Part shown: positions 1 to 64,000 of the stretch, in pieces | How the letters are laid out: every line of letters starts with the position of its first letter | Position numbering within the stretch: position 1 is the stretch's first letter | Assembly: GCF_054482525.1 (NCBI RefSeq) | Contig: NZ_CM137006.1 | Reading direction: 5' to 3' (one strand) | DNA: 64,000 nucleotides | Notes under the pieces: model-generated | The model's database searches: none | What the model was told of the DNA's origin: nothing | Seen by the model: the letters and a program-made list of their open reading frames with translations, nothing else | Translations under genes and position numbers: made by a program

Positions 1-306
1 CAATCATCGAACCGAGGAACATCGGCATATCTGCGCCGACGATAACGCCCATGGTGGTGATGGCACCGACTACACCGCCACGTTCGCCGCCTACCAGCTT
101 ACCACCGGTATAACCGATCAGCAGCGGCAGGAGATAAGTGATCATCGGCCCGACCAGCTTCGCCAGCGTTTCGTTCGGTAACCACCCTGTTGGAATAAAT
201 AACGCGGTGATGATACCCCACGCGATAAACGCGCCGATATTTGGCATCACCATGTTGCTGAGGAAACGACCAAAGCTTTGCACTTTGATCTTAATATCGG
301 ATGACA
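1..306 (-). CDS. mtlA: PTS mannitol-specific EIICBA permease, N-terminal 102 codons (partial, continues past window start)
   Basis: Reverse translation from 306 gives [33 protein letters not shown]..., the MtlA N-terminus; ATG at 306..304 on minus strand. Confidence 0.9.
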
Positions 307-450
307 TAAAAACACCCCTTCTTATGTTTGCTGTCGCGCAGGCTGGAAGCCCGAGGTTTTTTGTTAATGTGGCGGCAGAGGTAGCCGGACCTTGTAGATA
401 CTGCGAAATCTGGCACTGAATCGGTTAACTGTCCAGTCGACGGCCTTTTG

Positions 451-466
451 TGTGATATCGGTCACA
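451..466. promoter_or_regulatory. CRP-type palindrome TGTGAtatcggTCACA upstream of mtlA
   Basis: Perfect TGTGA-N6-TCACA read directly; the mtlA promoter is known to carry multiple CRP sites. Confidence 0.55.
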
Positions 467-567
467 TAAATATAGGGGGTAGAGAGGTAATTGACGTGAT
501 GCTCATCACAAAACGCTTGTGTAAAAAAGCAACAAGGCGGCGATTTTCGCTAAAAATGGCATTTAAA

Positions 568-583
568 TGTGAGTAATGTCACA
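568..583. promoter_or_regulatory. CRP-type palindrome TGTGAgtaatgTCACA upstream of mtlA
   Basis: Perfect TGTGA-N6-TCACA read directly. Confidence 0.55.
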
Positions 584-611
584 TTTTTGTTTTGTTGGTT
601 TGTTGAATCTT

Positions 612-627
612 TGTGATCTGAATCACA
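612..627. promoter_or_regulatory. CRP-type palindrome TGTGAtctgaaTCACA upstream of mtlA
   Basis: Perfect TGTGA-N6-TCACA read directly; a further TGTGA half-site follows at about 655. Confidence 0.55.
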
Positions 628-843
628 AGATATTTTCTTACGACGTTCACCTGATGTGATCTGCAGCATGTTATGCCCTCGTCATAAAATCGTTATGTAA
701 CTAAGCAACTCATCACCTCTAAAAATTATTCTTTGGTGTTATGGCGAGAATCGCGAACCCGAATTATTGTCAAAATATCAGCCTGACTCCCTTCTGGCTG
801 CCAGCCAAAAAACAACACTGATAAACGTGAATCCGAGGCAGAT

Positions 844-1206
844 ATGTTTCTAAACTATTTCGCGTTGGGAGTGCTGATCTTCGTCTTTCTGGTGATTTTT
901 TATGGAATCATCGCGATACATGACATCCCTTATCTGATTGCCAAAAAGCGCAACCATCCCCATGCCGACGCTATTCATACGGCGGGCTGGGTGAGCCTGT
1001 TTACTCTGCATGTTATCTGGCCGTTTCTGTGGATCTGGGCGACGCTCTATCAACCGGAGCGTGGCTGGGGTATGCAGTCACATGTTGCGTCGCAGGAGAA
1101 AGCGACTGACCCGGAAATCGCCGCACTTTCTGACCGAATTTCCCGGCTGGAGCATCAACTCGCCGCCGAGAAAAAGACTGACTATTCCACGTTCCCGGAG
1201 ATCTAA
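844..1206 (+). CDS. yibI: DUF3302 inner-membrane protein
   Basis: 120-aa ORF with N-terminal hydrophobic segments; ATG preceded by GAGG; matches recalled YibI length and position next to yibH. Confidence 0.88.
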
Positions 1207-1208
1207 TT

Positions 1209-2345
1209 ATGGATCTATTGATCGTTTTAACTTACGTGGCGCTGGCGTGGGCGGTCTTTAAAATCTTCCGCATTCCGGTGAATCAGTGGACGCTGGCGAC
1301 GGCGGCGCTGGGAGGCGTGTTTCTGGTGAGTGGTTTGATTTTGTTGATGAACTACAATCACCCTTACACTTTTACCGCGCAAAAGGCAGTGATAGCGATC
1401 CCCATCACGCCACAGGTGACGGGAATTGTTACTGAAGTCACTGACAAGAATAATCAGCTTATTCAAAAGGGCGAGGTGCTTTTTAAACTCGACCCGGTTC
1501 GTTACCAGGCGCGAGTTGACAGACTTCAGGCTGACCTGATGACGGCGACGCATAATATAAAGACGCTGCGCGCGCAGCTCACTGAAGCGCAGGCCAACAC
1601 CACCCAGGTTTCAGCGGAGCGCGACCGTCTATTTAAAAATTATCAACGTTATCTGAAAGGCAGCCAGGCGGCGGTGAATCCGTTCTCGGAACGTGACATC
1701 GACGATGCGCGGCAAAACTTCCTCGCGCAGGACGCGCTGGTGAAAGGCTCGGTGGCGGAGCAGGCGCAGATCCAGAGCCAGCTCGACAGTATGGTTAACG
1801 GCGAGCAATCGCAGATTGTGAGCTTAAGAGCGCAACTTACTGAAGCAAAATATAACCTTGAGCAGACTGTCATTCGCGCACCAAGCAATGGCTACGTTAC
1901 TCAGGTACTGATCCGCCCAGGTACATACGCAGCTGCCTTGCCGCTACGTCCGGTGATGGTTTTCATCCCCGAGCAAAAACGGCAAATTGTCGCCCAATTT
2001 CGGCAAAACTCGCTGTTACGTCTGAAACCCGGCGATGATGCGGAAGTGGTGTTTAACGCGCTACCTGGGCAGGTGTTCCACGGCAAACTGACCAGTATTT
2101 TACCTGTCGTGCCAGGCGGTTCGTATCAGGCGCAAGGGGTATTGCAATCATTAACGGTCGTGCCCGGCACGGACGGTGTGCTGGGAACCATTGAACTGGA
2201 CCCTAACGCTGATATCGATGCCTTACCCGACGGCATCTACGCCCAGGTGGCAGTTTACTCCGACCATTTCAGCCATGTTTCGGTGATGCGGAAGGTGCTG
2301 CTGAGAATGACCAGTTGGATGCATTATCTTTATTTGGATCATTGA
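1209..2345 (+). CDS. yibH: HlyD-family membrane fusion protein
   Basis: 378-aa ORF, N-terminal TM helix then coiled-coil-rich region typical of HlyD/EmrA family; starts 3 bp after yibI stop. Confidence 0.88.
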
Positions 2346-2442
2346 GTAGGGAAGGGGGAGATTATGGAACTTTGCTCCCTGTAAGGACTAATTATTTTTG
2401 CATATTACTTCATTGGCTGCGATGATTTTTCGTTAATATCCA

Positions 2443-2650
2443 TTATGTTAAGAAGTTCGGGATGAGTGTGAACTCATTGGATTTTTTATCCGTCTTGATC
2501 TGCCGAAGGATCAGACCATACATTGTCGAGATCGCAATGATGATATGAGTTGTTCCTCTGCCACGGCTCTAATCAAAAAAGAGCAGGAGTGCTTTTCCAT
2601 CTATTGCGATGATGGCTTTATTATCTGAAGGATGACAGTCACATTTAAAA
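2443..2650 (-). pseudogene. Remnant of H-repeat (ISAs1-family) transposase, truncated both sides and frame-disrupted
   Basis: Minus-strand translation gives DNKAIIAIDGKALLLFFD* and [33 protein letters not shown], resembling the conserved DKDVIAIDGKTLR...[32 protein letters not shown] core of H-rpt proteins (recalled, e.g. YhhI). Confidence 0.45.
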
Positions 2651-2923
2651 ATATTTAATTTATAGATCACAATGTAGGTTCATGTAATATATGTATACAA
2701 CTATTTTTCTCTTCACTTTTAATTATCGTATTCATTATAACACTAAGTTAAAAAACTCCTGGAGAGTGAGTCATTAATATATTTTTAAATATAATTAAGT
2801 TATTATTCATCGATGCATTTTATAGAATCATCAATGGCTACAATAGTACTATTAACTCTCCAATTTATATTTTTATTATCATTGCAAATATTAACTGAAT
2901 CTATATCAATGATTTTTTTATTT

Positions 2924-3319
2924 TTATCTTTTATTTACAGTTTCAATGCAATCAGCGACAAGTTGGTGTGGATTTAGATTCTTCAGATATGGTCTTATGA
3001 TCTTTCCCTTGCTTAATAAATAGCATGTATAGGATTCGGAAAGTCCAGCATCTATTTTGTACATCATTATTCTAGATAAGGATGTGAGAAATGCCTTGTT
3101 ATCATTAGCAGCCATATATGCCAGTCCGAGTTCAGCCTCTGCGGCTTTACATGAAAAATAGCTAAGTGAACACGCTTTTCGTCCCTCTTGGGTACTGGCT
3201 GATATTAGTGCCCATAATATTGCCTTGTCTGCCAAATCCAACTCTCTCTGAAATTGGTTTACAGTAACTGCATTCGCAGAAATAGAGAAAAAAAGCACAA
3301 TTGTTAATAACCTTGCCAT
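2924..3319 (-). CDS. Orphan immunity-like protein for the adjacent Rhs C-terminal tip; predicted signal peptide
   Basis: 131-aa ORF starting ATG 5 bp after the Rhs-fragment stop; N-terminus MARLLTIVLFFSISANA looks like a Sec signal peptide; AT-rich codon usage. Confidence 0.6.
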   Translation of the reverse strand: MARLLTIVLFFSISANAVTVNQFQRELDLADKAILWALISASTQEGRKACSLSYFSCKAAEAELGLAYMAANDNKAFLTSLSRIMMYKIDAGLSESYTCYLLSKGKIIRPYLKNLNPHQLVADCIETVNKR

Positions 3320-3323
3320 ATTT

Positions 3324-4133
3324 CTAGTCCGTCACTGTTAATGTGCTATCTGGCTCTGAAAATATTAGCTCATTTAATTTTTGCATGTCATTAGATGAAC
3401 CAGTTATACAACCCTCGGAACAGAATCGAGGTCCTAAAGATGGACCAAAAGCGTTTAAACAACTATGTGTTAAAAATCCATCACGATTATACGTTTCTGT
3501 ATTTGCTGACGGTACTAAACGTATACCATTAGGTTTTCTATTAGTTGCTCCAGGACCATTAACATTCCAGCTCCATACCCCTGGAGGTATTGGGCCTCTA
3601 TTTTGTAAGTGTGTACAACCAGGATTATTTTTACATTGCATATTATTACCATTATTACCAGAGGCGACTGAAATAGTAAGCACACCATAAGAATTATCAT
3701 CACTTGGCGTATCTGAAACGCATGAAAGCATACCTAAAGTTATGCTGTATAAACAGGTCGCTAATCCCAACGGGTCAATATCAGTTATCGGATTCAACGG
3801 ATACTGATAAAAATTCCATCCCCCCTTCAGTCCAATCGGATCCTGAGTGATATACCGCCCCTGCAGCTGGTGCGGGTTCTCTTCATTCAGCAGGTTGCCC
3901 CACTCATCGTATTCTGCGCACCATTCTGTTGCCCCTTCCGTGCTGATAAGCACCAGCGGCAGGCCGCGATGGTCGCAGTGGTACAGGTGGATTTTTCGCG
4001 CCGGCGTGTACACCGGGTCCATCTGGTTTTGCATCTGCGCCACCGTCAGGCCGCACGATGCCAGCCAGCGTCGGCTTTCCTCACTCACCCGGTCAGCCAG
4101 GATTTCACTTTCCAGCCGGTCGAGCATCTGCAC
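3324..4133 (-). CDS. Orphan Rhs C-terminal fragment (core end plus divergent toxin tip); no own ATG start
   Basis: Translation [29 protein letters not shown]...[18 protein letters not shown] is near-identical to the rhsA core end in this window, then diverges after the DPxGL motif into a unique Cys-rich tip; ORF-track start is a GTG that is an internal Val codon in rhsA. Confidence 0.7.
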
Positions 4134-4174
4134 CGTGCCGGCGGGAATACCTCACTGTGCATAGGCAACTCACG

Positions 4175-5017
4175 CTATGAACGCTTCAGCTTATCAATAA
4201 CGGAAGTTATAATTTCATTGTCATCAAACTTGTACAACATAGTATCTAAAACAGGAAGTAGCGTTTTATCACCTAATTCACCCGCAGCTTCAATGATATC
4301 ATCATAAACAGTATTTTTTTTTAACTCATCGCATAAAACAGATAAAACCCTTTTATCTTTTCTGTAGGAAAGTCCGATTATTGCTTCAATACGGACTTCC
4401 TCATTTTTATCCTGAAGCATCTCCACAAAATAATCCCTAATATCACTATTATCATATTTATTGATATTTATTGCAAATGCGGCCCAGTTTCTGACATCTC
4501 CATTTGGATCTTTTAACAGATTAATCAATAGTGGAATTGTTTCTTTATCATTGATAACAGAAATAGCAAATGCCGTAGCACGTCTGACATTAGCCGATTT
4601 ATCAAAAGCAGTAATTTGAGATTGTTCTACTATTTTAGGTGAATAAATTGGGTTTTTCTTGCATCGCTGAGCAGTTGACTCGATTGCTGTAGCTCGAACG
4701 CAAGCACTTTTATCATTCAGTGCCATCTTTTTTAAAATATTAAAAACGCTATCTTCGCATTTTTTGCAAACTTTTATTTGCCCGAGTATAAATGCTCCTA
4801 TATCTCTACGGATATAATTTTTGTCAGCGCAGAATTCAATTGCCAATCTAACAGCGTCTTGCCCACCTCTTAGCTGCAATACTCTGGCAGATGAAATCCT
4901 TTTCAATGAATTGCGATTATCAAGTAAGCGAAATAATTCATCATCATTTAGTTTCTTACATTGATTGTATAAACCATACTCTTTACTTGCCTTTCTTTTC
5001 TGGTATGTATTCGACAT
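4175..5017 (-). CDS. yibA: HEAT-repeat protein
   Basis: Translation MSNTYQKRKASKEYGLYNQCKKLNDDELFRLLDN... matches recalled YibA (280 aa); GGAGG RBS 8 nt upstream of ATG at 5017. ORF-track start at 5032 is a 5-codon extension. Confidence 0.85.
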   Translation of the reverse strand: MSNTYQKRKASKEYGLYNQCKKLNDDELFRLLDNRNSLKRISSARVLQLRGGQDAVRLAIEFCADKNYIRRDIGAFILGQIKVCKKCEDSVFNILKKMALNDKSACVRATAIESTAQRCKKNPIYSPKIVEQSQITAFDKSANVRRATAFAISVINDKETIPLLINLLKDPNGDVRNWAAFAININKYDNSDIRDYFVEMLQDKNEEVRIEAIIGLSYRKDKRVLSVLCDELKKNTVYDDIIEAAGELGDKTLLPVLDTMLYKFDDNEIITSVIDKLKRS

Positions 5018-5121
5018 TGCAGGAACCTCCATAAAGACTATCTTTTTCTATCGTTTGACTGTCTGGAGTCCTCCACCTACTCTGCCATCAGCACACACGA
5101 TGTTTGTTTATCCTTACATAC

Positions 5122-5391
5122 TTATTTTCCGTGGCCAAAATTTAGAATTCTCCCGTCATTTTTGCCTATTTCTATAATAAAAACCCTACCAGCAATTTGG
5201 TCTGATTCAATGGTGCCTTCAACAATCCAACTTGTTGGTAATTCCATGATTTTGTATGGTTTTTCTTCTTCTTCTTCGGCATCATGTCCATAACGATTTT
5301 TAACATACATCTCAGCTAATTCCAATGCTATAGCTTTATTTTTGACCAAATTTCTAACGGTGTATTTCCCCTCACTTTCATACTTGCGCAT
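5122..5391 (-). CDS. Small NTF2-like (YbbC/YhhH-family-like) immunity-type protein
   Basis: 89-aa ORF, ATG start; shares KxxAxxLAExYxKxxYG...KPY...W.xEG...DG pattern with the 115-aa ORF at 6994..7341 and with Rhs-linked YbbC/YhhH proteins as recalled; no clear RBS. Confidence 0.5.
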   Translation of the reverse strand: MRKYESEGKYTVRNLVKNKAIALELAEMYVKNRYGHDAEEEEEKPYKIMELPTSWIVEGTIESDQIAGRVFIIEIGKNDGRILNFGHGK

Positions 5392-5472
5392 TATAATAAT
5401 ATTATTACACTGCGCCCATGTGTTGTATGTAAAAATAAAGATACAATCACATAGGTTCTGAATAATATTTTC

Positions 5473-5838
5473 TTATACGTTGTCATGTATTTTGCAAACA
5501 TTAGGCAATCCTTTTCCATTTATTATATCTTTCCCATGATTATCTATTGCTTTAAAATTTTCACCTATTGACCTTGAATTACTACAATCACTTCCAGTGA
5601 AATCTGAGTTATTCAGAATAGCATTCATCAGAGCCGCATTGCGAAAGACAGCATTTCTAGTTGATGTATGTTGAATCATTACATTTCTTAAATGAGTTTT
5701 TTCAAATTTCGCCCCATCAAGACAATAACCATTGAGGGTGGCACGATGTAGATTCATCCCGCTAAAATCATATCCAGCAAGAGTGGTACTATCTATCTCA
5801 AGAAATTTATTGGTTATTAAAAATGCGATTCTTATCAT
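5473..5838 (-). CDS. Pentapeptide-repeat protein (orphan immunity-like)
   Basis: Translation shows consecutive pentapeptide-like units (ATLNGYCLDGAKFEKTHLRNVMIQHTSTRNAVFRNAALMNAILNNSDFTGSD); first ATG at 5838 preceded by GGAGGA RBS; ORF-track TTG start at 5850 is probably an extension. Confidence 0.6.
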   Translation of the reverse strand: MIRIAFLITNKFLEIDSTTLAGYDFSGMNLHRATLNGYCLDGAKFEKTHLRNVMIQHTSTRNAVFRNAALMNAILNNSDFTGSDCSNSRSIGENFKAIDNHGKDIINGKGLPNVCKIHDNV

Positions 5839-5931
5839 CTGTTCCTCCAATCATCTAACTCCCGAAAAATTTGAAAACCAGAACCTCGCTTAGGCCTGTG
5901 TCCATACTACGTGGGTAGGATTATTCTACGT

Positions 5932-5974
5932 ACTACGCTGTTGTCCCTTACGTGCTGATAAGCGCCAGCGGCAG
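5932..5974 (-). repeat. Isolated ~43-bp scar homologous to the Rhs core-end coding sequence
   Basis: ...gctgttgtcccttacgtgctgataagcgccagcggcagg aligns to rhsA at about 8775..8817 and to the orphan fragment at about 3935..3966, with mismatches; flanks are unrelated. Confidence 0.5.
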
Positions 5975-6090
5975 GTTATTCGGTTTGCGTCGTTGAGTTC
6001 ACTACACTAAAACTCCGTGCCCATATAACCCAAGTCGGAGGCATGCCTTCCTCTGGTTCGTTCCATCTAAAATGTCTATACATAACATGG

Positions 6091-6333
6091 TTATTCAATT
6101 ATTTTTTCTTTGAGTTTATTCTCAATCCAGCTGTCTTTATACCTGATGAAAATTTGACATTCACCAATATTATCAATGTCACCAACATTTGTGTTTCGAA
6201 TTTGACCAACAGCAACTATAGTTGATTCAAAATATTCAACATTGACATTATCTGTAATTATTGAAATTATATAATCATCTGGAATAGAGCCATTAGGAGT
6301 TATATTGAAGAAACTAACATCTGAAAATACCAA
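6091..6333 (-). CDS. Hypothetical small protein (80 aa), possible orphan immunity gene
   Basis: Open frame with only a TTG start and no internal Met; AT-rich; lies downstream of a decayed coding remnant. Weak call. Confidence 0.3.
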   Translation of the reverse strand: MVFSDVSFFNITPNGSIPDDYIISIITDNVNVEYFESTIVAVGQIRNTNVGDIDNIGECQIFIRYKDSWIENKLKEKIIE

Positions 6334-6559
6334 ATAACCATCTTCTAAGTCTTCATTATCATAAAAATTCCATTCTGTTGTACCATAGGCTATCCTTGAG
6401 ATTAAATTAACCTGAATTCTAATTTGTTTACTCCATAAATCAAATTCAATTTTTTATTGCTCGATCACCAAGATATATTCTATCAAACATATTACCCCCC
6501 TATTCTAAAAATACTCAGGCATTCCGCACATTATATCAGCCTCATCTTGATTGCTTCCC

Positions 6560-6840
6560 GTTTCCCAATACGGCGGCGCGGGGAGTCATAAAGGTAAGAA
6601 ATTTCCAGCAGTACGGCGTCCTATTGTTCACGGCGGTAATGCACCAGCCAGTATTGGCTATCGTAGTGATAACCGTGTAACCTGCCGCCGCATCGCGTAT
6701 CTAATGTTCATTCTTTTCCATAAACCGTCCGTACACATTGTGATAGTAAAAATACAATACATCTTCGCTGATGCGGTTATTCTGCTGCATGTGGGAAGCG
6801 CCGAATACTGCTCCCGGTATGGCCAGTAATTACTATTTAG
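6560..6840 (-). pseudogene. Decayed coding remnant (possible orphan toxin-tip fragment)
   Basis: GC-richer patch in AT-rich DNA; minus-strand frames give protein-like stretches (LAIPGAVFGASHMQQNNRISEDVLYFYYHNVYGRFMEKNEH*, AGYTVITTIANTGWCITAVNNRTPYCWKF...) broken by stops; ORF-track 67-aa and 92-aa ORFs overlap here. Confidence 0.3.
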
Positions 6841-6993
6841 TACGACGTTAGGGGGAGTCACTTAATCTCACAGATACTTCAAGTAACAGATGAAAATCGC
6901 TCCTGAAATGAAAAAGAAATTTTTTTGAATGTGTTCCTGTCAAATCAAGTGGTTTTTTCGTCGATATGTAGAGTCATATTGTACACAAAATAG

Positions 6994-7341
6994 TTACGAA
7001 ACACACCTTGGTAAAATATTTGAATCGTCTGAACAGTGGATTATTTTGTGTATTACATCCAACGCTTGCCCATCTTTTTTCGCTATTAGTATTGTAAAAT
7101 TTCCTCCTAACGTCTTCGGTTGTTTTCCCTCGATTTTCCAACAATTATTGTCATCTGTAATACTATATGGTTTCTGAAATTCTGCTTTTTCTTTCCCGTA
7201 TATATATTTAATATAAACATATGATAATTCCAAAGCCATTTCACGACTATTTACTAAAATTTCCGCTGAATTTTCTTTTCCAAATACTGAGTGTGATATT
7301 GTAAACAATATCATAATAAGTAATATTAGTGAGTTTCTCAT
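6994..7341 (-). CDS. Secreted NTF2-like (YbbC/YhhH-family-like) immunity-type protein
   Basis: 115-aa ORF, ATG with AGGTG RBS; N-terminal signal peptide MRNSLILLIMILFTISHSVFG; shares motif pattern with 5122..5391. Confidence 0.6.
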   Translation of the reverse strand: MRNSLILLIMILFTISHSVFGKENSAEILVNSREMALELSYVYIKYIYGKEKAEFQKPYSITDDNNCWKIEGKQPKTLGGNFTILIAKKDGQALDVIHKIIHCSDDSNILPRCVS

Positions 7342-7509
7342 GCTCTACACCTATCGAATCTCAAAAGTTGTGGGTAAAACATTACATTCAGAATATATGA
7401 TATTCTTACCATCGGAATCCATTTTTCCAAATCGACCTTCTGGTGTTCCTGGATACCCATTAAGAACATATTTTTTCGAATAGTTAATTTATTTTCTCAG
7501 GAAGAGATT

Positions 7510-8079
7510 TTATTTTTCTTCACTACGAAGTAGTTCATGCTGTACTTTTGTTAAACATTCGTAAGACTCATCTTTGTTCGGGAGATGTGCTGTCATTCGA
7601 GCATAAGTTGGCTTCTCATCTTTAAAATATTTAACCATGATTGAATTATCAAGGACTGCCAACAACTGAGCTGGATCACTGCTCTTTTTTTGATAGATAC
7701 CCGCTCTTATATAACTTCTAAACCGATCGCCGAGAAACGCCGTTTTTTCTGCTGTATTTAGCAACTCCTGCAACGTTCCTTTGGTTGCATGATTTTCATT
7801 AAGGCGTAGTGATCCGACGCGAATTAAGAGTCTCGCCCCGCTTGGTGTGAATTTGTTATTTTTACATATACCAAGCTCTGTTTGCCAATAATACTCACCT
7901 ATGTCCTCATTCTGATACCATCTCCACATGGTTTTATTATTTAAGACAGGAAACGCGGAAAAAATAGTACCCTTAGTGAAAATGGTAAAGCAATCTTGAT
8001 CTTTAGCTTGTGTTTCGCAATTAGCTATAACACCAAAACTAACGAATATCATCAGCAAAAAGAACAAAGCTCTTTTCAT
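7510..8079 (-). CDS. Putative cognate immunity protein of RhsA (secreted)
   Basis: 189-aa ORF whose ATG overlaps the rhsA stop by 4 bp (8076..8079); N-terminal signal peptide [19 protein letters not shown]; AT-rich relative to the rhsA core. Confidence 0.65.
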
Positions 8080-11000
8080 TTTCTTATTCCTCTCGATGTT
8101 CTCTGTTTCATTTTAGCTAAAATTTCACCCAAATCATCTATCCCTGCTGTTGCTGGCCCATCGGGTTTATTAATGTCTGGGAATAAATAGGGTTCTGCAC
8201 AAGTATATCCTGGTGGTAATTGAGTTGTTGGCCAAGTTGTCTGTGGCAGGTAATCACTTGCTGTCTTTGTCTCCATCCCTGGATACTGGGGATCATCCTG
8301 CGGCGTACAAGTCAGATTGGGTTTTACCCACTTCCTGCAATACAGTGTGTAATCGTAAGGACTTAATGCTCTGAAGAATGTTTTGAAAACATTAGGCGCA
8401 CTACTGGCCTGGTCAATAGGATATGGCAGTCTTAATTGTTTCGCTATGTCTGGCAACTTACTTGGATCGGGCGTAGGCGGTTTGTTGGGTCTCGCTCCAT
8501 ATCCGCCATTATTTAAGTGTCCATATTTAGATGCCAGTCCCATTGAATCTATATACTGAACCGGATTTAACGGATACTGATAAAAATTCCATCCCCCCTT
8601 CAGTCCAATCGGATCCTGAGTGATATACCGCCCCTGCAGCGGGTCATAATAGCGGTGGCGGTTGTAATACAGGCCTGACTCCTCATCATACTGCTGACCC
8701 GGCAGGCGGATGAGCTGCTGCAGCTGGTGCGGGTTATCCTCACTCAGCTGGTTACCCCATTCATCGTATTCTGCGTACCATTCTGTTGCCCCTTCCGTGC
8801 TGACAAGCGCCAGCGGCAGGCCGCGATGGTCGCAGTGGTACAGGTGGATTTTTCGCGCCGGCGTGTACACCGGGTCCATCTGGTTTTGCATCTGCTCCAC
8901 CGTCAGGCCGCACGATGCCAGCCAGCGGCGGCTTTCCTCACTCACCCGGTCAGTAAGGATTTCACTTTCCAGCCGGTCGAGCATCTGCACCAGCACCGGC
9001 GGGAACACCACATCACCACCGTCTTCACCGCCGGACTGCTGAAGCGCATCCGCCAGGCTGCGGCGCTGCGTTTTCGCCAGCTCACCGGTGGCAGTTTCAA
9101 CTCTGATGAGTGGCGTGAAGCTCCCCGGCTGATAAACCGTCTGGATGCGGGTTCTGTCGTTCTGTATCGTGGTCAGCCGGTCGCCGTCCCAGCCGTACCA
9201 GGTCACTTCCGGTTTCCGTGACAGCGACATCCAGCCCGTCAGGTCCCGTTCACGCCGCCACACCCGTTTTGCCACCCTGCGGCCCAGCGGGTCGTAAAGA
9301 TAGCGACTTTCGACCAGCGGCTCTGCATATTGTGTCCGCGTGTAGTGCACCAGCCGGTGCTGACTGTCGTAATGGTACTGGTGAGTCCGCTCATCATCCG
9401 TGCGGATAACCCCTTCCGGGATGAGGTCGGTTTTCTCTGTCAGCCTGCCGTGACGGTCATACCGGTAAAGATAGTGCGCGTCACGGGCGATACGGTTATC
9501 CGGCCACATGCTGAGGGTGCTGTCCGGGTGCAGCTCCGGGTCGGGCAGGCGGTTACCTGCCGGGTCTGTGGCATACGGGATGCGGATATCAAGGTTCGCT
9601 GCCGTGGTGTGAACGCCGGTCAGCCTGCCGGAGTCGCTGTAGCTGTAACTCCGGGTCTGGCGCGGGCTGCTGATGCGGATGAGTTCGCCGTTGTCGTTCC
9701 AGGTGTAATCGCGGTCATACTGCAGGCTGTTCAGATGCTGGCTCTGTAACTGCCCGGCAGGGGTGTAAGCGGTGGTGAGTTCATAACGGCCGAAGCTGCG
9801 CAGCGTTTCCCGGTGCAGGCGGTCGCGGGTGAAATCCACCAGCGGTGTGTCGCCGAGTTTCATGCCTGACAGCCAGCCGCTGCCGTAGGTCAGCCATTCC
9901 ACGGCGGGCAGGCTGTCCGGTATACAGCGGTTCGCCAGTCCCTGCGCGTTGTAAGCGTGTCTGGTTTCATGCTGCCAGAGCAGTGCTTCCGTCTGCGGGT
10001 GATGCACCGTCTGGCGCTCACCGGTCAGGCGGCCTTTCTCATCATACCCGTAATGCACCGTCACCCGGTGGCCTTCGCTGAGATGGCTGATTTGTGTCAG
10101 CCAGCCGCGTTCGTCATACTGCCACTGCTCTGCCGGTTCACCCTTCACGGTGCGGTGAGTGAGGCGGTCTGCTTCGTCATAGTGCCAGTGGGTGACCAGC
10201 CCCTCATCCTCGCTGCGGATAAGTTTGCCGGTCAGGTCGTGGTGATAACGCTGTGTGCGGCCGTCAAAGCCGGTTTCCTGTATCAGCCGGTCAAGTACAT
10301 CGTAACGGAAGGTGGTGTGGCTGCCGTTTTCACTGGTCAGGCGGATGACCCGTCCGGCAGCATCGTATTCCATACTGCGCGTCAGACCGCCCTGCGTGGT
10401 ACGGATGGCCTTTCCCCACGCATCGTACTGTGTCCCGTTTCTGCTGCCGTCCGGGGCAATGACGGCGGTCAGGTCACCGGCGGCGTTGTATTCATACCGC
10501 GTTTCATGGCCCTGCATGTCTTTCACCGCAATTAACTGTCCACGGCTGTCGTATGCGCGGTACTGGCTCAGGCCTTCCTCGCGGTGCACCGCCGTCACCT
10601 GACCAAAACGGTCATGGTCATAACGGGTTACATAACCGGAACAGTCAGTGACGGTCAGCAACTGACCGTAACGGCTCCATGTCATGGTTTTCCGGCTGCC
10701 GGTGGCATCCTCCGTTGCGCAGGGTAAGTCACTGTGTGGATTATCATAACGGTAGCGGGTGATATCGCCGTCAGGGGCAGTTTCCTGAATCAGACGGCCG
10801 GATTCATCATATTCCCGGCGTATTTCCAGCCCGTCAGTCCCGGTGGCTGACGTTAACTGGCTGTGGTGGTTATAGTAAAACGCCGATGCCCTGCCATCCG
10901 GCGTGGTGATGCGCGTGATGAGGCCCGTCACCACATCCGGGCTGTATTCTGTTGTCCGGCCTGCGGCATCCGTCTGTGCCTTAAGCCTGCCCACCGCATC

Positions 11001-12263
11001 AAACTGACTCTGCGTGACGCTGCCGTCCGCGTGTTCCTTTTTCACCACCCGCTTCAGCCCGCCTTCGCCCTGCGTGTGCAGCACTTCACGGCGGTCCAGA
11101 CTGTCGGTGATGGTGATGCGGTCTTTCTCATACTGATACGTGTAGCTTAAGCCTGCCGGGTTTAGCTGCTCTGTCACCCGCCCGTCGCTGTCGTAACGGT
11201 AACGGATTTCCGGCCGGCCCGTGTGACGGTGCGCCACCATCCGGCCCCGGTATTTATCATCGTAAGTAAAGCTGCGCACCTGTGTATTGCTGCGGTCATA
11301 CACCGCCGCCAGTTCGCCGCGCGGCGTCCAGCCATAGCGTACCAGCGGCGCGGCTGGCAGGTTATCCGGATATTCCGGGTCGTGCGTCAGCCACACGGCA
11401 GACAGACGGATGCCGTTGTCCCGGCCATATTCGGTGTAACCCGGCAGGGTATCAGGAAAAGCGGACGGTTCCGTCCCGCCGGAAATGGCCTGCTGCCGGG
11501 CTTCTTCTGCCCGCTGCGCCTGCGTGGTCAGTACCAGCCGGAAGTGACGCCCGGCACCATCCGTCACGCCGCTGAATTCGCCGCCAGCCTCACGGTGGAA
11601 CGTCTGTGTGCGCCCGAAGCGGTCCACCAGCCCGGTCAGTACCCGGTACGGCGGCAGCGGCGCAGGCAGCACCTCATCCGCCTCCGGCACCCGCTCACAC
11701 CAGCCGAGTACCCACCACGGCCCCTGCGGACTGTTCGTCGCCAGATAACGATGCGGACTCAGGCGAAGCTCTTCCGGCAGCGCCTGCCAGAGTGCGGCCA
11801 GCCGGTGACCTTCATCCAGTTTCGCCACGCCGCCACGCACCAGCCAGAGTGACTCGCTGCGGCTGTAACCGTCCTCACCGGGAAACAGGTGCTCAAAATA
11901 CAGGCTCCTGCCGCCGTTATCACTGAGTATCAGTGTGTTATCGCGCAGCTGTAAGCGGATATCCGCGGGCATTTTCCAGCCGGGGCCGAGGCTCCCCACC
12001 GGCGCGGGCGTTTTTGTCCGGTAACTGCTGTAGGTGCGGGAGAGGATGAACGGCAGCGGGCCGGGCAGGGCAAGGTCGGTTTCGCCGGGAAGGACCTTCG
12101 CGCCGAGCAGCGGATTGACCGGATGGCCGGACGTCACCCCGCCGGGGCACACCGAACAGGCCACGCCGGTGGGGGCACCGATGCGCACCCCGGCTGAACC
12201 CTGAACAATGCTACCGCCATACTGCGTCATGTCGCCCTGACGCGCCGCCGGTTTTCCGCTCAT
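8076..12263 (-). CDS. rhsA: Rhs-family polymorphic toxin: PAAR-like N-terminus, YD-repeat core, variant C-terminal tip
   Basis: 1395-aa ORF beginning [29 protein letters not shown], repeated YD/RY motifs, conserved [15 protein letters not shown] near the end followed by a ~170-aa proline-rich tip; sits beside yibF as rhsA does in K-12; GC-rich core. Confidence 0.95.
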
Positions 12264-12491
12264 CTGCTCATCCTTGTTTTATCGGGTTATTTGTCTGCTG
12301 ACAGGCGAAACCCTACAGATTTATAAGAAAGCCTTAAGTGAGATATCTGTCAGATAAGAACAATTAGGAAAATATTTATATCACCATGATAAATATCTGA
12401 TTTATTGGGAGGTAACAAACCATCAACATTTTCTGCCCTTTTTCCCATCACCAGGCCATACTGATATTTTTCCTCGCACAAAGGACTCGGC

Positions 12492-13100
12492 ATGAAACTC
12501 GTCGGTAGCTACACCAGCCCGTTTGTACGCAAACTTTCTATTCTGTTGTTAGAAAAGGGTATAACTTTCGAATTTATTAATGAACTGCCCTATAACGCGG
12601 ACAACGGCGTGGCGCAATTTAACCCGTTAGGGAAAGTGCCGGTGCTGGTGGCCGAAGAGGGCGAATGTTGGTTTGATTCGCCGATCATCGCTGAATATAT
12701 TGAATTAATGAATGTCGCTCCGGCGATGTTGCCGCGCGATCCGCTGGAGTCGTTGCGGGTGCGCAAAATTGAGGCGCTGGCGGATGGCATTATGGATGCC
12801 GGGCTGGTATCGGTACGTGAACAGGCGCGTCCGGCGGCGCAGCAGTCTGAAGATGAATTGTTACGCCAGCGGGAGAAAATCAACCGCAGTCTGGATGTGC
12901 TGGAAGGATATCTGGTCGATGGCACGCTCAAAACCGATACGGTCAATCTGGCGACTATCGCCATTGCCTGTGCCGTCGGATATCTCAATTTCCGCCGCGT
13001 TGCGCCAGGCTGGTGTGTCGACCGCCCACACTTAGTCAAACTGATCGAAAACCTGTTTAGCCGCGAAAGCTTTGCTCGCACCGAACCGCCAAAGGCTTGA
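12492..13100 (+). CDS. yibF: Glutathione S-transferase-family protein
   Basis: 202-aa [31 protein letters not shown]..., GST N-terminal thioredoxin-like motif; matches recalled YibF. Confidence 0.9.
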
Positions 13101-13197
13101 TGCGCGATATGTCCTCCTGACCCATCTCACGTTACAATCCGTGGTTATGTTAAACGCCCTTCTCCGTGTGAGAGGGCCTTGATCAGCCAGGTTTCCT

Positions 13198-14589
13198 ATG
13201 ACAACCGAAACGCGTTCCCTCTATAGTCAACTTCCGGCTATTGATCGCTTATTGCGCGATAGCTCCTTCCTTTCTTTGCGTGATACTTATGGCCACACCC
13301 GCGTAGTGGAATTGCTGCGTCAGATGCTTGACGAAGCGCGAGAAGTGATTCGTGATAGCCAGACGCTGCCCGCATGGTGTGAAAACTGGGCGCAAGAAGT
13401 CGATGCCCGACTGACAAAGGAGGCGCAGAGCGCGCTGCGTCCGGTGATCAACCTGACGGGAACCGTGCTGCATACCAATCTTGGGCGAGCTTTACAGGCG
13501 GAAGCCGCAGTGGAAGCCGTTGCGCAGGCTATGCGTTCGCCAGTGACCCTCGAGTACGATCTGGACGACGCCGGACGCGGACATCGCGATCGGGCGCTGG
13601 CGCAGCTGCTGTGCCGCATTACGGGGGCGGAAGATGCCTGTATCGTTAATAACAATGCGGCGGCGGTATTCTTGATGTTGGCGGCCACTGCCAGTGGGAA
13701 AGAGGTGGTGGTATCTCGCGGCGAACTGGTGGAGATTGGCGGCGCGTTTCGTATTCCTGATGTCATGCGTCAGGCAGGCTGCACCCTACACGAAGTGGGG
13801 ACCACCAACCGCACGCACGCTAATGATTATCGTCAGGCGGTGAATGAAAATACCGCGCTGTTGATGAAAGTACATACCAGTAACTACAGCATTCAGGGAT
13901 TCACCAAAGCGATAGATGAAGCGGAACTGGTGGCGCTCGGCAAAGAGCTGGATGTTCCCGTAGTGACTGATTTAGGCAGTGGCTCGCTGGTTGATCTTAG
14001 CCAGTACGGTTTGCCGAAAGAGCCAATGCCGCAGGAGTTGATTGCGGCGGGTGTCAGTCTGGTGAGCTTCTCCGGCGACAAGTTGTTAGGTGGGCCGCAG
14101 GCAGGAATTATTGTTGGTAAAAAAGAGATGATCGCCCGCCTGCAAAGCCACCCGCTGAAGCGTGCATTACGCGCGGATAAAATGACCCTCGCGGCGCTGG
14201 AAGCCACGTTGCGTCTTTATTTACACCCTGAAGCTCTGAGTGAAAAATTACCGACCCTGCGCCTGCTTACCCGCAGCGCAGAGGTCATTCAAATCCAGGC
14301 ACAACGTTTACAGGCTCCCCTTGCCGCACATTACGGCGCGGAGTTTGCGGTACAGGTTATGCCATGTCTTTCGCAGATTGGCAGTGGTTCGCTGCCGGTT
14401 GATCGCCTGCCGAGCGCGGCATTAACGTTTACACCCCATGATGGACGCGGTAGCCACCTTGAGTCATTAGCCGCCCGCTGGCGTGAATTGCCAGTGCCGG
14501 TGATTGGTCGTATTTATGACGGACGATTGTGGCTGGATTTACGCTGCCTTGAAGATGAGCAACGGTTTTTGGAGATGTTGTTGAAATGA
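13198..14589 (+). CDS. selA: L-seryl-tRNA(Sec) selenium transferase
   Basis: 463-aa [24 protein letters not shown]...; PLP-fold motifs; overlaps selB start by 4 bp. Confidence 0.95.
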
Positions 14590-16430
14590 TTATTGCGACT
14601 GCCGGACACGTTGACCACGGCAAAACAACCTTATTGCAGGCGATTACTGGCGTAAATGCCGACCGTCTGCCGGAAGAAAAAAAGCGCGGCATGACCATCG
14701 ATCTCGGTTATGCCTACTGGCCGCAGCCGGATGGCCGCGTGCCTGGTTTTATCGACGTACCCGGTCATGAAAAGTTTCTTTCCAACATGCTGGCGGGCGT
14801 TGGTGGTATCGATCACGCGCTGTTGGTGGTGGCGTGCGATGACGGCGTGATGGCACAGACCCGTGAGCATCTGGCGATTTTGCAGCTGACCGGTAACCCG
14901 ATGCTGACAGTGGCGCTGACCAAAGCCGATCGCGTGGACGAAGCGCGTGTTAATGAGGTTGAACGCCAGGTAAAGGAGGTGCTGCGGGAATACGGTTTTG
15001 CTGAGGCAAAACTGTTTATCACCGCAGCAACCGAAGGTCGGGGAATTGATGCCCTGCGCGAGCATTTGCTTCAGTTACCAGAACGTGAACACGCCAGCCA
15101 ACATAGTTTCCGCCTCGCGATCGACCGTGCATTTACCGTAAAAGGTGCCGGGCTGGTCGTCACCGGTACGGCGTTAAGCGGGGAAGTGAAGGTAGGCGAT
15201 TCACTCTGGCTGACTGGTGTAAATAAACCGATGCGCGTGCGTGCGCTACATGCGCAAAATCAGCCAACAGAAACTGCCCATGCCGGGCAGCGTATCGCGC
15301 TTAACATCGCGGGTGATGCGGAAAAAGAGCAGATTAACCGTGGCGACTGGCTGCTTGCCGATGCGCCGCCGGAGCCGTTCACACGGGTGATTGTCGAGCT
15401 TCAAACCCATACACCGCTGACCCAGTGGCAGCCGCTGCATATTCACCACGCCGCCAGCCACGTTACGGGACGCGTTTCGCTGCTGGAAGATAACCTTGCC
15501 GAGCTGGTGTTCGACACGCCGCTGTGGCTGGCGGATAACGATCGCTTAGTGCTGCGCGATATCTCGGCCCGCAACACGCTGGCGGGGGCGCGTGTGGTGA
15601 TGCTTAACCCGCCGCGTCGCGGTAAGCGTAAGCCGGAATATCTGCAATGGCTGGCGTCTCTTGCACGGGCGCAGAGCGATGCCGATGCGTTATCTGTTCA
15701 TCTGGAACGCGGCGCGGTTAACCTTGCGGATTTCGCCTGGGCACGGCAGCTCAACGGCGAAGGGATGCGCGAACTGCTGCAACAGCCTGGCTATATTCAG
15801 GCTGGTTACAGCTTGTTGAATGCGCCAGTTGCCGCCCGCTGGCAGCGGAAAATTCTCGACACATTAGCGACTTATCATGAGCAACATCGCGATGAACCTG
15901 GTCCTGGGCGCGAACGTCTGCGACGTATGGCGTTGCCAATGGAAGATGAAGCGCTGGTACTGTTGCTGATTGAAAAGATGCGCGAAAGCGGCGACATCCT
16001 CAGTCATCACGGCTGGCTGCATCTGCCGGATCACAAAGCGGGCTTCAGTGAAGAGCAGCAGGCCATCTGGCAAAAAGCAGAGCCGCTGTTTGGTGACGAG
16101 CCGTGGTGGGTGCGAGACCTGGCAAAAGAGACGGGAACCGACGAGCAGGCAATGCGTCTGACGCTACGTCAGGCGGCGCAGCAGGGGATAATTACCGCGA
16201 TCGTTAAAGATCGTTATTACCGTAACGATCGGATTGTCGAGTTTGCCAATATGATCCGCGATCTCGATCAGGAGTGTGGTTCAACCTGCGCGGCGGATTT
16301 CCGCGATCGCTTAGGCGTAGGCCGAAAGCTGGCAATTCAAATCCTGGAATATTTTGACCGCATTGGTTTTACGCGTCGTCGGGGAAATGATCATTTATTG
16401 CGCGACGCATTATTATTTCCGGAAAAATAA
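14586..16430 (+). CDS. selB: Selenocysteine-specific translation elongation factor
   Basis: 614-aa ORF with N-terminal GTPase motifs ([21 protein letters not shown]). Confidence 0.95.
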
Positions 16431-16489
16431 GGAAATGATTAATTAAGTTTTAAAATAAATTAATACAAAATTCTTATGAATTTAAAAAA

Positions 16490-16525
16490 AGCACATTGTT
16501 TAATGAATACAATGTGCTTTTTATT
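16490..16525 (+). terminator. Rho-independent terminator after selB
   Basis: Stem agcacattgt / acaatgtgct with 9-nt loop followed by ttttatt. Confidence 0.6.
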
Positions 16526-16619
16526 AGATTAATTTTGATAAACAATAATACTGATCATATTTTCGAATGAAAATCCTCAGTAAGCTGCCCGCCCTTTTTT
16601 ACACTTTCAGGAGTGTGTT

Positions 16620-17771
16620 ATGGCAGCTTCAACCTTTTTTATTCCTTCCGTGAATGTTATTGGTGCTGATTCATTGAATGATGCAATGAATATGATGGCA
16701 GATTATGGATTTACCCGTACCTTAATTGTCACTGACAATATGTTAACGAAATTGGGTATGGCGGGTGATGTGCAAAAAGCACTGGAAGAACGCAATATTT
16801 TTAGCGTTATTTATGATGGCACCCAACCTAACCCCACCACGGAAAACGTCGCTGCAGGTTTGAAATTACTTAAAGAAAATAATTGCGATAGCGTGATCTC
16901 CTTAGGCGGTGGTTCTCCGCACGACTGCGCAAAAGGTATTGCGCTGGTGGCAGCCAATGGCGGCGATATTCGCGATTACGAAGGCGTTGACCGCTCTGCA
17001 AAACCGCAGCTGCCGATGATCGCCATCAACACCACGGCGGGTACGGCCTCTGAAATGACCCGTTTCTGCATCATCACTGACGAAGCGCGTCATATCAAAA
17101 TGGCGATTGTTGATAAACATGTCACTCCGTTGCTTTCTGTCAATGACTCCTCTCTGATGATTGGTATGCCGCAGTCACTGACCGCCGCAACGGGTATGGA
17201 TGCCTTAACGCACGCTATCGAAGCGTATGTTTCTATTGCTGCCACGCCGATCACTGACGCTTGTGCATTGAAAGCGGTGACCATGATTGCCGAAAACCTG
17301 CCGTTAGCCGTTGAAAATGGCAGCAATGCTAAAGCGCGTGAAGCAATGGCTTATGCCCAGTTCCTCGCTGGCATGGCATTCAACAACGCTTCTCTGGGTT
17401 ATGTTCATGCGATGGCGCACCAGCTGGGCGGTTTCTACAATCTGCCGCACGGTGTATGTAACGCCGTTCTGCTGCCGCATGTTCAGGTATTCAACAGCAA
17501 AGTCGCCGCTGCGCGTCTGCGTGACTGTGCTGCTGCTATGGGCGTGAACGTGACAGGCAAAAATGACGCGGAAGGCGCAGAAGCGTGCATCAATGCCATC
17601 CGTGAACTGGCGAAGAAAGTGAATATCCCGGCAGGCCTGCGTGACCTGAACGTGAAAGAAGAGGATTTCGCGGTACTGGCCACCAATGCCCTGAAAGATG
17701 CGTGTGGGTTTACTAACCCGATTCAGGCAACTCACGAAGAAATTGTGGCGATTTATCGCGCTGCGATGTAA
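16620..17771 (+). CDS. yiaY: Iron-containing (group III) alcohol dehydrogenase
   Basis: 383-aa ORF with GGGSPHD and metal-binding His motifs typical of Fe-ADH; matches recalled YiaY. Confidence 0.92.
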
Positions 17772-17785
17772 TCATCATTCCCCCA

Positions 17786-17849
17786 ATGGCTGGCTAATTG
17801 TCAGCCATTTTTTAAACTCTCTCAAAATTTGCGATTTTTGAGAGAGTTT
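17786..17849 (+). terminator. Two tandem hairpins after yiaY (terminator plus 11-bp-stem inverted repeat)
   Basis: atggctg/cagccat stem followed by tttttt (17786..17813); then ctctctcaaaa / ttttgagagag perfect 11-bp inverted repeat (17817..17845) followed by tttt. Confidence 0.5.
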
Positions 17850-17971
17850 TAGTTATCTCTGTAATCCTTGCCCGTAAATTCGTGATAGCCGTCGTAAAGC
17901 TATCACCAGTTGGCGAAGATTTCGCCAGCCACGTCTACCCTTGTTATACCTCACACCGCAAGGAGACGATC

Positions 17972-19510
17972 ATGACCAATAATCCCCCTTCAGCACAGAT
18001 TAAGCCCGGCGAGTATGGTTTTCCTCTTAAGTTAAAAGCCCGTTATGACAACTTTATCGGCGGCGAGTGGGTAGCCCCTGCCGACGGCGAGTATTACCAG
18101 AACCTGACGCCGGTGACCGGGCAGCTGCTGTGCGAAGTGGCGTCTTCGGGCAAACGAGACATCGATCTGGCGCTGGATGCTGCGCACAAAGTGAAAGATA
18201 AATGGGCGCATACTTCGGTGCAGGATCGCGCGGCGATTCTGTTTAAGATCGCCGATCGGATGGAGCAGAACCTCGAACTGTTAGCGACCGCTGAAACCTG
18301 GGATAACGGCAAACCCATTCGCGAAACCAGTGCTGCCGATGTGCCGCTGGCGATTGACCATTTCCGCTATTTCGCCTCGTGTATTCGGGCGCAGGAAGGC
18401 GGTATTAGTGAAGTGGATAGCGAAACCGTGGCTTATCACTTCCACGAACCGTTAGGCGTGGTGGGGCAGATTATTCCGTGGAACTTCCCGCTGCTGATGG
18501 CGAGCTGGAAAATGGCCCCCGCGCTGGCGGCGGGCAACTGTGTGGTGCTGAAACCCGCACGTCTTACCCCGCTTTCTGTACTGCTGCTAATGGAAATCGT
18601 CGGTGATTTACTGCCGCCAGGCGTGGTGAACGTGGTCAACGGTGCAGGTGGGGAAATTGGCGAATATCTGGCGACCTCGAAACGCATCGCTAAAGTGGCG
18701 TTTACCGGCTCAACGGAAGTGGGCCAACAAATTATGCAATACGCTACGCAAAACATTATTCCGGTAACCCTGGAGCTGGGCGGCAAATCGCCAAATATCT
18801 TCTTTGCTGATGTGATGGATGAAGAAGATGCCTTTTTCGATAAAGCGCTGGAAGGCTTTGCACTGTTTGCCTTTAACCAGGGCGAAGTTTGCACCTGTCC
18901 AAGCCGTGCTTTAGTACAGGAGTCTATCTACGAACGCTTTATGGAACGCGCCATCCGCCGTGTCGAAAGCATTCGTAGCGGTAACCCACTCGACAGCGTG
19001 ACGCAAATGGGTGCGCAGGTATCTCACGGGCAACTGGAAACCATCCTCAATTACATTGATATCGGCAAAAAAGAGGGCGCAGACGTGCTCACCGGCGGGC
19101 GGCGCAAGCTGCTGGAAGGCGAACTGAAAGACGGCTACTACCTTGAACCGACTATTTTGTTTGGTCAGAACAATATGCGGGTGTTCCAGGAGGAGATATT
19201 TGGCCCGGTGCTGGCGGTGACCACCTTCAAAACGATGGAAGAAGCGCTGGAGCTGGCGAACGATACGCAATATGGCCTGGGCGCGGGCGTCTGGAGCCGC
19301 AACGGTAATCTGGCCTATAAGATGGGGCGCGGCATTCAGGCTGGGCGCGTGTGGACCAACTGTTATCACGCTTACCCGGCACATGCGGCGTTTGGCGGCT
19401 ACAAACAGTCGGGCATCGGACGCGAAACCCATAAGATGATGCTTGAGCATTACCAGCAAACCAAGTGCCTGCTGGTGAGCTACTCGGATAAACCGTTGGG
19501 GCTGTTCTGA
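17972..19510 (+). CDS. aldB: NAD(P)-dependent aldehyde dehydrogenase B
   Basis: Translation from ATG at 17972 ([33 protein letters not shown]...) gives 512 aa with ALDH motifs (ELGGKSP, catalytic Cys region); the 30 upstream codons of the ORF track are an extension. Confidence 0.93.
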
Positions 19511-19516
19511 TGTGAA

Positions 19517-19552
19517 AGGCAGGCAACGTTAATAGTTGTCTGCCTTTGTTTT
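19517..19552 (+). terminator. Rho-independent terminator after aldB, shared with the convergent gene
   Basis: Stem aggcaggcaac / gttgtctgcct (one mismatch) with gttaata loop followed by ttgtttt; the stop of the minus-strand 359-aa gene lies in the T-run. Confidence 0.6.
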
Positions 19553-20630
19553 AGTTGTATAAAGCGGCAGTCGCTTTTAACTCATCGCTGAAAGAATAAA
19601 TATCATCGAGAGATTCAATAGGATGGCGGGTTTCGTTTTTCTCTAAGTCAAATAAACCAATATATTTTTGATTTCGATTGAAATGTAATCTACAGAGTGG
19701 TTTTCGATTATTGTCATCTACAAGTATACCAAAATAGCTTTTTGTATCTCTGTGGACTATTCGTGGTGCATCAAGCACTACGCGGACTATAGCTTTAACA
19801 ATATGAAATCCTTCAAGTTCCTCCATAGTAGTGGCAATATCGGTTTCTTCTTTATTAATACATTCTACTTCCTCATTGTGTGAATTCGAATCAATTACAG
19901 ATAATGACCCACCACCTATTGCCGATTTCAATCTTTCGTTTATTTGAGAGCCAATATATTGATTGGCAGCTTTCTTTGTTAATTTTGCAAACGTATCTTT
20001 TACCTTTTGTGTTAACATACCTTCATAAATTCTTGCTGCAAAGAATTTTACAAAATCCTCTTCAGGATTATTCATTTGTGCATGGAGAACTTTTTTAATT
20101 AAACTAACATATTTTAATTCACCTGCAGCATTAATTATTGATTCCAAATCAAATGCTGATTTAGTAAGCTTTTTTATCTCGGGAACAACTGTTTCGTCTA
20201 AGTCAAGTAGATCTATCTCAAGAAATGGTTTTTCATCCATTTTATTAGGTGCTTCTAAATCAGTAAAAAATTTATAAACTTGTCCATTGGTTAGAATAGA
20301 TATTCTTGCATTTGTTACATGAAAGTATCGAAAAAGCTGTGAAGCATGATTTATATTTAGAGGATCACCAATTTTTTTGCATTCAATGAGAATCTGAACC
20401 TCGCTATTTTTTAAGATTGCATAGTCAATCTTTTCACCTTTCTTCGTTCCAATATCGCATACAAACTCTGGGATAACTTCGGTAGGATCAAAGACATCAT
20501 AACCTAACACATTGTTAATGAACGGCATTACGAAAGCATTTTTGGTAGCTTCCTCCGTTTCAATGACTCCGGCTTGTTGTTTTATTTTTGCGGATAATGA
20601 ATTCAGCTTATCTATAAACTCCATAGACAT
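19551..20630 (-). CDS. Uncharacterised 359-aa protein with N-terminal PD-(D/E)xK (HsdR-N-like) nuclease-fold domain; candidate defence gene
   Basis: ATG with AAGGAG RBS; N-terminal ~120 aa contain PEF...KIDYAIL...ILIECKK (E-D-ExK arrangement typical of HsdR N-terminal/Mrr-like nuclease domains); helical middle; unassigned C-terminal region VVLDAPRIVHRDTKSYFGILVDDNNRKPLCRLHFNRN; visibly AT-rich gene. Confidence 0.75.
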   Translation of the reverse strand: MSMEFIDKLNSLSAKIKQQAGVIETEEATKNAFVMPFINNVLGYDVFDPTEVIPEFVCDIGTKKGEKIDYAILKNSEVQILIECKKIGDPLNINHASQLFRYFHVTNARISILTNGQVYKFFTDLEAPNKMDEKPFLEIDLLDLDETVVPEIKKLTKSAFDLESIINAAGELKYVSLIKKVLHAQMNNPEEDFVKFFAARIYEGMLTQKVKDTFAKLTKKAANQYIGSQINERLKSAIGGGSLSVIDSNSHNEEVECINKEETDIATTMEELEGFHIVKAIVRVVLDAPRIVHRDTKSYFGILVDDNNRKPLCRLHFNRNQKYIGLFDLEKNETRHPIESLDDIYSFSDELKATAALYN

Positions 20631-21072
20631 TATAACTCCTTTTATATATATTTAATAAAAATGCGTTTGATAAAAATATAGAAAATATTTATATATTAAC
20701 GCCTTATCATTGGTCATAGTTAATGTATAACACACAAAAAATAATGTTTGCACATTGTAAATACAATGGTGAAACAAACTTGATATTTATCAAGAAAATA
20801 AAACAATGTCTTTTATTGGTTGTTTTAAACGTCCAATGAATACGAGTTGGAGCTATAGCAAGACTAGCTTCGATATCGCATGGATAATCTAATACAGATT
20901 TTTTAACACCTAATACTATGAGTTATATGTAAATTGCGAGCATCCTCGCATCTTTTCAACAAGTTACTGCACACCGTTATTCTCCTTCCGAGCGAGTCAA
21001 CTTTATCCCCCTGACGGCCCATATAAATCGCGCTATCGTGATTGTTATCGCTAATTGTGTGTGTATCGTGTG

Positions 21073-21078
21073 TATAAT
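21073..21078 (+). promoter_or_regulatory. Candidate -10 hexamer (TATAAT) for hicAB
   Basis: Perfect TATAAT 18 nt upstream of the hicA start, followed by GGAAGGG RBS-like sequence; no convincing -35 identified. Confidence 0.3.
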
Positions 21079-21095
21079 CATGGAAGGGCAGGGAT

Positions 21096-21281
21096 GTGAA
21101 AAGTGCAGACGTGATCGCTATCCTGAAGCAGCATGGCTGGGAACATATTCGAACCCGTGGCAGTCATCATCAGTTCCGCCACCCTGTTCATCCGGGTCTG
21201 GTGACGGTTCCGCACCCTAAAAAAGATATTAAGCCCGGTACGCTGGCGCAAATTGGGCGTCAGGCTGGTTTAACATTTTAA
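21096..21281 (+). CDS. hicA: HicA-family mRNA interferase toxin
   Basis: 61-aa ORF (GTG start) with GSHHQFRHP...HPKKDIKPGTLAQIGRQAGL, the HicA/YcfA-like signature; followed by hicB. Confidence 0.8.
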   Translation: MKSADVIAILKQHGWEHIRTRGSHHQFRHPVHPGLVTVPHPKKDIKPGTLAQIGRQAGLTF

Positions 21282-21297
21282 AATTTCAGGAGGCAAT

Positions 21298-21708
21298 ATG
21301 TTTTATCCCGCCTATATCCACAGTGATCCTGACGGCAGCGCCAGCGGTTTTTTCCCTGATGTTCCAGGCTGTTATTTTGCTGGTGATACGCTGGACAACG
21401 CTTTCCAGGATGCGCGAAGTGCACTTGTCGCGCACTTCGAAACCTTATGCGAGATGAATGAAGAGTTGCCGCTTCCAGGCTCTGTGGAAACACATCTGGT
21501 CCAGCGTGCGCAGGACTTTATTGGCGGGCAATGGTTGCTGGTGGATATCAATATGAATCAGTTCGAAGGTCGGGCTGAACGTATCAATATTACGATGCCG
21601 AAAAGATTACTGAACAAGATTGATACCTACGTGCGCAATAACCCAGACTACGCCAACAGAAGTGCGTTTCTGGCGGAAGCTGCCCGGCGTGTATTGCCGG
21701 GCGCTTAA
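21298..21708 (+). CDS. hicB: HicB-family antitoxin with C-terminal DNA-binding region
   Basis: 136-aa ORF 17 bp downstream of hicA; N-terminal HicB-like fold sequence and C-terminal RHH-like segment (ITMPKRLLNKIDTYV...AFLAEAARRVL). Confidence 0.8.
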   Translation: MFYPAYIHSDPDGSASGFFPDVPGCYFAGDTLDNAFQDARSALVAHFETLCEMNEELPLPGSVETHLVQRAQDFIGGQWLLVDINMNQFEGRAERINITMPKRLLNKIDTYVRNNPDYANRSAFLAEAARRVLPGA

Positions 21709-21779
21709 TCCCGCGTTTCGATGGTTGGCGGGCAACCGCACCGATATGTTGATACTGATAAGACGCGTTAAGCGTCGCA

Positions 21780-23744
21780 TCATGCGCTGGTTTCCTCATT
21801 CACCCAGATCCGCATTTCGCCTTCACCCCGGTTAGCCCAGCTAAACCACGGGATAAATGTCAGAGTTTGCGGCTGGCGTTTGGCTGGGGCATAGTCGTAA
21901 TGCCACAGCGGTTGCTGCTCTGGATTGCTCTGTTCATACCGGTAACCCGGTGCCTGGATTAAGATCTTATGGCGGAACAATCCTTTGCCTTCAAATGTCG
22001 TAAATGGCGCATCGGCGGGCAGCCACAGGTTATGCAGTGACTCGCCGTTGTCGGCCTGTTCCAGGCAATACACCAGCGGGCCGCGCTGAATCGCCACTTT
22101 TCCGGCGACGTGACGCACCAGCGGGTTACCGTAAACGCGACGTACCGGCATTGGCAAAGTCAGATTCAGCGTGTCACCCTCCTGCCATTCGCGGGTAATG
22201 TGCAAATACCCTTTACGAATATCCTGCTCGACCTCTTCCCCATTCAATATGATCTGCGGCTGTGTGCACCAGTCCGGCAGACGTAAAGCCAGCGTATGAC
22301 GTACCGGCTGGGGCGATTCGACCGCAATCGTCACCTGCTCCTGCCACGGATAGTTCCCGCTAACCCGCAGGCGCAACGTGCCATTTTCTACCGGCACTTC
22401 CATGCTGTTTCCTGCGTAGATGTTGATATACAACGCATCTTCACGCGGCGTGTAGAGATAATGACCAATCGAGGTCAGCACGCGGGCGATATTTGGCGGA
22501 CAACAAGCGCAGCCAAACCAACGCTGGCGGATCGGTTTAACGTGATCGTAGATATGGTTGAATTTCAGCGATTTTGGATGTACTTCCAGCGGATTCACAT
22601 AGAAGAAATGTTTGCCATCCAGTGCCATGCCGCCGAGCACAGTGTTGTACAGCGCGCGCTCCATCACATCGGCATATTGACTGTCGCCTTCCATTTCCAG
22701 CATTCGCCGGGCGAACATCATCAGGCCGATGGAAGCACAGCTTTCGGCGTATACCGTGTCATTCGGCAGATCGTAATCGCTGCTGAACGCTTCGCCGCTG
22801 CTTTGTGAGCCAATGCCGCCGGTAATATATAACTGACGCTGGGCCATATTGTTCCACAGCCGCAGGCAATCCTGACGCTTGCTTTCATCGTGACTTAAAC
22901 GCGCCAGATGTGCGACGCCAGTCATCAGATATACAAAGCGTACTGCATGTCCGATGGCGGTTTGTTGCTGTGCGATGGGCAAATGCGCCTGGCTGTAGGC
23001 TTTATCTTTCACCATCCACGCCGGGCCGTAGGTGTGCCAGTGCGAGGTCTGCCCGCGCTTTTCATATTCCTGGTCGTAATAGTGCGGTTGCGCACCACGC
23101 TGTTCGACAAAATAGTTCGTCAGCGCCAGGTAGCGCGGCTCTTCGGTCACTTCATACAGGCGCATTAGTGCCAGTTCAATTTCCGGGTGACCAGGATAAC
23201 CGTGTAACTTACTTTCACCTGGACCAAATACGCTGTCGATATGATCGGCCAGACGGCAAACCACTTCCAGCAAGCGCCGCTTGCCCGTGGCCTGGAAGAA
23301 GGCGACTCCGGCTTCAATCAGATGACCGGCGCAGTAAAGTTCATGACACTCTGCCAGATTGCTCCAGCGTTCTTCGGGTGCTTTTACCGTAAAGTAAGTA
23401 TTGAGATAGCCATCTTCGCACTGGGCGGAAGCGACCAGTTCGATTACCTCGTCGGCGGTTTTTTCCAGTTCGGCGTCCGGCTTCTGGCACAGCGACCAGG
23501 CTACCGCTTCCAGCCATTTGGCGACGTCGCTGTCCTGAAACACCATCCCGTAAAATTCACCCTCCTGAAGTCCGGCGGCAATGCGAAAGTTTTCAATCGC
23601 ATGGCTGGGTTCCGCTTCTGGGATACGATCGTTCAAGGCATCCCACTGATAAGGAATCACCACGTCGCGGACCAGTTGTTGGTACTGACCGAGGAACGGA
23701 TCGCTGACCGTCAGTTTATGCAGATCGACTTCCGAAATGTTCAT
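21780..23744 (-). CDS. Glycoside hydrolase family 127 (DUF1680, beta-L-arabinofuranosidase-like) protein
   Basis: 654-aa translation from ATG at 23744 (MNISEVDLHKL...) with perfect AAGGAG RBS; Cys-rich C-terminal CACCPPN motif and overall similarity pattern to HypBA1-type enzymes as recalled; ORF-track 670-aa version is an extension. Confidence 0.75.
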   Translation of the reverse strand: MNISEVDLHKLTVSDPFLGQYQQLVRDVVIPYQWDALNDRIPEAEPSHAIENFRIAAGLQEGEFYGMVFQDSDVAKWLEAVAWSLCQKPDAELEKTADEVIELVASAQCEDGYLNTYFTVKAPEERWSNLAECHELYCAGHLIEAGVAFFQATGKRRLLEVVCRLADHIDSVFGPGESKLHGYPGHPEIELALMRLYEVTEEPRYLALTNYFVEQRGAQPHYYDQEYEKRGQTSHWHTYGPAWMVKDKAYSQAHLPIAQQQTAIGHAVRFVYLMTGVAHLARLSHDESKRQDCLRLWNNMAQRQLYITGGIGSQSSGEAFSSDYDLPNDTVYAESCASIGLMMFARRMLEMEGDSQYADVMERALYNTVLGGMALDGKHFFYVNPLEVHPKSLKFNHIYDHVKPIRQRWFGCACCPPNIARVLTSIGHYLYTPREDALYINIYAGNSMEVPVENGTLRLRVSGNYPWQEQVTIAVESPQPVRHTLALRLPDWCTQPQIILNGEEVEQDIRKGYLHITREWQEGDTLNLTLPMPVRRVYGNPLVRHVAGKVAIQRGPLVYCLEQADNGESLHNLWLPADAPFTTFEGKGLFRHKILIQAPGYRYEQSNPEQQPLWHYDYAPAKRQPQTLTFIPWFSWANRGEGEMRIWVNEETSA

Positions 23745-23754
23745 CTTGTGCTCC

Positions 23755-25155
23755 TTAAGGCTGTACATGACGCTGACGCAGGTCGCTAGCAATGCGTGAC
23801 ATCATAGGGTTATTGAGTTTGCAAAAGCGGATCGCCCCTGCCAGCAGCAGGTGGAATAGCGCAGGCAGTAATGTTTCCATCGCCGCGATGCCGCCAAGCG
23901 AACTGGCGGTCTGGTTTTCCACGCCAGGCTGGTAGGCGACAAAAATAAACAGCAGGCTGATGATCCCGGCGCTGGAGGCCCAGGCCAGTTTGATGAAAAA
24001 CAGATTGAAGGCGAAGTTCATGCCGGAAGAACGTACGCGGGTTTTCCACTCGCCGTAGTCATCGGCAAAGGCCATCAATGAGAAGTGCAGTGGCAATGTG
24101 AAGCCAAGAATCACGCCATTACCGAGGATCACCGCCAGCCACAGCGTTTGATAAGCCGGGCCGGAGGGCAGGAACCACATCAACACCGCCAGTGAAGCGA
24201 GGAGCAGGTTGGTGTAGTAATAAATTTTGACGGTATCGAAACGTCGCGTTAACGGGCTGACAATCACCGAGCCGATAATGGAGGCGAAGGTGACCATAGT
24301 GAAGAACAGCGACGTGTAGCCCGTACTGCCTTGTAAGACGTAGGTAATAAAGTACATATACCCACCGCCGCGAATATTAAAGACGTTAATCAGCAGGAAA
24401 GACATGACCAGCATCAGCAGCAGTTGGTCGTTGTTCCGCAGCCCGGCAAGATGTTCGCGCAGGGTAAATTTCCCCATTGTGGAGAGCGGCACCCGTTCAC
24501 GAACCCAGAAGAAACAGCACAGTAACATCACCACGGCAATGGCGCACAATACGCCGACGCCCAGTTGATAGCCGCGCGCGGCATTACCCTGACCGAAGAG
24601 ATCTACCATCCACGGTAAGCCTACCGAAACCAGAAATCCCGCCACGCCGCAGAGAACGAATCGCCAGGACTGGCAGGAGATCACTTCATTGTGGCGGGTG
24701 GTCATGGTGTTGATCAGCGCGCAGTACGGCACGTTGATGGCGGTATAACCGACTGAAAGGAGCAGGTAAGTGCCGAACGCCCAGGCGATTTTTACTCCCA
24801 TGCTGGCATCTGGCACGGTGAACGTCAGGATGCCGATAATGCCGATGGGAATGGCAATCCACAACTGCCACGGACGAAAGCGCCCCCAGCGACTTTGCGT
24901 CCGGTCGGCAATGACGCCCATCACCGGGTCGGAGATGGCATCAAACACGCGCAGTGCAATAAACAGCGTGCCGACCAGCGCCGGAGTTAAGCCAAAAACG
25001 TCGGTGTAGAAAAAGGTGAGAAAGTTCATGATCAGGCAAGTTATTACGGTGCCGCCTGCGTCACCCAGGCCGTAGCCTATTTTTTCCCGTACAGATAACG
25101 CATCGTCAATTTTACCTTTAGCGATATCAGCGGTAGTAATCGGTGTAGAGGTCAT
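23755..25155 (-). CDS. GPH-family (glycoside-pentoside-hexuronide:cation) symporter
   Basis: 466-aa ORF with 12 predicted hydrophobic segments and MelB/YicJ-like N-terminus ([10 protein letters not shown]...[21 protein letters not shown]). Confidence 0.8.
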
Positions 25156-25380
25156 AGATATTCCTCGTGAATAGGGAGCAATTTTTAGTTTTATTGCAAT
25201 GACCTGATTAATTCTGCCGTGAACGGGAATATCAACAAGGCGAGAAAAGAGTAAAAAAAGGTGACGATTCCGACCTGAATTTAAAAGTGTGAAATGGATC
25301 AGGTGAAATTAATGTTTTTGATTAATAATCAAAAGGTAATGTGTTTAATCATTAATGAATAAGCGGGAAATTACATATCA

Positions 25381-26196
25381 ATGCTCGAATTATCCATGAC
25401 GTTACCGATTAAAGTGCAAAATGGTGGATTATTTATTTCCCGTGGCGTAGGGAGGCATCCGGCAAGGCGGCTGGAGTCATGGGAAATTATCTTTGTCGAA
25501 AAAGGTCGATTAGCGATTCAGGAAGAAGAGCGGATATTTCTGGTCGATGCGGGAGAGAGTTTATTACTCTGGCCGAACCGACAGCATGTTGGGGTAGAGG
25601 ATTTTCCCGCTGATCTCAAATTTTACTGGCTGCATTTTGAGGTTAAAGCGCCGGACAACGACCCGCGCTGGCTCACTCATCTTAGCGTGCCGCAACAAAC
25701 AAAGGTTGCCGATCCGCAGGCGTTGGTGGTCCTGTTTCGCCAGTTCTTAAGCGAACAGGAAAAGCATCAACGCACTCCGGCGCTGGAGTTTATTGTGCTG
25801 CTGATTTTGCAGCAACTCACCCGTGACGCGCGTCTTGATGAACAGGCCGATGCCGCAGGTACCACGCTTGCCTGGAAAGCGCAGAAACTGATCCGCACGC
25901 AATATCATCGCCCGCTTTCTACGGCGCTTTTAGCCCGCGAGCTGTACTGCAATGCCGATTATCTTGGGCGTGTCTATCGGCGGGTGTTTCATCTGACGTT
26001 AACAGAAGCAATTCATCGCCAGCGAGTGCGCGAAGCCGAAAAGCTGTTAATTAGCGAAGCGCGATCGCTCACTGAAGTGGCGGCGTTGTGCGGGTTTAAT
26101 GACGTTGGCTATTTCCGGCAGATTTTTCGCAAACACACCGGTTTAACGCCAGCTGCGTGGAAGCGACGTTACAGCAAGGAACATATCAATTCGTAG
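25381..26196 (+). CDS. AraC/XylS-family transcriptional regulator
   Basis: 271-aa ORF with C-terminal AraC-type HTH signature (LTEVAALCGFNDVGYFRQIFRKHTGLTPAAWKRR); divergent from the transporter gene. Confidence 0.8.
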   Translation: MLELSMTLPIKVQNGGLFISRGVGRHPARRLESWEIIFVEKGRLAIQEEERIFLVDAGESLLLWPNRQHVGVEDFPADLKFYWLHFEVKAPDNDPRWLTHLSVPQQTKVADPQALVVLFRQFLSEQEKHQRTPALEFIVLLILQQLTRDARLDEQADAAGTTLAWKAQKLIRTQYHRPLSTALLARELYCNADYLGRVYRRVFHLTLTEAIHRQRVREAEKLLISEARSLTEVAALCGFNDVGYFRQIFRKHTGLTPAAWKRRYSKEHINS

Positions 26197-26227
26197 TGCC
26201 GGGGCGATGAAGCCCCGGCGTGAGGGA

Positions 26228-26923
26228 TTACTGCCCGTAATAGGCATTGGCCCCATGTTTACGCAGGTAGTGCTTATCCAGCAGTTCGTTTTGCATGGCA
26301 GGGAGCTGCGGCGCAAGCTGGCGCGAGAACAGGCCCATATAGGCGCACTCTTCCAGCACCACGGCATTATGCACCGCATCGGCGGCGTTTTTACCCCAGG
26401 CGAACGGGCCGTGAGAATGCACCAGTACCGCCGGGATTTGCGCCGGACTCCTGCCGCGTTCTTCGAAAGTTTCAATGATCACTTCGCCGGTCTGGTATTC
26501 ATACTCGCCGTTGATCTCCTCTGCGGTCATCTGTCGCGTGCAGGGGATTGCGCCATAGAAATAATCGGCGTGCGTGGTGCCCCAGGCAGGGAGATCCAGC
26601 CCGGCCTGTGACCAGATGGTGGCGTGGCGCGAGTGGGTATGCACAATGCCACCGATTTCGGCATAGCGACGGTAAAGCGCCAGATGCGTTGGCGTATCGG
26701 ACGAGGGCTTTTTGCTACCTTCCACCACCTTGCCGCTGGCTATCTCAACCACCACCATATCGTCGGCGGTCATCACGTCGTACTCGACGCCGGAAGGTTT
26801 GATTACCATCCATTGCCGCGTTTCGTCTATCGCGCTGACATTGCCCCAGGTGAACGTCACCAGATGGTGAGCGGGAAGCGCCAGATTCGCCGCCAGCATG
26901 TCGGCTTTCAGTTGCTCTAACAT
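26228..26923 (-). CDS. sgbE: L-ribulose-5-phosphate 4-epimerase
   Basis: 231-aa ORF; class II aldolase/epimerase motifs; matches recalled SgbE. Confidence 0.92.
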
Positions 26924-27777
26924 ATAAATCCAGCCTCCTGCATACGCGCTTCAATCCAGCGCCGCGCCTGAATAATCTCCAGCACCGGCTCTTTGGCTTT
27001 TTCGGTCCACATCTCAATCAGGAAAGAACCGCGATAGTTCAGTTCATGCAGCGTTTTGAAGATGCCAACGAAATCGACGCAGCCTTCGCCAAACGGCACA
27101 TCACGGAACTGTCCGGGATTTTGCCCGGTGACTGGCAGGGTGTCTTTCAGATGGATTGCGGCAATACGGTCAATGCCCAGTTTCAGTTCGGCGGGAACAT
27201 CATTGCCCCAGGCGCTGAGGTTGCCGACGTCCGGGTAGACGGTGAACCACGGCGAGGCGAGCATCTCGTCCCACTTTTTCCATTTGCTGATGGAGTTCAT
27301 AAACGCGGTATCCATAATCTCCACCGCCAGCATTACTTGTGATGCCGCCGCCTGTTCGACCGCCCACGCCAGCCCTTCAGCAAAACGTTGCTGGGTGCCT
27401 TCGTCGTGGTCTTCGTAATAGACGTCATAACCCGCCAGTTGAATGGTGCGAATGCCGAGATCGCGCGCCAGGCGAATCGCTTTACTCATGATTTCCCGCG
27501 CCCGTTCGCGCACCGCCTTGTCCCGGCTGCCAAAGGGAAAGCGACGATGTGCGGACAGGCACATTGACGGAATGGCAACACCCGTTTCGATCATCGCGGC
27601 AACCAGCGAAGTCCTTTGTGCGGCGCTCCAGTCAAGACGTGAGAGCCGTTCGTCGGTTTCATCCACCGACATTTCGACAAAATCAAAGCCACAGCTTTTT
27701 GCCAGCACCAGCCGCTCCGGCCAGGAGAGATCTTTCGCCAGCGCTTTTTCATAAATCCCTAACGGATGATTACGCAC
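26917..27777 (-). CDS. sgbU: L-xylulose-5-phosphate 3-epimerase
   Basis: Translation from GTG at 27777 ([23 protein letters not shown]...) gives 286 aa as recalled for SgbU; start choice uncertain, ORF track extends to 27867. Confidence 0.88.
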
Positions 27778-28432
27778 GCGCGCCTCCCCAGATGGCATCA
27801 ATTTGCGCATGGAAATCGCCAGCCACCTGCGCCGGATTTGCTGCGCCTGCCAGCGCCCGCCCGGCAATAAACGCTTTCACGCGGATATCTTTAAACAGCG
27901 GCAGGTCAGCAGGGGTAATCCCGCCGGTAATGGAAAGCTCAAGGCCGATATCGGAAAGCGCCTTCATGCGTGCCAGATCGGCTTCGCCCCACTGTTGCCC
28001 GCTGGCCTGCGCGTCGCGACCGCGATGATAAATCGCCTGCCGCACGCCAATACGATGCCAGTCGCGGGCGTCGTCCAGCGTCCAGTTACCGAACAGCTCT
28101 ATCTGAATTTCACCACCGCAGCGTTGCGCCATGGCGTGGCCTTTTTCCACCGTCGCGAGCGGCGCGGCGCAGATGATGGTCATCCAGTTAGCGCCTGCGC
28201 CAAACGCCTGTTGCGCGAGCGTTTCACCAGCGTCGGCGACCTTCCAGTCAGCAACGATGATTTTGTCCGGGCACTGTTCGCGCAAGGCTTTCACCGCGCC
28301 AAGCCCTTCGTTTAAACAGAGAATGGTGCCCGCTTCGACGATATCGACGCTGTCTTTTAACAGCGTCACGTCGCGCTGCGCGGCTTCAAGTGATGAGTGG
28401 TCGAGGGCCAGTTGCAGAAGTGGTCGGCTCAT
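27770..28432 (-). CDS. sgbH: 3-keto-L-gulonate-6-phosphate decarboxylase
   Basis: 220-aa ORF, OMP-decarboxylase-like fold sequence; operon position between lyxK and sgbU. Confidence 0.92.
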
Positions 28433-29925
28433 AATGTGTGCTCCTTGATGCGGGCGTGATAACCCTGAAGTGCGGCAATGAGATGCTGATAGCGTTGGTA
28501 TTTTTGTTGGTAAAGCTGATGGGCGGTCATATCCGGCAGCAGGGTGCGTACCGGGTGCTGTAAATCACGTTGGGCTTCGCTGAAATCGCGATAAACTCCG
28601 GTGCCGACGCGGGCGGCAAGTGCCGCACCAAAGCAGCCGGTTTCTTCCACCTGCGGCAGTTCGATACGCAGCCCGCTGACGTCCGCCAGCATTTGCATCC
28701 AGACATCGGAATGCGCCGGACCGCCAGTGACGCGCAGGGTGTGCACATCAGTAAAACGTTCGCGCATCCGGTTGAGATGGGTCATATGGCTGAACACCAC
28801 GCCTTCATAAATTGCCTGCAACAGGTGTGCGCGGGTGTGAATGGCCTGCATCCCGTAGAAACCGCTGGTCATCTCGAGTCCGGCGTTGCTGCCGTACAGG
28901 AACGGCAGGAAAAAGAGATCGCCCCCGGCCTTTGGCAAGCTGGCAACGGCCTGGTTAATCTCATCAAACGAGATTTCTCCCCACTGTGCGGTAAACCATT
29001 CGAGGTTGCCGGAAGAGGTGGGGCTGGCTTCGTGAACGATAAATTGACCATCGTTAACGTAGCGACCATAGACATACGGATGCGCTTCACCGTCACGTAA
29101 ACCACGGGTTATGCCGCTGGTCACCGCCCAGGTGCCCATCACCGCATTAAGGGTAAATTCGTCTTCGATCCCGGCGCAGAGTGCGGTGGAAACCACATCA
29201 AACAGGCCGCCGACAACGGGCGTACCCGCTTTCAGACCGGTCAGTGCGGATGTCTGAGCGGTGATCTCCCCGCAGATTTCGGCAGATCCGACAACAGGCG
29301 GCAGGGCGTGGTTGATTTCAGCGATCCCAAGCCAGTCGGTGAGGCACGGGTCATATTCCCCAAGACTCATGTTGTAGAGATTGGACTCGGAAATATTGCT
29401 CTCTTCGCAGCCTTTGACGCCGGTTAAACACCAGCGCAGGTAGTCGTGCGTCATCATCACGCAGCCAATTTGCGCGTAGCGTTCCGGTTCGTGCTCTTTC
29501 AGCCAGCGTAACAGCGACACCGGATGCCCGGTCCACAAGGTTTGTCGCGTCAGCGGGTAGAGTTTTTCCGGGATGCCATCTTCCTGCCAGCGACGAACGA
29601 TTTCCATCGCCCGGCGATCCGAGGACAAAATGGCGTTACCGAGCGGCTTGTCGTTTTTATCCAGCAAAAACAAGCCCTTTCCCTGTGCGGAGATGCCGAT
29701 ACCGACTATTTGTTCCCCGCTAACACCAGAATGAGTAAGCAGGGGGCGAATGACAGCCATGCAGCATTGCCACAGTTCTGCCATATCGCGCTCTGCCCAG
29801 CCTGGCTGCGGGCTTAATGCGCACAGCGGCAGGCGTTGCACGCCTGCCTCCCGGCCTTCGCGGTCATACAGCCCGGCTTTCAGCCAGCTACCGCCACAAT
29901 CTAACCCCAGCCAGTATTGCGTCAT
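28429..29925 (-). CDS. lyxK: L-xylulose / 3-keto-L-gulonate kinase
   Basis: 498-aa FGGY-family sugar kinase ORF; overlaps sgbH start by 4 bp. Confidence 0.92.
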   Translation of the reverse strand: MTQYWLGLDCGGSWLKAGLYDREGREAGVQRLPLCALSPQPGWAERDMAELWQCCMAVIRPLLTHSGVSGEQIVGIGISAQGKGLFLLDKNDKPLGNAILSSDRRAMEIVRRWQEDGIPEKLYPLTRQTLWTGHPVSLLRWLKEHEPERYAQIGCVMMTHDYLRWCLTGVKGCEESNISESNLYNMSLGEYDPCLTDWLGIAEINHALPPVVGSAEICGEITAQTSALTGLKAGTPVVGGLFDVVSTALCAGIEDEFTLNAVMGTWAVTSGITRGLRDGEAHPYVYGRYVNDGQFIVHEASPTSSGNLEWFTAQWGEISFDEINQAVASLPKAGGDLFFLPFLYGSNAGLEMTSGFYGMQAIHTRAHLLQAIYEGVVFSHMTHLNRMRERFTDVHTLRVTGGPAHSDVWMQMLADVSGLRIELPQVEETGCFGAALAARVGTGVYRDFSEAQRDLQHPVRTLLPDMTAHQLYQQKYQRYQHLIAALQGYHARIKEHTL

Positions 29926-29928
29926 GGT

Positions 29929-30915
29929 TTATTGCACCTCATCCACGGCTTTCAGCAGATCAGCTCCCTGCGGCACATCTTTAACAAACATGTCGCGAAC
30001 CTGATTCCCCAGTGCGTCGCTAAAGGCTTTGCGGTCGAGATCGGTGATGACTTCCACGCCCGCTTCTTTCATGCCGTCGATGATTTTTTGCTGATCTTCG
30101 GCAACCAGTTTGCGCTGGTAGTTACCCGCTTCCTGCGCAGATGAGATCAGCGCCTGCTGGAACTCCGGGGTTAAGCCGTCAAACTTCGCTTTGTTGATCA
30201 CCACCAGAAGTGGCGAATAGGCGTGGTGCGTCAGAGAAAGGTACTTCTGTACTTCGAAAAATTTTGCTGACCAGACGACGTTGATCGGGTGTTCCTGAGC
30301 GTCGATAGTGCGCGTTTCCAGCCCGGTATAGACTTCGGCAAACGGCATCGGGATCGGGTTAGCGCCAAAGACTTTGAATGCGGCGATATTCATCGGGCTA
30401 TTGTTGGTGCGGATTTTCAACCCTTTCAGGTCTGCGGGGGTTTTAACTGGTGCGCGGGAGTTGGTGACATCGCGCCAGCCGTTTTCCCAGTAGGCAAGTA
30501 CTTTCAGTCCTTTACCTTCAAGTGAGGCTTTCAAATCATCACCGACTTTGCCGTCGAGCGTTTTATGCGCGTGGGCGGTATCGCGGAACAGGAAAGGGAC
30601 ATCAAGCAAGTTCATCACTGGTGATAACCCAGCAAAGTTATTCGAGCCGGACATTTCCATATCGATGGTGCCGCCACGTACGCCGCTGATCATCGCCTGC
30701 GCGTTACCGAGAGTGCTGTCCGGGAACAGTTTTAATTTCAGCTCGCCTTTGGTTCTCTCCTGCAATAAATCATTGAATTTTTTCGCCGCAATATGTTGCG
30801 AGTCGGTTTGTGAGGTTTCATAACCGAAACGTAAAGACTGCGCCGCCATTGAAGATGTACTAAATGCAGCCAGGCCAGCAATGAATAATGCGTAGGTTAC
30901 AGAGCGTAATTTCAT
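29929..30915 (-). CDS. yiaO: TRAP transporter periplasmic solute-binding protein (2,3-diketo-L-gulonate)
   Basis: 328-aa ORF with signal peptide and DctP-family sequence. Confidence 0.92.
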   Translation of the reverse strand: MKLRSVTYALFIAGLAAFSTSSMAAQSLRFGYETSQTDSQHIAAKKFNDLLQERTKGELKLKLFPDSTLGNAQAMISGVRGGTIDMEMSGSNNFAGLSPVMNLLDVPFLFRDTAHAHKTLDGKVGDDLKASLEGKGLKVLAYWENGWRDVTNSRAPVKTPADLKGLKIRTNNSPMNIAAFKVFGANPIPMPFAEVYTGLETRTIDAQEHPINVVWSAKFFEVQKYLSLTHHAYSPLLVVINKAKFDGLTPEFQQALISSAQEAGNYQRKLVAEDQQKIIDGMKEAGVEVITDLDRKAFSDALGNQVRDMFVKDVPQGADLLKAVDEVQ

Positions 30916-30927
30916 AATATTGTCCTT

Positions 30928-32205
30928 TTAATTAATCCATTTCAAAGGGAGGATGATGAGATCGGGAATAAAAACAAATACGACTAATAATGAATATAAA
31001 ACCAGGACGTAAGGGAAAACGCCTCTGACTGCATCATCGAATTTGAGTTTTGCCACCCCTGAAATAACGTTAAGCACATTACCGATAGGCGGTGTAATTA
31101 AGCCGATTGAGCAGTTAATGATAAACATGACACCGAAATAAATCGGATCGATTCCTGCCTCTTTAACTAAAGGCATTAATACCGGGGTAAGAATTAATAC
31201 CGTCGGCGTTAAATCCATGACCATGCCGACAATCAGGATAGCCACCATAATGACGATAAACAGCAGACGCGGTGAATCGACCAGCGGTTGCAGTAAATCA
31301 GAAACCATCATCGGCAGTTCAGCAATGGTGATCAGCCAGGCGGAAACTTGTGCCGAGGCCACCAGAAACATCACCACTGAGGTCGTTTTCGCTGCGCCAA
31401 TGAGCACATGCCAAAGTGTGGCGAAGGTCATTTCACGGTAAATAACTGTGGCGACAAACAGCGCATAGAAAGCAGCAACGGCCCCGGCTTCGGTAGGGGT
31501 AAACAGACCGGAGCGAAACCCGCCAATAATGATGACTGGAAGAAACAGCGCCCAGATACCGGAGACAAAAGAGTGCCAGATTTCCTGCATCGTTGCTTTT
31601 TGCTGGCGGGGTAAATTAAGGCGACTGGCCTGCCACCACCAGGTAAGCATCAGCGTTGCGCCCATCATCATGCCAGGGGCAATGCCCGCCATAAACAGCT
31701 TACTGATGGATAATCCGCTGGAAACGCCGAAAATAATAAACGGAATGGAAGGGGGAATAATTGGCGCGATAATGCCGCCAGAGGCAATCAGCCCCGCCGC
31801 CCGGTTGACCGGGTAGTTGGCGCTGCGCATCATCGGCACCAGTAGAGCGGCAACGGCGGCGGTATCCGCAACGGCAGAACCAGAAAGGCTTGCCATGATC
31901 ATAGCCGCCAGCACGCCGACGTAGCCCAGCCCGCCTGGTTTATGCCCCACCAGTTTCATCGGCAGGTCAACAATGCGTTTTGACAAGCCGCCCGCATTCA
32001 TGATTTCACCCGCCAGCACAAAGAACGGAATCGCCAGCAGGGAGAAGCTGTCGGCTCCGTTCACCAGCGTTTGTGCCATGATCTGGACATCAAACATGTC
32101 CAGCCAGAACATTAACGCCGCTCCGCACAACAACAGTGCCCAGGCAATAGGCAAACCGATAGCAATACCACCCAACAGACAGCCCAGAAAAATCAGCACA
32201 GCCAT
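30928..32205 (-). CDS. yiaN: TRAP transporter large permease subunit
   Basis: 425-aa polytopic membrane ORF, DctM family. Confidence 0.92.
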   Translation of the reverse strand: MAVLIFLGCLLGGIAIGLPIAWALLLCGAALMFWLDMFDVQIMAQTLVNGADSFSLLAIPFFVLAGEIMNAGGLSKRIVDLPMKLVGHKPGGLGYVGVLAAMIMASLSGSAVADTAAVAALLVPMMRSANYPVNRAAGLIASGGIIAPIIPPSIPFIIFGVSSGLSISKLFMAGIAPGMMMGATLMLTWWWQASRLNLPRQQKATMQEIWHSFVSGIWALFLPVIIIGGFRSGLFTPTEAGAVAAFYALFVATVIYREMTFATLWHVLIGAAKTTSVVMFLVASAQVSAWLITIAELPMMVSDLLQPLVDSPRLLFIVIMVAILIVGMVMDLTPTVLILTPVLMPLVKEAGIDPIYFGVMFIINCSIGLITPPIGNVLNVISGVAKLKFDDAVRGVFPYVLVLYSLLVVFVFIPDLIILPLKWIN

Positions 32206-32207
32206 GA

Positions 32208-32681
32208 TTAAGCTCCTTGCGGTGGCGACGTTAGAGAATTGCTACGCGTGATGAGTTGATATAAATGACGCAGTTCAAAGAATGCGATAACGAGGCTGGT
32301 GGGCAGACAAGCGGCATACATCAGGCCGATAGGCAAACCGAGGATCGGTGAATAATCGCTCCAGTCCTGAATTGTTTTTAGCGTTGCGCCCCAGGCCAGT
32401 GCGCCACAAATAAATAAGATTAAGGAATGGGTAACCAGAGCGACTCGTCGCTGCCATGCGGGGGAGAGTTTCTCCACCAGAAAGGTGACCTGAACGTGGG
32501 CGTTATCCATAAAAGCCACAATCGCGCCAATAAATGTTAACCAGACAAATAAATAACGTGACAATTCATCTACAGATAAAATGCTTGTCTGAAAACCATA
32601 TCTTAAAATAATGTTTATAAACACAATACAGGAAAGTACGGCGAGATTAATCGCCAGTATTGCTTCAAGTATTTTTTTCAT
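32208..32681 (-). CDS. yiaM: TRAP transporter small permease subunit
   Basis: 157-aa 4-TM ORF, DctQ family, directly upstream of yiaN. Confidence 0.9.
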
Positions 32682-32798
32682 AGCTATTCCTTGAGGCTAT
32701 GTCTGTCATAATTCAAGTTGCATGTGCAGCAACCTAAATTATTAATATAGTTAGAGCAATAACATTACCCAGGCGTTCTGGCGTAGACGATTATTCGA

Positions 32799-33269
<471 letters not shown>

Positions 33270-33277
33270 TTATCTCC

Positions 33278-34276
33278 TCATAACGCCTGGATTTTGGCCC
33301 ACACGCTGTCATCAACGGTGATGCCGTTACGGCGGTTTTCGGCCAGCAGGGTAGTAAATTCATGGCCGGGTAAGCGGATGGCCTGGTTTTCATCGGCGCG
33401 TTCAGCGGTGGTGATGTAATCCATGATGCGTTGCAGCTTGGCATCGCGGGTGGCACCGTCGATCAATTTATCCACTTCAATGGCGATAAAGATTTGCGAA
33501 ACACCATATTCGTCGCTGTTATCCTGGGTGACTTCGGCAACCGATGCGCCGTCGGAAAGCAGGGTGGCTATCATATCCAGCACGATCGACATACCGGAAC
33601 CTTTCCAGTAACCCATCGGCAAAATGCGGCGATTTTTCTCGATAACGCCAGGTTCTTTGGTCAAATTGCCCTCATCATCAAAGCCACCATCGACCGGGAG
33701 CTGACGACCTGCCAGGCGGTTAACTTCTAACATGCCGTAAGAGAACATCGACATCGACATATCGACCATGGTGATTGGGGTAGAAGGAATGGCGACGATC
33801 AGCGGGTTGGTGCCGATGCGACACTCTTTTGCGCCCCACGGCGGCATTACGGCGATGGAGTTGGTCCAGCAAATGCCAATATAGCCTTTTTCCGCCGCCT
33901 GCCAGCCGTAGCTGCCGCCGCGCATCCAGTGGTTGGCATTACGTAGTGCCACCAGACCAATACCATGATCGGCAGCCAGTTCGATGGCGCGATCCATCAT
34001 CTTTTTCGCTGTCAGGTTACCGATCGAACGCTGGGCGTCCCACTGTTCAATTGCGCCGAGGCTGGTTATACGTTTGGGTTGGGCATCGGGAATGATATCG
34101 CCGTTTTCCAGTTGTTGAATGAAACGAGGGAAACGATTAACGCCGTGAGAATAAACGCCGGATTCGGTGGTGCGGGCGAACATCTCGGCACAGGCATCAG
34201 CCGTTTCGCTGTCAACGCCGCGTGAAATTAAGACTCGATTAAAGGCTGCTTTTAACTGCTCAAATGTCACTTTCAT
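33278..34276 (-). CDS. yiaK: 2,3-diketo-L-gulonate reductase
   Basis: 332-aa ORF, Ldh_2 family; first gene of the operon, divergent from yiaJ. Confidence 0.92.
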
Positions 34277-34476
34277 CCCTGGCTTCCTTGTTTTTTTGAT
34301 CGCTTTTTTGGCTTAAAATTTCAATATGCGAAATATGATTTCAAATATATCGATCGCTTTTTAACAAAGCAATCTGATTGATGAATTTCAAAAAACTTAA
34401 AAATCAAGTGTTTATAAATTATCTGTCGAGATCGTGAACTACGACACACTTTGCGCTACCATCAGGACCCGACAAA

Positions 34477-35325
34477 ATGGGGAAAGAAGTGATGGGAAAA
34501 AAAGAGAACGAGATGGCGCAGGAAAAAGAGCGTCCAGCCGGAAGCCAGAGTCTGTTTCGCGGGTTGATGCTGATTGAGATTTTGAGCAACTATCCAAACG
34601 GTTGTCCGTTGGCGCATCTTTCGGAACTGGCTGGTTTAAATAAGAGTACCGTCCATCGCTTATTGCAGGGATTACAGTCCTGCGGCTATGTGACCACCGC
34701 GCCCGCCGCAGGGAGTTACCGCCTGACTACCAAATTTATTGCCGTCGGGCAGAAGGCGCTGTCTTCGCTGAATATCATTCATATCGCCGCTCCGCATCTT
34801 GAGGCACTGAACATCGCCACTGGTGAAACCATTAACTTCTCCAGCCGCGAAGACGATCACGCTATTTTGATTTATAAGCTGGAACCCACAACCGGGATGC
34901 TGCGAACCCGTGCCTATATAGGCCAGCATATGCCGCTCTACTGTTCCGCAATGGGCAAGATCTACATGGCGTTTGGTCACCCGGACTACGTGAAGTCATA
35001 CTGGGAAAGCCATCAGCATGAGATCCAGCCGTTAACCCGCAATACCATTACCGAGCTGCCCGCGATGTTCGACGAACTGGCGCACATTCGTGAAAGCGGA
35101 GCGGCGATGGACAGAGAAGAAAACGAACTCGGCGTCTCCTGTATTGCTGTTCCGGTGTTTGATATTCATGGGCGGGTGCCGTACGCCGTGTCGATTTCGC
35201 TTTCGACATCACGTCTGAAACAGGTGGGGGAGAAAAATCTCCTGAAACCACTGCGTGAAACCGCGCAGGCTATTTCTAATGAACTGGGATTTACTGTCAG
35301 GGACGACCAGGGCGCGATCACATAA
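34477..35325 (+). CDS. yiaJ: IclR-family transcriptional repressor of the yiaK-S operon
   Basis: 282-aa ORF with N-terminal HTH and C-terminal IclR effector domain; matches recalled YiaJ. Confidence 0.9.
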   Translation: MGKEVMGKKENEMAQEKERPAGSQSLFRGLMLIEILSNYPNGCPLAHLSELAGLNKSTVHRLLQGLQSCGYVTTAPAAGSYRLTTKFIAVGQKALSSLNIIHIAAPHLEALNIATGETINFSSREDDHAILIYKLEPTTGMLRTRAYIGQHMPLYCSAMGKIYMAFGHPDYVKSYWESHQHEIQPLTRNTITELPAMFDELAHIRESGAAMDREENELGVSCIAVPVFDIHGRVPYAVSISLSTSRLKQVGEKNLLKPLRETAQAISNELGFTVRDDQGAIT

Positions 35326-35426
35326 CGCTTTGGACAAGTGCCAAAACTTTAACATTTCCTTCGTTGGATCAAAGCAGTAGAGACGCGCTCTCTGGCACTC
35401 TGCTGTTTTAGTGCAAAGGAGTGATC

Positions 35427-35900
35427 ATGAACCGGTTTATTATTGCGGATGCGACGAAATGTATCGGTTGCCGTACCTGTGAAGTGGCTTGCGCAGTGTC
35501 GCATCAGGAGAATCAGGATTGCGCTGCGTTGTCACCAGACGAGTTTATTTCCCGTATTCGTGTCATTAAAGACCACACATGGACCACGGCTGTAGCCTGC
35601 CATCAGTGTGAAGATGCACCGTGCGCGAATGTCTGCCCTGTTGACGCGATAAGCCGCGAACATGGGCATATTTTCGTTGAACAATCACGTTGCATTGGCT
35701 GTAAAAGCTGTATGCTGGCTTGCCCGTTTGGTGCGATGGAGGTCGTTTCTTCGCGCAAAAAGGCGAGGGCGATTAAGTGCGATCTGTGCTGGCATCGGGA
35801 GACGGGGCCGGCCTGTGTTGAAGCCTGCCCGACAAAGGCGTTGCAGTGCATGGATGTCGAGAAAGTGCAGCGGCATCGGCTACGGCAGCAGCCTGTTTGA
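35427..35900 (+). CDS. ysaA: 4Fe-4S ferredoxin-type protein
   Basis: Translation from ATG at 35427 (MNRFIIADATKCIGCRTCEVAC...) with four CxxCxxC(xxx)CP clusters; ORF track adds 2 codons upstream. Confidence 0.88.
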   Translation: MNRFIIADATKCIGCRTCEVACAVSHQENQDCAALSPDEFISRIRVIKDHTWTTAVACHQCEDAPCANVCPVDAISREHGHIFVEQSRCIGCKSCMLACPFGAMEVVSSRKKARAIKCDLCWHRETGPACVEACPTKALQCMDVEKVQRHRLRQQPV

Positions 35901-35947
35901 AACGTTTTCCGGCGTTTCTCAACGCCGGAATAGTGCGCTTTGTTTAT

Positions 35948-36046
35948 GCCGGATGCGGCTAAAACGCCTTATCCGGCCTACAAATTCTACCAAATTCAAT
36001 ATATTGCAGAAATCATGTAGGCCTGATAAGCGTAGCGCATCAGGCA
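35948..36046. repeat. BIME: two REP palindromic units in inverse orientation between ysaA and avtA
   Basis: gccggatgcggctaaaacgccttatccggcctaca and tgtaggcctgataagcgtagcgcatcaggca are typical E. coli REP sequences. Confidence 0.75.
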
Positions 36047-36050
36047 ATTT

Positions 36051-37304
36051 TTAGTGACTTTCAGCCCAGGCTCTTTCTATCTCTTCTGCCAGAATCTTCA
36101 CACCCGCCTCAATTTTATCCGGCTCCGGCACGTAGTTCATGCGCATACATTGATGTGTATGTGGCCACGGTTTATCCAGCCCTGGGAAGAAGTTGTGCCC
36201 CGGCACCATCAGCACGCCGCGTGCTTTCAGGCGCTGATAGAGCTGCTCGGTCGTAATGGGCAAATCCTTAAACCATAGCCAGAGGAAAATGGCTCCTTCC
36301 GGTTTATGAATCAGGCAGCGATCTTCCGGTAAATAGCGGCGAATGATGGCGATAGTTTCCTGAACACGCTGGTAGTAAAACGGTTTGATGACTGTTTCAG
36401 ACAGGCGCAGCAGATCGTTACGCTTAATCATTTCACACATCATCGCCGGACCAATACCGCCAGGTGCCAGGCTGATAATGCCGTTCATATTGGTGATGGC
36501 GGTGATGATTTTTTCATTGGCGATGATAATGCCGCAGCGGGAGCCAGGTAGACCCAGCTTGGAAAGACTCATGCACAGTACGATATTCGGATTCCACAGC
36601 GGGCGCGCTTCGCTGAAGATGATACCCGGGAACGGGACGCCATAAGCGTTATCAATCACCAGCGGAATGCCGTGTTGATTCGCCAGCGCGTCAAGCTTCA
36701 GCAACTCTTCGTCAGTAATCACATTGCCTGTTGGATTCGTCGGCCGGGAGACGCAAATCATCCCGGTTTCTTCGCCAATATGCAGATGCTCAAAATCGAC
36801 GTGGTATTTAAACTGGCCTTCCGGCAGCAGTTCAATATTCGGACGCGCAGAGACAAACAGATCTTCTTCCAGTCCGGCGTCAGCGTAGCCAATATATTCA
36901 GGTGCCAGCGGGAACAGCACTTTTTTGACCCGACCATCGGCACGGCGTCCGGCAAACAGATTAAATAAGTAGAAAAACGCGCTCTGGCTGCCGTTTGTTA
37001 GTGCAATATTCTGTGGTTCGATATCCCAACCCAACTTCTCGCGCAGCATTCCGGCAAGCAGTGTGAGTAGCTCCGTTTTCCCCTGTGGACCGTCGTAATT
37101 GCACAGTGCATCAGTCGCTTTGCCACTTTCCAGCATGTCGGTCAGTAGCGTCTGGAAGTAGTCCTGCATTTCCGGGATCTGCGCTGGATTACCGCCGCCG
37201 AGCATAATCGCGCCAGGCGTGCGTAAACCGTCGTTCAGATCTTCCATCAGCAGCGTAATGCCGGAGTGGCGGGTAAATTTGTCACCAAAAAGGGAGAATG
37301 TCAT
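36051..37304 (-). CDS. avtA: Valine-pyruvate aminotransferase
   Basis: Translation from ATG at 37304 (MTFSLFGDKFTRHSGITLLMEDL...) gives 417 aa; ORF-track start at 37409 is a 35-codon extension. Confidence 0.92.
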   Translation of the reverse strand: MTFSLFGDKFTRHSGITLLMEDLNDGLRTPGAIMLGGGNPAQIPEMQDYFQTLLTDMLESGKATDALCNYDGPQGKTELLTLLAGMLREKLGWDIEPQNIALTNGSQSAFFYLFNLFAGRRADGRVKKVLFPLAPEYIGYADAGLEEDLFVSARPNIELLPEGQFKYHVDFEHLHIGEETGMICVSRPTNPTGNVITDEELLKLDALANQHGIPLVIDNAYGVPFPGIIFSEARPLWNPNIVLCMSLSKLGLPGSRCGIIIANEKIITAITNMNGIISLAPGGIGPAMMCEMIKRNDLLRLSETVIKPFYYQRVQETIAIIRRYLPEDRCLIHKPEGAIFLWLWFKDLPITTEQLYQRLKARGVLMVPGHNFFPGLDKPWPHTHQCMRMNYVPEPDKIEAGVKILAEEIERAWAESH

Positions 37305-37481
37305 AGCGGGATATCTGTCGAACTCTGTAGCAAGGAAGGTAACAATAACGCTACATTTGCTGGGGTGCAAATCGCTCTGTTGAAGAGGGAGCGGTGCTTT
37401 ATCCTGCAACGCTGATTAGAGCTGACATTTTATCCTGGTTGGCGGCTTCCCGAGGTACTGACGAACGGGAAGCCGGAAAAG

Positions 37482-39512
37482 TCACTGTTGCCCAGCCCAG
37501 ATGACCAGCACTTTATCGTCGCCATGCTCACGAACAAAGCCGTAGCCCTGCTTCAGCGAAAGTGTCGTTTGTTTGCCCTCGCCAATTGCGGGATGGCGGG
37601 CGCGGAACTGGCTGATTTTCTGCCAGTGCGCGACGCTGGCGGCAGATTTACCGCTAACATCCTGCCAGTTCATATCCGAACGCGTACCTTGCAGCGGATC
37701 CGAACCGGTGGGGCCGAACGGACGCGAGGATTCATCACCATAAAAGATTTGTACCGCGCCTGGCGCTAATAATAATAACTCTGCTGCTTTGTCGCCCCCT
37801 TCACGGAACAGGCGGGTATCATGCGACGAGAGGTAGCTCAACACGTTGAAATCCTGCAATTTCTCCGCCATTTTCTGCCAGGTAGTATCCATCTGCGCCA
37901 GACAATCGACTGCTTTAGCCGCCTGCTCCTGATAATCGAAATTGATCATCGCATCGAAGCCGTGGCGATAGTAGTCACTTTGCATCACGCCGTGGCCCCA
38001 GGCTTCACCGGTCATCCAGAACGGTTTGTCATCTAATGTTTTGTCGGGGTTAGCTTTTTTCCATTCGCGAAGTGCGGCGCTGGCTTCGGTTTTCAGTTGC
38101 TGCCAGGCGGGCAACTCAACATGTTTGGCGGTATCGACCCGAAAACCATCAATCCCATAGTCGCGAACCCACTGACTTAACCAGTGGGTTAAGTAATCGC
38201 GAGGGGTAAAACCGTCGATGACTTTAGCGTGGGTATTCGTTTTGTTTTTATAGAACACCGGCAGACCTGAAGCGGTAGTTGATTCGGTTTTGATATCCGG
38301 CAAAAAGGCCAGCGACATAGTGAGATCGTCAAATCCCGGATTGTCGTAATCGCCGATATCGGTTCTGATCCAGTTTTTTCCCCACCATTTATCCCAGCCT
38401 GTTTTGTCGCTGAAATTAATGTAATCGTTAAAGCTATGCCAGGTTTGCCCGGCGGCAGGTTTCCAGTCGCTCCAGCGTTCACCCAACGTTTTTTTCACTT
38501 CGTCACCAGAAAGATATAACGCGCCAAACTGATACTCCTGCATATCCGCCAGCGTGGCATAGCCAGTGTGGTTCATCACGACATCAAAGAGAATACGAAT
38601 ACCGCGCTGATGCGCGCTATCAACCAGTGTCCGTAGAGCGGCTTCACTGCCCATATTGGCATCAAGATTCGTCCAGTCCTGTGTGTAATAACCGTGGTAG
38701 GCATAATGCGGGAAATCGCCTTTTGTACCGCCGCCGACCCAGCCGTGAATTTGCTCAAATGGGGCGCTTATCCACAAAGCATTGACGCCCAGCTGCTGGA
38801 GGTAATCCAGTTTGTTGGTCAGGCCGCGTAAATCGCCGCCGTGAAAAGTGCCAATTTCTGCCATACCGTCTTTATGACGTCCGTAACTCTGGTCATTACT
38901 GGGATCGCCGTTTTCGAAACGATCTGTCAGCACAAAGTAAACCGTGGCGTTATGCCAGTCGAAAGGGGCAGGGGCGTCAGTTTCTGCCCGTTCCAGCAGG
39001 AGTAAACCGTTGCTGGTGGCAGCGGGTTGTAACGTTATTTGACCGTTCTTCACGATCGCAATTTGCTGGCTGTAATAATCCCGGACTGCGGCTCCCTCCG
39101 GAAAAGTGGCGCTGACATCCAGTGTGAGCGGTAATCCATCCCATTTCGGGCATTCACGGACCAGGCTTGCTACCGGTTCGACGGCGTTCTGGATGGAAAT
39201 CATCAATGTTGGTGTACCGGAGCGGGTGTCTAGTTGCAGCGTATATTCGCCGTCCCTGAACAATCGCCATTGAGGTGGCGTGTTGCTACAAGGTTGCAGG
39301 GAAAGCATCTGATTGAGTTTTATCGCATCCGCAGGCTGCCAGCACTGTTGGTCAAAATTTAGCGTTAGTGGACGCGTACCTTTGGGCAACTGCGCGTGGC
39401 TGACAAATGTTCCCGTCCCCTGTTCGCTAAAGGCGGGAAACCCCGGAGAAGTCCAGCTGGCGGCAACGGCGAAGCTAGGAAGGAGTGTCAGAAAACAGGC
39501 GGCGAGTTTCAT
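37482..39512 (-). CDS. malS: Periplasmic alpha-amylase
   Basis: 676-aa ORF with signal peptide (MKLAACFLTLLPSFAVA) and GH13 catalytic motifs. Confidence 0.93.
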   Translation of the reverse strand: MKLAACFLTLLPSFAVAASWTSPGFPAFSEQGTGTFVSHAQLPKGTRPLTLNFDQQCWQPADAIKLNQMLSLQPCSNTPPQWRLFRDGEYTLQLDTRSGTPTLMISIQNAVEPVASLVRECPKWDGLPLTLDVSATFPEGAAVRDYYSQQIAIVKNGQITLQPAATSNGLLLLERAETDAPAPFDWHNATVYFVLTDRFENGDPSNDQSYGRHKDGMAEIGTFHGGDLRGLTNKLDYLQQLGVNALWISAPFEQIHGWVGGGTKGDFPHYAYHGYYTQDWTNLDANMGSEAALRTLVDSAHQRGIRILFDVVMNHTGYATLADMQEYQFGALYLSGDEVKKTLGERWSDWKPAAGQTWHSFNDYINFSDKTGWDKWWGKNWIRTDIGDYDNPGFDDLTMSLAFLPDIKTESTTASGLPVFYKNKTNTHAKVIDGFTPRDYLTHWLSQWVRDYGIDGFRVDTAKHVELPAWQQLKTEASAALREWKKANPDKTLDDKPFWMTGEAWGHGVMQSDYYRHGFDAMINFDYQEQAAKAVDCLAQMDTTWQKMAEKLQDFNVLSYLSSHDTRLFREGGDKAAELLLLAPGAVQIFYGDESSRPFGPTGSDPLQGTRSDMNWQDVSGKSAASVAHWQKISQFRARHPAIGEGKQTTLSLKQGYGFVREHGDDKVLVIWAGQQ

Positions 39513-39831
39513 GGCGGATGAGTCCTTATTGCTGCGATTTCAGACAGTTTGCCAGCGATAAGCCAGACAAAACTCATCCCTGAGCGGTAAGTCCACAGGA
39601 TGAGAAGCAAGGGTGAGCGATCGCGCACAAAAAACGGCTGAATTTTGCGATAAACCCCACATTTTCTGCGATTTAGCGCCAATCTGAATCGTTAACTCGT
39701 GACATAGTTTCAGATTTGGACTATTCCTTGGGGTGCTCTTGACAGCTATTTTTGATATGATTTGAGATTCAACTCTCAAATTTGTGAAAAATATAAGGTG
39801 TTGGAATGATTAAATCCGACCAGGAGACCTG

Positions 39832-40656
39832 ATGATTTTGACTCCCATACGACGATATGGGGCGATGATTCTTATGTTACTCACTCTGGTGTTTTCGAGT
39901 GAGGTGTTAGCGAAGACGCACACAACAACAGCGAGTCAAAAGTCCCACTTAACTAAAGCTAGTAATAAACAGGTAAGCAGTAAACAAGAGTATTCTCGCA
40001 ATAGTGCAAAGAGTAGTTCACTTCCTGATTTGCGAAAATACCCTTCCGGAACACCAAGGAAAAAGGCGTTTCTCCGGACTGTAATGCCTTACATTACCAG
40101 CCAAAATGCGGCCATTACTGCGGAACGTAACTGGCTGATTTCAAAACAGTATCAGGGCCAATGGTCACCTGCTGAGCGTGCGCGTCTGAAAGACATCGCC
40201 AAACGCTACAAGGTGAAGTGGTCTGGTAATACGCGAAAAATCCCGTGGAATACCTTGCTTGAACGCGTAGACATTATCCCTACCAGTATGGTGGCGACGA
40301 TGGCTGCAGCAGAAAGCGGTTGGGGAACGTCAAAGCTGGCGCGCAACAACAACAATCTGTTCGGCATGAAATGCATGAAAGGACGTTGTACCAATGCGCC
40401 GGGTAAAGTGAAAGGGTACTCACAGTTTAGTTCTGTCAAAGAATCGGTGAGCGCCTATGTCACTAACCTGAATACTCATCCGGCTTACTCTTCGTTCCGT
40501 AAATCGCGTGCACAGCTGCGTAAAGCGGATCAGGAAGTGACTGCCACAGCGATGATTCACAAGCTGAAGGGCTACTCGACTAAAGGGAAGAGTTATAACA
40601 ACTACCTGTTCGCAATGTACCAGGATAACCAACGGTTAATCGCGGCGCATATGTAA
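39832..40656 (+). CDS. bax: Putative glucosaminidase (Bax protein)
   Basis: 274-aa ORF with N-terminal hydrophobic anchor and C-terminal glucosaminidase-like domain; matches recalled Bax. Confidence 0.9.
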   Translation: MILTPIRRYGAMILMLLTLVFSSEVLAKTHTTTASQKSHLTKASNKQVSSKQEYSRNSAKSSSLPDLRKYPSGTPRKKAFLRTVMPYITSQNAAITAERNWLISKQYQGQWSPAERARLKDIAKRYKVKWSGNTRKIPWNTLLERVDIIPTSMVATMAAAESGWGTSKLARNNNNLFGMKCMKGRCTNAPGKVKGYSQFSSVKESVSAYVTNLNTHPAYSSFRKSRAQLRKADQEVTATAMIHKLKGYSTKGKSYNNYLFAMYQDNQRLIAAHM

Positions 40657-40670
40657 TTGCATTTCCTCGA

Positions 40671-40707
40671 GCCTTATCCGACTTGTCAGTCGGATAAGGC
40701 TTTTGCT
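40671..40707 (+). terminator. Rho-independent terminator after bax
   Basis: Stem gccttatccgac / gtcggataaggc (12 bp) with ttgtca loop followed by ttttgct. Confidence 0.65.
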
Positions 40708-40763
40708 CGCATCAGGTGGTTGTGCTGAGTTACCTGAAGCGACGCCGACAATTCTCATCATCG

Positions 40764-41942
40764 CTACAACATGACCTCGCTATTTACATCGCGATACTCT
40801 TTTGGCGTCGTGTCATATGCTTTTTTAAAAACAGAGTAGAAATATTGCAGCGATGGATAACCGCACATTTGCGATATCTCATTGATCGACAAGGTGGTTG
40901 AAATCAGCAGACTGCGCGCTTTCTCCAACTTCTCGGCATGAATCATGGCATGGATGGTTTCACCCACCTCTTCTTTAAAACGCTTCTCAAGATTGGAGCG
41001 CGAGATCCCGACCGCATCGAGTACCTGATCCACTTTAATCCCTTTACAGGCGTGATTACGAATGTAATGCATGGCCTGAATAACGGCGGGATCGGTCAGC
41101 GAGCGGTAATCTGTTGAGCGCCGTTCAATGACGCGAACTGGTGGGACCAAAATCCGCTGTAGCGGCATTTCTTCTTTATCTAATAATCGATGCAACAGTT
41201 TTGCCGCCTGATAGCCCATTTGCCGTGCGCCCTGAGCGACCGAAGAAAGGGCGACACGCGACAGATAGCGGGTCAGTTCTTCGTTATCGATGCCAATCAC
41301 GCATAATTTTTCCGGTACGGGAATGTGTAGATGTTCACATACTTGCAGAATATGCCGTGCCCGGGCGTCAGTAACGGCAATAATCCCGGTTTGCGGTGGC
41401 AGCGTTTGTAGCCAGTCTGCCAGCCGATTTTGCGCGTGTTGCCAGTTCTCTGGCGCGGTTTCTAACCCCTGATAAACCACTCCGCGATACTTTTCTTCGG
41501 CGACAAGCTGACGAAATGCATATTCGCGTTCAGTGGCCCAACGTTTGCCGCTTGATTCCGGAAGACCATAAAAAGCAAAGCGGTTAACGCCTTTCTCTTT
41601 TAAATGCAAAAATGCGCTTTCAACCAGCGCATAGTTATCGGTGGCAATGTAATGAACGGGTGGGTAACTTTCGGCAAGGTGATACGAGCCACCAACCCCA
41701 ACAATGGGGACGTCGACATCAGCCAGCGCTTGCTCGATTTGTTTGTCGTCGAAGTCGGCAATGACGCCATCTCCTAACCAGTCCTTGATTTTATCAATGC
41801 GGGCGCGGAAATCTTCTTCAATGAAAATATCCCATTCCGATTGTGACGCCTGTAAATATTCCCCTACGCCTTCTACTACCTGCCGGTCATAGGCTTTATT
41901 GGCATTGAACAGTAATGTGATGCGGTGACGTTTAGTAAACAT
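40764..41942 (-). CDS. xylR: Xylose operon transcriptional activator (AraC-family with periplasmic-binding-protein-like domain)
   Basis: 392-aa ORF; C-terminal AraC HTH (INEISQMCGYPSLQYFYSVFKKAYDTTPKEYR). Confidence 0.93.
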   Translation of the reverse strand: MFTKRHRITLLFNANKAYDRQVVEGVGEYLQASQSEWDIFIEEDFRARIDKIKDWLGDGVIADFDDKQIEQALADVDVPIVGVGGSYHLAESYPPVHYIATDNYALVESAFLHLKEKGVNRFAFYGLPESSGKRWATEREYAFRQLVAEEKYRGVVYQGLETAPENWQHAQNRLADWLQTLPPQTGIIAVTDARARHILQVCEHLHIPVPEKLCVIGIDNEELTRYLSRVALSSVAQGARQMGYQAAKLLHRLLDKEEMPLQRILVPPVRVIERRSTDYRSLTDPAVIQAMHYIRNHACKGIKVDQVLDAVGISRSNLEKRFKEEVGETIHAMIHAEKLEKARSLLISTTLSINEISQMCGYPSLQYFYSVFKKAYDTTPKEYRDVNSEVML

Positions 41943-42019
41943 GGTTCTTTTCCTGCTGAATCATGCAAAAACTCAAAACCGGTAATACATTACCGGCTTT
42001 GAGAAAATTTTTATCAAAA

Positions 42020-43201
42020 TCAAGAACGGCGTTTGGTTGCGGAGTCCATCCATACTGCCAGCAACAGAATCGCACCTTTAACGATATACTGCCAGAAGGT
42101 CGGTACATCCATCATACTCATGCCGTTATCCAGTGAAGCCATGATGAATGCCCCCATTACCGCTCCGGCAACGCTTCCCACACCGCCAGCCAGACTGGTG
42201 CCGCCAATCACGCATGCGGCAATTGCGTCCAGTTCGGCGATATTTCCCGCAGAAGGTGAACCAGCGCCAAGTCGAGAACTGAGGATTAATCCGGCGATAG
42301 CGACCATTAATCCGTTAATAGCGAATACGGCAAGTTTGGTGCGTTCAACGTTAATCCCGGAGAGACGTGCTGCTTCCAGATTGCCGCCGATGGCATAAAT
42401 GCGTCGTCCAAATGCCGTCCGCGTTGCCATAAACATTCCGCCGAGTAACAGCAACGTCAGCAGCAGAACGGGAGTGGGAACGCCACGGTAATCGTTCAAC
42501 AGCCAGATTGCGCCTAAGACGATAATCGCCGTTAATGACTGGCGACCGACAACTGCGGTAGAGGCCGGAGACTGCAAACCCAAAGCCTGACGGCGCATTC
42601 TTCCGCGCCATTGCCAGCCAACAAAAGCCATTAAGCCAAGCGCGCCAATGATGAAGCCGGTGCTGGCGGGTAGATAGCTTTGCCCAATTTGTGACATCGC
42701 GGCGCTGGTGGGAGATACAGTCGTGCCGTTGGTGATGCCAATGAGTATGCCGCGAAATGCCAACATGCCCGCGAGGGTGACAATAAATGAAGGGACTTTG
42801 CGGTACGCTACCCACCATCCGTTCCAGGCACCGAGAAGCAGTCCCAGAACCAAAGTCACAATGATGGTAAGTGGCAAAGGCCAGCCTAGCCAGACGTCAC
42901 AAATCGCCGCGACGCCACCTAATAGCCCCATCATTGAGCCGACGGAAAGGTCGATTTCAGCAGAAATTATGACGAACACCATTCCTACCGCGAGGATGCC
43001 GGTAATCGCGGTCTGGCGTAACAGGTTGGAGACGTTACGGGCGCTTAAGTAGGCACCATCGGTGGTCCAGGTAAAGAACAGCATGATTGCGATGATAGCT
43101 GCAATCATCACGAAGACCTGCAAATTCAGTGACTTCAGCCCGGAAAAGCCACCGGATGTCGGTACGGCCAATTTCACTTCAGACGGATTGCTTTTCGACA
43201 T
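42020..43201 (-). CDS. xylH: Xylose ABC transporter permease
   Basis: 393-aa polytopic membrane ORF; overlaps xylG end. Confidence 0.93.
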
Positions 43202-44720
43202 GATGTTCGCTCCTCAATGCGGCTTCCATCACCTGCTCCTGAGTCAGGTTATGATTTATCAGGTTGGCTTTTAGTTTCCCTTCATGCATCACCAGTACAC
43301 GATCGCTAAGGCCGAGCACTTCTGGTAATTCGGAAGAGATGACAATAACGGCAATACCCTGCTGGACGAGTTGGTTAATTAATTTGTAGATCTCGTATTT
43401 CGCGCCAATATCGATACCCCTGGTGGGTTCATCAAGAATGAGAATGCGCGGGTTGAGTAACAGACATCGAGCGAGGATCGCTTTTTGCTGATTGCCGCCG
43501 CTCAAACGTCCAATAGCAAGGTCGGGGGACGACGTTTTAACTTTGAGTTGCTGGATTGATTCCAGAATACATTTTTGCTCTGCCGCGTCATCAAGCTGGC
43601 TAATACCGCCGGTAAATTTATTGAGTGCGGCGAGGGTAATATTTTTACCAACCGCCATTACCGGAACGATGCCGTCGCGCTTTCTGTCTTCGGGTACCAT
43701 CGCAATCCCCTGGGCGATGGCTTGCTGACAGTTACGAATATCTACCTGTTTGCCATCAATATAAATTTTTCCTTCCCATTGTCCGGGCCACACGCCAAAC
43801 AGGCACTGAATGGTCTCGGTACGTCCGGCACCAACGAGTCCGGCAATACCCAGTATTTCGCCACGTTTCAGGGAAAACGAGACATCATTAACTCGTTTAA
43901 TATGACGATTGACCGGATGCCATGCCGTCAGATGTTCAATACGTAATATTTCATCTCCGGTGGTATGTGGTTCATTAGGGTAAAGCGCGGTTAACTCTCG
44001 CCCGACCATCATGGTGATAATATCGTCTTCACTCATTCCGGCAGCATCACGCGTACCAATGTGCTGACCGTCGCGAATAACGCAAATCGTATCGGAAATC
44101 GCTTTGACTTCGTTGAGTTTGTGCGAAATATAAATACAGGCGATACCGTGCTGTTGTAGATCGCGAATAATATCCAGTAAAACCGACGTTTCCTGCTCAG
44201 TTAATGAGGCTGTCGGTTCATCGAGAATTAACAAGCGCACCTGTTTATTAAGTGCCTTGGCAATTTCAACCAGTTGTTGTTGCCCAAGCCCTAAATCGCC
44301 AACGCGGGTATCAGGTGAAATGGATAAACTGACCTGTGCGAGCAGCTTCTGACAGCGTAGCGTCATCAGGTCATAATCCATAATGCCATTGTGGGTTATT
44401 TCGTTACCCAGGAAGATATTTTCCAGCACGGTCAATTCTTTCACCAGGGCCAATTCCTGGTGAATGATGGCGATACCTTTGCGTTCGGTATCGCGGATGT
44501 GACTCGCCTGAATCTCTTCTCCCGCAAAAATAATTTCGCCTTCGTAGGAGCCATGGGGATAAATACCACACAGCACTTTCATCAGCGTTGATTTACCAGA
44601 CCCATTTTCCCCACAGAGTGAGACGATTTCGCCAGCATTCAACCGCAAGCTGACGTTATCAATCGCCTTCACACTGCCGAAGGTTTTGGTAATGTTCTTC
44701 ATTTCAAGTAGATAAGGCAT
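43179..44720 (-). CDS. xylG: Xylose ABC transporter ATP-binding protein
   Basis: 513-aa ORF with two ABC ATPase cassettes (GENGSGKST / LSGGNQQK motifs). Confidence 0.93.
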
Positions 44721-44797
44721 AACGACTCCACCTAAGCCAATTCATTCACGCGGCATGGAGAGAAATCACGCCCCCGCTCTGCGCCGGGGCGTAACGC

Positions 44798-45790
44798 TTA
44801 CAGCTCGCTCTCTTTGTGGAATCCGTCTTTAACTACCGTGTCTTTGATGTTGTTTTTATTCACATCGATCGGTATCAGCAGGCGGGAGGGAACATCTTTC
44901 AGGCCATTATTCAGTGTGGTATCTGCTTTTGGTTCCTGACCATTGCCCAACTCAACGGCAATTTCTGCGGCAGTATTTGCCAACAATGTAATAGGTTTAT
45001 ACACCGTCATAGTTTGCGTACCGGCAGCAATACGTTTAATACCTGCGAGATCCGCATCCTGGCCGGAAATTGCTACTTTCCCTGATAAACCTTGCGCGCT
45101 TAATGCCTGAATTGCCCCACCTGCGGTGGCATCGTTTGAGGCAACTACAGCATCAATTTTGTTGTTATTGGCGGTTAGCGCGTTTTCCATAATTTTTAAT
45201 GCGTTTTCCGGTAACCAGCCATCAACCCATTGGTCACCAACGACTTTAATTTTTCCGGAATCAACGTAAGGTTTTAACACTTTCATTTGCCCGGCGCGGA
45301 ACAGCTTGGCGTTGTTATCTACCGGCGAGCCGCCCATCAGGAAGTAATTACCTTGCGGGACAATATCGACCAGGGCTTTTGCCTGCAACTCACCGACTTT
45401 TTCGTTATCAAAAGAAATATAAAAATCGATATCCGCATCGTTAATCATACGGTCGTAAGCTAATACTTTAATACCTTCTTGTTTGGCTTCTTTTACAACG
45501 TTACTTAATACCTGACCGTTATACGGAATAATGACAAGAACATCGACACCCCGGTTAATCATGTTTTCAATCTGCGACATTTGTGTTTCTTCATTGCCAT
45601 TTGCAGACTGTACAAATACTTTCGCGCCGAGAGATTCTGCCTTTTTCACAAAAATATCTCGATCTTTTTGCCAGCGTTCAAGACGGAGATCATCAATCGC
45701 CATACCTATTTTGACTTCTTTGGCGTGTGCCGCAACGTTGGTAAGCAGAAGTGAGGTGCAAAGGGTGAGTAGAATGTTCTTTATTTTCAT
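44798..45790 (-). CDS. xylF: D-xylose ABC transporter periplasmic binding protein
   Basis: Translation from ATG at 45790 (MKIKNILLTLCTSLLLTNVAAHA...) gives 330 aa with signal peptide; ORF-track start is a 26-codon extension. Confidence 0.92.
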   Translation of the reverse strand: MKIKNILLTLCTSLLLTNVAAHAKEVKIGMAIDDLRLERWQKDRDIFVKKAESLGAKVFVQSANGNEETQMSQIENMINRGVDVLVIIPYNGQVLSNVVKEAKQEGIKVLAYDRMINDADIDFYISFDNEKVGELQAKALVDIVPQGNYFLMGGSPVDNNAKLFRAGQMKVLKPYVDSGKIKVVGDQWVDGWLPENALKIMENALTANNNKIDAVVASNDATAGGAIQALSAQGLSGKVAISGQDADLAGIKRIAAGTQTMTVYKPITLLANTAAEIAVELGNGQEPKADTTLNNGLKDVPSRLLIPIDVNKNNIKDTVVKDGFHKESEL

Positions 45791-46155
45791 GGTGTAGGGC
45801 CTTCTGTAGGTAGAGGACAGCTTTAATAAGTAACAATCACCGCGATAAACGTAACCAATTTTTAGCAACTAAACAGGGGAAAACAATTACAGATTTTTAT
45901 CTTTCGATTACGATTTTTGGTTTATTTCTTGATTTATGACAGAGATCTTACTTTTGTTGCGCAATTGTACTTATTGCATTTTTCTCTTCGAGGAATTACC
46001 CAGTTTCATCATTCCATTTTATTTTGCGAGCGAGCGCACACTTGTGAATTATCTCAATAGCAGTGTGAAATAACATAATTGAGCAACTGAAAGGGAGTGC
46101 CCAATATTACGACATCATCCATCACCCGCGGCATTACCTGATTATGGAGTTCAAT
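45791..46155. promoter_or_regulatory. Divergent xylAB / xylFGH promoter region with XylR and CRP control elements
   Basis: Intergenic region between divergent xylF and xylA; contains TGTGA-containing repeats (ttgtgaattatctcaatagcagtgtgaaata, about 46041..46071); exact operators not resolved by eye. Confidence 0.6.
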
Positions 46156-47478
46156 ATGCAAGCCTATTTTGACCAGCTCGATCGCGTTCGTTATGAAGGC
46201 TCAAAATCCTCTAACCCGTTAGCATTCCATCACTATAATCCCGACGAACTGGTGTTGGGCAAGCGTATGGAAGAACACTTGCGTTTTGCCGCCTGCTACT
46301 GGCACACCTTCTGCTGGAACGGGGCGGACATGTTTGGTGTGGGGGCGTTTAATCGTCCGTGGCAGCAGCCTGGTGAGGCACTGGCGTTGGCGAAGCGTAA
46401 AGCAGATGTCGCATTTGAGTTTTTCCACAAGTTACATGTGCCATTTTATTGCTTCCACGATGTGGATGTTTCCCCTGAGGGCGCGTCGTTAAAAGAGTAC
46501 ATCAATAATTTTGCGCAAATGGTTGATGTCCTGGCAGGCAAGCAAGAAGAGAGCGGCGTGAAGCTGCTGTGGGGAACCGCTAACTGCTTTACAAACCCTC
46601 GCTACGGCGCGGGTGCGGCGACGAACCCAGATCCTGAAGTCTTCAGCTGGGCGGCATCGCAAGTTGTTACAGCGATGGAAGCAACCCATAAATTGGGCGG
46701 TGAAAACTATGTCCTGTGGGGCGGTCGTGAAGGTTACGAAACGTTGTTAAATACCGACTTGCGTCAGGAGCGTGAACAGCTGGGCCGCTTTATGCAAATG
46801 GTGGTTGAGCATAAACATAAAATCGGCTTCCAGGGTACGTTGCTTATCGAACCGAAACCGCAAGAACCGACCAAACATCAATATGATTACGATGCTGCGA
46901 CAGTCTATGGCTTCCTGAAACAGTTTGGTCTGGAAAAAGAGATTAAACTGAACATTGAAGCTAACCACGCGACGCTGGCAGGTCACTCTTTCCATCATGA
47001 AATAGCCACCGCCATTGCGCTTGGCCTGTTCGGTTCTGTCGACGCTAACCGTGGCGATGCACAACTGGGCTGGGACACCGACCAGTTCCCGAACAGTGTG
47101 GAAGAGAATGCGTTGGTGATGTATGAAATTCTCAAAGCAGGCGGTTTCACCACCGGCGGTCTGAACTTCGATGCCAAAGTACGTCGTCAAAGTACTGATA
47201 AATATGATCTGTTTTACGGTCATATCGGCGCGATGGATACGATGGCGTTGGCGCTGAAAATTGCAGCACGCATGATTGAAGATGGCGAGCTGGATAAACG
47301 CATCGCGCAGCGTTATTCCGGCTGGAATAGCGAATTAGGCCAGCAAATCCTGAAAGGCCAAATGTCACTGGCAGATTTAGCCAAATATGCTCAGGAACAC
47401 AATTTGTCTCCGGTGCATCAGAGTGGTCGCCAGGAGCAACTGGAAAATCTGGTAAACCATTATCTGTTCGACAAATAA
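46156..47478 (+). CDS. xylA: Xylose isomerase
   Basis: Translation from ATG at 46156 ([24 protein letters not shown]...) gives 440 aa; ORF track adds 4 codons. Confidence 0.95.
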
Positions 47479-47549
47479 CGGCTAACTGTGCAGTCCGTTG
47501 GCCCGGTTATCGGTAGCGATACCGGGCATTTTTTTAAGGAACGATCGAT

Positions 47550-49004
47550 ATGTATATCGGGATAGATCTTGGCACCTCGGGCGTAAAAGTTATTTTGCTC
47601 AACGAGCAGGGCGAGGTGGTTGCTTCGCAAACGGAAAAGCTGACCGTTTCGCGCCCGCATCCACTCTGGTCGGAACAAGACCCGGAACAGTGGTGGCAGG
47701 CAACTGATCGCGCAATGAAAGCCCTGGGCGATCAGCATTCTCTGCAGGACGTTAAAGCATTGGGTATTGCCGGCCAGATGCACGGTGCAACCTTACTGGA
47801 TGCCCAGCAACGGTTATTACGCCCTGCCATTTTGTGGAACGACGGGCGCTGTGCGCAAGAGTGCACTTTGCTGGAAGCGCGAGTTCCGCAATCACGGGTG
47901 ATTACCGGTAACCTGATGATGCCCGGATTTACTGCGCCTAAATTGCTATGGGTTCAGCGGCATGAGCCGGAGATATTCCGTCAAATCGACAAAGTATTAT
48001 TACCGAAAGATTACTTGCGTCTGCGTATGACGGGGGAGTTTGCCAGCGATATGTCTGACGCAGCTGGCACCATGTGGCTGGATGTCGCAAAGCGTGACTG
48101 GAGTGACGACATGCTGCAGGCTTGCCACTTATCTCGTGACCAGATGCCCACATTATACGAAGGCAGCGAAATTACTGGGGCTTTGCTACCTGAAGTTGCG
48201 AAAGCGTGGGGTATGGCGGCGGTGCCAGTTGTCGCAGGCGGTGGTGATAATGCAGCTGGTGCGGTTGGTGTAGGAATGGTTGATGCTAATCAGGCAATGT
48301 TATCGCTGGGGACGTCGGGGGTCTATTTTGCTGTCAGCGAAGGGTTCTTAAGCAAGCCAGAAAGCGCCGTACACAGCTTTTGCCATGCGCTACCGCAGCG
48401 TTGGCATTTAATGTCTGTGATGCTGAGTGCAGCGTCGTGTCTGGATTGGGCTGCGAAATTAACGGGCCTGAACAATGTCCCAGCTTTAATCGCGGCTGCT
48501 CAACAGGCTGATGAAAGTGCCGAGCCAGTTTGGTTTCTGCCTTATCTTTCCGGCGAGCGTACACCACACAATAATCCCCAGGCGAAGGGGGTTTTCTTTG
48601 GTTTGACTCATCAACATGGCCCCAATGAACTGGCGCGAGCAGTGCTGGAAGGCGTGGGTTATGCGCTGGCAGATGGCATGGATGTCGTGCATGCCTGCGG
48701 CATTAAACCGCAAAGTGTTACGTTGATTGGTGGCGGGGCGCGTAGTGAGTACTGGCGTCAGATGCTGGCGGATATCAGCGGTCAGCAACTCGATTACCGT
48801 ACGGGGGGGGATGTGGGGCCAGCACTGGGCGCAGCAAGGCTGGCGCAGATTGCGGCGAATCCAGAGAAATCGCTCATTGAGTTGTTGCCGCAGTTACCGT
48901 TAGAACAGTCGCATCTACCAGATGCGCAGCGTTATGCCGCTTATCAGCCACGACGAGAAACGTTCCGTCGCCTCTATCAGCAACTTCTGCCATTAATGGC
49001 GTAA
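47550..49004 (+). CDS. xylB: Xylulokinase
   Basis: 484-aa FGGY-family kinase ORF (MYIGIDLGTSGVKVILLNEQGEV...). Confidence 0.95.
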   Translation: MYIGIDLGTSGVKVILLNEQGEVVASQTEKLTVSRPHPLWSEQDPEQWWQATDRAMKALGDQHSLQDVKALGIAGQMHGATLLDAQQRLLRPAILWNDGRCAQECTLLEARVPQSRVITGNLMMPGFTAPKLLWVQRHEPEIFRQIDKVLLPKDYLRLRMTGEFASDMSDAAGTMWLDVAKRDWSDDMLQACHLSRDQMPTLYEGSEITGALLPEVAKAWGMAAVPVVAGGGDNAAGAVGVGMVDANQAMLSLGTSGVYFAVSEGFLSKPESAVHSFCHALPQRWHLMSVMLSAASCLDWAAKLTGLNNVPALIAAAQQADESAEPVWFLPYLSGERTPHNNPQAKGVFFGLTHQHGPNELARAVLEGVGYALADGMDVVHACGIKPQSVTLIGGGARSEYWRQMLADISGQQLDYRTGGDVGPALGAARLAQIAANPEKSLIELLPQLPLEQSHLPDAQRYAAYQPRRETFRRLYQQLLPLMA

Positions 49005-49172
49005 ACGTTATCCCCTGCCTGACCGGGTGGGGGATAATTCACATCTATATATCTCAGTAATTAATTAATATTTAGTATGAATTTATTCTGAAAATCATTT
49101 GTTAATGGCATTTTTCAGTTTTGTCTTTCGTTGGTTACTCGTAATGTATCGCTGGTAGATATGGAGATCGTT

Positions 49173-49514
49173 ATGAAAACCTCAAAGACTGTGGCAAAAC
49201 TATTATTTGTTGTCGGGGCGCTGGTTTATCTGGTTGGGCTATGGATCTCATGCCCATTGTTAAGTGGAAAAGGCTATTTTCTTGGCGTATTAATGACAGC
49301 AACTTTTGGCAACTATGCATATCTTCGCGCAGAAAAACTCGGGCAACTGGATAATTTTTTTACCCATATCTGCCAGTTAGTTGCGTTAATCACTATCGGT
49401 CTCTTGTTTATCGGTGTTTTAAATGCACCTATCAATGCTTATGAAATGGTGATCTACCCCATCGCCTTTTTTGTCTGCTTGTTTGGTCAAATGCGTTTGT
49501 TTCGCCCGGCATGA
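49173..49514 (+). CDS. yiaB: Inner membrane protein
   Basis: Translation from ATG at 49173 (MKTSKTVAKLLFVVGALVYLVGLW...) gives 113 aa; paralogous in pattern to yiaA. Confidence 0.85.
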   Translation: MKTSKTVAKLLFVVGALVYLVGLWISCPLLSGKGYFLGVLMTATFGNYAYLRAEKLGQLDNFFTHICQLVALITIGLLFIGVLNAPINAYEMVIYPIAFFVCLFGQMRLFRPA

Positions 49515-49559
49515 GCAACATAAAGCTCTTACACATTCAGGAATGAAAGGAATACTGTG

Positions 49560-49997
49560 ATGGACAACAAAATATCAACCTATTCTCCGGCATTCAGTAT
49601 TGTGTCATGGATAGCTCTCGTTGGTGGTATCGTTACCTATCTGTTAGGGCTATGGAATGCAGAGATGCAGTTAAATGAAAAAGGATATTATTTTGCCGTA
49701 CTGGTATTAGGACTGTTTTCTGCGGCGTCTTATCAAAAGACCGTTCGGGACAAGTATGAAGGAATACCGACCACCTCCATTTATTATATGACCTGCCTGA
49801 CTGTCTTTATTATCTCTGTTGCATTACTGATGGTAGGTCTGTGGAATGCGACGTTATTACTCAGCGAGAAAGGTTTTTATGGACTGGCTTTCTTCTTAAG
49901 CTTGTTTGGTGCAGTAGCGGTGCAGAAGAATATTCGTGATGCCGGAATAAACCCACCAAAAGAAACACAGGTTACCCAGGAAGAATACAGCGAATAA
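49560..49997 (+). CDS. yiaA: Inner membrane protein
   Basis: 145-aa translation [23 protein letters not shown]..., tandem repeat of the YiaB-like membrane module. Confidence 0.85.
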
Positions 49998-50004
49998 TTC
50001 ACAT

Positions 50005-50040
50005 AAGCCCGGTCAGTCCAATGTGACCGGGCTTTTATTT
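50005..50040. terminator. Bidirectional terminator between convergent yiaA and wecH
   Basis: Stem aagcccggtca / tgaccgggctt flanked by A-run and T-run (gcttttattt). Confidence 0.6.
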
Positions 50041-51034
50041 AACTCACTAGTCTGTTTCTGTCGATTCGTTGTACCAGCATAGAAAGTAACAAACTCGCTG
50101 CCAACGTCGCGCAAAAGATCCAAATAATATCGAGTATTGGCCAGTTTTTAAGCTCAATCCCCCGGGTGCGCAGTGCATGGATAATCAAGGCGTGGAATCC
50201 GTATATACCCAACGAATGGCGGGAGATTAAGCCAAGTCCGCGAACGGTACGCGTATCCAGCGTGTTTTTAACCAGAGTCAATAGCGTGATTGCGCAGATA
50301 AAAACCATCGGCCCACAGTAAAGATACCAGGTATCGGCAAAATTTCCGCGCCACTGCAATTCATATAATGTCCCGCGAGAGATAATAAAAACCCCCGTCG
50401 CAAACAGTGCGGCGCACACCCACGACAGTGCTTTATGCTGTGTGTCCATCATCCCTATAGCGCGGCCCAACATGCCATACAGGATGTAGTAAAAAGTATC
50501 GCCATTGATATATAAGTTAATTGGCAGCCATTCAAAACCGTCAATTTTCTGCGGCACTGTGTTTGGGTTAGCGATAATGCCAATCACCACCATTAGCACC
50601 AGCAACATTTTTCCGCCGACGTTCTTCACCTGAATCAGCGGTGAAACCAGATAAATCACCGCAATCGCGAAGAAAAACCACAAGTGGTAAAACACTGGCT
50701 TTTGCAGCAGGTTTTTCAGCGCTAACTCCATATTGATGGAGGTAAACAGCGCAATGTAGAGCAGTGCGATTGCGCTATAAAAAAGCAGACATAAGCCGAT
50801 ACGTAAAAAATGGCGCGGCTGGGCGCTGCGTTCGCCAAAAAAGAGATAGCCGGAAATCATGAAAAATAGCGGCACGCTGACACGAGAGGCAGAATTCAGA
50901 ACATTGGCGATATCCCAGGTGACGGGGCTAACACTATGAGCATTGGTCACATACCAGGTAGTGGTGTGAATCATCACCACCATTAAACACGCTATCCCTC
51001 GCAGGTTATCAATCCAGTAAATTTTGGGCTGCAT
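50039..51034 (-). CDS. wecH: O-acetyltransferase (acyltransferase-3 family)
   Basis: 331-aa polytopic membrane [26 protein letters not shown]...; matches recalled WecH/YiaH. Confidence 0.9.
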
Positions 51035-51208
51035 CTGTGTCTCTGTATCTGGTTAAAAAAAGTCTGACCGATAAATCATTCGGTTGGCGCACTGGAATAA
51101 TCTGAGTTTTATCACTACAGCTTATAGAGGCTTAAGGAAATTCGTAAGATATCAGCCACTATACCGATATAAATAATAAGACTCACCTGCAAACCAGACG
51201 GTAATTTA

Positions 51209-51517
51209 ATGATGATGAACTCTTTCTTTCCGGCAATGGCGCTTATGGTGCTTATGGCGCTAGTGGGTTGTTCTACACCGCCACCCGTGCAGAAAGCACA
51301 ACGGGTAAAGGTTGATCCTCTGCGTTCGTTGAATATGGAAGGGCTATGCAAAGATCAGGCGGCAAAACGCTATAATACAGGTGCGCAAAAAATCGACGTC
51401 ACCGCATTTGAACAGTTCCAGGGGAGCTACGAAATGCGCGGTTATACCTTCCGTAAAGAGCAGTTTGTCTGTTCTTTTGACGCAGATGGCCATTTTTTGC
51501 ATCTTTCCATGCGTTAA
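51209..51517 (+). CDS. ysaB: Small lipoprotein
   Basis: About 100-aa ORF with lipoprotein signal (LMALVGCSTP); exact start among three consecutive Met codons uncertain. Confidence 0.8.
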   Translation: MMMNSFFPAMALMVLMALVGCSTPPPVQKAQRVKVDPLRSLNMEGLCKDQAAKRYNTGAQKIDVTAFEQFQGSYEMRGYTFRKEQFVCSFDADGHFLHLSMR

Positions 51518-51611
51518 GCCCTGCTTTTTCCCGTTTCGTACTGTATATCTTCCATCCAGCGGGTATACTGATCCCTTCCTTTAAATCCACACGTATCCAG
51601 CACGAAATAAT

Positions 51612-52523
51612 ATGCAAAAGTTTGATACCAGGACCTTCCAGGGCTTGATCCTGACCTTACAGGATTACTGGGCTCGCCAGGGCTGCACCATTGTTCAACC
51701 ATTGGACATGGAAGTCGGCGCGGGAACCTCTCACCCAATGACCTGTCTGCGCGCGCTGGGGCCAGAACCGATGGCGGCTGCTTATGTTCAGCCTTCTCGT
51801 CGCCCGACCGATGGTCGCTACGGCGAAAACCCCAACCGTTTACAGCACTACTATCAGTTCCAGGTGGTCATTAAGCCATCGCCGGACAATATTCAGGAGC
51901 TGTACCTCGGTTCTCTGAAAGAGCTGGGCATGGACCCGACCATCCACGACATCCGTTTCGTGGAAGATAACTGGGAAAACCCGACGCTGGGTGCCTGGGG
52001 ACTGGGCTGGGAAGTGTGGCTGAACGGCATGGAAGTGACGCAGTTCACTTACTTCCAGCAGGTTGGTGGTCTGGAGTGTAAACCGGTTACCGGCGAGATC
52101 ACCTACGGTCTGGAACGTCTGGCAATGTACATTCAGGGCGTAGACAGCGTTTACGACCTGGTCTGGAGCGACGGCCCGCTGGGTAAAACCACCTACGGCG
52201 ACGTGTTCCATCAGAACGAAGTGGAGCAGTCCACTTACAACTTCGAATACGCGGATGTGGACTTCCTGTTCACCTGCTTTGAGCAGTACGAGAAAGAAGC
52301 GCAGCAGCTGCTGGCGCTGGAAAATCCGCTGCCGCTGCCAGCCTACGAGCGTATTCTGAAAGCCGCCCACAGCTTCAACCTGCTGGATGCGCGTAAAGCC
52401 ATCTCCGTCACCGAGCGTCAGCGCTACATTCTGCGAATTCGCACCCTGACCAAAGCAGTGGCTGAAGCATACTACGCTTCCCGTGAAGCCCTCGGCTTCC
52501 CGATGTGCAACAAAGATAAGTAA
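51612..52523 (+). CDS. glyQ: Glycine--tRNA ligase alpha subunit
   Basis: 303-aa [28 protein letters not shown]..., highly conserved. Confidence 0.96.
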
Positions 52524-52532
52524 GAGGCGGCT

Positions 52533-54602
52533 ATGTCTGAGAAAACTTTTCTGGTGGAAATCGGCACTGAAGAGCTGCCACCAAAAGCACTGCGCAGCCT
52601 GGCTGAGTCCTTTGCTGCGAACTTTACTGCGGAGCTGGATAACGCTGGCCTCGCATACGGCACCGTTCAATGGTTTGCTGCTCCGCGTCGTCTGGCGCTG
52701 AAAGTAGCTAACCTGGCGGAAGCGCAACCGGATCGTGAAATCGAAAAACGCGGCCCGGCGATTGCTCAGGCGTTCGACGCTGAAGGCAAACCGAGCAAAG
52801 CGGCAGAAGGTTGGGCGCGTGGTTGCGGTATTACCGTAGACCAAGCTGAGCGTCTGACTACCGATAAAGGCGAATGGCTGCTGTATCGCGCCCACGTGAA
52901 GGGCGAAAGCACCGAAGCTCTGCTGCCGAATATGGTTGCGACTTCGCTGGCGAAACTGCCGATCCCGAAACTGATGCGTTGGGGTGCAAGCGACGTGCAC
53001 TTCGTGCGTCCGGTGCACACCGTGACTCTGTTGCTGGGCGACAAAGTTATTCCGGCTACCATTCTGGGCATTCAGTCCGATCGCGTAATTCGCGGCCATC
53101 GCTTTATGGGCGAGCCGGAATTCACTATCGACAATGCCGATCAGTATCCGGAAATTCTGCGTGAGCGCGGGAAAGTCATCGCCGATTACGAAGAACGTAA
53201 GGCGAAGATTAAAGCCGATGCCGAAGAAGCGGCGCGTAAGATTGGCGGTAACGCTGACTTAAGCGAAAGCCTGCTGGAAGAAGTGGCTTCGCTGGTGGAG
53301 TGGCCGGTCGTTCTGACCGCGAAATTTGAAGAGAAATTCCTCGCTGTGCCGTCTGAAGCGCTGGTTTACACCATGAAAGGTGACCAGAAGTACTTCCCGG
53401 TGTACGCGAACGACGGCAAACTGCTGCCGAACTTTATCTTCGTTGCCAACATCGAATCGAAAGATCCGCAGCAAATTATCTCTGGTAACGAGAAAGTCGT
53501 TCGTCCACGTCTGGCGGATGCCGAGTTCTTCTTCAACACCGACCGTAAAAAACGTCTGGAAGATAATCTGCCGCGTCTGCAAACCGTGCTGTTCCAGCAA
53601 CAGCTTGGCACACTGCGTGACAAAACTGACCGCATCCAGGCACTGGCTGGCTGGATTGCTGAACAGATTGGCGCTGACGTTAACCACGCAACCCGTGCGG
53701 GCCTGCTGTCCAAGTGCGATCTGATGACCAACATGGTCTTCGAGTTCACCGACACCCAGGGCGTTATGGGGATGCACTACGCGCGTCACGATGGCGAAGC
53801 GGAAGATGTTGCCGTGGCGCTGAACGAGCAGTATCAGCCGCGCTTTGCCGGTGATGACCTGCCGTCTAATCCGGTAGCCTGTGCGCTGGCGATTGCTGAC
53901 AAGATGGATACTCTGGCGGGTATCTTCGGTATCGGTCAGCATCCGAAAGGCGACAAAGACCCGTTTGCGTTGCGTCGTGCCGCACTTGGCGTGCTGCGTA
54001 TTATCGTTGAGAAGAACCTCAACCTTGATCTGCAAACGCTGACCGAAGAAGCGGTGCGTCTGTATGGCGATAAGCTGACTAATGCCAACGTGGTTGATGA
54101 TGTTATCGACTTTATGCTCGGTCGCTTCCGCGCCTGGTATCAGGACGAAGGTTACACCGTTGACACCATCCAGGCGGTACTGGCGCGTCGTCCGACTCGT
54201 CCGGCTGATTTCGATGCCCGAATGAAAGCGGTATCGCACTTCCGTACCCTGGATGCAGCTGCAGCACTGGCGGCGGCGAACAAGCGTGTATCTAACATTC
54301 TGGCGAAATCTGACGAAGTGCTGAGCGACCGCGTGAATGCCTCTACTCTGAAAGAGCCGGAAGAAATTAAACTGGCGATGCAGGTTGTGGTGCTACGTGA
54401 CAAGCTAGAGCCGTACTTTGCTGAAGGTCGTTACCAGGATGCGCTGGTCGAACTGGCTGAGCTGCGTGAACCGGTTGATGCCTTCTTCGATAAAGTGATG
54501 GTCATGGTTGATGACAAAGAATTGCGTATCAACCGTTTGACCATGCTGGAGAAACTGCGCGAATTATTCCTGCGCGTTGCGGATATTTCGCTGTTACAGT
54601 AA
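52533..54602 (+). CDS. glyS: Glycine--tRNA ligase beta subunit
   Basis: 689-aa ORF 9 bp after glyQ; [20 protein letters not shown]... Confidence 0.96.
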
Positions 54603-54616
54603 TAACGCCGTTATTA

Positions 54617-54647
54617 AAAAGCCTGCCATCTGGCAGGCTTTTTTTAT
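54617..54647 (+). terminator. Rho-independent terminator after glyS
   Basis: Stem agcctgcca / tggcaggct with 2-nt loop followed by ttttttt. Confidence 0.75.
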
Positions 54648-54864
54648 CGCTAAATAATACAGCAACCTTTAATAATCTTCTGATGAATAAAGATTATCTC
54701 ATATATTAATTTTATGAGATTTTTTTAGGATTATATCAAGGAGAAGAAACGAACTTATTAAGCTAGAATAGCCACGGGTGCTTGAGACTGTTTGTCTCAG
54801 GTATTCACCGAAAGGCAGACAGAGAAAAGCCCCACCTGACTATAAATCAAAGTGAGGCCCCTCT

Positions 54865-55077
54865 ATGCATAGACACCATAAGGTTAGCCTCTTACTCGTT
54901 GGAAATCAACATAGGGGGCTGGGAATGCCGCAGAAATATAGATTACTTTCTTTAATAGTGATTTGTTTCACGCTTTTATTTTTCACCTGGATGATAAGAG
55001 ATTCACTGTGTGAATTGCATATTAAACAGGAGAGTTATGAGCTGGCGGCGTTTTTAGCCTGCAAATTGAAAGAGTAA
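54865..55077 (+). CDS. mokA: Mok-type reading frame overlapping hokA (same frame, upstream start)
   Basis: ATG at 54865 preceded by GTGAGG; 70-codon frame ending at the hokA stop, as recalled for mok/hok pairs. Confidence 0.45.
   Translation: MHRHHKVSLLLVGNQHRGLGMPQKYRLLSLIVICFTLLFFTWMIRDSLCELHIKQESYELAAFLACKLKE
54925..55077 (+). CDS. hokA: Hok-family type I toxin (small membrane peptide)
   Basis: Translation MPQKYRLLSLIVICFTLLFFTWMIRDSLCELHIKQESYELAAFLACKLKE, the Hok/Gef family signature. Confidence 0.8.
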   Translation: MPQKYRLLSLIVICFTLLFFTWMIRDSLCELHIKQESYELAAFLACKLKE

Positions 55078-55200
55078 GCGTCTTCGGCGGGAAATTATTC
55101 CCGCCTTTCTTACGGTGTTGCGCATTCTCATTGCACCCAAATTTATTCTTCACAAAAATAACACTAGATTCTATTACGCGATCGATTATTTATTTCCTGA

Positions 55201-55236
55201 AAAAAAATAAAAAAATCCCCGCCAAATGGCAGGGAT
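55201..55236 (-). terminator. Rho-independent terminator after cspA
   Basis: On minus strand: stem tccctgcc / ggcgggga (one mismatch) followed by a long T-run (complement of aaaaaaataaaaaaa). Confidence 0.65.
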
Positions 55237-55263
55237 CTTAGATTCTGTGCTTTTAAGCAGAGA

Positions 55264-55476
55264 TTACAGGCTGGTTACGTTACCAGCTGCCGGGCCTTTA
55301 GCGCCGCTTTCGATGGTGAAGGACACTTTCTGACCTTCGTCCAGAGATTTGTAACCATCGTTCTGGATAGCAGAGAAGTGTACGAACACGTCTTTAGAGC
55401 CATCGTCAGGAGTGATGAAGCCGAAGCCTTTGTCAGCGTTGAACCATTTTACGATACCAGTCATTTTACCGGACAT
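55264..55476 (-). CDS. cspA: Major cold-shock protein
   Basis: 70-aa [41 protein letters not shown]..., exact CspA sequence as recalled; its long 5' UTR lies upstream at about 55477..55640. Confidence 0.96.
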
Positions 55477-55756
55477 AGTGTATTACCTTTAATAATTAAG
55501 TGTGCCTTTCGGCGATATGGCGTGCTTTACAGATTTTGAAGCGTTAAAGGAATGTGCACTACGAGGGGTATCAACGATAACTCTTGAAGGGACTTGCCTT
55601 ACTACACTGCTTTAATGGTCTGTACGTCAAACCGTTGATGTGCATTAAGCCACGCATTGGCGGGTGATGCAACAATTATTTTTCATATTTATGATTAATC
55701 GGTTGGAAAACGGTCCTGTCATCAGGACCGTAAACAGCAATAAAGTGGATAAAAGT

Positions 55757-56047
55757 CTATTCCATCAACTGCTTACTTAATGCCGGGTTGGCTTGAATCA
55801 AACGCATCAATTTTAGTTCGGCACTTGAAGGCTTCACGCGTCTGGATTCCCATTCCTTTACCATGGCGACTGATACGCCCAAAACCCGGGCGAAATCATC
55901 GATTTTTAATCCTGTCCCTTTTCGTAACTGCTCAATTTCGGTACAGGATGTTGTTCTGTGCGTCAGGGTAATTTTCTGCGTTTCATCTTTAAAAACAATC
56001 TGTTCCAGGCTGCTCAACAGCTCATGCATTGGATCTTTATATTCCAT
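55757..56047 (-). CDS. yiaG: HTH-type (XRE-like) transcriptional regulator
   Basis: 96-aa ORF with HTH segment (LRKGTGLKIDDFARVLGVSVAMVKEWES). Confidence 0.88.
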   Translation of the reverse strand: MEYKDPMHELLSSLEQIVFKDETQKITLTHRTTSCTEIEQLRKGTGLKIDDFARVLGVSVAMVKEWESRRVKPSSAELKLMRLIQANPALSKQLME

Positions 56048-56480
56048 TGAAAACTCCTCAAATCACACTGCGGGATCGTGAATTGCATCGAAGCTCATTA
56101 AGAATAGTCGGGAAAAACAGACACAGCGGGGTGTAGTCAGGGCATGCTCTGGCTATGATTCGATTCAGCCAGTCATTTAGCGTGACTTATAGCCACCTAA
56201 CGATCTGATAAATGCCGATATATCTCTTACCACTCCCGGTTTGTAAAGATTTCGAAAATCTAACGTTCTGAGAAGGCGTAAATCTCTGGCTACAAAAAAA
56301 GCAACGGCACTATCATTTTTTAACAATGAAACAACAAATTAACCTTGTTTCATTTTCTCCATGATTTTACCAGGAAGATTACGTAGAAAGGGTATCCTGC
56401 AAGCCTGTCCTGGACTATCCTTGTCACGTCAGACACGCGTGTGTCGTTGTGCGCTTTTTTTGGGTGAAAGGAGTAAGAAA

Positions 56481-57191
56481 ATGGCGACAGGAAAGTCCTG
56501 CTCTCGCTGGTTTGCGCCTCTTGCGGCGTTATTAATGGTAGTTAGCCTGAGTGGGTGTTTTGATAAAGAAGGCGATCAGCGTAAAGCGTTTATCGACTTC
56601 CTGCAGAATACAGTGATGCGTAGCGGTGAACGTCTACCAACCCTGACTGCCGATCAGAAAAAACAGTTTGGTCCTTTTGTCTCTGATTACGCGATTCTGT
56701 ATGGTTATTCTCAGCAGGTGAATCAGGCGATGGATTCCGGTCTGCGCCCGGTCGTAGACAGCGTTAACGCAATTCGCGTACCGCAGGATTACGTTACGCA
56801 AAGCGGCCCACTGCGTGAAATGAACGGTTCTCTGGGTGTACTGGCGCAACAGCTGCAAAATGCGAAGTTGCAGGCCGATGCTGCGCACTCTGCGCTAAAA
56901 CAGAGCGATGACCTGAAACCAGTCTTCGATCAGGCATTCACCAAAGTGGTAACGACGCCAGCTGATGCGTTGCAACCGTTGATTCCGGCGGCACAAACTT
57001 TCACGCAACAACTGGTGATGGTTGGAGACTACATTGCTCAGCAAGGTACTCAGGTGAGCTTTGTAGCAAATGGCATCCAGTTCCCGACGTCACAGCAGGC
57101 AAGTGAATATAACAAACTGATTGCGCCATTACCGGCACAGCATCAGGCGTTTAATCAGGCCTGGACTACAGCAGTTACTGCAACCCAATAA
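56481..57191 (+). CDS. yiaF: DUF3053 lipoprotein
   Basis: Translation from ATG at 56481 (MATGKSCSRWFAPLAALLMVVSLSGCFDK...) gives 236 aa with lipoprotein signal; ORF track adds 40 codons. Confidence 0.88.
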   Translation: MATGKSCSRWFAPLAALLMVVSLSGCFDKEGDQRKAFIDFLQNTVMRSGERLPTLTADQKKQFGPFVSDYAILYGYSQQVNQAMDSGLRPVVDSVNAIRVPQDYVTQSGPLREMNGSLGVLAQQLQNAKLQADAAHSALKQSDDLKPVFDQAFTKVVTTPADALQPLIPAAQTFTQQLVMVGDYIAQQGTQVSFVANGIQFPTSQQASEYNKLIAPLPAQHQAFNQAWTTAVTATQ

Positions 57192-57197
57192 AGAATA

Positions 57198-57222
57198 AAA
57201 GCCCGGGCGATTATCGGGCTTT
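57198..57222. terminator. Hairpin between convergent yiaF and ghrB (likely ghrB terminator)
   Basis: Stem aaagcccg / cgggcttt with 9-nt loop; T-run is on the minus-strand side. Confidence 0.5.
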
Positions 57223-57240
57223 ACTCCACGCAGTCGCGGC

Positions 57241-58215
57241 TTAGTCCGCGACGTGCGGATTCACACAGTTCTTCTCAACCTTTCCTTGTAACGCATCAAT
57301 CAAATTATCCACGGCACAGGCGGCCATGCCATAACGCGTCTCATGGGTGGCAGATCCAATATGCGGTACTGCGACGACGTTGGCCATTGAGAGCAACGGC
57401 GAATCTACGGATAGTGGCTCTTGTTCGAAGACATCCAGCCCGGCAGCGTGAATTTCCCCTTTCTGCAATGCAGCAATCAGTGCATTTTCATCAACCACCG
57501 GGCCACGTCCGGCATTAATGAAAATGGCGGAGGATTTCATTTTGGCGAATTGTTCTGCGCCAAACAGATGATGCGTTTCATCAGTTAACGGCAGGATCAG
57601 GCAAACGAAATCTGACTCTTGTAACAGTGTATCCAAATCGCAGTAGCGGGCGTTGAAGCGTTCTTCTGCTTCTTTATGGTGGCGGCGCGCGTTATAGAGG
57701 ATGGGCATGTTGAAGCCAAAGTGCGCACGTTGTGCCAGCGCCATGCCGATCCGTCCCATCCCGACAATGCCCAGTGTTTTATGGTGAACGTCAGTGCCAT
57801 ACCAGTCCGGGCCTATGCTCGCGGTCCATTCGCCTGCTTTTACTCGTTCTGCTACCTCCACAACCCGACGAGCGGTAGACAACACCAGCGCCATCAGCGT
57901 ATCGGCGACGGTTTCTGTTAATACGGTTGGCGTGTGCATCAGCAGAATTTTTCGGGCGGTAAGCGCATCGACATCAAAATTGTCATAGCCTACGGAGATC
58001 GTTGATGTGGCACGCAGTTTCGGCATTTTTTCCAGCAATGCGGCATCAACATTCTCGTTTGAACCCAGTAAACCTTCAGCTTCGGCAAAAATTGCTGCAT
58101 TTTGTTCGACGGTTTGTGGGCTGAGGTTTGCCACCTGGTGAACGGTGAAATGCTCTTGCAGGCGTTGCAGTAAATCATCAGGTAAGGCTTTGTAGAGGAT
58201 AACGGACGGCTTCAT
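57241..58215 (-). CDS. ghrB: Glyoxylate/hydroxypyruvate reductase B
   Basis: Translation from ATG at 58215 ([23 protein letters not shown]...) gives 324 aa; D-2-hydroxyacid dehydrogenase NAD-binding motif GIVGMGRIG. Confidence 0.93.
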
Positions 58216-58280
58216 TCTTCTCTCCATTCACTGATAAGGCGATCACCTTAGCCTGAAATATGATGAAGGAAAACTGAAGA

Positions 58281-58310
58281 ATGCCAGGTGATTTTTGCAT
58301 CACCTGGCAT
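58281..58310 (-). terminator. Hairpin after yiaD
   Basis: Perfect 12-bp stem atgccaggtgat / atcacctggcat with 6-nt loop immediately downstream of yiaD stop. Confidence 0.55.
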
Positions 58311-58318
58311 GAAAGGGA

Positions 58319-58978
58319 TTACAGCGGGCTTAAGGTAATTTCTACACGGCGGTTTTGCGCCTTACCTTCTGCGGTGCTGTTGCTGGCGATTGGGTTAGCC
58401 GGGCCAAGGCCCTGAGTACGGATGCGGCTGGCGTCCACGCCCTGGGTGATCAACGCGCTGGCAACGGAATCCGCACGCTGCTGGGAGAGACGCATGTTCA
58501 GGTCGTGACCACCCGTGCTGTCGGTATAACCAATCACGTTAACCGCCGTTTTCGGATACTCTTTCAGCACCATTGCCACGCCGGTTAGGGTGTTAGCGCC
58601 TGCCGGTTTCAGGGTCGCGCTGCTGCTGTCGAAGGTCACATTGTTCGGCATATTGAGGATAATGTTATCCCCGCTGCGGGTTACGCTAACACCAGTGCCA
58701 CGCATTTTGTCACGCAGCTTCGCTTCCTGCACATCCATGTAATAACCAACGCCGCCGCCCAGAGCTGCACCCGCTGCTGCGCCAATCAGCGCGCCTTTAC
58801 CGCGATCTTTCTTCGAAGAAGAGAGCGCACCAATACCCGCGCCAACGAGAGAGCCCAGACCTGCGCCGATAGCAGATTTACCTGCTTCGCGTTCGCCGGT
58901 GTAAGGGTTAGTTGTGCAGCCAGATACCGCCAGAGCGCCACTCACTACGGCGGCAATAAGATAAACACGTTTCTTCAT
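58319..58978 (-). CDS. yiaD: OmpA-family outer-membrane lipoprotein
   Basis: 219-aa ORF with lipoprotein signal (ALAVSGCTT), Gly-rich segment and C-terminal OmpA-like peptidoglycan-binding domain. Confidence 0.92.
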   Translation of the reverse strand: MKKRVYLIAAVVSGALAVSGCTTNPYTGEREAGKSAIGAGLGSLVGAGIGALSSSKKDRGKGALIGAAAGAALGGGVGYYMDVQEAKLRDKMRGTGVSVTRSGDNIILNMPNNVTFDSSSATLKPAGANTLTGVAMVLKEYPKTAVNVIGYTDSTGGHDLNMRLSQQRADSVASALITQGVDASRIRTQGLGPANPIASNSTAEGKAQNRRVEITLSPL

Positions 58979-59130
58979 TGTTAATCCTTAATAACCTTTT
59001 TATTCTTTGCCACGGGTTCCGTGGCGGGAGATTATGCCGCGTGAACATGAAGATTATTCCTGGGAATACTCGGAAATTTGTAAGTAATATTTAACTGCTC
59101 AATACATCTAACCTTTCAGGAGCCTTCGGT

Positions 59131-61464
59131 TTGGCCAACTCATCCTCACGATATTCCGTTCTGACTGCCGCCCACTGGGGGCCCATGCTGGTTGAAACCG
59201 ACGGCGAAACCGTGCTTAGCTCGCGTGGCGCGTTAGCCACAGGAATGGAAAACTCCTTGCAGAGTGCGGTTCGCGACCAGGTTCACAGCAATACGCGGGT
59301 ACGATTTCCAATGGTGCGCAAAGGCTTTCTTGCGTCACCGGAAAACCCGCAAGGCATTCGCGGGCAGGATGAATTTGTTCGTGTGAGTTGGGATGAGGCG
59401 CTGGAGCTTATTCACCAACAACATAAACGTATTCGTGAGGCTTATGGTCCGGCATCGATTTTTGCTGGTTCCTACGGCTGGCGTTCAAACGGCGTGCTGC
59501 ATAAGGCCTCGACATTATTACAACGCTATATGGCGCTTGCAGGCGGTTATACCGGGCATCTGGGGGATTATTCGACCGGTGCAGCACAGGCGATCATGCC
59601 GTATGTCGTGGGGGGCAGCGAAGTTTATCAACAGCAAACCAGTTGGCCGTTGGTGCTGGAACATAGCGATGTCGTGGTGCTGTGGAGTGCTAACCCACTC
59701 AATACGCTGAAAATTGCGTGGAATGCATCCGATGAGCAGGGGCTTTCTTACTATTCTGCACTGCGTGACAGTGGGAAAAAGCTGATCTGTATTGATCCAA
59801 TGCGATCGGAAACCGTCGATTTCTTTGGCAATAAAATGGAGTGGGTGGCACCGCACATGGGCACCGATGTTGCGCTGATGTTGGGGATCGCCCATACGCT
59901 GGTGGAAAATGGCTGGCACGACGAAGCGTTTCTGGCACGTTGCACCACAGGTTATGCCGTCTTCGCCTCTTATTTGCTGGGCGAGAGCGACGGAATAGCG
60001 AAAACCGCCGAATGGGCGGCAGAGATTTGTGGGGTTAACGCAGAGAAAATCCGCGAACTGGCGGCTATTTTCCACCAAAACACCACCATGCTGATGGCTG
60101 GCTGGGGAATGCAGCGCCAACAGTTTGGTGAACAAAAACACTGGATGATCGTCACGTTGGCGGCAATGTTGGGGCAAATCGGCACACCCGGCGGCGGTTT
60201 TGGTCTTTCTTACCATTTTGCCAATGGTGGTAACCCCACGCGCCGCGCTGCGGTGCTCTCTTCCATGCAGGGCAGCTTGCCGGGTGGCTGCGATGCGGTA
60301 GATAAAATCCCTGTTGCCCGCATTGTTGAAGCACTGGAAAACCCTGGTGGCGCATATCAACATAACGGTATGGACCGACATTTCCCGGATATTCGTTTTA
60401 TCTGGTGGGCGGGCGGTGCCAACTTTACTCATCATCAGGATACCAATCGCCTGATCCGTGCCTGGCAAAAACCTGAACTGGTGGTTATCTCTGAATGTTT
60501 CTGGACGGCGGCGGCGAAACACGCGGATATCGTTCTGCCTGCGACCACCTCGTTTGAGCGTAATGATCTCACCATGACCGGCGATTACAGTAATCAGCAT
60601 CTGGTGCCGATGAAGCAAGTGGTGCCTCCATGTTATGAAGCGCGTAATGATTTTGATGTCTTTGCCGAGTTGAGTGAACGTTGGGAGAAGGGCGGCTATG
60701 CGCGGTTTACGGAAGGAAAAAGTGAGCTGCAATGGCTGGAAACGTTTTATAACGTTGCCCGGCAGCGCGGGGCAAGCCAGCAGGTTGAATTGCCGCCATT
60801 TGCTGAGTTCTGGGAAGCCAACCAGTTAATTGAGATGCCGGAAAACCCGGACAGCGAGCGGTTTATTCGCTTCGCCGATTTTCGCCGCGATCCGCAGGCG
60901 CATCCATTAAAAACTGCCAGTGGTAAGATTGAAATCTTCTCGCAGCGTATTGCTGATTACGCTTATCCGGATTGCCCTGGGCATCCAATATGGCTGGAGC
61001 CGGACGAATGGCTGGGCAATGCCGAACCGGAACAGTTGCAGGTACTTTCTGCTCATCCGGCACATCGTCTGCACAGCCAGCTGAATTACAGTTCTCTGCG
61101 CGAATTGTACGCGGTGGCAAACCGTGAGCCTGTCACCATTCATCCTGACGATGCTCAGGCGCGCGGCATACAAGATGGCGATACTGTTCGGCTGTGGAAC
61201 GCACGCGGGCAAATTCTTGCCGGAGCGGTCATTAGCGAGGGAATTAAACCTGGCGTGATTTGCATTCACGAAGGCGCATGGCCGGATCTGGATTTAACCG
61301 CTGACGGTATTTGTAAAAACGGCGCGGTGAATGTATTGACTAAAGACCTCCCCAGCTCGCGGCTGGGGAATGGTTGTGCAGGCAACACGGCTTTGGCATG
61401 GCTGGAAAAATACAACGGTCCGGAACTGACACTTACAGCGTTTGAACCACCGGCCAGCTCATAA
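59131..61464 (+). CDS. bisC: Biotin sulfoxide reductase (molybdopterin oxidoreductase)
   Basis: 777-aa frame, [25 protein letters not shown]...; first codon at 59131 is TTG; molybdopterin-binding family sequence throughout. Confidence 0.9.
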
Positions 61465-61873
61465 TCCAGGTGGGTAGTTGGGTTTCATCCTGCCATGCGC
61501 AGTCGACAATGTGAAAACCCTGCGCATGGTAAAAATCTATCGCCGGTTGATTTTTTTGATAAACCTCCAGCATCAGATGGGGATGGCGCTGCTGCACATA
61601 CTGCATCAGCGCCTTACCAATACCGCGTCTGACGGCCTTCGGTGCGACAAACATTGCAGCCAGAAATCGGCCTTCCATAATGCTGACAAAACCGAGAAGC
61701 TTACCGTCTTCTTCCCAGACCCAGTTTTGCGCGTTGGCAAGATAGGCATCCCGCACCAGCGGAATGCAATCACGCCAGTAATTCGCTTTTATAAAGGGAT
61801 GCCCCCAGGTTGTACTTTCCAGCCACAGTTCGAGGATCGCGGGGAGTTCTGAACGTTGCGCTTCCCGAATCAT
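61433..61873 (-). CDS. yiaC: GNAT-family N-acetyltransferase
   Basis: 146-aa ORF with GNAT motif ([12 protein letters not shown]); 3' end overlaps the bisC 3' end by 32 bp (convergent). Confidence 0.9.
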
Positions 61874-62433
61874 GGTTTATTTCCCGGATAGCAACAGCAG
61901 CCAACCACATGATCATTTACCAGCCCACATGCCTGCATAAAGGAGTAACAGATTGTGGTACCGACAAACTTAAAACCACGCTTTTTCAGGGCTTTAGATA
62001 GAGCGTCGGAGGCGGGCGTAGATGTGGGGATTTCGCTCAATGTTGTGGCTTGTGTCACCTGTGGCTGATGATTTACGAACGACCAAACAAAGTCGGCAAA
62101 CGGTTCGCCGTTCCGTTCCATTTGCAGGTACGCCCGCGCATTACCAATAATTGCCTGAATTTTCCCGCGATGGCGGATAATCCCGGCGTCCTGTACCAGT
62201 CTTTCAACATCCTCTTCCTGCATTGCAGCCACCTTCACCGGATCGAACTGATGAAAGCTGGCGCGATAGTTTTCACGTTTTTTGAGGACGGTGATCCACG
62301 ATAATCCAGCCTGCTGCCCTTCAAGGCAGATCATTTCGAACAGTTTTTTACTGTCAGTTTCAGGCACGCCCCATTCATTATCATGGTAGGCAATATAAAG
62401 CGGGTCCTGACTCACCCAGCCGCAACGTTCCAT
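61870..62433 (-). CDS. tag: 3-methyladenine DNA glycosylase I
   Basis: Translation from ATG at 62433 (MERCGWVSQDPLYIAYHDNEWGVP...) gives 187 aa; ORF track extends 79 codons upstream. Confidence 0.93.
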   Translation of the reverse strand: MERCGWVSQDPLYIAYHDNEWGVPETDSKKLFEMICLEGQQAGLSWITVLKKRENYRASFHQFDPVKVAAMQEEDVERLVQDAGIIRHRGKIQAIIGNARAYLQMERNGEPFADFVWSFVNHQPQVTQATTLSEIPTSTPASDALSKALKKRGFKFVGTTICYSFMQACGLVNDHVVGCCCYPGNKP

Positions 62434-62590
62434 ACTTTCCCTCGCTATGTACCCGATCGTAAAAATTTCAGCCGCTTTTCTTGACGCATCGGTGAAAAAG
62501 TCAATATTTAATACAGGGCTACTATGCCCGATATCCTTCATACAATGACAATAATATTGCCGAATTCGGCTCTTCCCTGGAGTCGTGTTA

Positions 62591-63289
62591 ATGATCATAA
62601 AAAAAAGCGGTGGTCGCTGGCAGCTAAGCCTGCTGGTGAGCGTGGTAATCAGTGCCTTTTTTCTCAACACAGCTTACGCCTGGCAACAAGAATATATCGT
62701 TTATACGCAACCCGGACATTCCACAGAGCGTTACACCTGGGATAGCGATCATCAACCTGATTACAACGATATTTTGTCGCAACGTATTCAAAGTAGCCAA
62801 AGGGCGCTGGGACTGGAAGTCAATCTGGCAGAAGAAACCCCTGTGGATGTGACCAGCAGTATGAGTATGGGCTGGAATTTTCCTTTATATGAACAGGTTA
62901 CAACTGGCCCGGTCGCGGCATTACATTACGATGGCACAACCACCTCGATGTATAACGAGTTTGGCGACAGTACTACCACGCTGACCGATCCGTTATGGCA
63001 TGCCAGCGTGAGTACTTTAGGCTGGCGTGTTGACTCCCGGCTTGGCGATCTCCGACCCTGGGCGCAAATCAGCTATAACCAGCAATTTGGCGAGAATATC
63101 TGGAAGGCGCAATCAGGCCTGAGCCGGATGACGGCGACAAACCAGAACGGCAACTGGCTGGATGTCACCGTAGGCGCTGATATGTTGCTCAATCAAAATA
63201 TTGCCGCCTATGCGGCGCTATCTCAGGCAGAAAATACCACTAACAATAGCGACTATCTGTATACGATGGGGGTTAGCGCCAGATTTTAA
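62591..63289 (+). CDS. yhjY: Putative outer-membrane protein
   Basis: About 232-aa ORF with signal peptide (LLVSVVISAFFLNTAYA) and C-terminal Phe typical of beta-barrel proteins; position matches K-12 yhjY as recalled. Confidence 0.85.
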   Translation: MIIKKSGGRWQLSLLVSVVISAFFLNTAYAWQQEYIVYTQPGHSTERYTWDSDHQPDYNDILSQRIQSSQRALGLEVNLAEETPVDVTSSMSMGWNFPLYEQVTTGPVAALHYDGTTTSMYNEFGDSTTTLTDPLWHASVSTLGWRVDSRLGDLRPWAQISYNQQFGENIWKAQSGLSRMTATNQNGNWLDVTVGADMLLNQNIAAYAALSQAENTTNNSDYLYTMGVSARF

Positions 63290-63403
63290 CGTAACAGTCA
63301 CAATTGAAACCATTGAATAACAACGCTTGTGGTGATAGTGGGTGCTAACTCACCAAATAATAAATTTGGTGAATAATTGTCACGTCATTCATTCCTGAAC
63401 TAA

Positions 63404-63434
63404 GGCATTTCATTCCGTTCTGATGGCATTTCAT
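63404..63434 (+). promoter_or_regulatory. Direct repeats GGCATTTCAT-N11-GGCATTTCAT in the yhjX promoter (YpdB-type response-regulator site)
   Basis: Two exact 10-bp direct repeats at 63404..63413 and 63425..63434, about 85-115 bp upstream of the yhjX start; matches the recalled YpdB binding motif. Confidence 0.6.
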
Positions 63435-63517
63435 GCCGTTTTTCCCCAGGCATAAAGTGCACTTCGTTATGGTTGTCGGCAGAGATTTTTCCTTTTTATT
63501 ACTGCAGGAATACTGCC

Positions 63518-64000
63518 ATGACACCTTCAAATTATCAGCGTACCCGCTGGCTGACACTCATCGGTACTATCATTACCCAGTTTGCCCTTGGGTCGGTTTA
63601 TACCTGGAGCCTGTTTAACGGCGCGCTTTCTGCCAAGCTGGATGCGCCGGTAAGCCAGGTCGCTTTCTCTTTCGGCTTGTTAAGTCTGGGGCTGGCAATT
63701 TCATCTTCTGTTGCGGGGAAATTACAGGAACGTTTTGGCGTTAAACGCGTCACTATGGCTTCCGGCATTTTGCTGGGATTAGGCTTCTTCCTGACAGCGC
63801 ATTCTGACAACCTGATGATGCTGTGGTTAAGCGCCGGTGTGCTGGTCGGTCTGGCGGATGGCGCGGGTTACCTGCTGACGCTCTCTAACTGCGTGAAGTG
63901 GTTCCCGGAGCGTAAAGGTCTGATCTCCGCGTTCGCTATCGGTTCTTATGGTCTGGGTAGCCTGGGTTTCAAATTTATCGACACGCAGCTGCTGGAAACG
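63518..64000 (+). CDS. yhjX: MFS transporter (oxalate/formate antiporter family), N-terminal part; continues past window end
   Basis: ATG at 63518; translation MTPSNYQRTRWLTLIGTIITQFALGSVYTWSLFNG... with successive TM helices. Confidence 0.88.
   Translation, partial: MTPSNYQRTRWLTLIGTIITQFALGSVYTWSLFNGALSAKLDAPVSQVAFSFGLLSLGLAISSSVAGKLQERFGVKRVTMASGILLGLGFFLTAHSDNLMMLWLSAGVLVGLADGAGYLLTLSNCVKWFPERKGLISAFAIGSYGLGSLGFKFIDTQLLET

Follow-up and report, generated by a model that had tools for sequence, protein, structure and literature searches.

The mtlA-yibI intergenic region of an Escherichia coli chromosome very probably carries the known five-site CRP operator of the mannitol operon

Introduction

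The closest described system to the locus considered here is the mannitol (mtl) operon of Escherichia coli K-12, for which CRP binding and five CRP sites were reportedly documented earlier by Ramseier & Saier 1995. In a recent study based on EMSA and chromosomal site mutants, the centres of CRP5 to CRP1 are placed at -58.5, -102.5, -175.5, -219.5 and -262.5 (Lee et al., NAR 2026, PMC13421365). Replacing CRP2, CRP4 or CRP5 on the chromosome results in no mtlD expression and no growth on mannitol, replacement of CRP3 has a mild effect and replacement of CRP1 has none; on a probe carrying CRP1 to CRP3, CRP fills CRP2 and CRP3, and CRP1, a 7/10 site, stays empty (PMC13421365). The repressor of the operon, MtlR, is a protein without DNA-binding domain that represses by bridging two CRP dimers: MtlR supershifts are obtained solely with DNA bearing two CRP dimers 43-46 bp apart (optimum 44-45 bp), and neither the 73-bp CRP3-CRP4 pair nor malK (34 bp) is bound unless re-spaced to 44 bp (PMC13421365). 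Substitutions at the MtlR interface, R167E and L178A, cause the loss of repression in vivo (PMC13421365).

In the divergent malK-malE control region, too, three to four CRP sites cluster at a long distance upstream of a promoter for sugar transport. CytR, a member of the LacI family, binds its own DNA octamers (rule: GTTGCATT) between CRP sites spaced about 52-53 bp apart. MtlR differs from CytR in having no DNA-binding domain and in needing 43-46 bp, whereas both are anti-activator repressors that contact two tandem CRP dimers in a distance-specific manner, CytR doing so at deoP2, cdd and other promoters (PMC13421365). The adjacent sites of malK-malE differ from those of mtl by their 34-bp spacing, and MtlR binds once this spacing is lengthened to 44 bp (PMC13421365). 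In the mtl operators of Vibrio cholerae and Salmonella, CRP pairs are found 43-44 bp apart and an MtlR-CRP-DNA ternary complex is formed, as in K-12 (PMC13421365). V. cholerae differs in the presence of an antisense sRNA, MtlS, and in the absence of MtlR sequestration by EII-Mtl.

Results

We analysed a stretch of 64,000 bp of DNA, hereafter called the window, which belongs to an E. coli chromosome: strain PCN033, among others, matches positions 250-900 with 100% identity. This 250-900 region was found in 5402 of 5426 complete genomes, in which the allele carried by the window is a minority one (at least 99% identity in 115 of 5404 complete genomes). The genes at this end of the window are:

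1-307, minus strand: mtlA (mannitol PTS enzyme IICBA), its 5' part with the first 102 codons, from translation and from the RefSeq annotation of genomes that match 250-900 identically.
844-1206, plus strand: yibI (DUF3302), the divergent neighbour, from the same RefSeq annotation.
1209-2345, plus strand: yibH, diverging together with yibI.

Positions 305-307 hold the mtlA ATG in reverse complement, and the gene leaves the window at its left end; beyond it, the operon reads mtlA-mtlD-mtlR in PCN033. On the other side, the DNA located 3' of yibH in PCN033 (7054-9268 of locus L160, by homology about 2800-5000 of the window) holds degraded Rhs toxin/immunity remnants, namely a frameshifted Imm57, a tlde1-domain protein and an RHS fragment, and then yibA. 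The mtlA and yibI genes are separated by an intergenic region of 536 bp, in which the CRP array sits.

A first-pass annotation of this DNA had claimed three perfect CRP palindromes upstream of mtlA, and all three are present: TGTGATATCGGTCACA at 451-466, TGTGAGTAATGTCACA at 568-583 and TGTGATCTGAATCACA at 612-627 each carry 10/10 CRP consensus bases around a 6-bp spacer. As mtlA is on the minus strand and starts at 307, they lie on its 5' side, 144-320 bp upstream of the ATG. No other perfect match to TGTGA-N6-TCACA occurs in the whole 64,000-bp window. Three perfect sites are only part of the array, which comprises five. When up to one mismatch was allowed, the same cluster gained CGTGATGCTCATCACA at 495-510 (9/10, CGTGA...TCACA), and a fifth site, TGTGATCTGCAGCATG at 655-670, was spotted by eye (7/10, TGTGA...GCATG). 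The array therefore consists of two-fold symmetric CRP cores, three of 10/10, one of 9/10 and one of 7/10, with centres at 458.5, 502.5, 575.5, 619.5 and 662.5, hence spacings of 44/73/44/43 bp. The sole further match to the CRP core with at most one mismatch in the window is TGTGTAGATGTTCACA at 41324-41339. Short palindromes could cluster by chance in AT-rich intergenic DNA, an explanation for which the short length of the motif speaks, and nothing more. However, dinucleotide-preserving shuffles of the 64-kb window yielded a mean of 0.03 perfect-core matches with a maximum of 1, and three or more were found in 0 of 100 shuffles.

Alignment of the whole intergenic region to that of K-12 MG1655 showed 12 substitutions and no indel, and all 50 pentamer positions were the same. 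Because the 44/73/44/43 spacings match the published ones and the K-12 alignment contains no indel, the three perfect palindromes correspond to CRP5, CRP3 and CRP2. The sites of the array are as follows, the requirements being those established in K-12:

451-466, unstranded: CRP5, perfect (10/10), centre -58.5; promoter-proximal, essential for activation.
495-510, unstranded: CRP4, 9/10, centre -102.5, 44 bp from CRP5; essential.
568-583, unstranded: CRP3, 10/10 with AAA/TTT flanks, centre -175.5, 73 bp from CRP4; contributory.
612-627, unstranded: CRP2, 10/10, centre -219.5, 44 bp from CRP3; essential.
655-670, unstranded: CRP1, weak (7/10), centre -262.5, 43 bp from CRP2; dispensable.

The assignment of the palindromes to the mannitol operon by the first-pass annotation thus agrees with the spacings and positions of K-12 CRP5 to CRP1, and published K-12 binding data place CRP exactly at these sites rather than elsewhere. 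The window and the K-12 mtlADR operator-promoter share the locus, the five sites and their pentamers, the spacings, the -35 and -10 elements and the absence of indels over 536 bp. They differ by the 12 substitutions, six of which fall within the N6 spacers of CRP5, CRP4, CRP3 and CRP1; in CRP5, for instance, the window has CGG where K-12 has CAA (plus strand). The alleles of this strain, which within the sites differ from K-12 only in the N6 spacers, presumably behave alike.

We then considered variation within E. coli. The 30 N6 positions account for six of the 12 intergenic differences from K-12 (p = 2e-5) and, among 70 sequences, for 11 of the 38 polymorphic columns. In the 58 sequences with aligning flanking genes, pi reached 0.080 in N6, as against 0.0265 for third codon positions, 0.0035 for the remainder of the region and 0.0007 for the pentamers. 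The spacers of CRP5, CRP4, CRP3 and CRP1 (456-461, 500-505, 573-578 and 660-665) are the most polymorphic intergenic positions, and that of CRP2 is almost invariant. At CRP4, five spacer haplotypes were counted in complete genomes (CGT 2350, TAC 654, CAT 191, TGC 177 and TGT 76), a sixth is found in strain WWCOL-236, and at the adjacent sites 500 and 501 four of four base combinations are seen. Yet a mutation hotspot in N6 is not demonstrated by these figures: the metagenome sample was selected by an exact 19-mer, so that the common B2/ST131 allele, in which 2 of 11 differences fall in N6, was left out, and N6 exceeds third positions only marginally (p = 0.01-0.06, post hoc, from non-independent samples). 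Because the excess is marginal and the sample biased, the N6 segments are best regarded as near-neutral spacers amid strong purifying selection.

Indels inside the array were absent from a spread sample of 40 genomes. The sole length change in this sample is a 1-bp deletion in WWCOL-236 near window position ~807, in an A-run just upstream of yibI and outside the array; this strain also has divergent spacers in CRP5 (TATGAA) and CRP4 (TGTGCA). In E. coli GPEC1054, an IS21-family element (istA/istB) is inserted at window position ~642/643, between CRP2 and CRP1, so that CRP2 to CRP5 remain with mtlA and CRP1 is cut off together with yibI, which is consistent with a dispensable CRP1.

The position of the array relative to the mtlA promoter was read as follows:

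308-400, minus strand: inferred mtlA 5' untranslated leader of ~93 nt, the TSS being deduced from the published CRP5 position.
407-435, minus strand: core mtlA promoter, with -35 TGGACA (435-430), a 17-bp spacer, TG (415-414) and a weak -10 CAGATT (412-407), read from the sequence.
415-428, plus strand: candidate Cra (FruR) box, ACTGAATCGGTTAA, between the mtlA -35 and -10.

The TSS was put at ~400 (minus strand) because CRP5 is published at -58.5 (PMC13421365). The -10 CAGATT has 3/6 consensus matches, and the -35 and -10 blocks are conserved, with column identities of 0.7-0.98 in 42 aligned species. A poor core with five upstream CRP sites corresponds to a Class III CRP-dependent promoter, which has at least two such sites. 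The mtlA promoter was not reported by a generic sigma-70 scan, which fits dependence on an activator; the lone promoter-like match of the scan (301-328, plus strand) and its lone terminator-like match (429-443) are at chance level. The published TSS derives from older S1 mapping. With its centre at -58.5, CRP5 misses the canonical Class I position (-61.5) by 3 bp.

The candidate Cra box is a full match to the consensus RSTGAAWCSNTHHW, reportedly that of Ramseier et al. 1995, and we treat the box as a lead. This consensus has 4 matches in the window as against 0.56 expected, and the box at 415-428 is kept across Enterobacterales. Cra and Fis are listed in the literature as further repressors of the mtl operon. 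No RNA family was matched by an Rfam search (E-value) of window positions 1-3000, and therefore this part of the window has no MtlS-like sRNA.

To place the array in a wider context, the 700 bp upstream of mtlA were scanned at 80 mtlA loci, one per species. The exact 44/73/44 arrangement, with each of the four sites at 8/10 or better, was found in 41 species in addition to the window. With spacings relaxed to 43-45/72-74/43-45 and sites of at least 7/10, 61 of the 81 upstream regions carry the array, namely the window and those of 60 species belonging to Enterobacterales, Aeromonas (45/73/44), Tolumonas, Photobacterium, Agarivorans and some Vibrio, as compared to 0 of 4050 shuffled regions. 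In Pasteurellaceae and Gilliamella, it is reduced to one CRP pair, 43-44 bp apart. In 42 aligned loci, the information content was 1.82 bits in the pentamers, 0.46 in N6 and 0.57-0.80 in the inter-site DNA: the pentamers are constrained and the spacers free, beyond chance. The occurrence of this architecture in 60 species, set against its absence from all 4050 shuffles, leaves chance clustering with a negligible probability.

The intergenic region is divergent and CRP1 lies 174 bp from the yibI start codon, and the distal sites CRP1 to CRP3 might be thought to belong to the yibI-yibH promoter or to be shared with it; no characterised yibI promoter was found in the accessible literature, which leaves room for this idea. 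However, the distance from the array to the mtlA start is near-constant among species and 44 of the 60 array-bearing species have no yibI homologue within 2.5 kb, so the array travels with mtlA and not with yibI. In addition, mutation of CRP2 abolishes mtl expression (PMC13421365), and the IS21 insertion in GPEC1054 parts yibI and CRP1 from CRP2 to CRP5, which are still beside mtlA. A shared yibI promoter was ruled out on synteny, and we regard an assignment of the distal sites to yibI-yibH as very improbable.

Three adjacent pairs of the array, CRP5-CRP4 (44 bp), CRP3-CRP2 (44 bp) and CRP2-CRP1 (43 bp), fall within the 43-46 bp at which MtlR docks on two CRP dimers. The first-pass annotation had explained the clustering by the heavy CRP dependence of the operon; the role of CRP stands, but it is not the sole explanation, the 43-46 bp spacing being a recognition feature of MtlR. 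It could be argued that the sites merely activate, that MtlR represses through another DNA-binding partner and that the 44-bp spacing is kept for the geometry of activation. Choe et al. 2017, from the same laboratory, detected no MtlR-CRP interaction and proposed another partner (PMC5320558), and equally strict conservation is seen for the 73-bp gap, of which MtlR makes no use. Against this stand the supershifts, which need two CRP dimers 43-46 bp apart, the gain of MtlR binding by a malK operator changed from 34 to 44 bp and the loss of repression in vivo with R167E and L178A (PMC13421365), as well as the spacings of 43-45 bp in every lineage examined. Repression through another partner is therefore unlikely, and we keep a small weight on it because the earlier paper of the same group missed the MtlR-CRP interaction. 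Direct docking of MtlR on CRP pairs remains our preferred reading. By the rules for CytR-CRP operators, spacings of 44, 73, 44 and 43 bp do not describe such an operator; the 73-bp gap contains the lone CytR-octamer-like string, GTTGCTTT (7/8), which other genera have not kept.

The gap between CRP3 and CRP4 is constant at 73 bp to within 1 bp in 61 loci, from Escherichia to Aeromonas, and is thus as strictly kept as the 44-bp gaps. Because this gap, unused by MtlR, is equally conserved, the spacing is also constrained for reasons other than MtlR. The gap (511-567) contains one further conserved element:

520-534, minus strand: conserved dyad TGTW-N7-TACA, TGTTGCTTTTTTACA, centre about -127.

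In the 61 loci, the TGT and TACA positions of the dyad carry ~1.1 bits at a fixed offset from CRP4, with variants such as TGTA-T7-TACA (Enterobacter) and TGTAG-N5-CTACA (Aeromonas, Providencia); taken by itself, the pattern lacks specificity. Sites for CRP, LexA, TyrR, DeoR, IHF, Cra, CytR or LysR-type regulators were rejected, as the 9-nt TGT-to-ACA distance fits none of their consensuses. The Fis consensus fits loosely, at 5-6 of 7 positions. A Fis site at mtl was reportedly found by Gonzalez-Gil et al. 1996, and the dyad may equally be that site. The dyad is not discussed in PMC13421365. Judging from its conservation, it might conceivably serve an additional protein as its operator or act as an indispensable architectural element, a suggestion that we consider doubtful.

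Discussion

The mtlA-yibI region of the window is very probably the known operator-promoter of mtlA-mtlD-mtlR, with five cAMP-CRP sites and docking of MtlR on CRP pairs. The sites, their chance expectation, the positional identity to K-12 and the conservation of the spacings were computed in this analysis, and what is said on binding of CRP, on the need for the individual sites and on the docking of MtlR is taken from the K-12 literature. The model of MtlR acting on CRP comes from one recent paper (PMC13421365). The palindromes belong to a CRP array that had been described before for the mtl operator; the first-pass annotation was right to regard it as known biology, the five CRP sites having already been published.

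By analogy with K-12, high cAMP would place CRP dimers on CRP5, CRP4, CRP3 and CRP2, leading to Class III activation of a weak sigma-70 promoter, in which CRP5 probably touches RNA polymerase and the upstream CRP sites would have an architectural role. In the absence of mannitol, an MtlR dimer would bridge CRP4/5 and CRP2/3, or CRP1/2, and thereby block activation. When mannitol is present, dephosphorylated EII-Mtl (MtlA) would hold MtlR at the membrane.

The striking clustering of CRP sites at this locus now has a published explanation, in which the CRP spacing serves as a docking code to a repressor with no DNA binding of its own. The operators of four species were compared in PMC13421365; our 80-species comparison widens this set and leaves the principle unchanged. 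It also shows that the whole 44/73/44 geometry, beyond the 44-bp pairs, is kept in Enterobacterales and Aeromonadales, which points to a constraint on the 73-bp gap. If the dyad in this gap did act as the operator of an additional protein or as indispensable architecture, this would account for the far-upstream CRP sites being essential, a point left open by PMC13421365.

Follow-up and report, generated by a model that had tools for sequence, protein, structure and literature searches.

A decayed H-repeat of the ISAs1 family at the distal edge of the RhsA island in Escherichia coli

The closest intact relative that we found for the insertion sequence (IS) remnant described here is H-rptB, or ISEc1 (yhhI, b3484), which is located at the distal end of RhsB in Escherichia coli K-12; where the two overlap, 58% of the amino acids and 78% of the nucleotides are identical. 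H-rptB is a complete element of 1291 bp with 11-nt terminal inverted repeats (CAGGGAAAGAT...) and an open reading frame (ORF) of 378 aa, whose product, YhhI, consists of the domains DDE_Tnp_1_assoc (residues 8-94) and DDE_Tnp_1 (residues 102-343). Two ISEc1 copies were compared: the element measures 1291 bp and has CAGGGAAAGAT-type termini, while the stop codon of the transposase gene lies inside the right inverted repeat. Transposition of H-repeat elements has not been demonstrated (PMC3032704). In addition to this intact element, a degenerate one is known from the RhsA island of K-12, the pseudogene yibU (b4652), which spans 3,769,948-3,770,146 of NC_000913.3 (199 bp) and ends 97 bp from the yibH stop codon. 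A third setting is RhsC of K-12, where three defective H-rpt copies reportedly lie in tandem.

The DNA analyzed here, a stretch of 64,000 nucleotides of E. coli chromosome (the window), carries the orthologue of yibU, and thus of an already known H-repeat remnant of RhsA. Both loci share the same chromosomal position and a collinear sequence: from the end of yibH to the end of the immunity gene, the mean column identity between the window and K-12 is 95%, with about 94% for yibU itself, the end of which corresponds to window position 2443. We consider it very probable that positions 2347-2642 of the minus strand represent the non-functional relic of one single H-repeat/ISEc1-type IS of the ISAs1 family, which once was the last distal component of RhsA.

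An earlier note, made from the letters of the sequence, had proposed an H-rpt/ISAs1 transposase remnant at 2443-2650. This reading was confirmed by several lines of evidence, and its coordinates turned out to be good to a few bases for the central fragment, with DNA homology extending from 2418 to 2642. We performed the search suggested there, employing the K-12 H-repeat transposase YhhI (b3484, from NC_000913.3) as tblastn query against the whole 64-kb window. One significant match was obtained (E 1e-18), in which YhhI residues 96-160 align to positions 2640-2446 of the minus strand with 38 of 65 residues identical (58%). A second significant YhhI match was not found in the window, the next best hits being located in other places with E-values of 2.8 and 9.5. 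On the DNA level, H-rptB matches 2642-2418 with 78.4% identity over 227 nt (blastn, E 2.6e-47). Furthermore, the NCBIfam profile NF033564 (transpos_ISAs1) recognizes the relic with an E-value of 7.5e-12 over profile positions 69-133 of 314, and Pfam DDE_Tnp_1 matches the relic frame with an E-value of 0.0036. Both scores fall below the curated cutoffs, namely 45 vs 70 bits for the full-length cutoff of NCBIfam and 17.5 vs 23 for the Pfam gathering score. This is expected, because only 65 of 314 profile positions, about a fifth, remain. Consequently, the assignment to the ISAs1 family by transposase homology rests on the E-values and the DNA alignment. If the search is extended to 5,426 complete E. 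coli genomes, all paralogous ISEc1/ISAs1 copies align to the same span (query positions 19-243 of window 2400-2680).

Translation revealed that both peptides quoted in the earlier note share one minus-strand frame (start 2922). The interruption by a stop mentioned there is real as well: an in-frame TAG at 2571-2569 separates the two peptides, and TAA at 2445-2443 closes the frame (Table 1). The central fragment contains the AIDGK motif and covers only the first quarter of DDE_Tnp_1, beginning directly after DDE_Tnp_1_assoc. The 5' part of the element (IS nt 1-426) is gone together with the left inverted repeat, and the flanking spacer shows no IS similarity if Smith-Waterman scores are compared with those of shuffles. 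A step in GC content at 2642/2643 coincides with the 5' truncation point. Of an intact transposase ORF of ~378 aa with both domains, no more than residues 96-~169 and the last ~9 codons can be recognized. Absent are the left inverted repeat, the N-terminal domain and profile positions 134-314, and an NCBIfam scan of the three minus-strand frames of 2346-2923 found no additional ISAs1 match. The label 'frameshifted', given by PGAP to the orthologue in strain Z142-2, agrees with the 1-nt deletion at 2434..2435.

The earlier note had further described the remnant as truncated on both sides. This holds for the 5' side, whereas on the 3' side we found an internal deletion, since the last ~38 nt of the element survive at 2389-2353 or 2389-2347. 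Positions 2389-2353 of the minus strand align with IS nt 1254-1290 with 27 of 37 identities and a score of 17, compared to 6.9 +/- 1.2 and a maximum of 12-13 in 2000 shuffles. The C-terminal codons within this piece read VLTGSKVP* (VLAGSGLS* in YhhI), and the TAA stop is aligned at 2364-2362. In an ungapped alignment the IS terminus is located at 2352, and if a 5-nt insertion in the G-run is allowed, it is located at 2347, where TAGGGAA[GGGGG]AGATTAT is opposed to the right inverted repeat CAGGGAAAGATTAC; by manual count both placements tie in score. The candidate for the right terminal inverted repeat is thus either AAGGGGGAGATTAT or the gapped version, compared with CAGGG(C/A)AAGATTAC, in a match that is short (37-43 nt) and ambiguous by 5 nt in its exact terminus. 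The ISAs1 copy of strain GF131 is 96% identical to ISEc1 and consequently provides no independent check of this right end. Between both pieces, at 2390..2417, the IS has lost roughly 600 nt (about nt 654-1253), and the relic as a whole retains ~265 of 1291 nt. Judged by these alignments, it is a 5'-truncated element with an internal deletion of about 600 nt. The right-end relic beside the yibH stop codon is absent from every annotation that we have seen, and this surviving terminus at the island junction is one of two additions of this work.

Table 1. Features of the ISAs1-family relic and its surroundings (window coordinates).
Feature	Position	Strand	Basis or remark
Junction of core chromosome and RhsA island	2346..2347		yibH stop at 2343-2345; empty-site comparison
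IS right-end relic (IS nt 1254-1291)	2347..2389	-	Collinear local alignment
Internal-deletion junction, 28 nt of no assignable origin	2390..2417	-	No IS alignment beyond 2418 or 2389
Central fragment, ISAs1-family (H-rpt/ISEc1-like)	2418..2642	-	IS nt ~427-653 of 1291; YhhI residues 96-~169
1-nt deletion vs ISEc1, frame shifted	2434..2435	-	Gapped DNA alignment: GGATATT-AACG vs GGATATTAAAGG
Second in-frame stop, TAA	2443..2445	-	ATG (Met161) there in ISEc1
In-frame stop, TAG	2569..2571	-	Position of YhhI Lys119 (AAG in ISEc1); same stop in K-12
AT-rich spacer, 160 bp, 20% GC	2643..2802		From Imm57 stop to IS fragment; no detectable IS similarity
Imm57-family immunity gene, frameshifted near 2924	2803..3319	-	PGAP; intact with 173 aa in Z142-2; context only

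The genomic position of the relic was determined by comparison with genomes that lack RhsA. Such genomes match the window only to 2346, one base past the yibH stop codon. In ABU 83972 the empty site consists of yibH, 70 bp and yibF, and BLAST aligns it with window 2100-2346 and 12455-12875. The island thus comprises 2347-12454 and stands in place of 32 bp of the yibH-yibF spacer seen in the empty site, in a gene order of mtlA, yibI, yibH, RhsA island, yibF, selA and selB. Its rhs core gene spans 8076-12263 on the minus strand, while orphan modules and yibA are located between the core gene and the relic. The relic itself lies inside the island, downstream of core, tip and immunity modules, as expected for H-rpt as an accessory Rhs component. 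It was proposed before to mark the distal edge of the Rhs accessory region, and indeed it is the last component of the island. Likewise, its location between yibH and the orphan Rhs module was described correctly, with yibH (1209-2345) on one side and the Imm57 and RHS/Tlde1 genes on the other.

The right end of the IS is found 0-5 nt from the junction 2346|2347. Because the outer end of the putative right inverted repeat comes this close to the border of island and chromosome, one might speculate that the IS itself created the distal RhsA junction together with its 32-bp spacer replacement. This may have happened through transposition into the spacer, or through an adjacent deletion or rearrangement mediated by the IS end. 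We regard this idea as tentative and rather unlikely. If true, the junction would be footprint evidence of formerly active H-repeats that helped to place or anchor Rhs islands. A right terminus at the junction fits the long-held view of Rhs elements as composites with an H-repeat at their outer end, and an IS terminus at the core junction offers a concrete site for asking how Rhs islands were assembled. Besides, as a stable marker the relic indicates the distal RhsA end in about two thirds of E. coli; otherwise it matters little beyond a tidy annotation. In other strains, insertions of IS66 (ISCro1), IS5 or IS1 were observed in or beside the relic and the spacer, so that this junction is a recurrent IS landing site.

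For the AT-rich DNA at 2650-2923, the earlier note had considered further decayed sequence. We found none that could be ascribed to the IS: neither 2643-2802 nor 2803-2923 reached Smith-Waterman scores against the IS better than those of shuffles, and an ISAs1 protein match was not obtained for 2643-2923. The part from 2803 to 2923 is the 3' tail of the frameshifted Imm57 gene, and the correct assignment of the AT-rich DNA at 2643-2923 is the second addition of this work. The 131-aa ORF at 2924-3319 holds the whole Pfam Imm57 domain (E 6.9e-45), while YibV of K-12 comprises only 111 aa. Since the domain is complete and its K-12 counterpart is that short, the frameshifted Imm57 gene may still be working. 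Together with a single ORF of 269 aa at 3324-4133 of the minus strand, in which the end of an RHS core (Pfam RHS) is fused to a Tlde1-domain toxin, the Imm57 gene at 2803-3319 forms the orphan Rhs module. In strain 1190, PGAP splits 3324-4133 into a 'tlde1 domain-containing protein' and a frameshifted RHS fragment.

Among 5,426 complete E. coli genomes, about 3,700 possess an orthologue of the relic with at least 90% identity. The allele of the window belongs to a minority class, with 35 genomes at 99% identity or more and 322 at 95-99%, while most genomes are K-12-like at ~94%. Strains such as PCN033 show 100% identity with the window over 1900-3400, and strain 1190 and others do so over 2300-3000. 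Outside E. coli, an exact 30-mer from the invariant block delivered 0 matches in a set of one genome per species, a search that is uninformative for diverged orthologues. PGAP annotates the relic in one of the two genomes inspected: in Z142-2, the equivalent of 2435-2640 is listed as 'ISAs1 family transposase; frameshifted; internal stop; incomplete; missing N-terminus and C-terminus', whereas the relic has no annotation in strain 1190, which is identical to the window over the stretch compared (1.5 kb).

The parent IS was probably a member of a distinct ISAs1 lineage and not a copy of ISEc1 that decayed later. This reading is based on two comparisons. First, the relic shares 78% DNA identity with ISEc1, while RhsA and RhsB agree at 94.7% of positions over the 5' part of yibA. 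Second, the differences between the relic and ISEc1 are distributed over the codon positions as 20/9/23, with fewest at second positions. Both comparisons suggest a separate ISAs1 lineage, in which some of the divergence had accumulated before the gene lost its function. A closer intact lineage was not detected: a search for homologous proteins yielded nothing but short ORFs of E. coli that had been predicted on this relic in various contexts, and in plasmid records the best tblastn identities were ~60-62% (ISEc1 type) with three exceptions. These exceptions, E. coli records with ~81-82% identity in tblastn, two of them Mb-sized and filed as plasmids, appear to be copies of the same relic. We also considered an O-antigen GT4 gene as a context of origin, as the draft contig GCA_021998715.1 joins such a gene to the relic over ~20 shared nt, resulting in a chimeric ORF of 105 aa. 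In complete genomes the glycosyltransferase gene is intact and part of an apparent O-antigen gene cluster beside cpsG and gndA. This candidate was rejected; the join is a probable assembly chimera or one-off microhomology rearrangement and delivers no evidence on the origin of the relic.

Some further observations concern the RhsB locus. Window 4671-5104, which comprises the 5' part of yibA and sequence upstream of it, is 94.7% identical to a segment of K-12 RhsB with the pseudogene yrhC. This RhsB homology extends precisely to the left inverted repeat of H-rptB, which indicates that a yibA homologue was formerly present in RhsB and was cut short where the H-repeat inserted. In strain ST2747, the RhsB island mirrors RhsA in its content, with yibA, an orphan RHS fragment, a sel1/yibG-like gene and an IS630 scrap, followed by an incomplete ISAs1 gene. 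Finally, window 35962-36049, in the intergenic region of ysaA and avtA, is ~79% similar to the K-12 sequence just beyond H-rptB and probably represents a REP-type repeat.

From these findings we infer the following course of events. An ISAs1-family IS would have resided distally in the RhsA island, oriented like rhsA, as H-rptB does at RhsB. It has lost its first ~426 nt, and with them the left inverted repeat and the N-terminal DDE_Tnp_1_assoc domain, as well as ~600 internal nt that held most of the DDE domain. Two pieces are left: a central one of 225 bp (IS nt 427-653, residues 96-169) and the last ~38 nt with the stop codon and the candidate right inverted repeat. Given two in-frame stops and a 1-nt deletion in the central piece, the remnant can neither encode a transposase nor be mobilized as a unit. 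It drifts neutrally, and about two thirds of E. coli inherit it as part of the island. The divergence between the window and K-12 is consistent with such a drift: it amounts to 5.8% (13/225) in the central fragment, 5.7% in the 71-bp segment that separates this fragment from yibH and 5.0% in the spacer, compared to 6.8% at the fourfold-degenerate sites of the adjacent yibH. The relic thus seems to diverge in a neutral-like manner, at about the synonymous rate of yibH, with the reservation that counts are small (13 substitutions).

Alternatively, the relic or the AT-rich spacer might have been co-opted for regulation, be it through a sigma-70 promoter at 2722-2751, from which transcripts would cross the relic and run antisense to the 3' end of yibH, or as a 3' UTR/terminator for the convergent yibH and Imm57 genes. 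We consider this improbable. In the spacer, the minus strand contains sigma-70-like hexamers (TTAACT-18-GATAAT at 2751-2722) as well as an extended -10 motif, TGnTATAAT (TGTTATAAT), at 2742-2734, and these hexamers point through the relic toward the 3' end of yibH. The same hexamers, TTAACT/GATAAT, were described for an in vitro RpoD-holoenzyme binding site of K-12 that lies between yibV and yibU and is directed toward yibU (Shimada et al., 2014; PMC3946193). However, promoter-like sites are not more frequent in the region than in shuffles (7 vs 5.8 +/- 2.4), a terminator scan of the region revealed no terminator-like hairpin, and an Rfam E-value search found no family in 2000-3500. Moreover, the K-12 allele lacks the TG of the extended -10 motif, and relic and spacer diverge at about the synonymous rate. 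AT-rich DNA acquired horizontally commonly binds RNA polymerase spuriously, which weighs against a regulatory role as well. Hexamers of the RpoD type in DNA of 20% GC are thus most likely incidental, even though the in vitro site of K-12 upstream of the relic leaves room for transcription through it.

Even less probable, to a degree that we hardly credit it, is a functional small protein derived from the transposase and encoded by one of the short minus-strand ORFs over the relic (26 aa at 2443-2523 or 33 aa at 2569-2670). Both ORFs exist, and in many assemblies of E. coli, gene callers have placed small 'hypothetical proteins' on the orthologous sequence. However, these predicted proteins differ in their N-termini, owing to IS5 insertions or the K-12 frameshift, and share only the relic sequence, so that there is no conserved ORF. 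In addition, the K-12 allele shifts the frame inside the region, the divergence looks neutral, and apart from the transposase fragment neither Pfam nor NCBIfam matched. The weakest alternative, that the ISAs1 similarity is a product of chance or of the composition of AT-rich DNA, could point to scores under the curated full-length cutoffs, but is already refuted by the tblastn and blastn E-values obtained in a search space of 64 kb and by the local DNA alignment of relic and IS, which scores 211 against a mean of 21.6 and a maximum of 30 for shuffled sequence, the relic in addition having a GC content of 40%, like the IS, while the adjoining spacer has 20%.

Two observations were made elsewhere in the window. 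At ~20,650-23,300 (201,109-203,273 in the record of strain 1190), a type I restriction endonuclease gene and a hicA/hicB toxin-antitoxin pair were found between aldB and a glycoside hydrolase/MFS transporter pair, and this group of genes looks like a small accessory insertion. Furthermore, the rhs core ORF at 8076-12263 of the minus strand lies 3 nt higher than the mapping of the PGAP annotation of strain 1190, while yibH shows no such offset. A 3-bp indel may therefore separate the source of the window from strain 1190, somewhere in 5,000-8,000.

Taken together, the very probable H-repeat relic of RhsA can be placed among its described counterparts as follows. With H-rptB it shares the role of last component of an Rhs island and the same orientation as the rhs core gene, whereas H-rptB is complete. 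With yibU of K-12 it has in common its position, its orientation relative to rhsA and the in-frame TAG. In contrast to the window, the K-12 allele contains an extra 1-nt insertion (GCAGGAGGAAC vs GCAGAGGAAC) that shifts the frame. As this insertion is absent from the window, the allele described here can be read over 65 codons with only one stop and has decayed slightly less. The annotated yibU feature (199 bp) covers the central fragment only. A further counterpart is found in RhsB of strain ST2747, where PGAP annotates a C-terminally incomplete ISAs1 gene beside yhhJ. There, the match to K-12 resumes 47 nt before the right end of H-rptB, so that the right terminus appears to be retained beside the core chromosome. 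In ST2747 it is the N-terminal part of the transposase gene that is preserved, in the window a central piece. The relic, the ST2747 gene and the defective H-rpt copies said to occur in RhsC are all deleted or interrupted and all located downstream of toxin/immunity modules.

Follow-up and report, generated by a model that had tools for sequence, protein, structure and literature searches.

Tlde1 toxins are toxic in the periplasm only and have conserved disulfides, and the literature on them describes a signal-bearing immunity protein as well as Rhs-DUF2778 fusions accompanied by Imm57. Imm57 has been associated with LD-peptidase toxins, whose immunity proteins are described as either secreted or transmembrane (PMC3482391). 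For the Tlde1 subfamily in which Rhs fusions are most frequent, a 2020 preprint describes transmembrane domains, not Sec signals, in the immunity partners. The 64,000-nt stretch of DNA analysed here, henceforth referred to as the window, was identified as the E. coli rhsA locus, and it contains a Tlde1-like Rhs tip next to an Imm57 gene. CDS annotation was taken from a 100%-identical genome, NZ_CP151009.1 (PGAP).

Gene content of the rhsA locus

Displaced Rhs toxin/immunity cassettes are stacked at the rhsA locus, which comprises the following features:

8076..12263, minus strand: full-length Rhs core protein, 1395 aa (ORF; NCBIfam RHS_core match)
7510..8079, minus strand: YbfC-family immunity protein, 189 aa (92.6% identity to K-12 YbfC)
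7351..7488, minus strand: 3' remnant of a displaced Rhs DUF4329/Tox-JAB-2 tip, last 45 codons and stop (DNA and peptide alignment)
6994..7341, minus strand: orphan Imm-NTF2-2 immunity protein, 115 aa (Pfam PF15631)
6091..6450, minus strand: DUF6258 family protein without export signal (PGAP annotation)
5473..5559, minus strand: C-terminal remnant of an RhsB-type DUF4329 tip, ending in FKAIDNHGKDIINGKGLPNVCKIHDNV (compared with the K-12 RhsB C-terminus)
5122..5501, minus strand: yhhH-like Imm-NTF2-2 pseudogene, frameshifted (PGAP 'NTF2 fold immunity protein, frameshifted'; compared with K-12 YhhH)
4175..5017, minus strand: yibA, HEAT-repeat protein without export signal (NCBIfam PRK09687, E 6.6e-137)
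3324..4154, minus strand: orphan Rhs tip, consisting of a core stub (3762-4154) and a Tlde1-like toxin domain (3324-3761) (Pfam RHS and Tlde1_dom)
2924..3319, minus strand: Imm57 immunity protein, 131 aa, frameshift-truncated (Pfam PF15596)

The 131-, 115- and 189-aa ORFs are all present on the minus strand, as originally described, and are annotated CDS in NZ_CP151009.1. The RhsB-type remnant runs in frame into a pentapeptide-repeat pseudogene and is annotated by PGAP as a partial pseudogene. The N-terminus of the DUF6258 protein has no uncharged 8-residue stretch, and the gene is probably a cytoplasmic immunity-type gene from another displaced cassette. No hydrophobic N-terminus was found in YibA.

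Export signals of the three immunity proteins

Sec signals were judged by a positively charged n-region, an h-region of 7–15 residues beginning within the first ~12 residues, and small uncharged residues at −3/−1; h-region length and the −3/−1 rule alone were used to distinguish a cleaved signal from an uncleaved anchor. All three N-termini show the charged n-region, the h-region and the −3/−1 site. The prediction that the 131-, 115- and 189-aa proteins carry signal peptides was thus upheld, each having a basic n-region, an apolar core of 12–16 residues and a small −3/−1 site. The 131-aa protein begins with MAR, the core LLTIVLFFSIS and the site ANA, followed by VTV; its signal (residues 1–17) is encoded by 3269-3319, with the predicted cut between ANA and V. 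The 115-aa protein begins with MR, the core NSLILLIMILFTIS and HSVFG, with KEN after the predicted cut between VFG and K (residues 1–21, encoded by 7279-7341). In the 189-aa YbfC, MKR is followed by a 13-residue core and VIA, with NCE after the predicted cut between VIA and N (residues 1–19, encoded by 8023-8079). Net n-region charges are +1, +1 and +2, respectively, the cores begin at residues 4–6, and the best 8-residue Kyte-Doolittle hydrophobicity lies between 3.1 and 3.8. The apolar runs span 12 and 13 residues in the 131- and 115-aa proteins and 16 in YbfC, the upper limit for a cleaved signal.

A crude home-made rule filter was run on 56 annotated window CDS as a specificity control. 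In addition to the three immunity proteins it flagged HokA, a membrane peptide, and YiaO, MalS, XylF, Bax and YiaF, which we take to be exported proteins or lipoproteins. None of the ~36 cytoplasmic window proteins was flagged, and three lipoprotein or late-core signals in the window were missed. Since the filter picks out exported and not cytoplasmic window proteins, the export signals are not simply what AT-rich ORFs would show by chance.

It is quite unlikely that the N-termini stay uncleaved as signal anchors, or serve as lipoprotein signals in some YbfC relatives, with the proteins tethered to the inner membrane and facing the periplasm. Such a reading would be in keeping with the 16-residue apolar run of YbfC, the passage of HokA through the same filter and the transmembrane domains reported for Tai7-type immunity proteins, and several YbfC homologs are lipobox-compatible at Cys21 (L-A-S-C, I-A-A-C, I-G-A-C), as is K-12 YbbC (L-F-A-C). 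However, the h-regions of the 131- and 115-aa proteins are only 12–13 residues long, a good −3/−1 site is present in all three proteins, and Cys21 of YbfC co-occurs with Cys72, as would be expected of a disulfide partner and not of a lipidated residue. The lipobox [LVI][ASTVI][GAS]-C is absent from the end of the h-region in all three; YbfC has I-A-N-C, in which Asn at −1 is unfit for a lipobox, and neither the 131-aa nor the 115-aa protein has a Cys close to its predicted cut. Even a signal anchor would leave the domain facing the periplasm.

The description of the locus as dominated by exported immunity proteins was generous, given that YibA and the DUF6258 protein are signal-less, while a fourth signal-bearing gene, the yhhH-like pseudogene at 5122-5501, had been overlooked. 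The accompanying premise of a usually cytoplasmic Rhs immunity protein fits E. coli poorly: the N-termini of K-12 YbbC, YhhH, YbfC and YibG are signal-like, and YbfB is hydrophobic throughout.

The orphan tip and Imm57

The orphan tip gave, in its toxin part, a weak match to Tlde1/DUF2778 (PF10908; E 5e-7, residues 165–253 against model positions 10–105 of 120), consistent with its PGAP name, 'tlde1 domain-containing protein'. A pairwise search of the tip against solved structures, including Tlde1a, gave no match. The tip has the motif H-x15-S-E-G-C-I, compared to H-x(n)-(S/T)-H-G-C-h in the family; the second His is replaced by Glu and the other motif residues are present. In Tlde1a, an H129A mutation eliminated only part of the activities. 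The tip is Cys-rich, as had been noticed from its sequence, with 7 Cys in the 145-residue toxin part. It is without a start of its own, and mapping of its homology to the main rhs gene revealed an in-frame 28-codon deletion in the core stub. The same tip also ends a full-length Rhs in strain 2013C-4282, and an intact pair of tip and Imm57 terminates a full-length Rhs protein (L019).

The Imm57 gene starts 4 nt past the stop of the Tlde1-domain tip, and its product matches PF15596 (E 8.5e-45, residues 30–127 against model positions 2–100 of 100). A frameshift in an A-rich tract has truncated the protein to 131 aa, compared to 173 aa in its relatives (alignment A2); the tail remains readable to 2803. 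Two conserved Cys are removed by the truncation, and this copy is marked as a pseudogene by PGAP. One homolog, 55% identical in A2 and 62% over its best local stretch, begins with another sequence that is nonetheless signal-like, MRSTFFIFLLLLFFSTATLA. Envelope action of the orphan tip is supported because it combines a Tlde1 domain with an Imm57 neighbour and there is literature on both; at the level of sequence, the pair would correspond to a known peptidoglycan-targeting pairing that acts in the periplasm.

The main Rhs tip and YbfC

The 1395-aa Rhs protein has a literal PAAR motif at its N-terminus and ends in a YbfO-type toxin domain, encoded by the last 152 codons (8076-8534) after a DSMGL cleavage motif. 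This C-terminus is 98.5% identical to K-12 YbfO and belongs to a small family, with 28 relatives in 1.84 billion representatives. Three Cys, an odd number, are conserved in the family (alignment A3). Pfam, PDB and fold searches gave no match for the tip, and no relation to any enzyme was detectable.

The start of YbfC overlaps the Rhs stop codon (ATGA), and the gene is intact and 92.6–99% identical to widespread copies. Pairwise identity is 50% in the signal region versus 71% in the mature part; the N-terminus varies in sequence and is hydrophobic in 19/19 homologs, all 19 of which have −3/−1 residues fitting [AVS]-x-[AGS] (alignments A1 and A6). Cys30 and Cys175 are always present in these alignments and Cys21 and Cys72 are kept or lost together, a pattern that suggests two disulfides in the family; the export signal and paired cysteines are kept in relatives down to 21–33% identity. 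In an AF2 model of YbfC, residues 1–19 have pLDDT below 50 and the remainder is a beta-sandwich. Beyond Enterobacteriaceae, four distant toxin homologs (35–43% identity) were found. In every case the next gene overlaps and encodes a distant homolog of YbfC with a signal, whose mature part has an even Cys count. Envelope action of the YbfO-type tip is plausible from these sequence features.

The NTF2-2 protein and DUF4329 remnants

The 115-aa protein matches Imm-NTF2-2 (PF15631; E 1.1e-17, residues 35–99 against model positions 1–67 of 68), and its C-terminus has been rewritten by a 2-bp deletion. It is 82–84% identical to P0054, a 100-aa protein that adjoins an intact DUF4329 tip. The locus lacks an intact DUF4329 tip; 45 codons and a stop are left beside the NTF2-2 gene. 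At the DNA level this remnant (7351-7488) matches, with 91% identity, the final part of an intact Rhs-DUF4329 gene with its NTF2-2 gene in L020, where the cognate tip is thus complete, and its peptide aligns to the RhsD C-terminus; the RhsB C-terminus is a DUF4329 domain (E 4.6e-40). The NTF2-2 gene travels with ybfC in 851 genomes, in a segment of at least 95% identity. The severed N-terminal piece of the yhhH-like pseudogene (MFAKYMTTYKKILFRTYVIVSLFLHTTHG) is also signal-like, and five N-termini from the family (window copy, window pseudogene, YbbC, YhhH and Hafnia) are unalignable yet signal-like.

Some of the toxins might act in the cytoplasm and be intercepted in the periplasm by exported immunity proteins, the clearest candidates being DUF4329 tips, with the YbfO-type tip as a possible further one; the export signal would then mark the site of neutralisation and not that of the target. 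DUF4329/Tox-JAB-2 tips are predicted nucleases or RNases, and the partners of Salmonella Rhs-DUF4329 tips are signal-less CdiI-like immunity proteins, so an exported partner alone is not proof of periplasmic action. No enzyme fold directed at the envelope was recognisable in the YbfO-type tip. On the other hand, six Cys at matching positions in the RhsB and RhsD DUF4329 tips and the three conserved in the YbfO-type fit folding in an oxidising compartment, and the literature consulted takes an immunity protein to reside where its toxin acts; we regard cytoplasmic action as unlikely. No experiments on the DUF4329 or YbfO-type toxin/immunity families were found in the literature searched.

Reading envelope-acting tips from exported immunity proteins, as the original prediction did, is a standard inference that the sequences partly support. 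It stands for the orphan tip by homology and is plausible for the main tip, whereas an envelope-acting toxin for the 115-aa NTF2-2 protein, whose intact tip is absent from the locus, is uncertain.

It is a minor but real possibility that the small ORFs are in decay and have lost expression or function, with signal peptides that are relics in this strain. Imm57 is truncated by a frameshift with loss of two conserved Cys, the NTF2-2 C-terminus is altered, the orphan tip lacks part of its core stub and its own start, and the K-12 copies are heavily degraded. Weighing against a general decay, the ybfC gene is undamaged, its translation is coupled to that of a full-length PAAR-Rhs and its product closely resembles widespread copies, the Pfam domains of Imm57 and NTF2-2 are complete, and the segment from ybfC to NTF2-2 is kept in the 851 genomes.

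Proposed model

The preferred explanation, which we consider probable, is a cassette stack with three exported, periplasmic immunity proteins directed against Tlde1-type, YbfO-type and displaced DUF4329 toxins. The main rhs gene would gain a new C-terminal tip and immunity gene at its 3' end, displacing the older tips downstream, where they decay. The N-terminal Sec signal peptides would direct export of the three immunity proteins, probably with cleavage by signal peptidase I, to the periplasm, where the proteins would bind toxin domains delivered by neighbouring cells. The orphan tip would attack peptidoglycan as a toxin of the Tlde1 type, L,D-transpeptidase/carboxypeptidase-like, with Imm57 as its antidote; both are degenerating in this strain. 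The main tip and YbfC would be the active pair, in which a PAAR-bearing Rhs is translationally coupled to YbfC, a putative disulfide-bonded beta-sandwich exported to the periplasm; the target of the YbfO-type tip would likewise lie in the envelope. The 115-aa NTF2-2 protein would be the left-over immunity protein of a displaced DUF4329 tip and probably only protects against neighbours that keep that toxin.

Comparison with known systems

Tse5 (RhsP1) of Pseudomonas aeruginosa has an Rhs core that matches the main Rhs core of the window (PDB search), and its C-terminal toxin domain reportedly acts on the cell envelope. The Tse5 tip is said to be a membrane-inserting pore former and Tsi5 a membrane immunity protein; in contrast, the window tips are not hydrophobic and their partners resemble soluble exported proteins.

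At the K-12 rhsC locus, the orphan pair ybfO-ybfC has a tip 98.5% and an immunity protein 92.6% identical to those of the window, and the overlapping junction is common to both. The K-12 ybfO tip lies downstream of rhsC and is annotated as a fragment of a pseudogene, whereas the window tip ends a full-length PAAR-Rhs at rhsA and is therefore potentially deployed. The K-12 rhsD-ybbC and rhsB-yhhH loci have the same immunity family as the 115-aa protein and the 5122-5501 pseudogene, with comparable signal-like N-termini, and their tips are DUF4329/Tox-JAB-2, as in the scraps preceding the window NTF2-2 genes. The 115-aa copy differs in being 35% identical to YbbC/YhhH, in its frameshifted C-terminal extension and in having no intact DUF4329 tip.

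The Tlde1/Tldi1 system (Tae5/Tai5) of the Salmonella SPI-6 T6SS resembles the orphan pair in its Cys-rich DUF2778/Tlde1 toxin, with the catalytic Cys in an xGC motif, and in its small signal-bearing immunity protein; fusion to an Rhs core has been reported for 11% of one subfamily. In the window, however, Imm57 takes the place of Tldi1, which is a DUF2195 protein; the motif is S-E-G-C and not S-H-G-C, the Pfam match is weak, and the copy has been displaced as an orphan whose immunity gene is truncated. The Tlde1-type/Imm57 pair would represent a cell-wall toxin system that is already known; the other two belong to E. coli families that are common yet uncharacterised.

Organization of the rhsA locus

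The rhsA locus in the window is flanked by mtlA-yibI-yibH and yibF-selA, and the window sequence is 100% identical to that of E. coli strain 19KM1776 (NZ_CP151009.1). The three open reading frames that the original prediction described as exported immunity proteins (2924-3319, 6994-7341 and 7510-8079) are all present on the minus strand, and all are annotated as CDS by PGAP. The whole 6.2-kb arrangement was found in only 35 of 5,426 complete E. coli genomes (coverage at least 80%), far fewer than hold its separate pieces.

Features of the rhsA locus in the window
8076-12263, minus: main Rhs core protein, full-length (1395 aa), with a literal PAAR motif at its start
Last 152 residues of the main Rhs protein, minus: main tip, after the DSMGL cleavage motif; 98.5% identity to the K-12 YbfO C-terminus
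7510-8079, minus: ybfC (189 aa), ATGA overlap with the rhs stop; 92.6% identity to K-12 YbfC
7351-7488, minus: DUF4329 tip scrap, last 45 codons; 91% DNA identity to an intact Rhs-DUF4329 gene in L020
6994-7341, minus: NTF2-2 gene (115 aa), cognate immunity gene of the DUF4329 scrap; Pfam E = 1.1e-17
About 6560-6700 (within 6451-6993), minus: diverged Rhs core scrap (YHYDSQ..LVHY...LYD)
6091-6490 region, minus: DUF6258 gene, downstream of the NTF2-2 gene
5922-5975, minus: Rhs core scrap, 54 bp; 87% identity to the main rhs gene
5473-5850, minus: pentapeptide-repeat pseudogene (125-aa ORF) ending in an RhsB-type DUF4329 tail
5122-5501, minus: yhhH-like NTF2-2 pseudogene, frameshifted
Downstream of the yhhH-like pseudogene, minus: yibA
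3324-4154, minus: orphan tip, with a Tlde1 domain joined to an Rhs core stub
2924-3319, minus: Imm57 gene, 4 nt downstream of the orphan tip; E = 8.5e-45

In strain 2013C-4282, the same Tlde1 tip closes a full-length Rhs protein at the rhsA locus, with an intact 173-aa Imm57 gene next to it; only this Rhs and Imm57 lie between yibF and yibH. Since the tip that is orphaned in the window sits on a full-length Rhs in that strain, the window shows a stack of successively displaced tips, which is how Rhs loci are generally described. The Rhs core scraps at 6451-6993 and 5922-5975 are marks of further displaced cassettes.

The 125-aa ORF at 5473-5850 is a chimera in which a pentapeptide-repeat pseudogene runs on in frame into the final ~27 residues of a DUF4329 tip of the RhsB type; PGAP names both pieces pentapeptide-repeat partials. 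The annotation starts the DUF6258 gene at an ATT codon, and an ATG-initiated ORF lies just upstream in another frame, together with an A-run. This layout suggests a probable frameshift instead of a non-canonical start. Elsewhere in the window (19551-21708), the interval from aldB to a GH127 gene contains an unrelated type I restriction endonuclease gene and an unrelated hicA/hicB toxin-antitoxin pair.

Signal-like N-termini of the three immunity proteins

Export signals were assessed with a simple rule filter applied to 56 annotated CDS of the window, which also supplied the controls. As predicted, all three proteins start in a signal-peptide-like manner, with a net positive n-region, an uncharged hydrophobic core (8-residue Kyte-Doolittle mean of 3.1-3.8) and apolar runs of 12, 13 and 16 residues directly followed by small residues at -3 and -1. 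The 131-aa protein begins MAR-LLTIVLFFSIS-ANA, with the predicted cut before VTV, and the 115-aa protein begins MR-NSLILLIMILFTIS-HSVFG, with the predicted cut before KEN. Cleavage of the 189-aa protein is predicted after the first 19 residues, before NCE.

The filter also flagged YiaO, MalS, XylF, Bax and YiaF, which are exported proteins or lipoproteins, and HokA, a membrane peptide. None of about 36 cytoplasmic proteins was flagged, and three lipoprotein or late-core signals were missed. The signal-like N-termini are a real feature and no by-product of AT-rich composition, and the signals are probably cleaved. Placement of the true starts at downstream Met codons was rejected, since even relatives with unalignable N-terminal sequences retain signal-like N-termini. 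NCBIfam returned only chance-level matches for the three proteins, and PDB sequence and profile searches gave no match to YbfC, NTF2-2 or the toxin parts, the only matches being to the Rhs core.

Reading the site of toxin action from the signal of the immunity protein is standard practice (Tlde1 preprint; Salmonella Rhs literature). The envelope-acting tips predicted on this basis stand for the orphan tip, with its Tlde1/Imm57 pair. They are reasonable for the main tip, given the conserved YbfC signal and Cys pairs, and unsafe for NTF2-2, given the RNase label and the signal-less Salmonella partners of DUF4329 tips.

The orphan Tlde1 tip and Imm57

Imm57 has been tied to LD-peptidase toxins by Zhang et al. 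(PMC3482391). In the Tlde1 preprint, toxicity is seen only in the periplasm, the immunity protein carries a Sec signal, Rhs-DUF2778 fusions make up 11% of one subfamily and Imm57 is cited as a predicted partner. Envelope action of the orphan tip was correctly predicted but already known. Tlde1a has two conserved disulfides and one catalytic Cys, and the orphan tip is indeed Cys-rich (7 Cys in 145 residues). Its motif is H-x15-S-E-G-C-I, in which Glu occupies the second-His position of (S/T)HGC. The Pfam Tlde1 match is modest (E = 5e-7), and comparison with solved structures gave no pairwise match.

The Tlde1 tip/Imm57 pair is present in 3,690 of the 5,426 complete genomes; its K-12 version is the wreck yibS/yibW plus yibV. 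The 131-aa Imm57 ORF is a frameshift truncation that has lost 42 residues and two conserved Cys. In the 2803-2945 region (minus strand), the frameshift falls in an A-rich tract, the last 42 codons with both Cys remain readable in another frame, and many database copies of Imm57 are broken at the same tract. An Imm57 homolog (55% identity in an alignment of Imm57 relatives, 62% over the best local segment) carries an unrelated but signal-like N-terminus, MRSTFFIFLLLLFFSTATLA, which supports a functional export signal in the Imm57 family.

The core stub of the orphan tip (3789-4154) shares 94-98% identity with the main rhs gene (8562-9012), and 28 codons are deleted in frame between two LQ repeats, so that the Rhs-associated core is partly missing. 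The orphan toxin part has a GNN duplication when compared with the full-length version of strain 2013C-4282.

The YbfO-type tip and YbfC

YbfC was compared among 19 homologs with identity down to 59%. Residues 1-19 show 50% pairwise identity, against 71% over the remainder, and all 19 keep MK/R, a hydrophobic core and [AVS]-x-[AGS] at -3/-1. Cys21, Cys30, Cys72 and Cys175 are invariant in this set. A lipoprotein assignment was considered and rejected for the window copy.

An exhaustive profile-free search of 1.84 billion representatives returned only 28 relatives of the YbfO-type tip. In four of these (35-43% identity) the next gene, an overlapping one of 188-207 aa, encodes a YbfC homolog (21-33% identity), and each of the four distant homologs starts with a signal-like N-terminus. 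They invariably keep Cys30 and Cys175, while Cys21 and Cys72 are jointly present or missing. This is the pattern expected of two disulfides (predicted pairs Cys21-Cys72 and Cys30-Cys175), which suggests a probable oxidising compartment for YbfC.

The tip itself is marked by the motif SPYDYtqYC.KW and by three conserved Cys. Searches assigned it to no Pfam family, and found neither a solved relative nor a fold match beyond its own family. It is a putative envelope-acting toxin, an assignment that we consider fairly likely. An 826-aa protein (P0159) weakly matching the tip was dismissed by inspection, as it is repetitive and does not visibly resemble the Rhs tips. At least 851 of the 5,426 complete genomes carry the tip with ybfC, the K-12 form being ybfO/ybfC. 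The literature searched yielded no functional study of ybfC, ybfO, yhhH, ybbC or yibV, and no experimental work on YbfO/YbfC or NTF2-2 proteins; a "ybbC" localisation paper concerns a Bacillus subtilis gene and not the E. coli one.

NTF2-2 proteins and DUF4329 tips

The NTF2-2 family is partnered with Tox-JAB-2/DUF4329, and an intact toxin partner for the 115-aa protein is absent from this locus. Signal-like N-termini were found in five mutually unalignable NTF2-2 versions (the window copy, the window pseudogene, K-12 YbbC, K-12 YhhH and Hafnia alvei), that of YbbC being lipobox-compatible. A usually cytoplasmic location of Rhs immunity proteins, as assumed in the original prediction, fits E. 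coli poorly: K-12 YbbC, YhhH, YbfC and YibG are signal-like, and YbfB is hydrophobic throughout.

DUF4329 tips are labelled nucleases or RNases in the literature, and the RNase label conflicts with their signal-bearing NTF2-2 partners in E. coli. The RhsB and RhsD tips have six Cys each, at matching positions. Salmonella DUF4329 tips, by contrast with those of E. coli, are reported to adjoin signal-less CdiI-like immunity proteins.

Compared with an intact 100-aa homolog, the window NTF2-2 gene has, in the 6994-7050 region (minus strand), a 2-bp deletion that replaces the last residues and adds a 15-residue tail with two Cys. The yhhH-like pseudogene (5122-5501, minus strand) is a fourth signal-bearing immunity gene of the locus, in which a frameshift splits the signal-like N-terminus from an 89-aa ORF starting at an internal Met.

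Scanning the genome collection with the NTF2-2 alignment gave only 5 loci. Three were on MAG-labelled contigs, and the two of these that were translated (L008 and L009) held K-12-type yhhH and ybbC sequence; the one useful divergent copy came from Hafnia. A Hafnia alvei locus (L006, 452-3321) is an array of orphan Rhs tips, one with an HExxH metallopeptidase motif, interspersed in alternation with small proteins that either bear signals or span the membrane several times. Exported immunity proteins of Rhs systems thus appear to be common outside E. coli too.

Discussion

For toxins without an assigned function, the location of the immunity protein is the cheapest clue to the site of action. 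Here it points to an envelope target for the YbfO-type family and exposes the conflict between the RNase label of the RhsB/RhsD tips and their exported immunity partners; together these are the most interesting loose ends. A joint reading is offered tentatively, as one that may well prove wrong. The YbfO-type tip would found an as yet undescribed class of small disulfide-stabilised periplasmic toxins, whose core of roughly 100 residues contains three conserved Cys along with SPYDYtqYC.KW and whose dedicated partner would be an exported beta-sandwich immunity protein. The RhsB/RhsD DUF4329 tips would be periplasmic metallopeptidase-type toxins and not RNases, as suggested by the signal-bearing NTF2-2 immunity proteins and the six conserved Cys.

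Nothing new comes from the Tlde1/Imm57 part, and work on type VI secretion routinely draws inferences of this general kind. All parts of the locus are of known kinds, most being members of annotated families that recur across hundreds to thousands of E. coli genomes. The finding is sound and of modest use as a pointer, and no surprise.

What the first reader, a model, noticed from the sequence alone, without database searches (positions are those of the whole stretch)
3324..4155. Orphan Rhs C-terminal fragment has an in-frame 84-bp deletion between ctgcag direct repeats
Direct comparison within this window: rhsA reads ...[42 protein letters not shown]..., while the orphan reads ...[14 protein letters not shown]... 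At DNA level the missing 84 bp are bounded in rhsA by cagctgcag and ccgctgcag, consistent with deletion by slipped mispairing or short-homology recombination. The deletion removes the final conserved YD-type element just before the DPxGL site. The orphan has no start codon of its own, and its homology to the rhsA core ends about 20 bp before the yibA stop.
Basis: seen in the sequence. Interest (0 to 1): 0.5.

Follow-up and report, generated by a model that had tools for sequence, protein, structure and literature searches.

The report
Decayed spare Rhs toxin cassette
A silent spare toxin cassette downstream of the E. coli rhsA gene really has lost 84 bases between two short repeats, but this is ordinary decay of a well-known kind of element, whose protective immunity gene is also broken.

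Summary
The orphan rhs fragment (minus strand, 4157..3324) lacks exactly 84 bp (28 codons, [28 protein letters not shown]) that rhsA has. The gap is bounded by two GCTGCAG copies, and one copy remains at 3861-3867.

It is a derived deletion of single origin. The junction occurs once in each of exactly 35 of 5,426 complete E. coli genomes, always at this locus. About 59 genomes carry the undeleted version, and thousands of other rhs core ends keep the 84 bp.

The cassette is a known type: an orphan rhs-CT module with a Tlde1-like toxin tip and an Imm57 immunity gene. The lost 28 residues lie in the C-terminal plug (aspartyl-protease) domain, six residues before the first of two DPxGL motifs. 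Both DPxGL motifs survive. The immunity gene carries a separate 5-bp frameshift.

Local slippage between the repeats is the most likely origin. I could not exclude a larger microhomology deletion from an ancestor in which an ISAs1 element abuts the same CTGCAG, an arrangement found in 118 genomes.

The deleted segment also corresponds to Salmonella's internal rhs promoter P2, but the E. coli hexamers are poor. Verdict: real, already explained, low interest.

The parts
8076..12263 (-). Full-length rhsA-locus rhs gene (1395 aa), used as the reference copy for the comparison.
   Evidence: ORF list and translation. RefSeq calls it 'RHS element core protein' in the near-identical strain 1190. NCBIfam RHS_core and TIGR03696 positions 1-76/76 match its C-terminal part.
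8641..8724 (-). The 84 bp present in rhsA and missing in the orphan. It could equally be placed at 8634-8717, because the position is ambiguous by the 7-bp repeat. It encodes RhsA 1183-1210, [35 protein letters not shown] copies lie at 8718-8724 and 8634-8640.
4175..5032 (-). yibA (HEAT-repeat protein). In K-12 it neutralises RhsA-CT. Here it is a stand-alone immunity-type gene directly upstream of the orphan.
   Evidence: NCBIfam PRK09687, E=6.6e-137. RefSeq annotation. Role in K-12 as quoted in PMC3150448.
3868..4157 (-). 5' part of the orphan: a 290-bp fragment of rhs core, about 95% identical to rhsA 8725-9012, GC 55-62%.
   Evidence: Pfam RHS PF03527 on residues 48-84. NCBIfam RHS_core positions 1111-1200.
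3861..3867 (-). Deletion junction: the single retained GCTGCAG.
   Evidence: A 43-mer across the junction is found once in each of exactly 35 of 5,426 genomes.
3789..3860 (-). Conserved 3' core segment retained after the junction ([24 protein letters not shown]). It contains the first DPxGL (DPIGL, 3842-3828). Together with the junction it forms a 72-bp block (3867-3796) identical to rhsA.
3762..3776 (-). Second DPxGL (DPLGL, inside [10 protein letters not shown]). This is the PxxxxDPxGL demarcation and predicted autocleavage motif, and it is retained.
   Evidence: and direct reading. Role of the two motifs from PMC8636562 and PMC8765631.
3324..3761 (-). Variable toxin tip: Tlde1-like domain with the motif H-x15-SEGC, AT-rich (GC 35-42%), stop codon at 3324-3326.
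   Evidence: Pfam Tlde1_dom PF10908, E=5e-7. RefSeq calls it 'tlde1 domain-containing protein'. Family alignment. Composition.
2803..3319 (-). Imm57-family immunity gene, inactivated by a 5-bp deletion. One unit of the tandem AAATAAAATA is lost after position 2937. The ORF stops at 2924, giving 131 aa instead of 173 aa.
   Evidence: Alignment with intact copies in L002, L004 and L006. RefSeq marks it 'frameshifted'.

Best explanation
The region is a silent orphan rhs-CT/rhsI cassette of the E. coli rhsA locus. It consists of a 5'-truncated piece of rhs core fused to a Tlde1-like periplasm-acting toxin tip, followed by an Imm57 immunity gene.

Origin (inferred): in one ancestor, an undeleted copy of this orphan lost 84 bp by replication slippage or short-homology recombination between two GCTGCAG repeats 84 bp apart. 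That single event is now carried on a near-identical block of about 6.4 kb, running from the rhsA tip to Imm57. The block sits in at least two chromosomal backgrounds and 35 of 5,426 complete genomes.

Consequence: the deletion is in frame. It removes 28 conserved residues of the C-terminal plug (aspartyl-protease) domain, six residues before the first DPxGL. Both DPxGL catalytic motifs and the toxin ORF stay intact.

Predicted behaviour (inferred): orphans are deployed only after recombination with the full-length gene. A crossover in the 290-bp upstream homology would therefore build an Rhs with a damaged plug that probably cannot fold or self-cleave. Only a crossover in the 72-bp identical block downstream of the junction would give an intact chimera.

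The immunity gene is independently frameshifted, so the cassette is best read as a decaying relic under no selection.

Shown: the deletion, its polarity, its single origin, its distribution, the domains affected and the immunity frameshift. Inferred: the slippage mechanism, neutrality and the effect on folding and cleavage.
For: - Exact 84-bp gap flanked by GCTGCAG with one copy kept.
- Undeleted alleles of the same yibA-linked orphan occur in about 59 genomes (two BLAST pieces 84 bp apart, 97% identity). In strain 6409 the undeleted orphan has a tip 99.4% identical to the window.
- The junction 43-mer is present once in each of exactly 35 genomes and nowhere else among about 16,000 rhs core ends.
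- The surrounding block is at least 99.6% identical in all 35 genomes, and the next-best genomes are 97-98.8% identical.
- The window and strain 1190 are near-identical (0-1 mismatches per 500 bp) over about 2500-8500, with divergence rising beyond roughly 2200 and 8600, but 1-4% diverged in the rhs core, yibH and yibF-selAB.
- TIGR03696 matches only positions 42-76 of 76 in the orphan, against 1-76 in rhsA.
- All 13 distant relatives keep the segment.
- Structures and papers place the catalytic aspartates in the two DPxGL motifs and define the preceding ~75 residues as the embedded plug.
- Imm57 carries a 5-bp frameshift.
- Perfect-identity blocks with rhsA are at most 86 bp upstream and 72 bp downstream of the junction.
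- In Salmonella, an orphan is activated by recombination across 522 bp of 95% identity (PMC3967940).
Against: - No immediate progenitor is available. Every genome with this haplotype already has the deletion, so the starting arrangement is inferred.
- An ISAs1 element ends exactly at the second CTGCAG in 118 genomes whose Tlde1 tip is the closest relative of the window's, at about 99% identity. Under the local-slippage model this is a coincidence.
- Neutrality is assumed. The toxin ORF of 269 codons is still open, and the deleted DNA corresponds to a known promoter in Salmonella.
- The effect on folding and autocleavage was not tested.
Confidence: 0.6

Rival explanations
1. The junction is the scar of a larger deletion (about 1.2-2.8 kb), not an 84-bp slip. 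The ancestor had two tandem orphans: yibA - orphan 1 (complete core end with another tip and its immunity gene) - ISAs1/H-rpt - orphan 2 (the Tlde1 tip, whose core fragment had been truncated by the IS to start at CTGCAG). Illegitimate recombination then joined GCTGCA(G) in orphan 1 to the G|CTGCAG at the IS/orphan-2 boundary. That removed tip 1, its immunity gene and the IS, and by chance left the reading frame 84 bp short.
For: - In FDAARGOS_1285 and 117 other genomes, a 1291-bp ISAs1 with inverted repeats ends ...CTTTCCCTG and is followed directly by CTGCAGGGGCGG... of the Tlde1 orphan. This is the exact 3' endpoint of the window's deletion.
- That orphan tip and its right flank are the closest non-deleted relatives of the window: 99.4% for the tip and 98.8% over 1.4 kb.
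- Relative to L002, the window aligns up to 3862 with orphan 1 and from 3870 with orphan 2, skipping 2,755 bp. Relative to K-12 it skips 1,225 bp.
- Microhomology is equally good in both models, at 9 of 10 bases.
Against: - From general knowledge, deletions between 7-bp repeats become much rarer with distance, so 84 bp is far more likely than 2.7 kb.
- Undeleted orphans with an equally close tip (strain 6409, 99.4%) and with the closest yibA-linked core (DSM 103246, 98.3%) exist and could be the progenitor type.
- CTGCA occurs only twice in the 451-bp core fragment, at the two endpoints. Three of five ISAs1 right flanks begin (G/C)CTGC. A weak target preference could therefore explain the coincidence.
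- The yibA+core of the IS-type genome is only 94-96% identical to the window.
Confidence: 0.22
2. The deletion was selected as a disarming mutation. The 84 bp correspond to the region that in Salmonella Typhimurium holds the internal promoter P2, which drives toxin-antitoxin-like expression of rhs tips and their immunity genes. Once Imm57 was frameshifted, removing the promoter (and crippling the plug) would stop self-intoxication by the Tlde1 tip.
For: - PMC7043789 places the P2 transcription start 89 nt upstream of the PxxxxDPxGL coding sequence and gives the 108-bp promoter sequence.
- The homologous 108 bp in the window is rhsA 8708..8601. The deletion removes the positions matching its -35, -10 and start site.
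- The immunity gene is broken in every genome that has the deletion.
- The toxin ORF is still open.
Against: - The E. coli sequence is only 78/108 identical to P2, below the paper's 80% criterion.
- Its hexamers read ATGATG-17-TACAAC instead of TTGACG-17-TACAAT, so the key final T of the -10 is missing. A consensus scan finds no promoter there.
- The order of the two lesions is unknown.
- A single event that hitch-hikes on a 6.4-kb block needs no selection.
Confidence: 0.1
3. The gap is an assembly or sequencing artefact, or the difference is an 84-bp insertion in rhsA rather than a deletion in the orphan.
For: None found. It was considered only because rhs repeats are hard to assemble.
Against: - The identical junction is present in 35 independently sequenced complete genomes and in a protein cluster of 181 member sequences (P0001).
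- The 84 bp are present in every sampled match among thousands of genomes in the junction search, in every non-deleted copy examined directly, and in relatives from other genera.
Confidence: 0.01

Closest known systems
Orphan rhs-CT/rhsI modules of Enterobacteriaceae (E. coli K-12 rhsA-yibA-yibJ-yibG array; Salmonella Typhimurium STM0292)
   Same: A 5'-truncated fragment of rhs core lies downstream of a full-length rhs. The PxxxxDPxGL boundary, an AT-rich variable toxin tip and an adjacent immunity gene are all present. The position right after yibA is the same as K-12 yibJ. Deployment is expected through recombination with the main gene (PMC3967940).
   Different: The core fragment has an internal 84-bp in-frame deletion, so the RHS repeat-associated core domain is incomplete. 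The immunity gene is frameshifted. The tip is Tlde1-like. In K-12 that tip is the second, heavily decayed orphan (87% identity), not yibJ.
Tlde1/Tldi1 type VI effector-immunity pairs of Salmonella (L,D-carboxypeptidase/transpeptidase-exchange toxins; PMC9638812)
   Same: There is a Pfam Tlde1_dom match. A His ... Gly-Cys catalytic-type motif and several conserved cysteines are present. The neighbouring immunity protein has a signal-peptide-like N-terminus (MARLLTIVLFFSISANA), which fits action in the periplasm (the signal peptide is my reading).
   Different: Here the domain is the C-terminal tip of an Rhs fragment, not a stand-alone Hcp/VgrG cargo effector. The motif is H-x15-SEGC rather than (S/T)HGC. 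The immunity protein is Imm57 family, not Tldi1.
C-terminal plug / aspartyl autoprotease domain of Rhs and TcC proteins (P. protegens RhsA 7Q97, P. laumondii Rhs1 7PQ5, Tse5, Tse15)
   Same: RhsA of the window aligns across this domain with E-values from 1e-16 to 1e-26. Both DPxGL motifs, 22 residues apart, are present in rhsA and in the orphan.
   Different: The orphan lacks the 28 residues just upstream of the first DPxGL. The equivalent segment in P. protegens RhsA is QNLRFQGQYLDRETGLHFNTFRFYDPDI.
Salmonella internal rhs promoter P2 (Starsta et al. 2020, PMC7043789)
   Same: It occupies the same position in the conserved core end. The 108-bp P2 query aligns without gaps to rhsA 8708..8601.
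   Different: Identity is only 72%, both hexamers are degraded in E. coli, and no activity has been shown. In the orphan the region is deleted altogether.

Membership tests
Orphan rhs-CT/rhsI module | 5'-truncated fragment homologous to the 3' end of the rhs core, located downstream of a full-length rhs gene | tested here: met
   290 bp at about 95% plus 79 bp at about 98% identity to rhsA. No upstream core. Lies 3.9 kb downstream of rhsA.
Orphan rhs-CT/rhsI module | PxxxxDPxGL motif that separates the conserved core from a variable C-terminal tip | tested here: met
   [10 protein letters not shown] at about 3791-3762. Sequence similarity to rhsA ends there and GC drops from about 60% to about 37%.
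Orphan rhs-CT/rhsI module | Complete RHS repeat-associated core domain (TIGR03696) | tested here: not met
   Only profile positions 42-76 of 76 are matched (35.3 bits, cut-off 32.5). rhsA matches 1-76 (83.5 bits).
Orphan rhs-CT/rhsI module | Intact cognate immunity gene immediately downstream | tested here: not met
   The Imm57 homologue starts 5 bp after the toxin stop but has a 5-bp frameshift, giving 131 aa instead of 173 aa.
Orphan rhs-CT/rhsI module | Toxic tip that is neutralised by the neighbouring immunity protein | not testable with these tools
   Needs expression assays.
Tlde1 effector family (Pfam PF10908) | Significant match to the Tlde1 domain profile | tested here: met
   E=5e-7, residues 165-253, model positions 10-105 of 120. 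RefSeq uses the same name.
Tlde1 effector family (Pfam PF10908) | Catalytic motif HXX14-17-(S/T)HGCh (PMC9638812) | tested here: inconclusive
   The orphan has H-x15-S-E-G-C-I. The second His is replaced by Glu. H, S and the first C of HSC are invariant in all 15 aligned relatives; in the second motif the S is invariant, G and C are nearly invariant (90% or more), and Glu is the majority residue (one relative has SAGC).
Short-direct-repeat (slipped-mispairing) deletion | The deleted segment is flanked by identical short direct repeats, and one copy is retained at the junction | tested here: met
   GCTGCAG at both ends in rhsA and in undeleted orphans, and a single copy at 3861-3867.
Short-direct-repeat (slipped-mispairing) deletion | The progenitor carried both repeats 84 bp apart at this very locus | tested here: inconclusive
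   Undeleted alleles exist but are 1-3% diverged. An IS-truncated arrangement with only the second repeat is an equally close relative.
Salmonella-type internal P2 promoter | At least 80% identity to the 108-bp P2 sequence and sigma-70-like -35/-10 hexamers | tested here: not met
   78/108 identical. Hexamers ATGATG-17-TACAAC. No site found by the consensus scan. This applies to rhsA and undeleted orphans. In the window's orphan the region is absent.

The most novel reading that the evidence does not exclude
The 84-bp loss is not neutral decay. It is a selected switch-off: it removes an E. coli counterpart of the Salmonella internal rhs promoter P2 from a Tlde1 toxin cassette whose immunity gene had been lost. 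The two CTGCAG sites that bound it would then be recurrent breakpoints of rhs cassette evolution. They are used here by the deletion, in 118 genomes by ISAs1, and in K-12 as the 5' edge of the distal orphan.
Probability: 0.08. Interest if true: 0.4.

Novelty: already known. Interest (0 to 1): 0.15.

Why it matters
It matters little on its own. It documents how silent Rhs toxin cassettes decay: an in-frame loss inside the plug domain, plus a frameshift in the immunity gene. It also shows that such a damaged cassette still spreads between lineages as a passenger on a 6.4-kb block that carries the active rhsA tip. Two points could interest specialists. First, a natural 28-residue plug deletion that keeps both catalytic DPxGL motifs offers a ready-made test of what the plug segment contributes to folding and autocleavage. 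Second, the deleted DNA coincides with the position of the Salmonella internal promoter P2, whose existence in E. coli has not been tested.

Tried and rejected
1. I looked for the immediate progenitor using yibA+core, the immunity island, tip+Imm57 and the yibF-selAB flank. Every genome with over 99% identity in the cassette already has the deletion, so the two origin models could not be separated.
2. I compared informative sites in the 266-bp core fragment among 18 rhs copies. All are 253-262/266 identical, reflecting concerted evolution, so there is no phylogenetic signal.
3. I tested whether CTGCA belongs to the ISAs1 end by comparing five IS copies. The IS ends at ...CCCTG and the flanks vary, so CTGCAG is target DNA. 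Three of five flanks start (G/C)CTGC, which is too few to establish a preference.
4. I scanned for promoters in rhsA 8450-9100 and in the orphan region. There is no P2-like site, and the number of sites matches the shuffled expectation.
5. I searched the protein database for full-length Rhs proteins carrying this tip. All 97 hits are 307 aa or shorter, and many come from short contigs, so I drew no conclusion about deployment on full-length proteins.
6. Pfam and NCBIfam searches on the main RhsA tip and its downstream ORF found no match.
7. I did not run structure prediction. A 28-residue loss in a domain that packs inside a 1,400-residue cocoon cannot be judged from a fragment model.

Full report
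**Observation.** The locus reads as follows on the minus strand:
- yibF
- a full-length rhs gene (12263..8076, 1395 aa)
- a 189-aa ORF (8079..7510)
- an island of immunity-type genes
- yibA (5032..4175)
- the orphan (homology from 4157, ORF 4133..3324)
- an Imm57 gene (3319..2803)
- yibH on the other strand

Pairwise alignment and the repeat finder show two colinear matches to rhsA whose offsets differ by exactly 84 bp. The orphan protein reads [17 protein letters not shown]. RhsA has an extra [28 protein letters not shown] at residues 1183-1210. In rhsA the segment is bounded by GCTGCAG at 8718-8724 and 8634-8640, and the orphan keeps one copy at 3861-3867.

**Polarity and origin.** The 84 bp are the ancestral state. 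In the junction search every sampled match spans 171 rather than 87 bases, out of 16,344 matches in 3,882 genomes. Every other rhs copy in the fetched loci has the segment, and so do 13 relatives of the same toxin tip from other genera.

I used a 43-mer that can seed a BLAST match only if it spans the junction. It is found once in each of exactly 35 of 5,426 complete E. coli genomes, always at this locus. Of the 94 genomes that hold the whole orphan, 35 have it in one piece at 99.8% identity or better. The other 59 or so have it in two pieces 84 bp apart at about 97%. Examples are XH990 and DSM 103246, where the orphan likewise directly follows yibA. Strain 6409 has an undeleted orphan whose tip is 99.4% identical to the window's.

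All 35 carriers share a distinctive haplotype across yibA+core, the immunity island and tip+Imm57. The next-best genomes are 97-98.8% identical. The carriers are not one clone. The window is identical to PCN033, SCU-102 and 19KM1776 in the yibF-selAB flank, but 1.2% different there from the other carriers. Against strain 1190 it is near-identical (0-1 mismatches per 500 bp) over about 2500-8500, with divergence rising beyond roughly 2200 and 8600, and 1-4% diverged in the rhs core and yibH. So a single deletion event now travels on a 6.4-kb recombination block, from the rhsA tip to Imm57, in at least two backgrounds.

**What the cassette is.** The fragment carries these domain matches:
- Pfam RHS (residues 48-84) and Tlde1_dom (residues 165-253)
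- NCBIfam RHS_core positions 1111-1200
- only positions 42-76 of the 76-position RHS repeat-associated core domain, whereas rhsA matches all 76

The tip family has a conserved H-x15-SEGC motif. This is close to, but not identical with, the Tlde1a motif HXX14-17-(S/T)HGCh (PMC9638812).

The downstream gene is an Imm57 homologue with a signal-peptide-like N-terminus. In the window it has lost one unit of a tandem AAATAAAATA, which shifts the frame and truncates it to 131 of 173 residues. This lesion is present in all carriers, since tip+Imm57 is at least 99.8% identical among them.

**What the deletion removes.** Solved Rhs structures align with the RhsA C-terminal region at E-values from 1e-16 to 1e-26. 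The literature places the two catalytic aspartates in two DPxGL motifs, with cleavage after the second: D1324/D1346 in P. protegens RhsA (PMC8765631) and D1338 in P. laumondii Rhs1 (PMC8636562). It describes the preceding residues (1263-1357 in Rhs1) as a plug embedded in the barrel.

In the window's RhsA these aspartates are D1217 (DPIGL) and D1239 (DSMGL), 22 residues apart. The orphan retains both motifs, as DPIGL at 3842-3828 and DPLGL at 3776-3762. The deletion ends six residues before the first motif. It therefore removes part of the plug but not the catalytic motifs. The DPxGL next to the deletion is the first of two. The demarcation motif PxxxxDPxGL is the second, and it is intact.

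**Likely consequence (inference).** Orphans are thought to be used after recombination with the full-length gene. In Salmonella this happens across 522 bp of 95% identity (PMC3967940). Here the upstream homology is 290 bp with perfect blocks of at most 86 bp. The downstream homology includes a 72-bp perfect block at 3867-3796. A crossover upstream would import the 28-residue gap into RhsA. A crossover in the 72-bp block would give an intact chimera. With the immunity gene broken as well, the cassette looks like a decaying relic.

**How the deletion arose.** Local slippage or short-homology recombination between the two GCTGCAG copies is the simplest model. It fits the retained repeat and the existence of undeleted alleles.

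A rival model arises from an unexpected finding. In FDAARGOS_1285 and 117 other genomes, a 1291-bp ISAs1/H-rpt element ends ...CTTTCCCTG immediately before CTGCAGGGGCGG of a Tlde1 orphan whose tip is 99.4% identical to the window's. Its ends are defined by 25-bp inverted repeats and by comparison with four other copies. That is the exact 3' endpoint of the deletion. Relative to that arrangement, the window looks like a 2,755-bp deletion from the first GCTGCA of the yibA-proximal orphan to the IS boundary. K-12's distal, decayed orphan starts at about the first CTGCAG.

I still favour the 84-bp event, for three reasons:
- Short-repeat deletions become much rarer with distance (general knowledge).
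- Equally close undeleted alleles exist.
- CTGCA occurs only at these two places in the 451-bp core fragment, and three of five IS flanks begin (G/C)CTGC, so a weak IS target preference could explain the coincidence.

The core fragment carries no usable phylogenetic signal, and no immediate progenitor is in the collection.

**A further reading.** Starsta et al. (PMC7043789) showed that Salmonella rhs tips and their immunity genes are transcribed from an internal promoter, P2. Its start site lies 89 nt upstream of the PxxxxDPxGL coding sequence, and they give its 108-bp sequence. That sequence aligns without gaps to rhsA 8708..8601, and its -35, -10 and start positions fall inside the deleted 84 bp. 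However, identity is only 78/108. The hexamers are ATGATG and TACAAC instead of TTGACG and TACAAT, and a consensus scan finds nothing there. A selected silencing reading is therefore possible but weak.

**Comparison and verdict.** This is a member of a well-known kind, the orphan rhs-CT/immunity cassettes of enterobacterial rhs loci. It sits at the same position as K-12 yibJ. It fails two membership features because of decay: the associated core domain is incomplete, and the immunity gene is broken. RefSeq already annotates it as a pseudogene fragment plus a separate 'tlde1 domain-containing protein'. The finding is real and correctly described in its essentials, but it is ordinary. Interest is low.

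Noticed in passing
window 2803-3319 (- strand), lesion after 2937: The Imm57 immunity gene next to the orphan has lost 5 bp (one unit of the tandem AAATAAAATA). This shifts the frame and truncates it to 131 of 173 aa. It is a second slippage-type lesion in the same cassette.
   Followed up: yes
L002 4714-6004 and junction 6004|6005 (FDAARGOS_1285); 118 genomes: A 1291-bp ISAs1/H-rpt element ends exactly at the second CTGCAG of the Tlde1 orphan, the same nucleotide as the 3' endpoint of the window's deletion. There is no target duplication, and the left flank is a remnant of another ISAs1-type transposase gene.
   Followed up: partly
L003 about 5928-6537 (E. coli K-12 AG100): K-12 carries a second, heavily decayed copy of the same Tlde1 orphan (87% identity, several stops) after yibG. 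Its core fragment begins at about the first CTGCAG, so three different rearrangement endpoints map to the two CTGCAG sites.
   Followed up: partly
window about 2200-8600 versus L001: A 6.4-kb block from the rhsA tip to Imm57 is near-identical (0-1 mismatches per 500 bp) between the window and strain 1190, while the rhs core (96-98%), yibH (98.2-98.6%) and yibF-selAB (98.8%) are diverged. The whole tip/immunity/orphan array has evidently moved between lineages by recombination.
   Followed up: partly
window 5040-7500; L011, L012: Between the rhsA immunity ORF and yibA lies an island of toxin-less immunity-type genes: two NTF2-fold immunity genes (one frameshifted), DUF6258, and split pentapeptide-repeat fragments. 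The same rhs + island + yibA array, 97.5% identical, sits at the rhsB locus (nikR..yhhJ) in other strains.
   Followed up: partly
window 8601-8708 (- strand): This 108-bp stretch of rhsA is the gap-free homologue (78/108) of the Salmonella internal rhs promoter P2. The E. coli hexamers are ATGATG and TACAAC. Whether it is active in E. coli is unknown.
   Followed up: partly
window 8076-8600 and 7510-8079 (- strand): The variable tip of the full-length RhsA (about 150 aa after DSMGL) and the 189-aa ORF that overlaps its stop codon have no Pfam or NCBIfam match. They are an uncharacterised toxin/immunity pair.
   Followed up: partly
proteins P0001-P0060: All database relatives of this Tlde1-type tip are short (307 aa or less) orphan-like ORFs that start in the rhs core end. 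They come from Escherichia, Paraburkholderia, Ralstonia, Stenotrophomonas, Rhizobacter and metagenomes. No full-length Rhs with this tip appeared among the 97 hits. This may be a search or contig-length bias.
   Followed up: no
window 3860-3876 (+ strand): The new junction creates a small GC-rich hairpin followed by a T-rich run on the antisense strand, which the terminator scan flags. The number of such sites in the region is no higher than in shuffled sequence.
   Followed up: no

Follow-up and report, generated by a model that had tools for sequence, protein, structure and literature searches.

Probable remains of displaced Rhs toxin/immunity cassettes between rhsA and yibA of Escherichia coli PCN033

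In Escherichia coli K-12 MG1655, rhsA and yibA are separated by a gap of only 20 nt. At the rhsA locus of E. coli PCN033, which lies on the minus strand of the window analyzed here (the whole 64,000-nt stretch from contig NZ_CM137006.1), the interval between the two genes comprises an immunity gene of the ybfC type plus 2.5 kb of AT-rich sequence (5033..7509), which is therefore extra in comparison to K-12. What is this additional DNA, and could it still protect the cell? A first-pass annotation, made from the sequence without database searches, had proposed an array of orphan immunity-like genes left behind by the successive displacement of toxin/immunity modules at an Rhs 3′ end. Here, we followed up this proposal by profile searches, alignments to other rhs loci, and counts among complete genomes.

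Results

Layout of the rhsA-yibA interval. The RhsA protein of PCN033 is full length. Its clade-I core extends to about position 8539 and up to there shares 95.6% identity with K-12 rhsA; the tip is of the ybfO type, and tip and flank are 96.7% identical to an orphan at the rhsC locus of BL21. Pfam gave no match for the tip, and neither Pfam nor NCBIfam gave one for the 189-aa ybfC-type protein, which is presumed from its immunity position to be the cognate immunity of the current RhsA tip. The ybfC-type gene lies outside 5033..7509 but is part of the array. The GC content was 35.4% across the 2.5-kb region versus 61.7% in the rhsA core, in agreement with the first-pass description of an AT-rich stretch of about 2.5 kb between the rhsA immunity gene and yibA that differs from K-12. 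All of the elements listed at that stage were recovered in place and on the minus strand, including the four open reading frames (ORFs) 7341..6994, 6333..6091, 5850..5473, and 5391..5122. These small genes do not represent chance ORFs, as Pfam matches to Imm-NTF2-2, DUF6258, and Pentapeptide_4 were obtained. All units of the array share the strand of the full-length rhsA and lie within the low-GC "tip" trough. Stubs of toxin tips were located at 7488..7354, 6562..6505, 5556..5473, and about 5069..5038. An Rfam scan of 4500..8200 returned nothing at an E value of ≤0.1. The features, in the direction of rhsA, are as follows.

8076..12263, minus: full-length rhsA, 1,395 aa, ORF without internal stop
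7510..8079, minus: ybfC-type 189-aa gene, overlapping the rhsA stop by 4 nt; homologue of BL21 YbfC
7354..7488, minus: tip stub, last 45 codons of a DUF4329 (Tox-JAB-2) Rhs tip (93% aa identity)
6994..7341, minus: orphan Imm-NTF2-2 immunity gene (NTF2-115), 115 aa (Pfam PF15631, E = 5e-16)
6558..6790, minus: decayed, divergent Rhs core fragment, the "GC patch" (tblastn, RhsA residues 919 to 1000, E = 1.6e-10)
6505..6562, minus: tip stub, last 19 codons (TGSNQDEADIMCGMPEYF and stop); the same C-terminal peptide precedes DUF6258 in strain 2014C-3061
6091..6490, minus: DUF6258 (PF19772) gene, candidate immunity, frameshifted (Pfam E = 6e-24 across the repaired frameshift)
5922..5975, minus: Rhs core scar (LPLALIST), 54 nt, core residues 1149 to 1165
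5860..5931, plus: IS3 right end (transposase 3′ end and terminal repeat), 72 nt, aligned to the 3′ terminus of K-12 IS3
5473..5850, minus: chimeric 125-aa ORF, truncated pentapeptide gene plus DUF4329 tip end (Pentapeptide_4, E = 2e-5)
5122..5501, minus: yhhH homologue (Imm-NTF2-2), frameshifted (tblastn, 87% identity to K-12 YhhH in two frames)
5038..5069, minus: tip stub, about the last 10 codons (SRQSNDRKR and stop) of an Ntox34 tip as in K-12 RhsA, immediately 5′ of yibA
4175..5032, minus: yibA (HEAT repeat), intact (NCBIfam PRK09687, E = 7e-137)

Read from these alignments, the array is made up of four units: a DUF4329 stub with NTF2-115, a stub of a tip with no Pfam domain and DUF6258, a DUF4329 stub with the yhhH homologue, and an Ntox34 stub with yibA. 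Two core remnants, the IS3 end, and the truncated pentapeptide gene lie between them.

The NTF2-115 unit. The first gene had been described as a secreted 115-aa NTF2-like protein; it gave the Imm-NTF2-2 match (E = 5e-16) and has an N terminus resembling a signal peptide. In E. coli GCA_021758325.1, a full-length Rhs carrying a DUF4329 tip is followed, after 9 nt, by an 84%-identical homologue; the 45-codon stub matched the C terminus of this Rhs, and DNA homology over 7488..6922 was 90.5%. A search with the 45-aa stub peptide itself returned tiny ORFs only, and the toxin was reached via the neighbor of the immunity homologue. In PCN033, the gene carries a 2-nt deletion near its 3′ end, and the final "TK" is replaced by a 17-aa tail. 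The NTF2 unit is present in 847 of the 5,426 complete genomes, and its own toxin tip is present in none of them (0/5,426).

The core fragment and the DUF6258 unit. The GC-richer patch had been taken for a decayed remnant of a toxin tip. It is indeed decayed coding sequence (47% GC, one stop, and one frameshift); however, it derives not from a tip but from the Rhs core, as it matches RhsA core residues 919 to 1000 (57% identity over 42 aa and 39% over 28 aa by tblastn), and the remainder of the core is missing. With its repaired translation as the query, we retrieved one 55-aa ORF, which is a further copy of the same block, and no intact relative. The adjoining segment 6562..5922 showed 96.6% homology to strain 2014C-3061, in which an intact 133-aa DUF6258 protein is encoded 14 nt after Rhs; no Pfam domain was detected in the toxin tip preceding it. 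In PCN033, an A-run near 6455 carries a −2 frameshift that inactivates the DUF6258 gene. The weak 80-aa ORF of the first-pass annotation (6333..6091) was correctly placed but is not a separate gene; it constitutes the downstream part of the 133-aa gene. Run lengths of 6, 7, and 8 A's were seen. The intact tip with DUF6258 occurred in 57 of 5,426 complete genomes, and merely the stub with DUF6258 in about 787. Profile and place directly after a toxin tip make DUF6258 a candidate Rhs immunity family.

The core scar, the IS3 end, and a pentapeptide chimera. A short Rhs-core scar had also been noticed. Its protein match alone is weak (tblastn E = 0.43), but the DNA is 81 to 89% identical to several rhs cores, and the BL21 equivalent is annotated as an "RHS domain" pseudogene by PGAP, which substantiates the observation. 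The scar represents the 5′ beginning of another orphan core fragment that in 2014C-3061 goes on as a yibJ-like orphan; here, it is cut off by the IS3 end, to which IS3 copies from thousands of records could be matched.

The 5′ portion of the following chimeric ORF (ATG 5838 to about 5560) corresponds to the 5′ two-thirds of a pentapeptide-repeat gene that stands alone and encodes about 160 aa, and it is 59% identical to residues 1 to 95 of a 161-aa relative. Its 3′ portion (5556..5473), fused in frame, is made up of the final 28 codons of a DUF4329 tip of the RhsB type, with 75% identity of these 28 aa to the K-12 RhsB C terminus. PGAP places two partial pseudogenes at this ORF. A bona fide pentapeptide gene was rejected, since PGAP and the alignments agree on two truncated pieces. 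Thus, the pentapeptide-repeat sequence reported by the first-pass annotation is present (Pentapeptide_4, E = 2e-5), but its reading as an orphan immunity gene fails: the ORF is a chimeric pseudogene, and the closest full-length relatives of its 5′ portion are not located at toxin loci. Three specific full-length relatives (59%, 50%, and 44% identity) emerged as the closest ones from a representative search that was swamped by generic pentapeptide proteins. They are located in housekeeping surroundings (fdhD/azlCD, pabB-yoaH-yoaC, and others), and none of the three adjoins a toxin. A DNA search of other E. coli genomes revealed no copies of the fragment outside this array, and the fragment is present in about 275 genomes only. 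The truncated gene is probably an accidental passenger.

The yhhH homologue and yibA units. The 89-aa NTF2-like ORF (5391..5122) had been assigned to the right family but is not a whole gene; it represents the mature part of a frameshifted yhhH homologue, following an internal Met. The frameshift (−4) lies in the signal-peptide region near 5439, and PGAP labels the gene "frameshifted." After repair, the Imm-NTF2-2 match reached an E value of 8e-19. In K-12, the YhhH gene and the 3′ end of rhsB overlap, the tip of RhsB being DUF4329, and an RhsB-type DUF4329 tip was found in 2,583 of 5,426 complete genomes at a coverage of at least 80%.

The region from 5069 to 3861 aligns at 96% with the flank of K-12 rhsA, starting 32 nt before the rhsA stop. 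The tip of K-12 RhsA is Ntox34, and a passage of PMC3150448 that cites Vlazny and Hill (1995) states that the RhsA C-terminal region of K-12 is neutralized by yibA. Because the K-12-type RhsA tip is absent from PCN033, yibA is an orphan immunity gene in this strain. Downstream of yibA, a Tlde1 orphan (4133..3324) was observed that has kept its tip and carries a 28-aa deletion in its core.

Mosaic structure and distribution of the array. The orphan ybfO/ybfC module at BL21 rhsC aligned colinearly with segment 9581..5922 (96.7%), which indicates that much of the array moved between rhs loci as one block and not stepwise at rhsA. Segment 5559..4671 was colinear at 91% with the K-12 rhsB 3′ end, yhhH, and yrhC. 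The borders of the homologous blocks fall within Rhs core sequence or inside toxin ORFs, and ISAs1/ISEc1 elements border the blocks in BL21, K-12, and GCA_021758325.1. The whole array was detected in 272 of the 5,426 complete genomes at 97.5 to 100% conservation; strain 47258 carries it in a different flanking context, and the frameshifts are common to both strains. The dN/dS ratios relative to functional copies were 0.16 to 0.44, values resting on few substitutions, which do not separate constraint from decay in the lineage. Promoter-like sites were no commoner than in shuffled sequence, and the promoter/terminator scan as a whole, being no better than shuffled, is uninformative on expression.

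In other E. coli strains, full-length Rhs toxins are directly followed by homologues of three of the four small genes (NTF2-115, DUF6258, and yhhH) but not of the pentapeptide gene. Neither of the two observations that would have spoken against the first-pass proposal was made: the region is not identical to that of K-12, and three of the four small genes have Rhs-linked homologues.

Discussion

Origin of the 2.5-kb region. We consider it highly probable that the 2.5 kb are the remains of several Rhs toxin/immunity cassettes that were displaced from an rhs 3′ end by new tips. New tips would have recombined onto the conserved core, pushing older cassettes downstream, and the displaced cassettes would then have lost most or all of their toxin-coding DNA, so that a 3′ stub and the immunity gene remained. 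The proximal half (tip, ybfC, NTF2, core remnant, DUF6258, and scar) was probably transferred between rhs loci as a block by recombination within the core, and the distal half (yhhH homologue, stub, and yibA) probably corresponds to the arrangement that was later truncated at K-12 rhsB. The displacement proposed at the outset is thus supported by the stub of a lost toxin before each orphan, but for much of the array the stepwise build-up at rhsA gives way to block transfer. The data directly show the homologies, the junctions, the lesions in the genes, and the toxin-immunity pairs of other strains. We infer that the immunity genes were initially retained because clone-mates still fire the old toxin and that they decay once the matching toxin becomes rare.

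Several observations count against this explanation. Classical displacement predicts core fragments close to the resident core together with whole tips; however, the remnants show about 57% protein identity or comprise only 54 nt, and no whole displaced tip is left within 5033..7509. The order of events is not recoverable, and the stubs could stem from insertion or from later deletion. Furthermore, the pentapeptide fragment lacks a tie to toxin loci.

An actively maintained defensive "polyimmunity" island, in which the orphans are expressed (for example, by read-through from rhsA) and selected for protection from other E. coli Rhs toxins, is a rival explanation. The concept has been described by Zhang et al. 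(2012, PMC3482391), the genes are co-oriented with rhsA, and no terminator-like site was predicted on that strand from rhsA to yibA by the scan that performed no better than on shuffled sequence. Further points in its favor are the following: yibA is intact and its matching toxin type is present in K-12, the RhsB-type DUF4329 tip is common (2,583 genomes at ≥80% coverage), the partner tip of DUF6258 is intact in 57 genomes, and the array is 97.5 to 100% conserved in 272. However, frameshifts disrupt two of the three immunity-type genes and the C terminus of the third is altered, the frameshifts recur in strain 47258, and the specific toxin of NTF2-115 was found in 0 of 5,426 complete genomes. 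In addition, stubs, core remnants, and an IS end separate the genes at spacings of 100 to 650 nt, unlike the loci of Zhang et al. Maintenance as a defensive island is therefore unlikely. The suggestion that the orphans protect against Rhs toxins of competitors is accordingly weak for PCN033, given the frameshifts in DUF6258 and the yhhH homologue and the altered C terminus and missing cognate toxin of NTF2-115. In PCN033, the array is probably a fossil for the most part, and only yibA, and possibly NTF2-115, could still protect.

A silent reservoir for toxin switching, from which orphan cassettes recombine with the rhsA core, has a reported precedent in the Salmonella orphan rhs (Koskiniemi et al. 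2014, PMC3967940). BL21 and K-12 have the tip now carried by PCN033 RhsA solely in orphan form, at rhsC, which indicates that orphan tips do join full-length cores. Within 5033..7509, however, no toxin domain survives, and thus there is nothing to switch on: the stubs comprise 10 to 45 codons, the core remnants are 54 nt long or decayed, and only the Tlde1 orphan beyond yibA (4133..3324) keeps a tip, with the 28-aa core deletion. We regard this reading as very improbable for the 2.5-kb region. Slightly less credit still is due to delivery of the extra DNA by a mobile element (IS3 or H-repeat/ISAs1) unrelated to Rhs tip exchange. The IS3 right end (5860..5931) does adjoin the foreign pentapeptide fragment, and ISAs1/ISEc1 flank homologous blocks in BL21, K-12, and GCA_021758325.1; but only 72 nt of IS3 are present, in the middle of the array instead of at its borders, and the block borders lie in Rhs core or toxin ORFs. 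An insertion sequence would explain at most how the pentapeptide piece arrived and how one deletion arose, and a mobile-element origin of the whole insert was rejected on these grounds.

Displacement and trimming of Rhs cassettes remains our preferred explanation, and it invites a tentative generalization, to which we give limited credence: at the clade-I rhs loci of E. coli, cassettes that have been displaced may regularly be cut down to units of a toxin 3′ stub plus immunity gene, the immunity genes may outlive their toxins species-wide, and the array would then preserve a legible trace of Rhs toxins now extinct. Stubs might arise when a new tip is attached through an illegitimate crossover within the ORF of the resident toxin, or selection might remove the toxic part and spare the immunity gene together with translation signals in the toxin 3′ end. 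Under the same tentative reading, the A6/A7/A8 tract of DUF6258 could also work as an on/off switch.

Significance. The array is a clear but ordinary case of Rhs tip swapping in which most leftovers are broken. C-terminal displacement and orphan modules are already known phenomena, with the mechanism in the literature since 2009 to 2012, and most of the pieces are already named in RefSeq. The PCN033 locus nevertheless offers a well-resolved example of Rhs toxin turnover, with four successive toxin-stub/immunity units, and shows whole array segments exchanged among rhsA, rhsB, and rhsC. Immunity genes persist in about 16% of complete E. coli genomes while the toxin is gone from that sample. These data are useful for the annotation of Rhs loci and for thinking on toxin/immunity dynamics and introduce no new principle.

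Comparison with known systems. Rhs C-terminal displacement arrays with "dissociated tips" were described by Jackson et al. (2009, PMC2935791), who found E. coli clade-I loci to be generally without downstream dissociated tips. Like those arrays, the PCN033 array adjoins the 3′ end of a full-length rhs gene directly, shares its strand, and occupies a low-GC trough; homologues of its remnants are attached to full-length rhs genes at other loci or in other strains (K-12 rhsB-yhhH, K-12 rhsA-yibA, GCA_021758325.1, and 2014C-3061), and core-derived fragments (6790..6558 and 5975..5922) mark earlier 3′ ends. In contrast to them, its units are trimmed to toxin 3′ stubs and immunity genes, and the core fragments are tiny or divergent instead of near-identical repeats. 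The orphan toxin/immunity modules described for CDI and Rhs systems (Poole et al. 2011, PMC3150448; Koskiniemi et al. 2014) are similar in that the main toxin gene has cassettes downstream of it and immunity genes outlast the delivery domain; these modules retain a complete, reactivatable toxin domain, which the units in 5033..7509 have lost.

Closer relatives also differ. In PCN033, the ybfO-type tip sits on a full-length rhsA core, unlike the orphan ybfO-ybfC at rhsC of K-12 and BL21, and yibA is complete and not, as in the K-12 rhsB-yhhH-yrhC flank, cut by ISEc1. Moreover, the two blocks, unlike in K-12 and BL21, are linked in PCN033 through the IS3 end and the pentapeptide fragment. The Imm-NTF2-2 (PF15631) genes resemble known partners of Tox-JAB-2/DUF4329, as homologues are located directly downstream of DUF4329 in K-12 and GCA_021758325.1; in the window, only DUF4329 stubs accompany them. 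Finally, several unrelated immunity genes in tandem, in one orientation and with strain-variable content, are reminiscent of polyimmunity loci. In the latter, immunity genes are never interrupted by toxin genes or cassettes and intergenic distances are short (Zhang et al. 2012), whereas the PCN033 array contains mostly damaged genes, with spacers of 100 to 650 nt and with remnants of toxins and cores as well as an IS end between them. It is a decayed polymorphic-toxin locus and not a compact immunity operon.

Gene content of the rhsA-yibA interval

The interval of 2,477 bases matched E. coli PCN033 (NZ_CP006632.1) at 100% and lies within the annotated minus-strand order selA-yibF-rhsA ... yibA ... 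yibH-yibI-mtlA. Because yibA of K-12 MG1655 starts 20 nt past rhsA, the interval is additional relative to K-12, as the first-pass annotation had proposed, and so is the preceding 189-aa ybfC-type gene (7510..8079). The ORFs that it named were all found on the minus strand in an ORF listing of the window, and its AT-rich interval with a GC-richer patch was confirmed (35% GC versus 62% in the rhsA core; 47% in the patch at 6558..6790). PGAP calls rhsA (8076..12263, minus strand) a pseudogene with an "internal stop"; in the window, this ORF translates without interruption into 1,395 aa, and the flag looks like an annotation artifact.

Pfam placed both NTF2-like ORFs in Imm-NTF2-2 (E=5e-16 and E=8e-19), assigned the stretch that includes the "weak 80-aa ORF" to DUF6258 (E=6e-24, spanning a frameshift that was repaired for the search), and detected pentapeptide repeats in the 125-aa ORF (E=2e-5). 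A tblastn search with the resident RhsA aligned the patch to residues 919-1000 (57% and 39% identity) with a stop and a frameshift. The decay proposed for about 6560..6840 was thus borne out, and the source is the Rhs core. The proposed Rhs core scar (5975..5922, core residues 1149-1165, LPLALIST) is weak as a protein match alone (tblastn E=0.43); it is backed by 81-89% DNA identity to several rhs cores and by the BL21 equivalent, annotated by PGAP as an "RHS domain" pseudogene. An Rfam scan gave no match, and promoter and terminator scans were uninformative.

Toxin stubs and their partners

The immunity-type genes of the array each have a toxin's last codons directly upstream:

7488..7354 (minus), DUF4329 tip stub, last 45 residues, 93% identical to a full-length Rhs of E. 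coli GCA_021758325.1
6562..6505 (minus), tip stub, last 19 residues, same tip as upstream of the intact DUF6258 gene in strain 2014C-3061
3' end of the 125-aa ORF (5473..5850, minus), RhsB-type DUF4329 tip stub, last 28 residues, 75% identity
Directly before yibA (4175..5032, minus), K-12 RhsA tip (Ntox34) stub, about 10 codons

The expectation that homologues of the orphan genes follow full-length Rhs genes elsewhere held for NTF2, DUF6258, and yhhH but not for the pentapeptide gene, whose closest full-length relatives have housekeeping neighbors. In GCA_021758325.1, an NTF2 protein 84% identical to that of the 115-aa orphan (6994..7341, minus) is encoded 9 nt past the full-length Rhs. In 2014C-3061, an intact 133-aa DUF6258 gene lies 14 nt after an Rhs tip in which a Pfam search found no domain. 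The yhhH homologue (5122..5501, minus), which follows the RhsB-type stub, is 87% identical to K-12 YhhH. Tox-JAB-2 (DUF4329) was paired with Imm-NTF2-2 by Zhang et al. 2012 (PMC3482391), and neutralization of the K-12 RhsA C terminus by yibA was demonstrated by Vlazny & Hill 1995, as cited in Poole et al. 2011 (PMC3150448).

The 125-aa pentapeptide ORF is a chimera: its first ~97-100 residues share 59% identity with residues 1-95 of a 161-aa protein, the remainder is the DUF4329 stub, and PGAP annotates two partial pseudogenes. Its three closest full-length relatives lie in housekeeping-gene neighborhoods and not at toxin loci, and a DNA search found the fragment in ~275 E. coli genomes, only inside this array. 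It is probably a passenger beside the adjoining IS3 end rather than an immunity gene. Two metagenome contigs carry a 108-aa pentapeptide protein (5001..5327 of one, L019), 50% identical to the fragment, between yoaH and yoaC homologues, and IS3 adjoins yoaC in some E. coli, an arrangement that may hint at the way in which the IS3 end and the pentapeptide gene came together.

A mosaic of blocks from rhs loci

The locus is composed of the following segments:

12400..8539, K-12-like rhsA core, 95.6% identity
9581..5922, BL21 rhsC-locus orphan module, colinear at 96.7%
5860..5931, IS3 right end (transposase 3' end and terminal repeat), between the two large blocks
5559..4671, K-12 rhsB 3' end, yhhH, and yrhC, 91% identity
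5069..3861, K-12 DNA from 32 nt before the rhsA stop on through yibA, 96% identity

The BL21 module comprises a partial Rhs, ybfC, an NTF2 gene, DUF6258, and an RHS fragment. Given this colinearity, the full-length PCN033 rhsA now bears a tip known only as an rhsC orphan in B and K-12 strains, along with 1.6 kb of rhsC-locus downstream remnants. The IS3 end cuts the core scar.

Window positions 4671..5559 are colinear with the K-12 rhsB 3' flank (4842..5734 of the extracted locus), which contains yhhH, the 10-codon Ntox34 stub, and yrhC, a 5' piece of yibA interrupted by ISEc1. An rhsA-type array is thus the apparent ancestor of this K-12 flank. The array also occurs in strain 47258 (97.5% identity), where it occupies an rhsB-side flank bordered by yhhJ/rbbA and by a Mu-like prophage, with the Rhs truncated by the prophage. 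The rhs gene of 2014C-3061 lies between rpmE/priA and yibH/mtlA. Both contexts suggest that rhs loci have undergone large rearrangements with one another.

Condition and distribution of the orphan genes

yibA is intact. DUF6258 (6091..6490, minus) has a -2 frameshift within an A-run near its 5' end (~6450..6456), which is A6 in the window, A7 in BL21 (~7041 of the rhsC locus), and A8 in 2014C-3061 (~7096 of the rhs locus); of these lengths, only A8 keeps the reading frame, and that copy is intact. Such variation may mark a site prone to slippage, or perhaps a phase-variable tract. A -4 deletion in the signal-peptide region of the yhhH homologue means that the 89-aa ORF begins at an internal Met, without an export signal. 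Two nucleotides are deleted close to the end of the 115-aa NTF2 gene, giving a 17-aa tail instead of the last two residues. In 47258, PGAP also calls the yhhH homologue "frameshifted," and the DUF6258 ORF is similarly shortened.

Past yibA lies a 269-aa orphan (3324..4133, minus) consisting of a yibJ-type core fragment with a 28-aa deletion and a Tlde1 (L,D-transpeptidase-like) tip, followed by a frameshifted Imm57 gene (2924..3319, minus); neither the K-12 yibJ tip nor yibG is present downstream of yibA in the window. In the stretch from the Imm57 pseudogene to yibH there is a 225-nt remnant (2418..2642), ~78% identical to the ISAs1-family element ISEc1 (H-repeat).

Among 5426 complete E. coli genomes, 272 carry the complete array and 847 the NTF2 unit (6994..7488). 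The unit's own DUF4329 toxin tip was found in none of the 5426, and the two assemblies in which it was found, GCA_021758325.1 and GCA_002971965.1, are both drafts; the nearest relative of the tip among the complete genomes is the RhsB-type tip (about 67% DNA identity). The intact tip accompanies DUF6258 in 57 of these genomes, and the stub with DUF6258 alone occurs in about 787.

Relation to known displacement models

The proposed successive displacement of toxin/immunity modules agrees with these data: the array fits displacement of C-terminal tips as modeled by Jackson et al. 2009 (PMC2935791) and the concept of orphan modules in Poole et al. 2011 (PMC3150448). Fresh tip/immunity cassettes would recombine onto the conserved core, and older ones would shift downstream. 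Two refinements are supported by the comparisons. Array segments travel as blocks among rhs loci via core homology, as is evident from the rhsC-type block at rhsA, from strain 47258, and from the K-12 rhsB flank, which is like the yhhH-yibA junction of PCN033. Displaced units here have also been reduced to stub and immunity gene, either at insertion or later; the DUF6258 unit, with its core remnant, deletion, and 19-codon stub, points to later deletion.

Immunity genes would initially be retained since kin still produce the old toxin. In PCN033, the array is mostly fossil, so the suggested protection against rival Rhs toxins is at best partial. The array, most of which is already annotated in RefSeq, is a real, well-explained, and ordinary feature, another instance of a known phenomenon.
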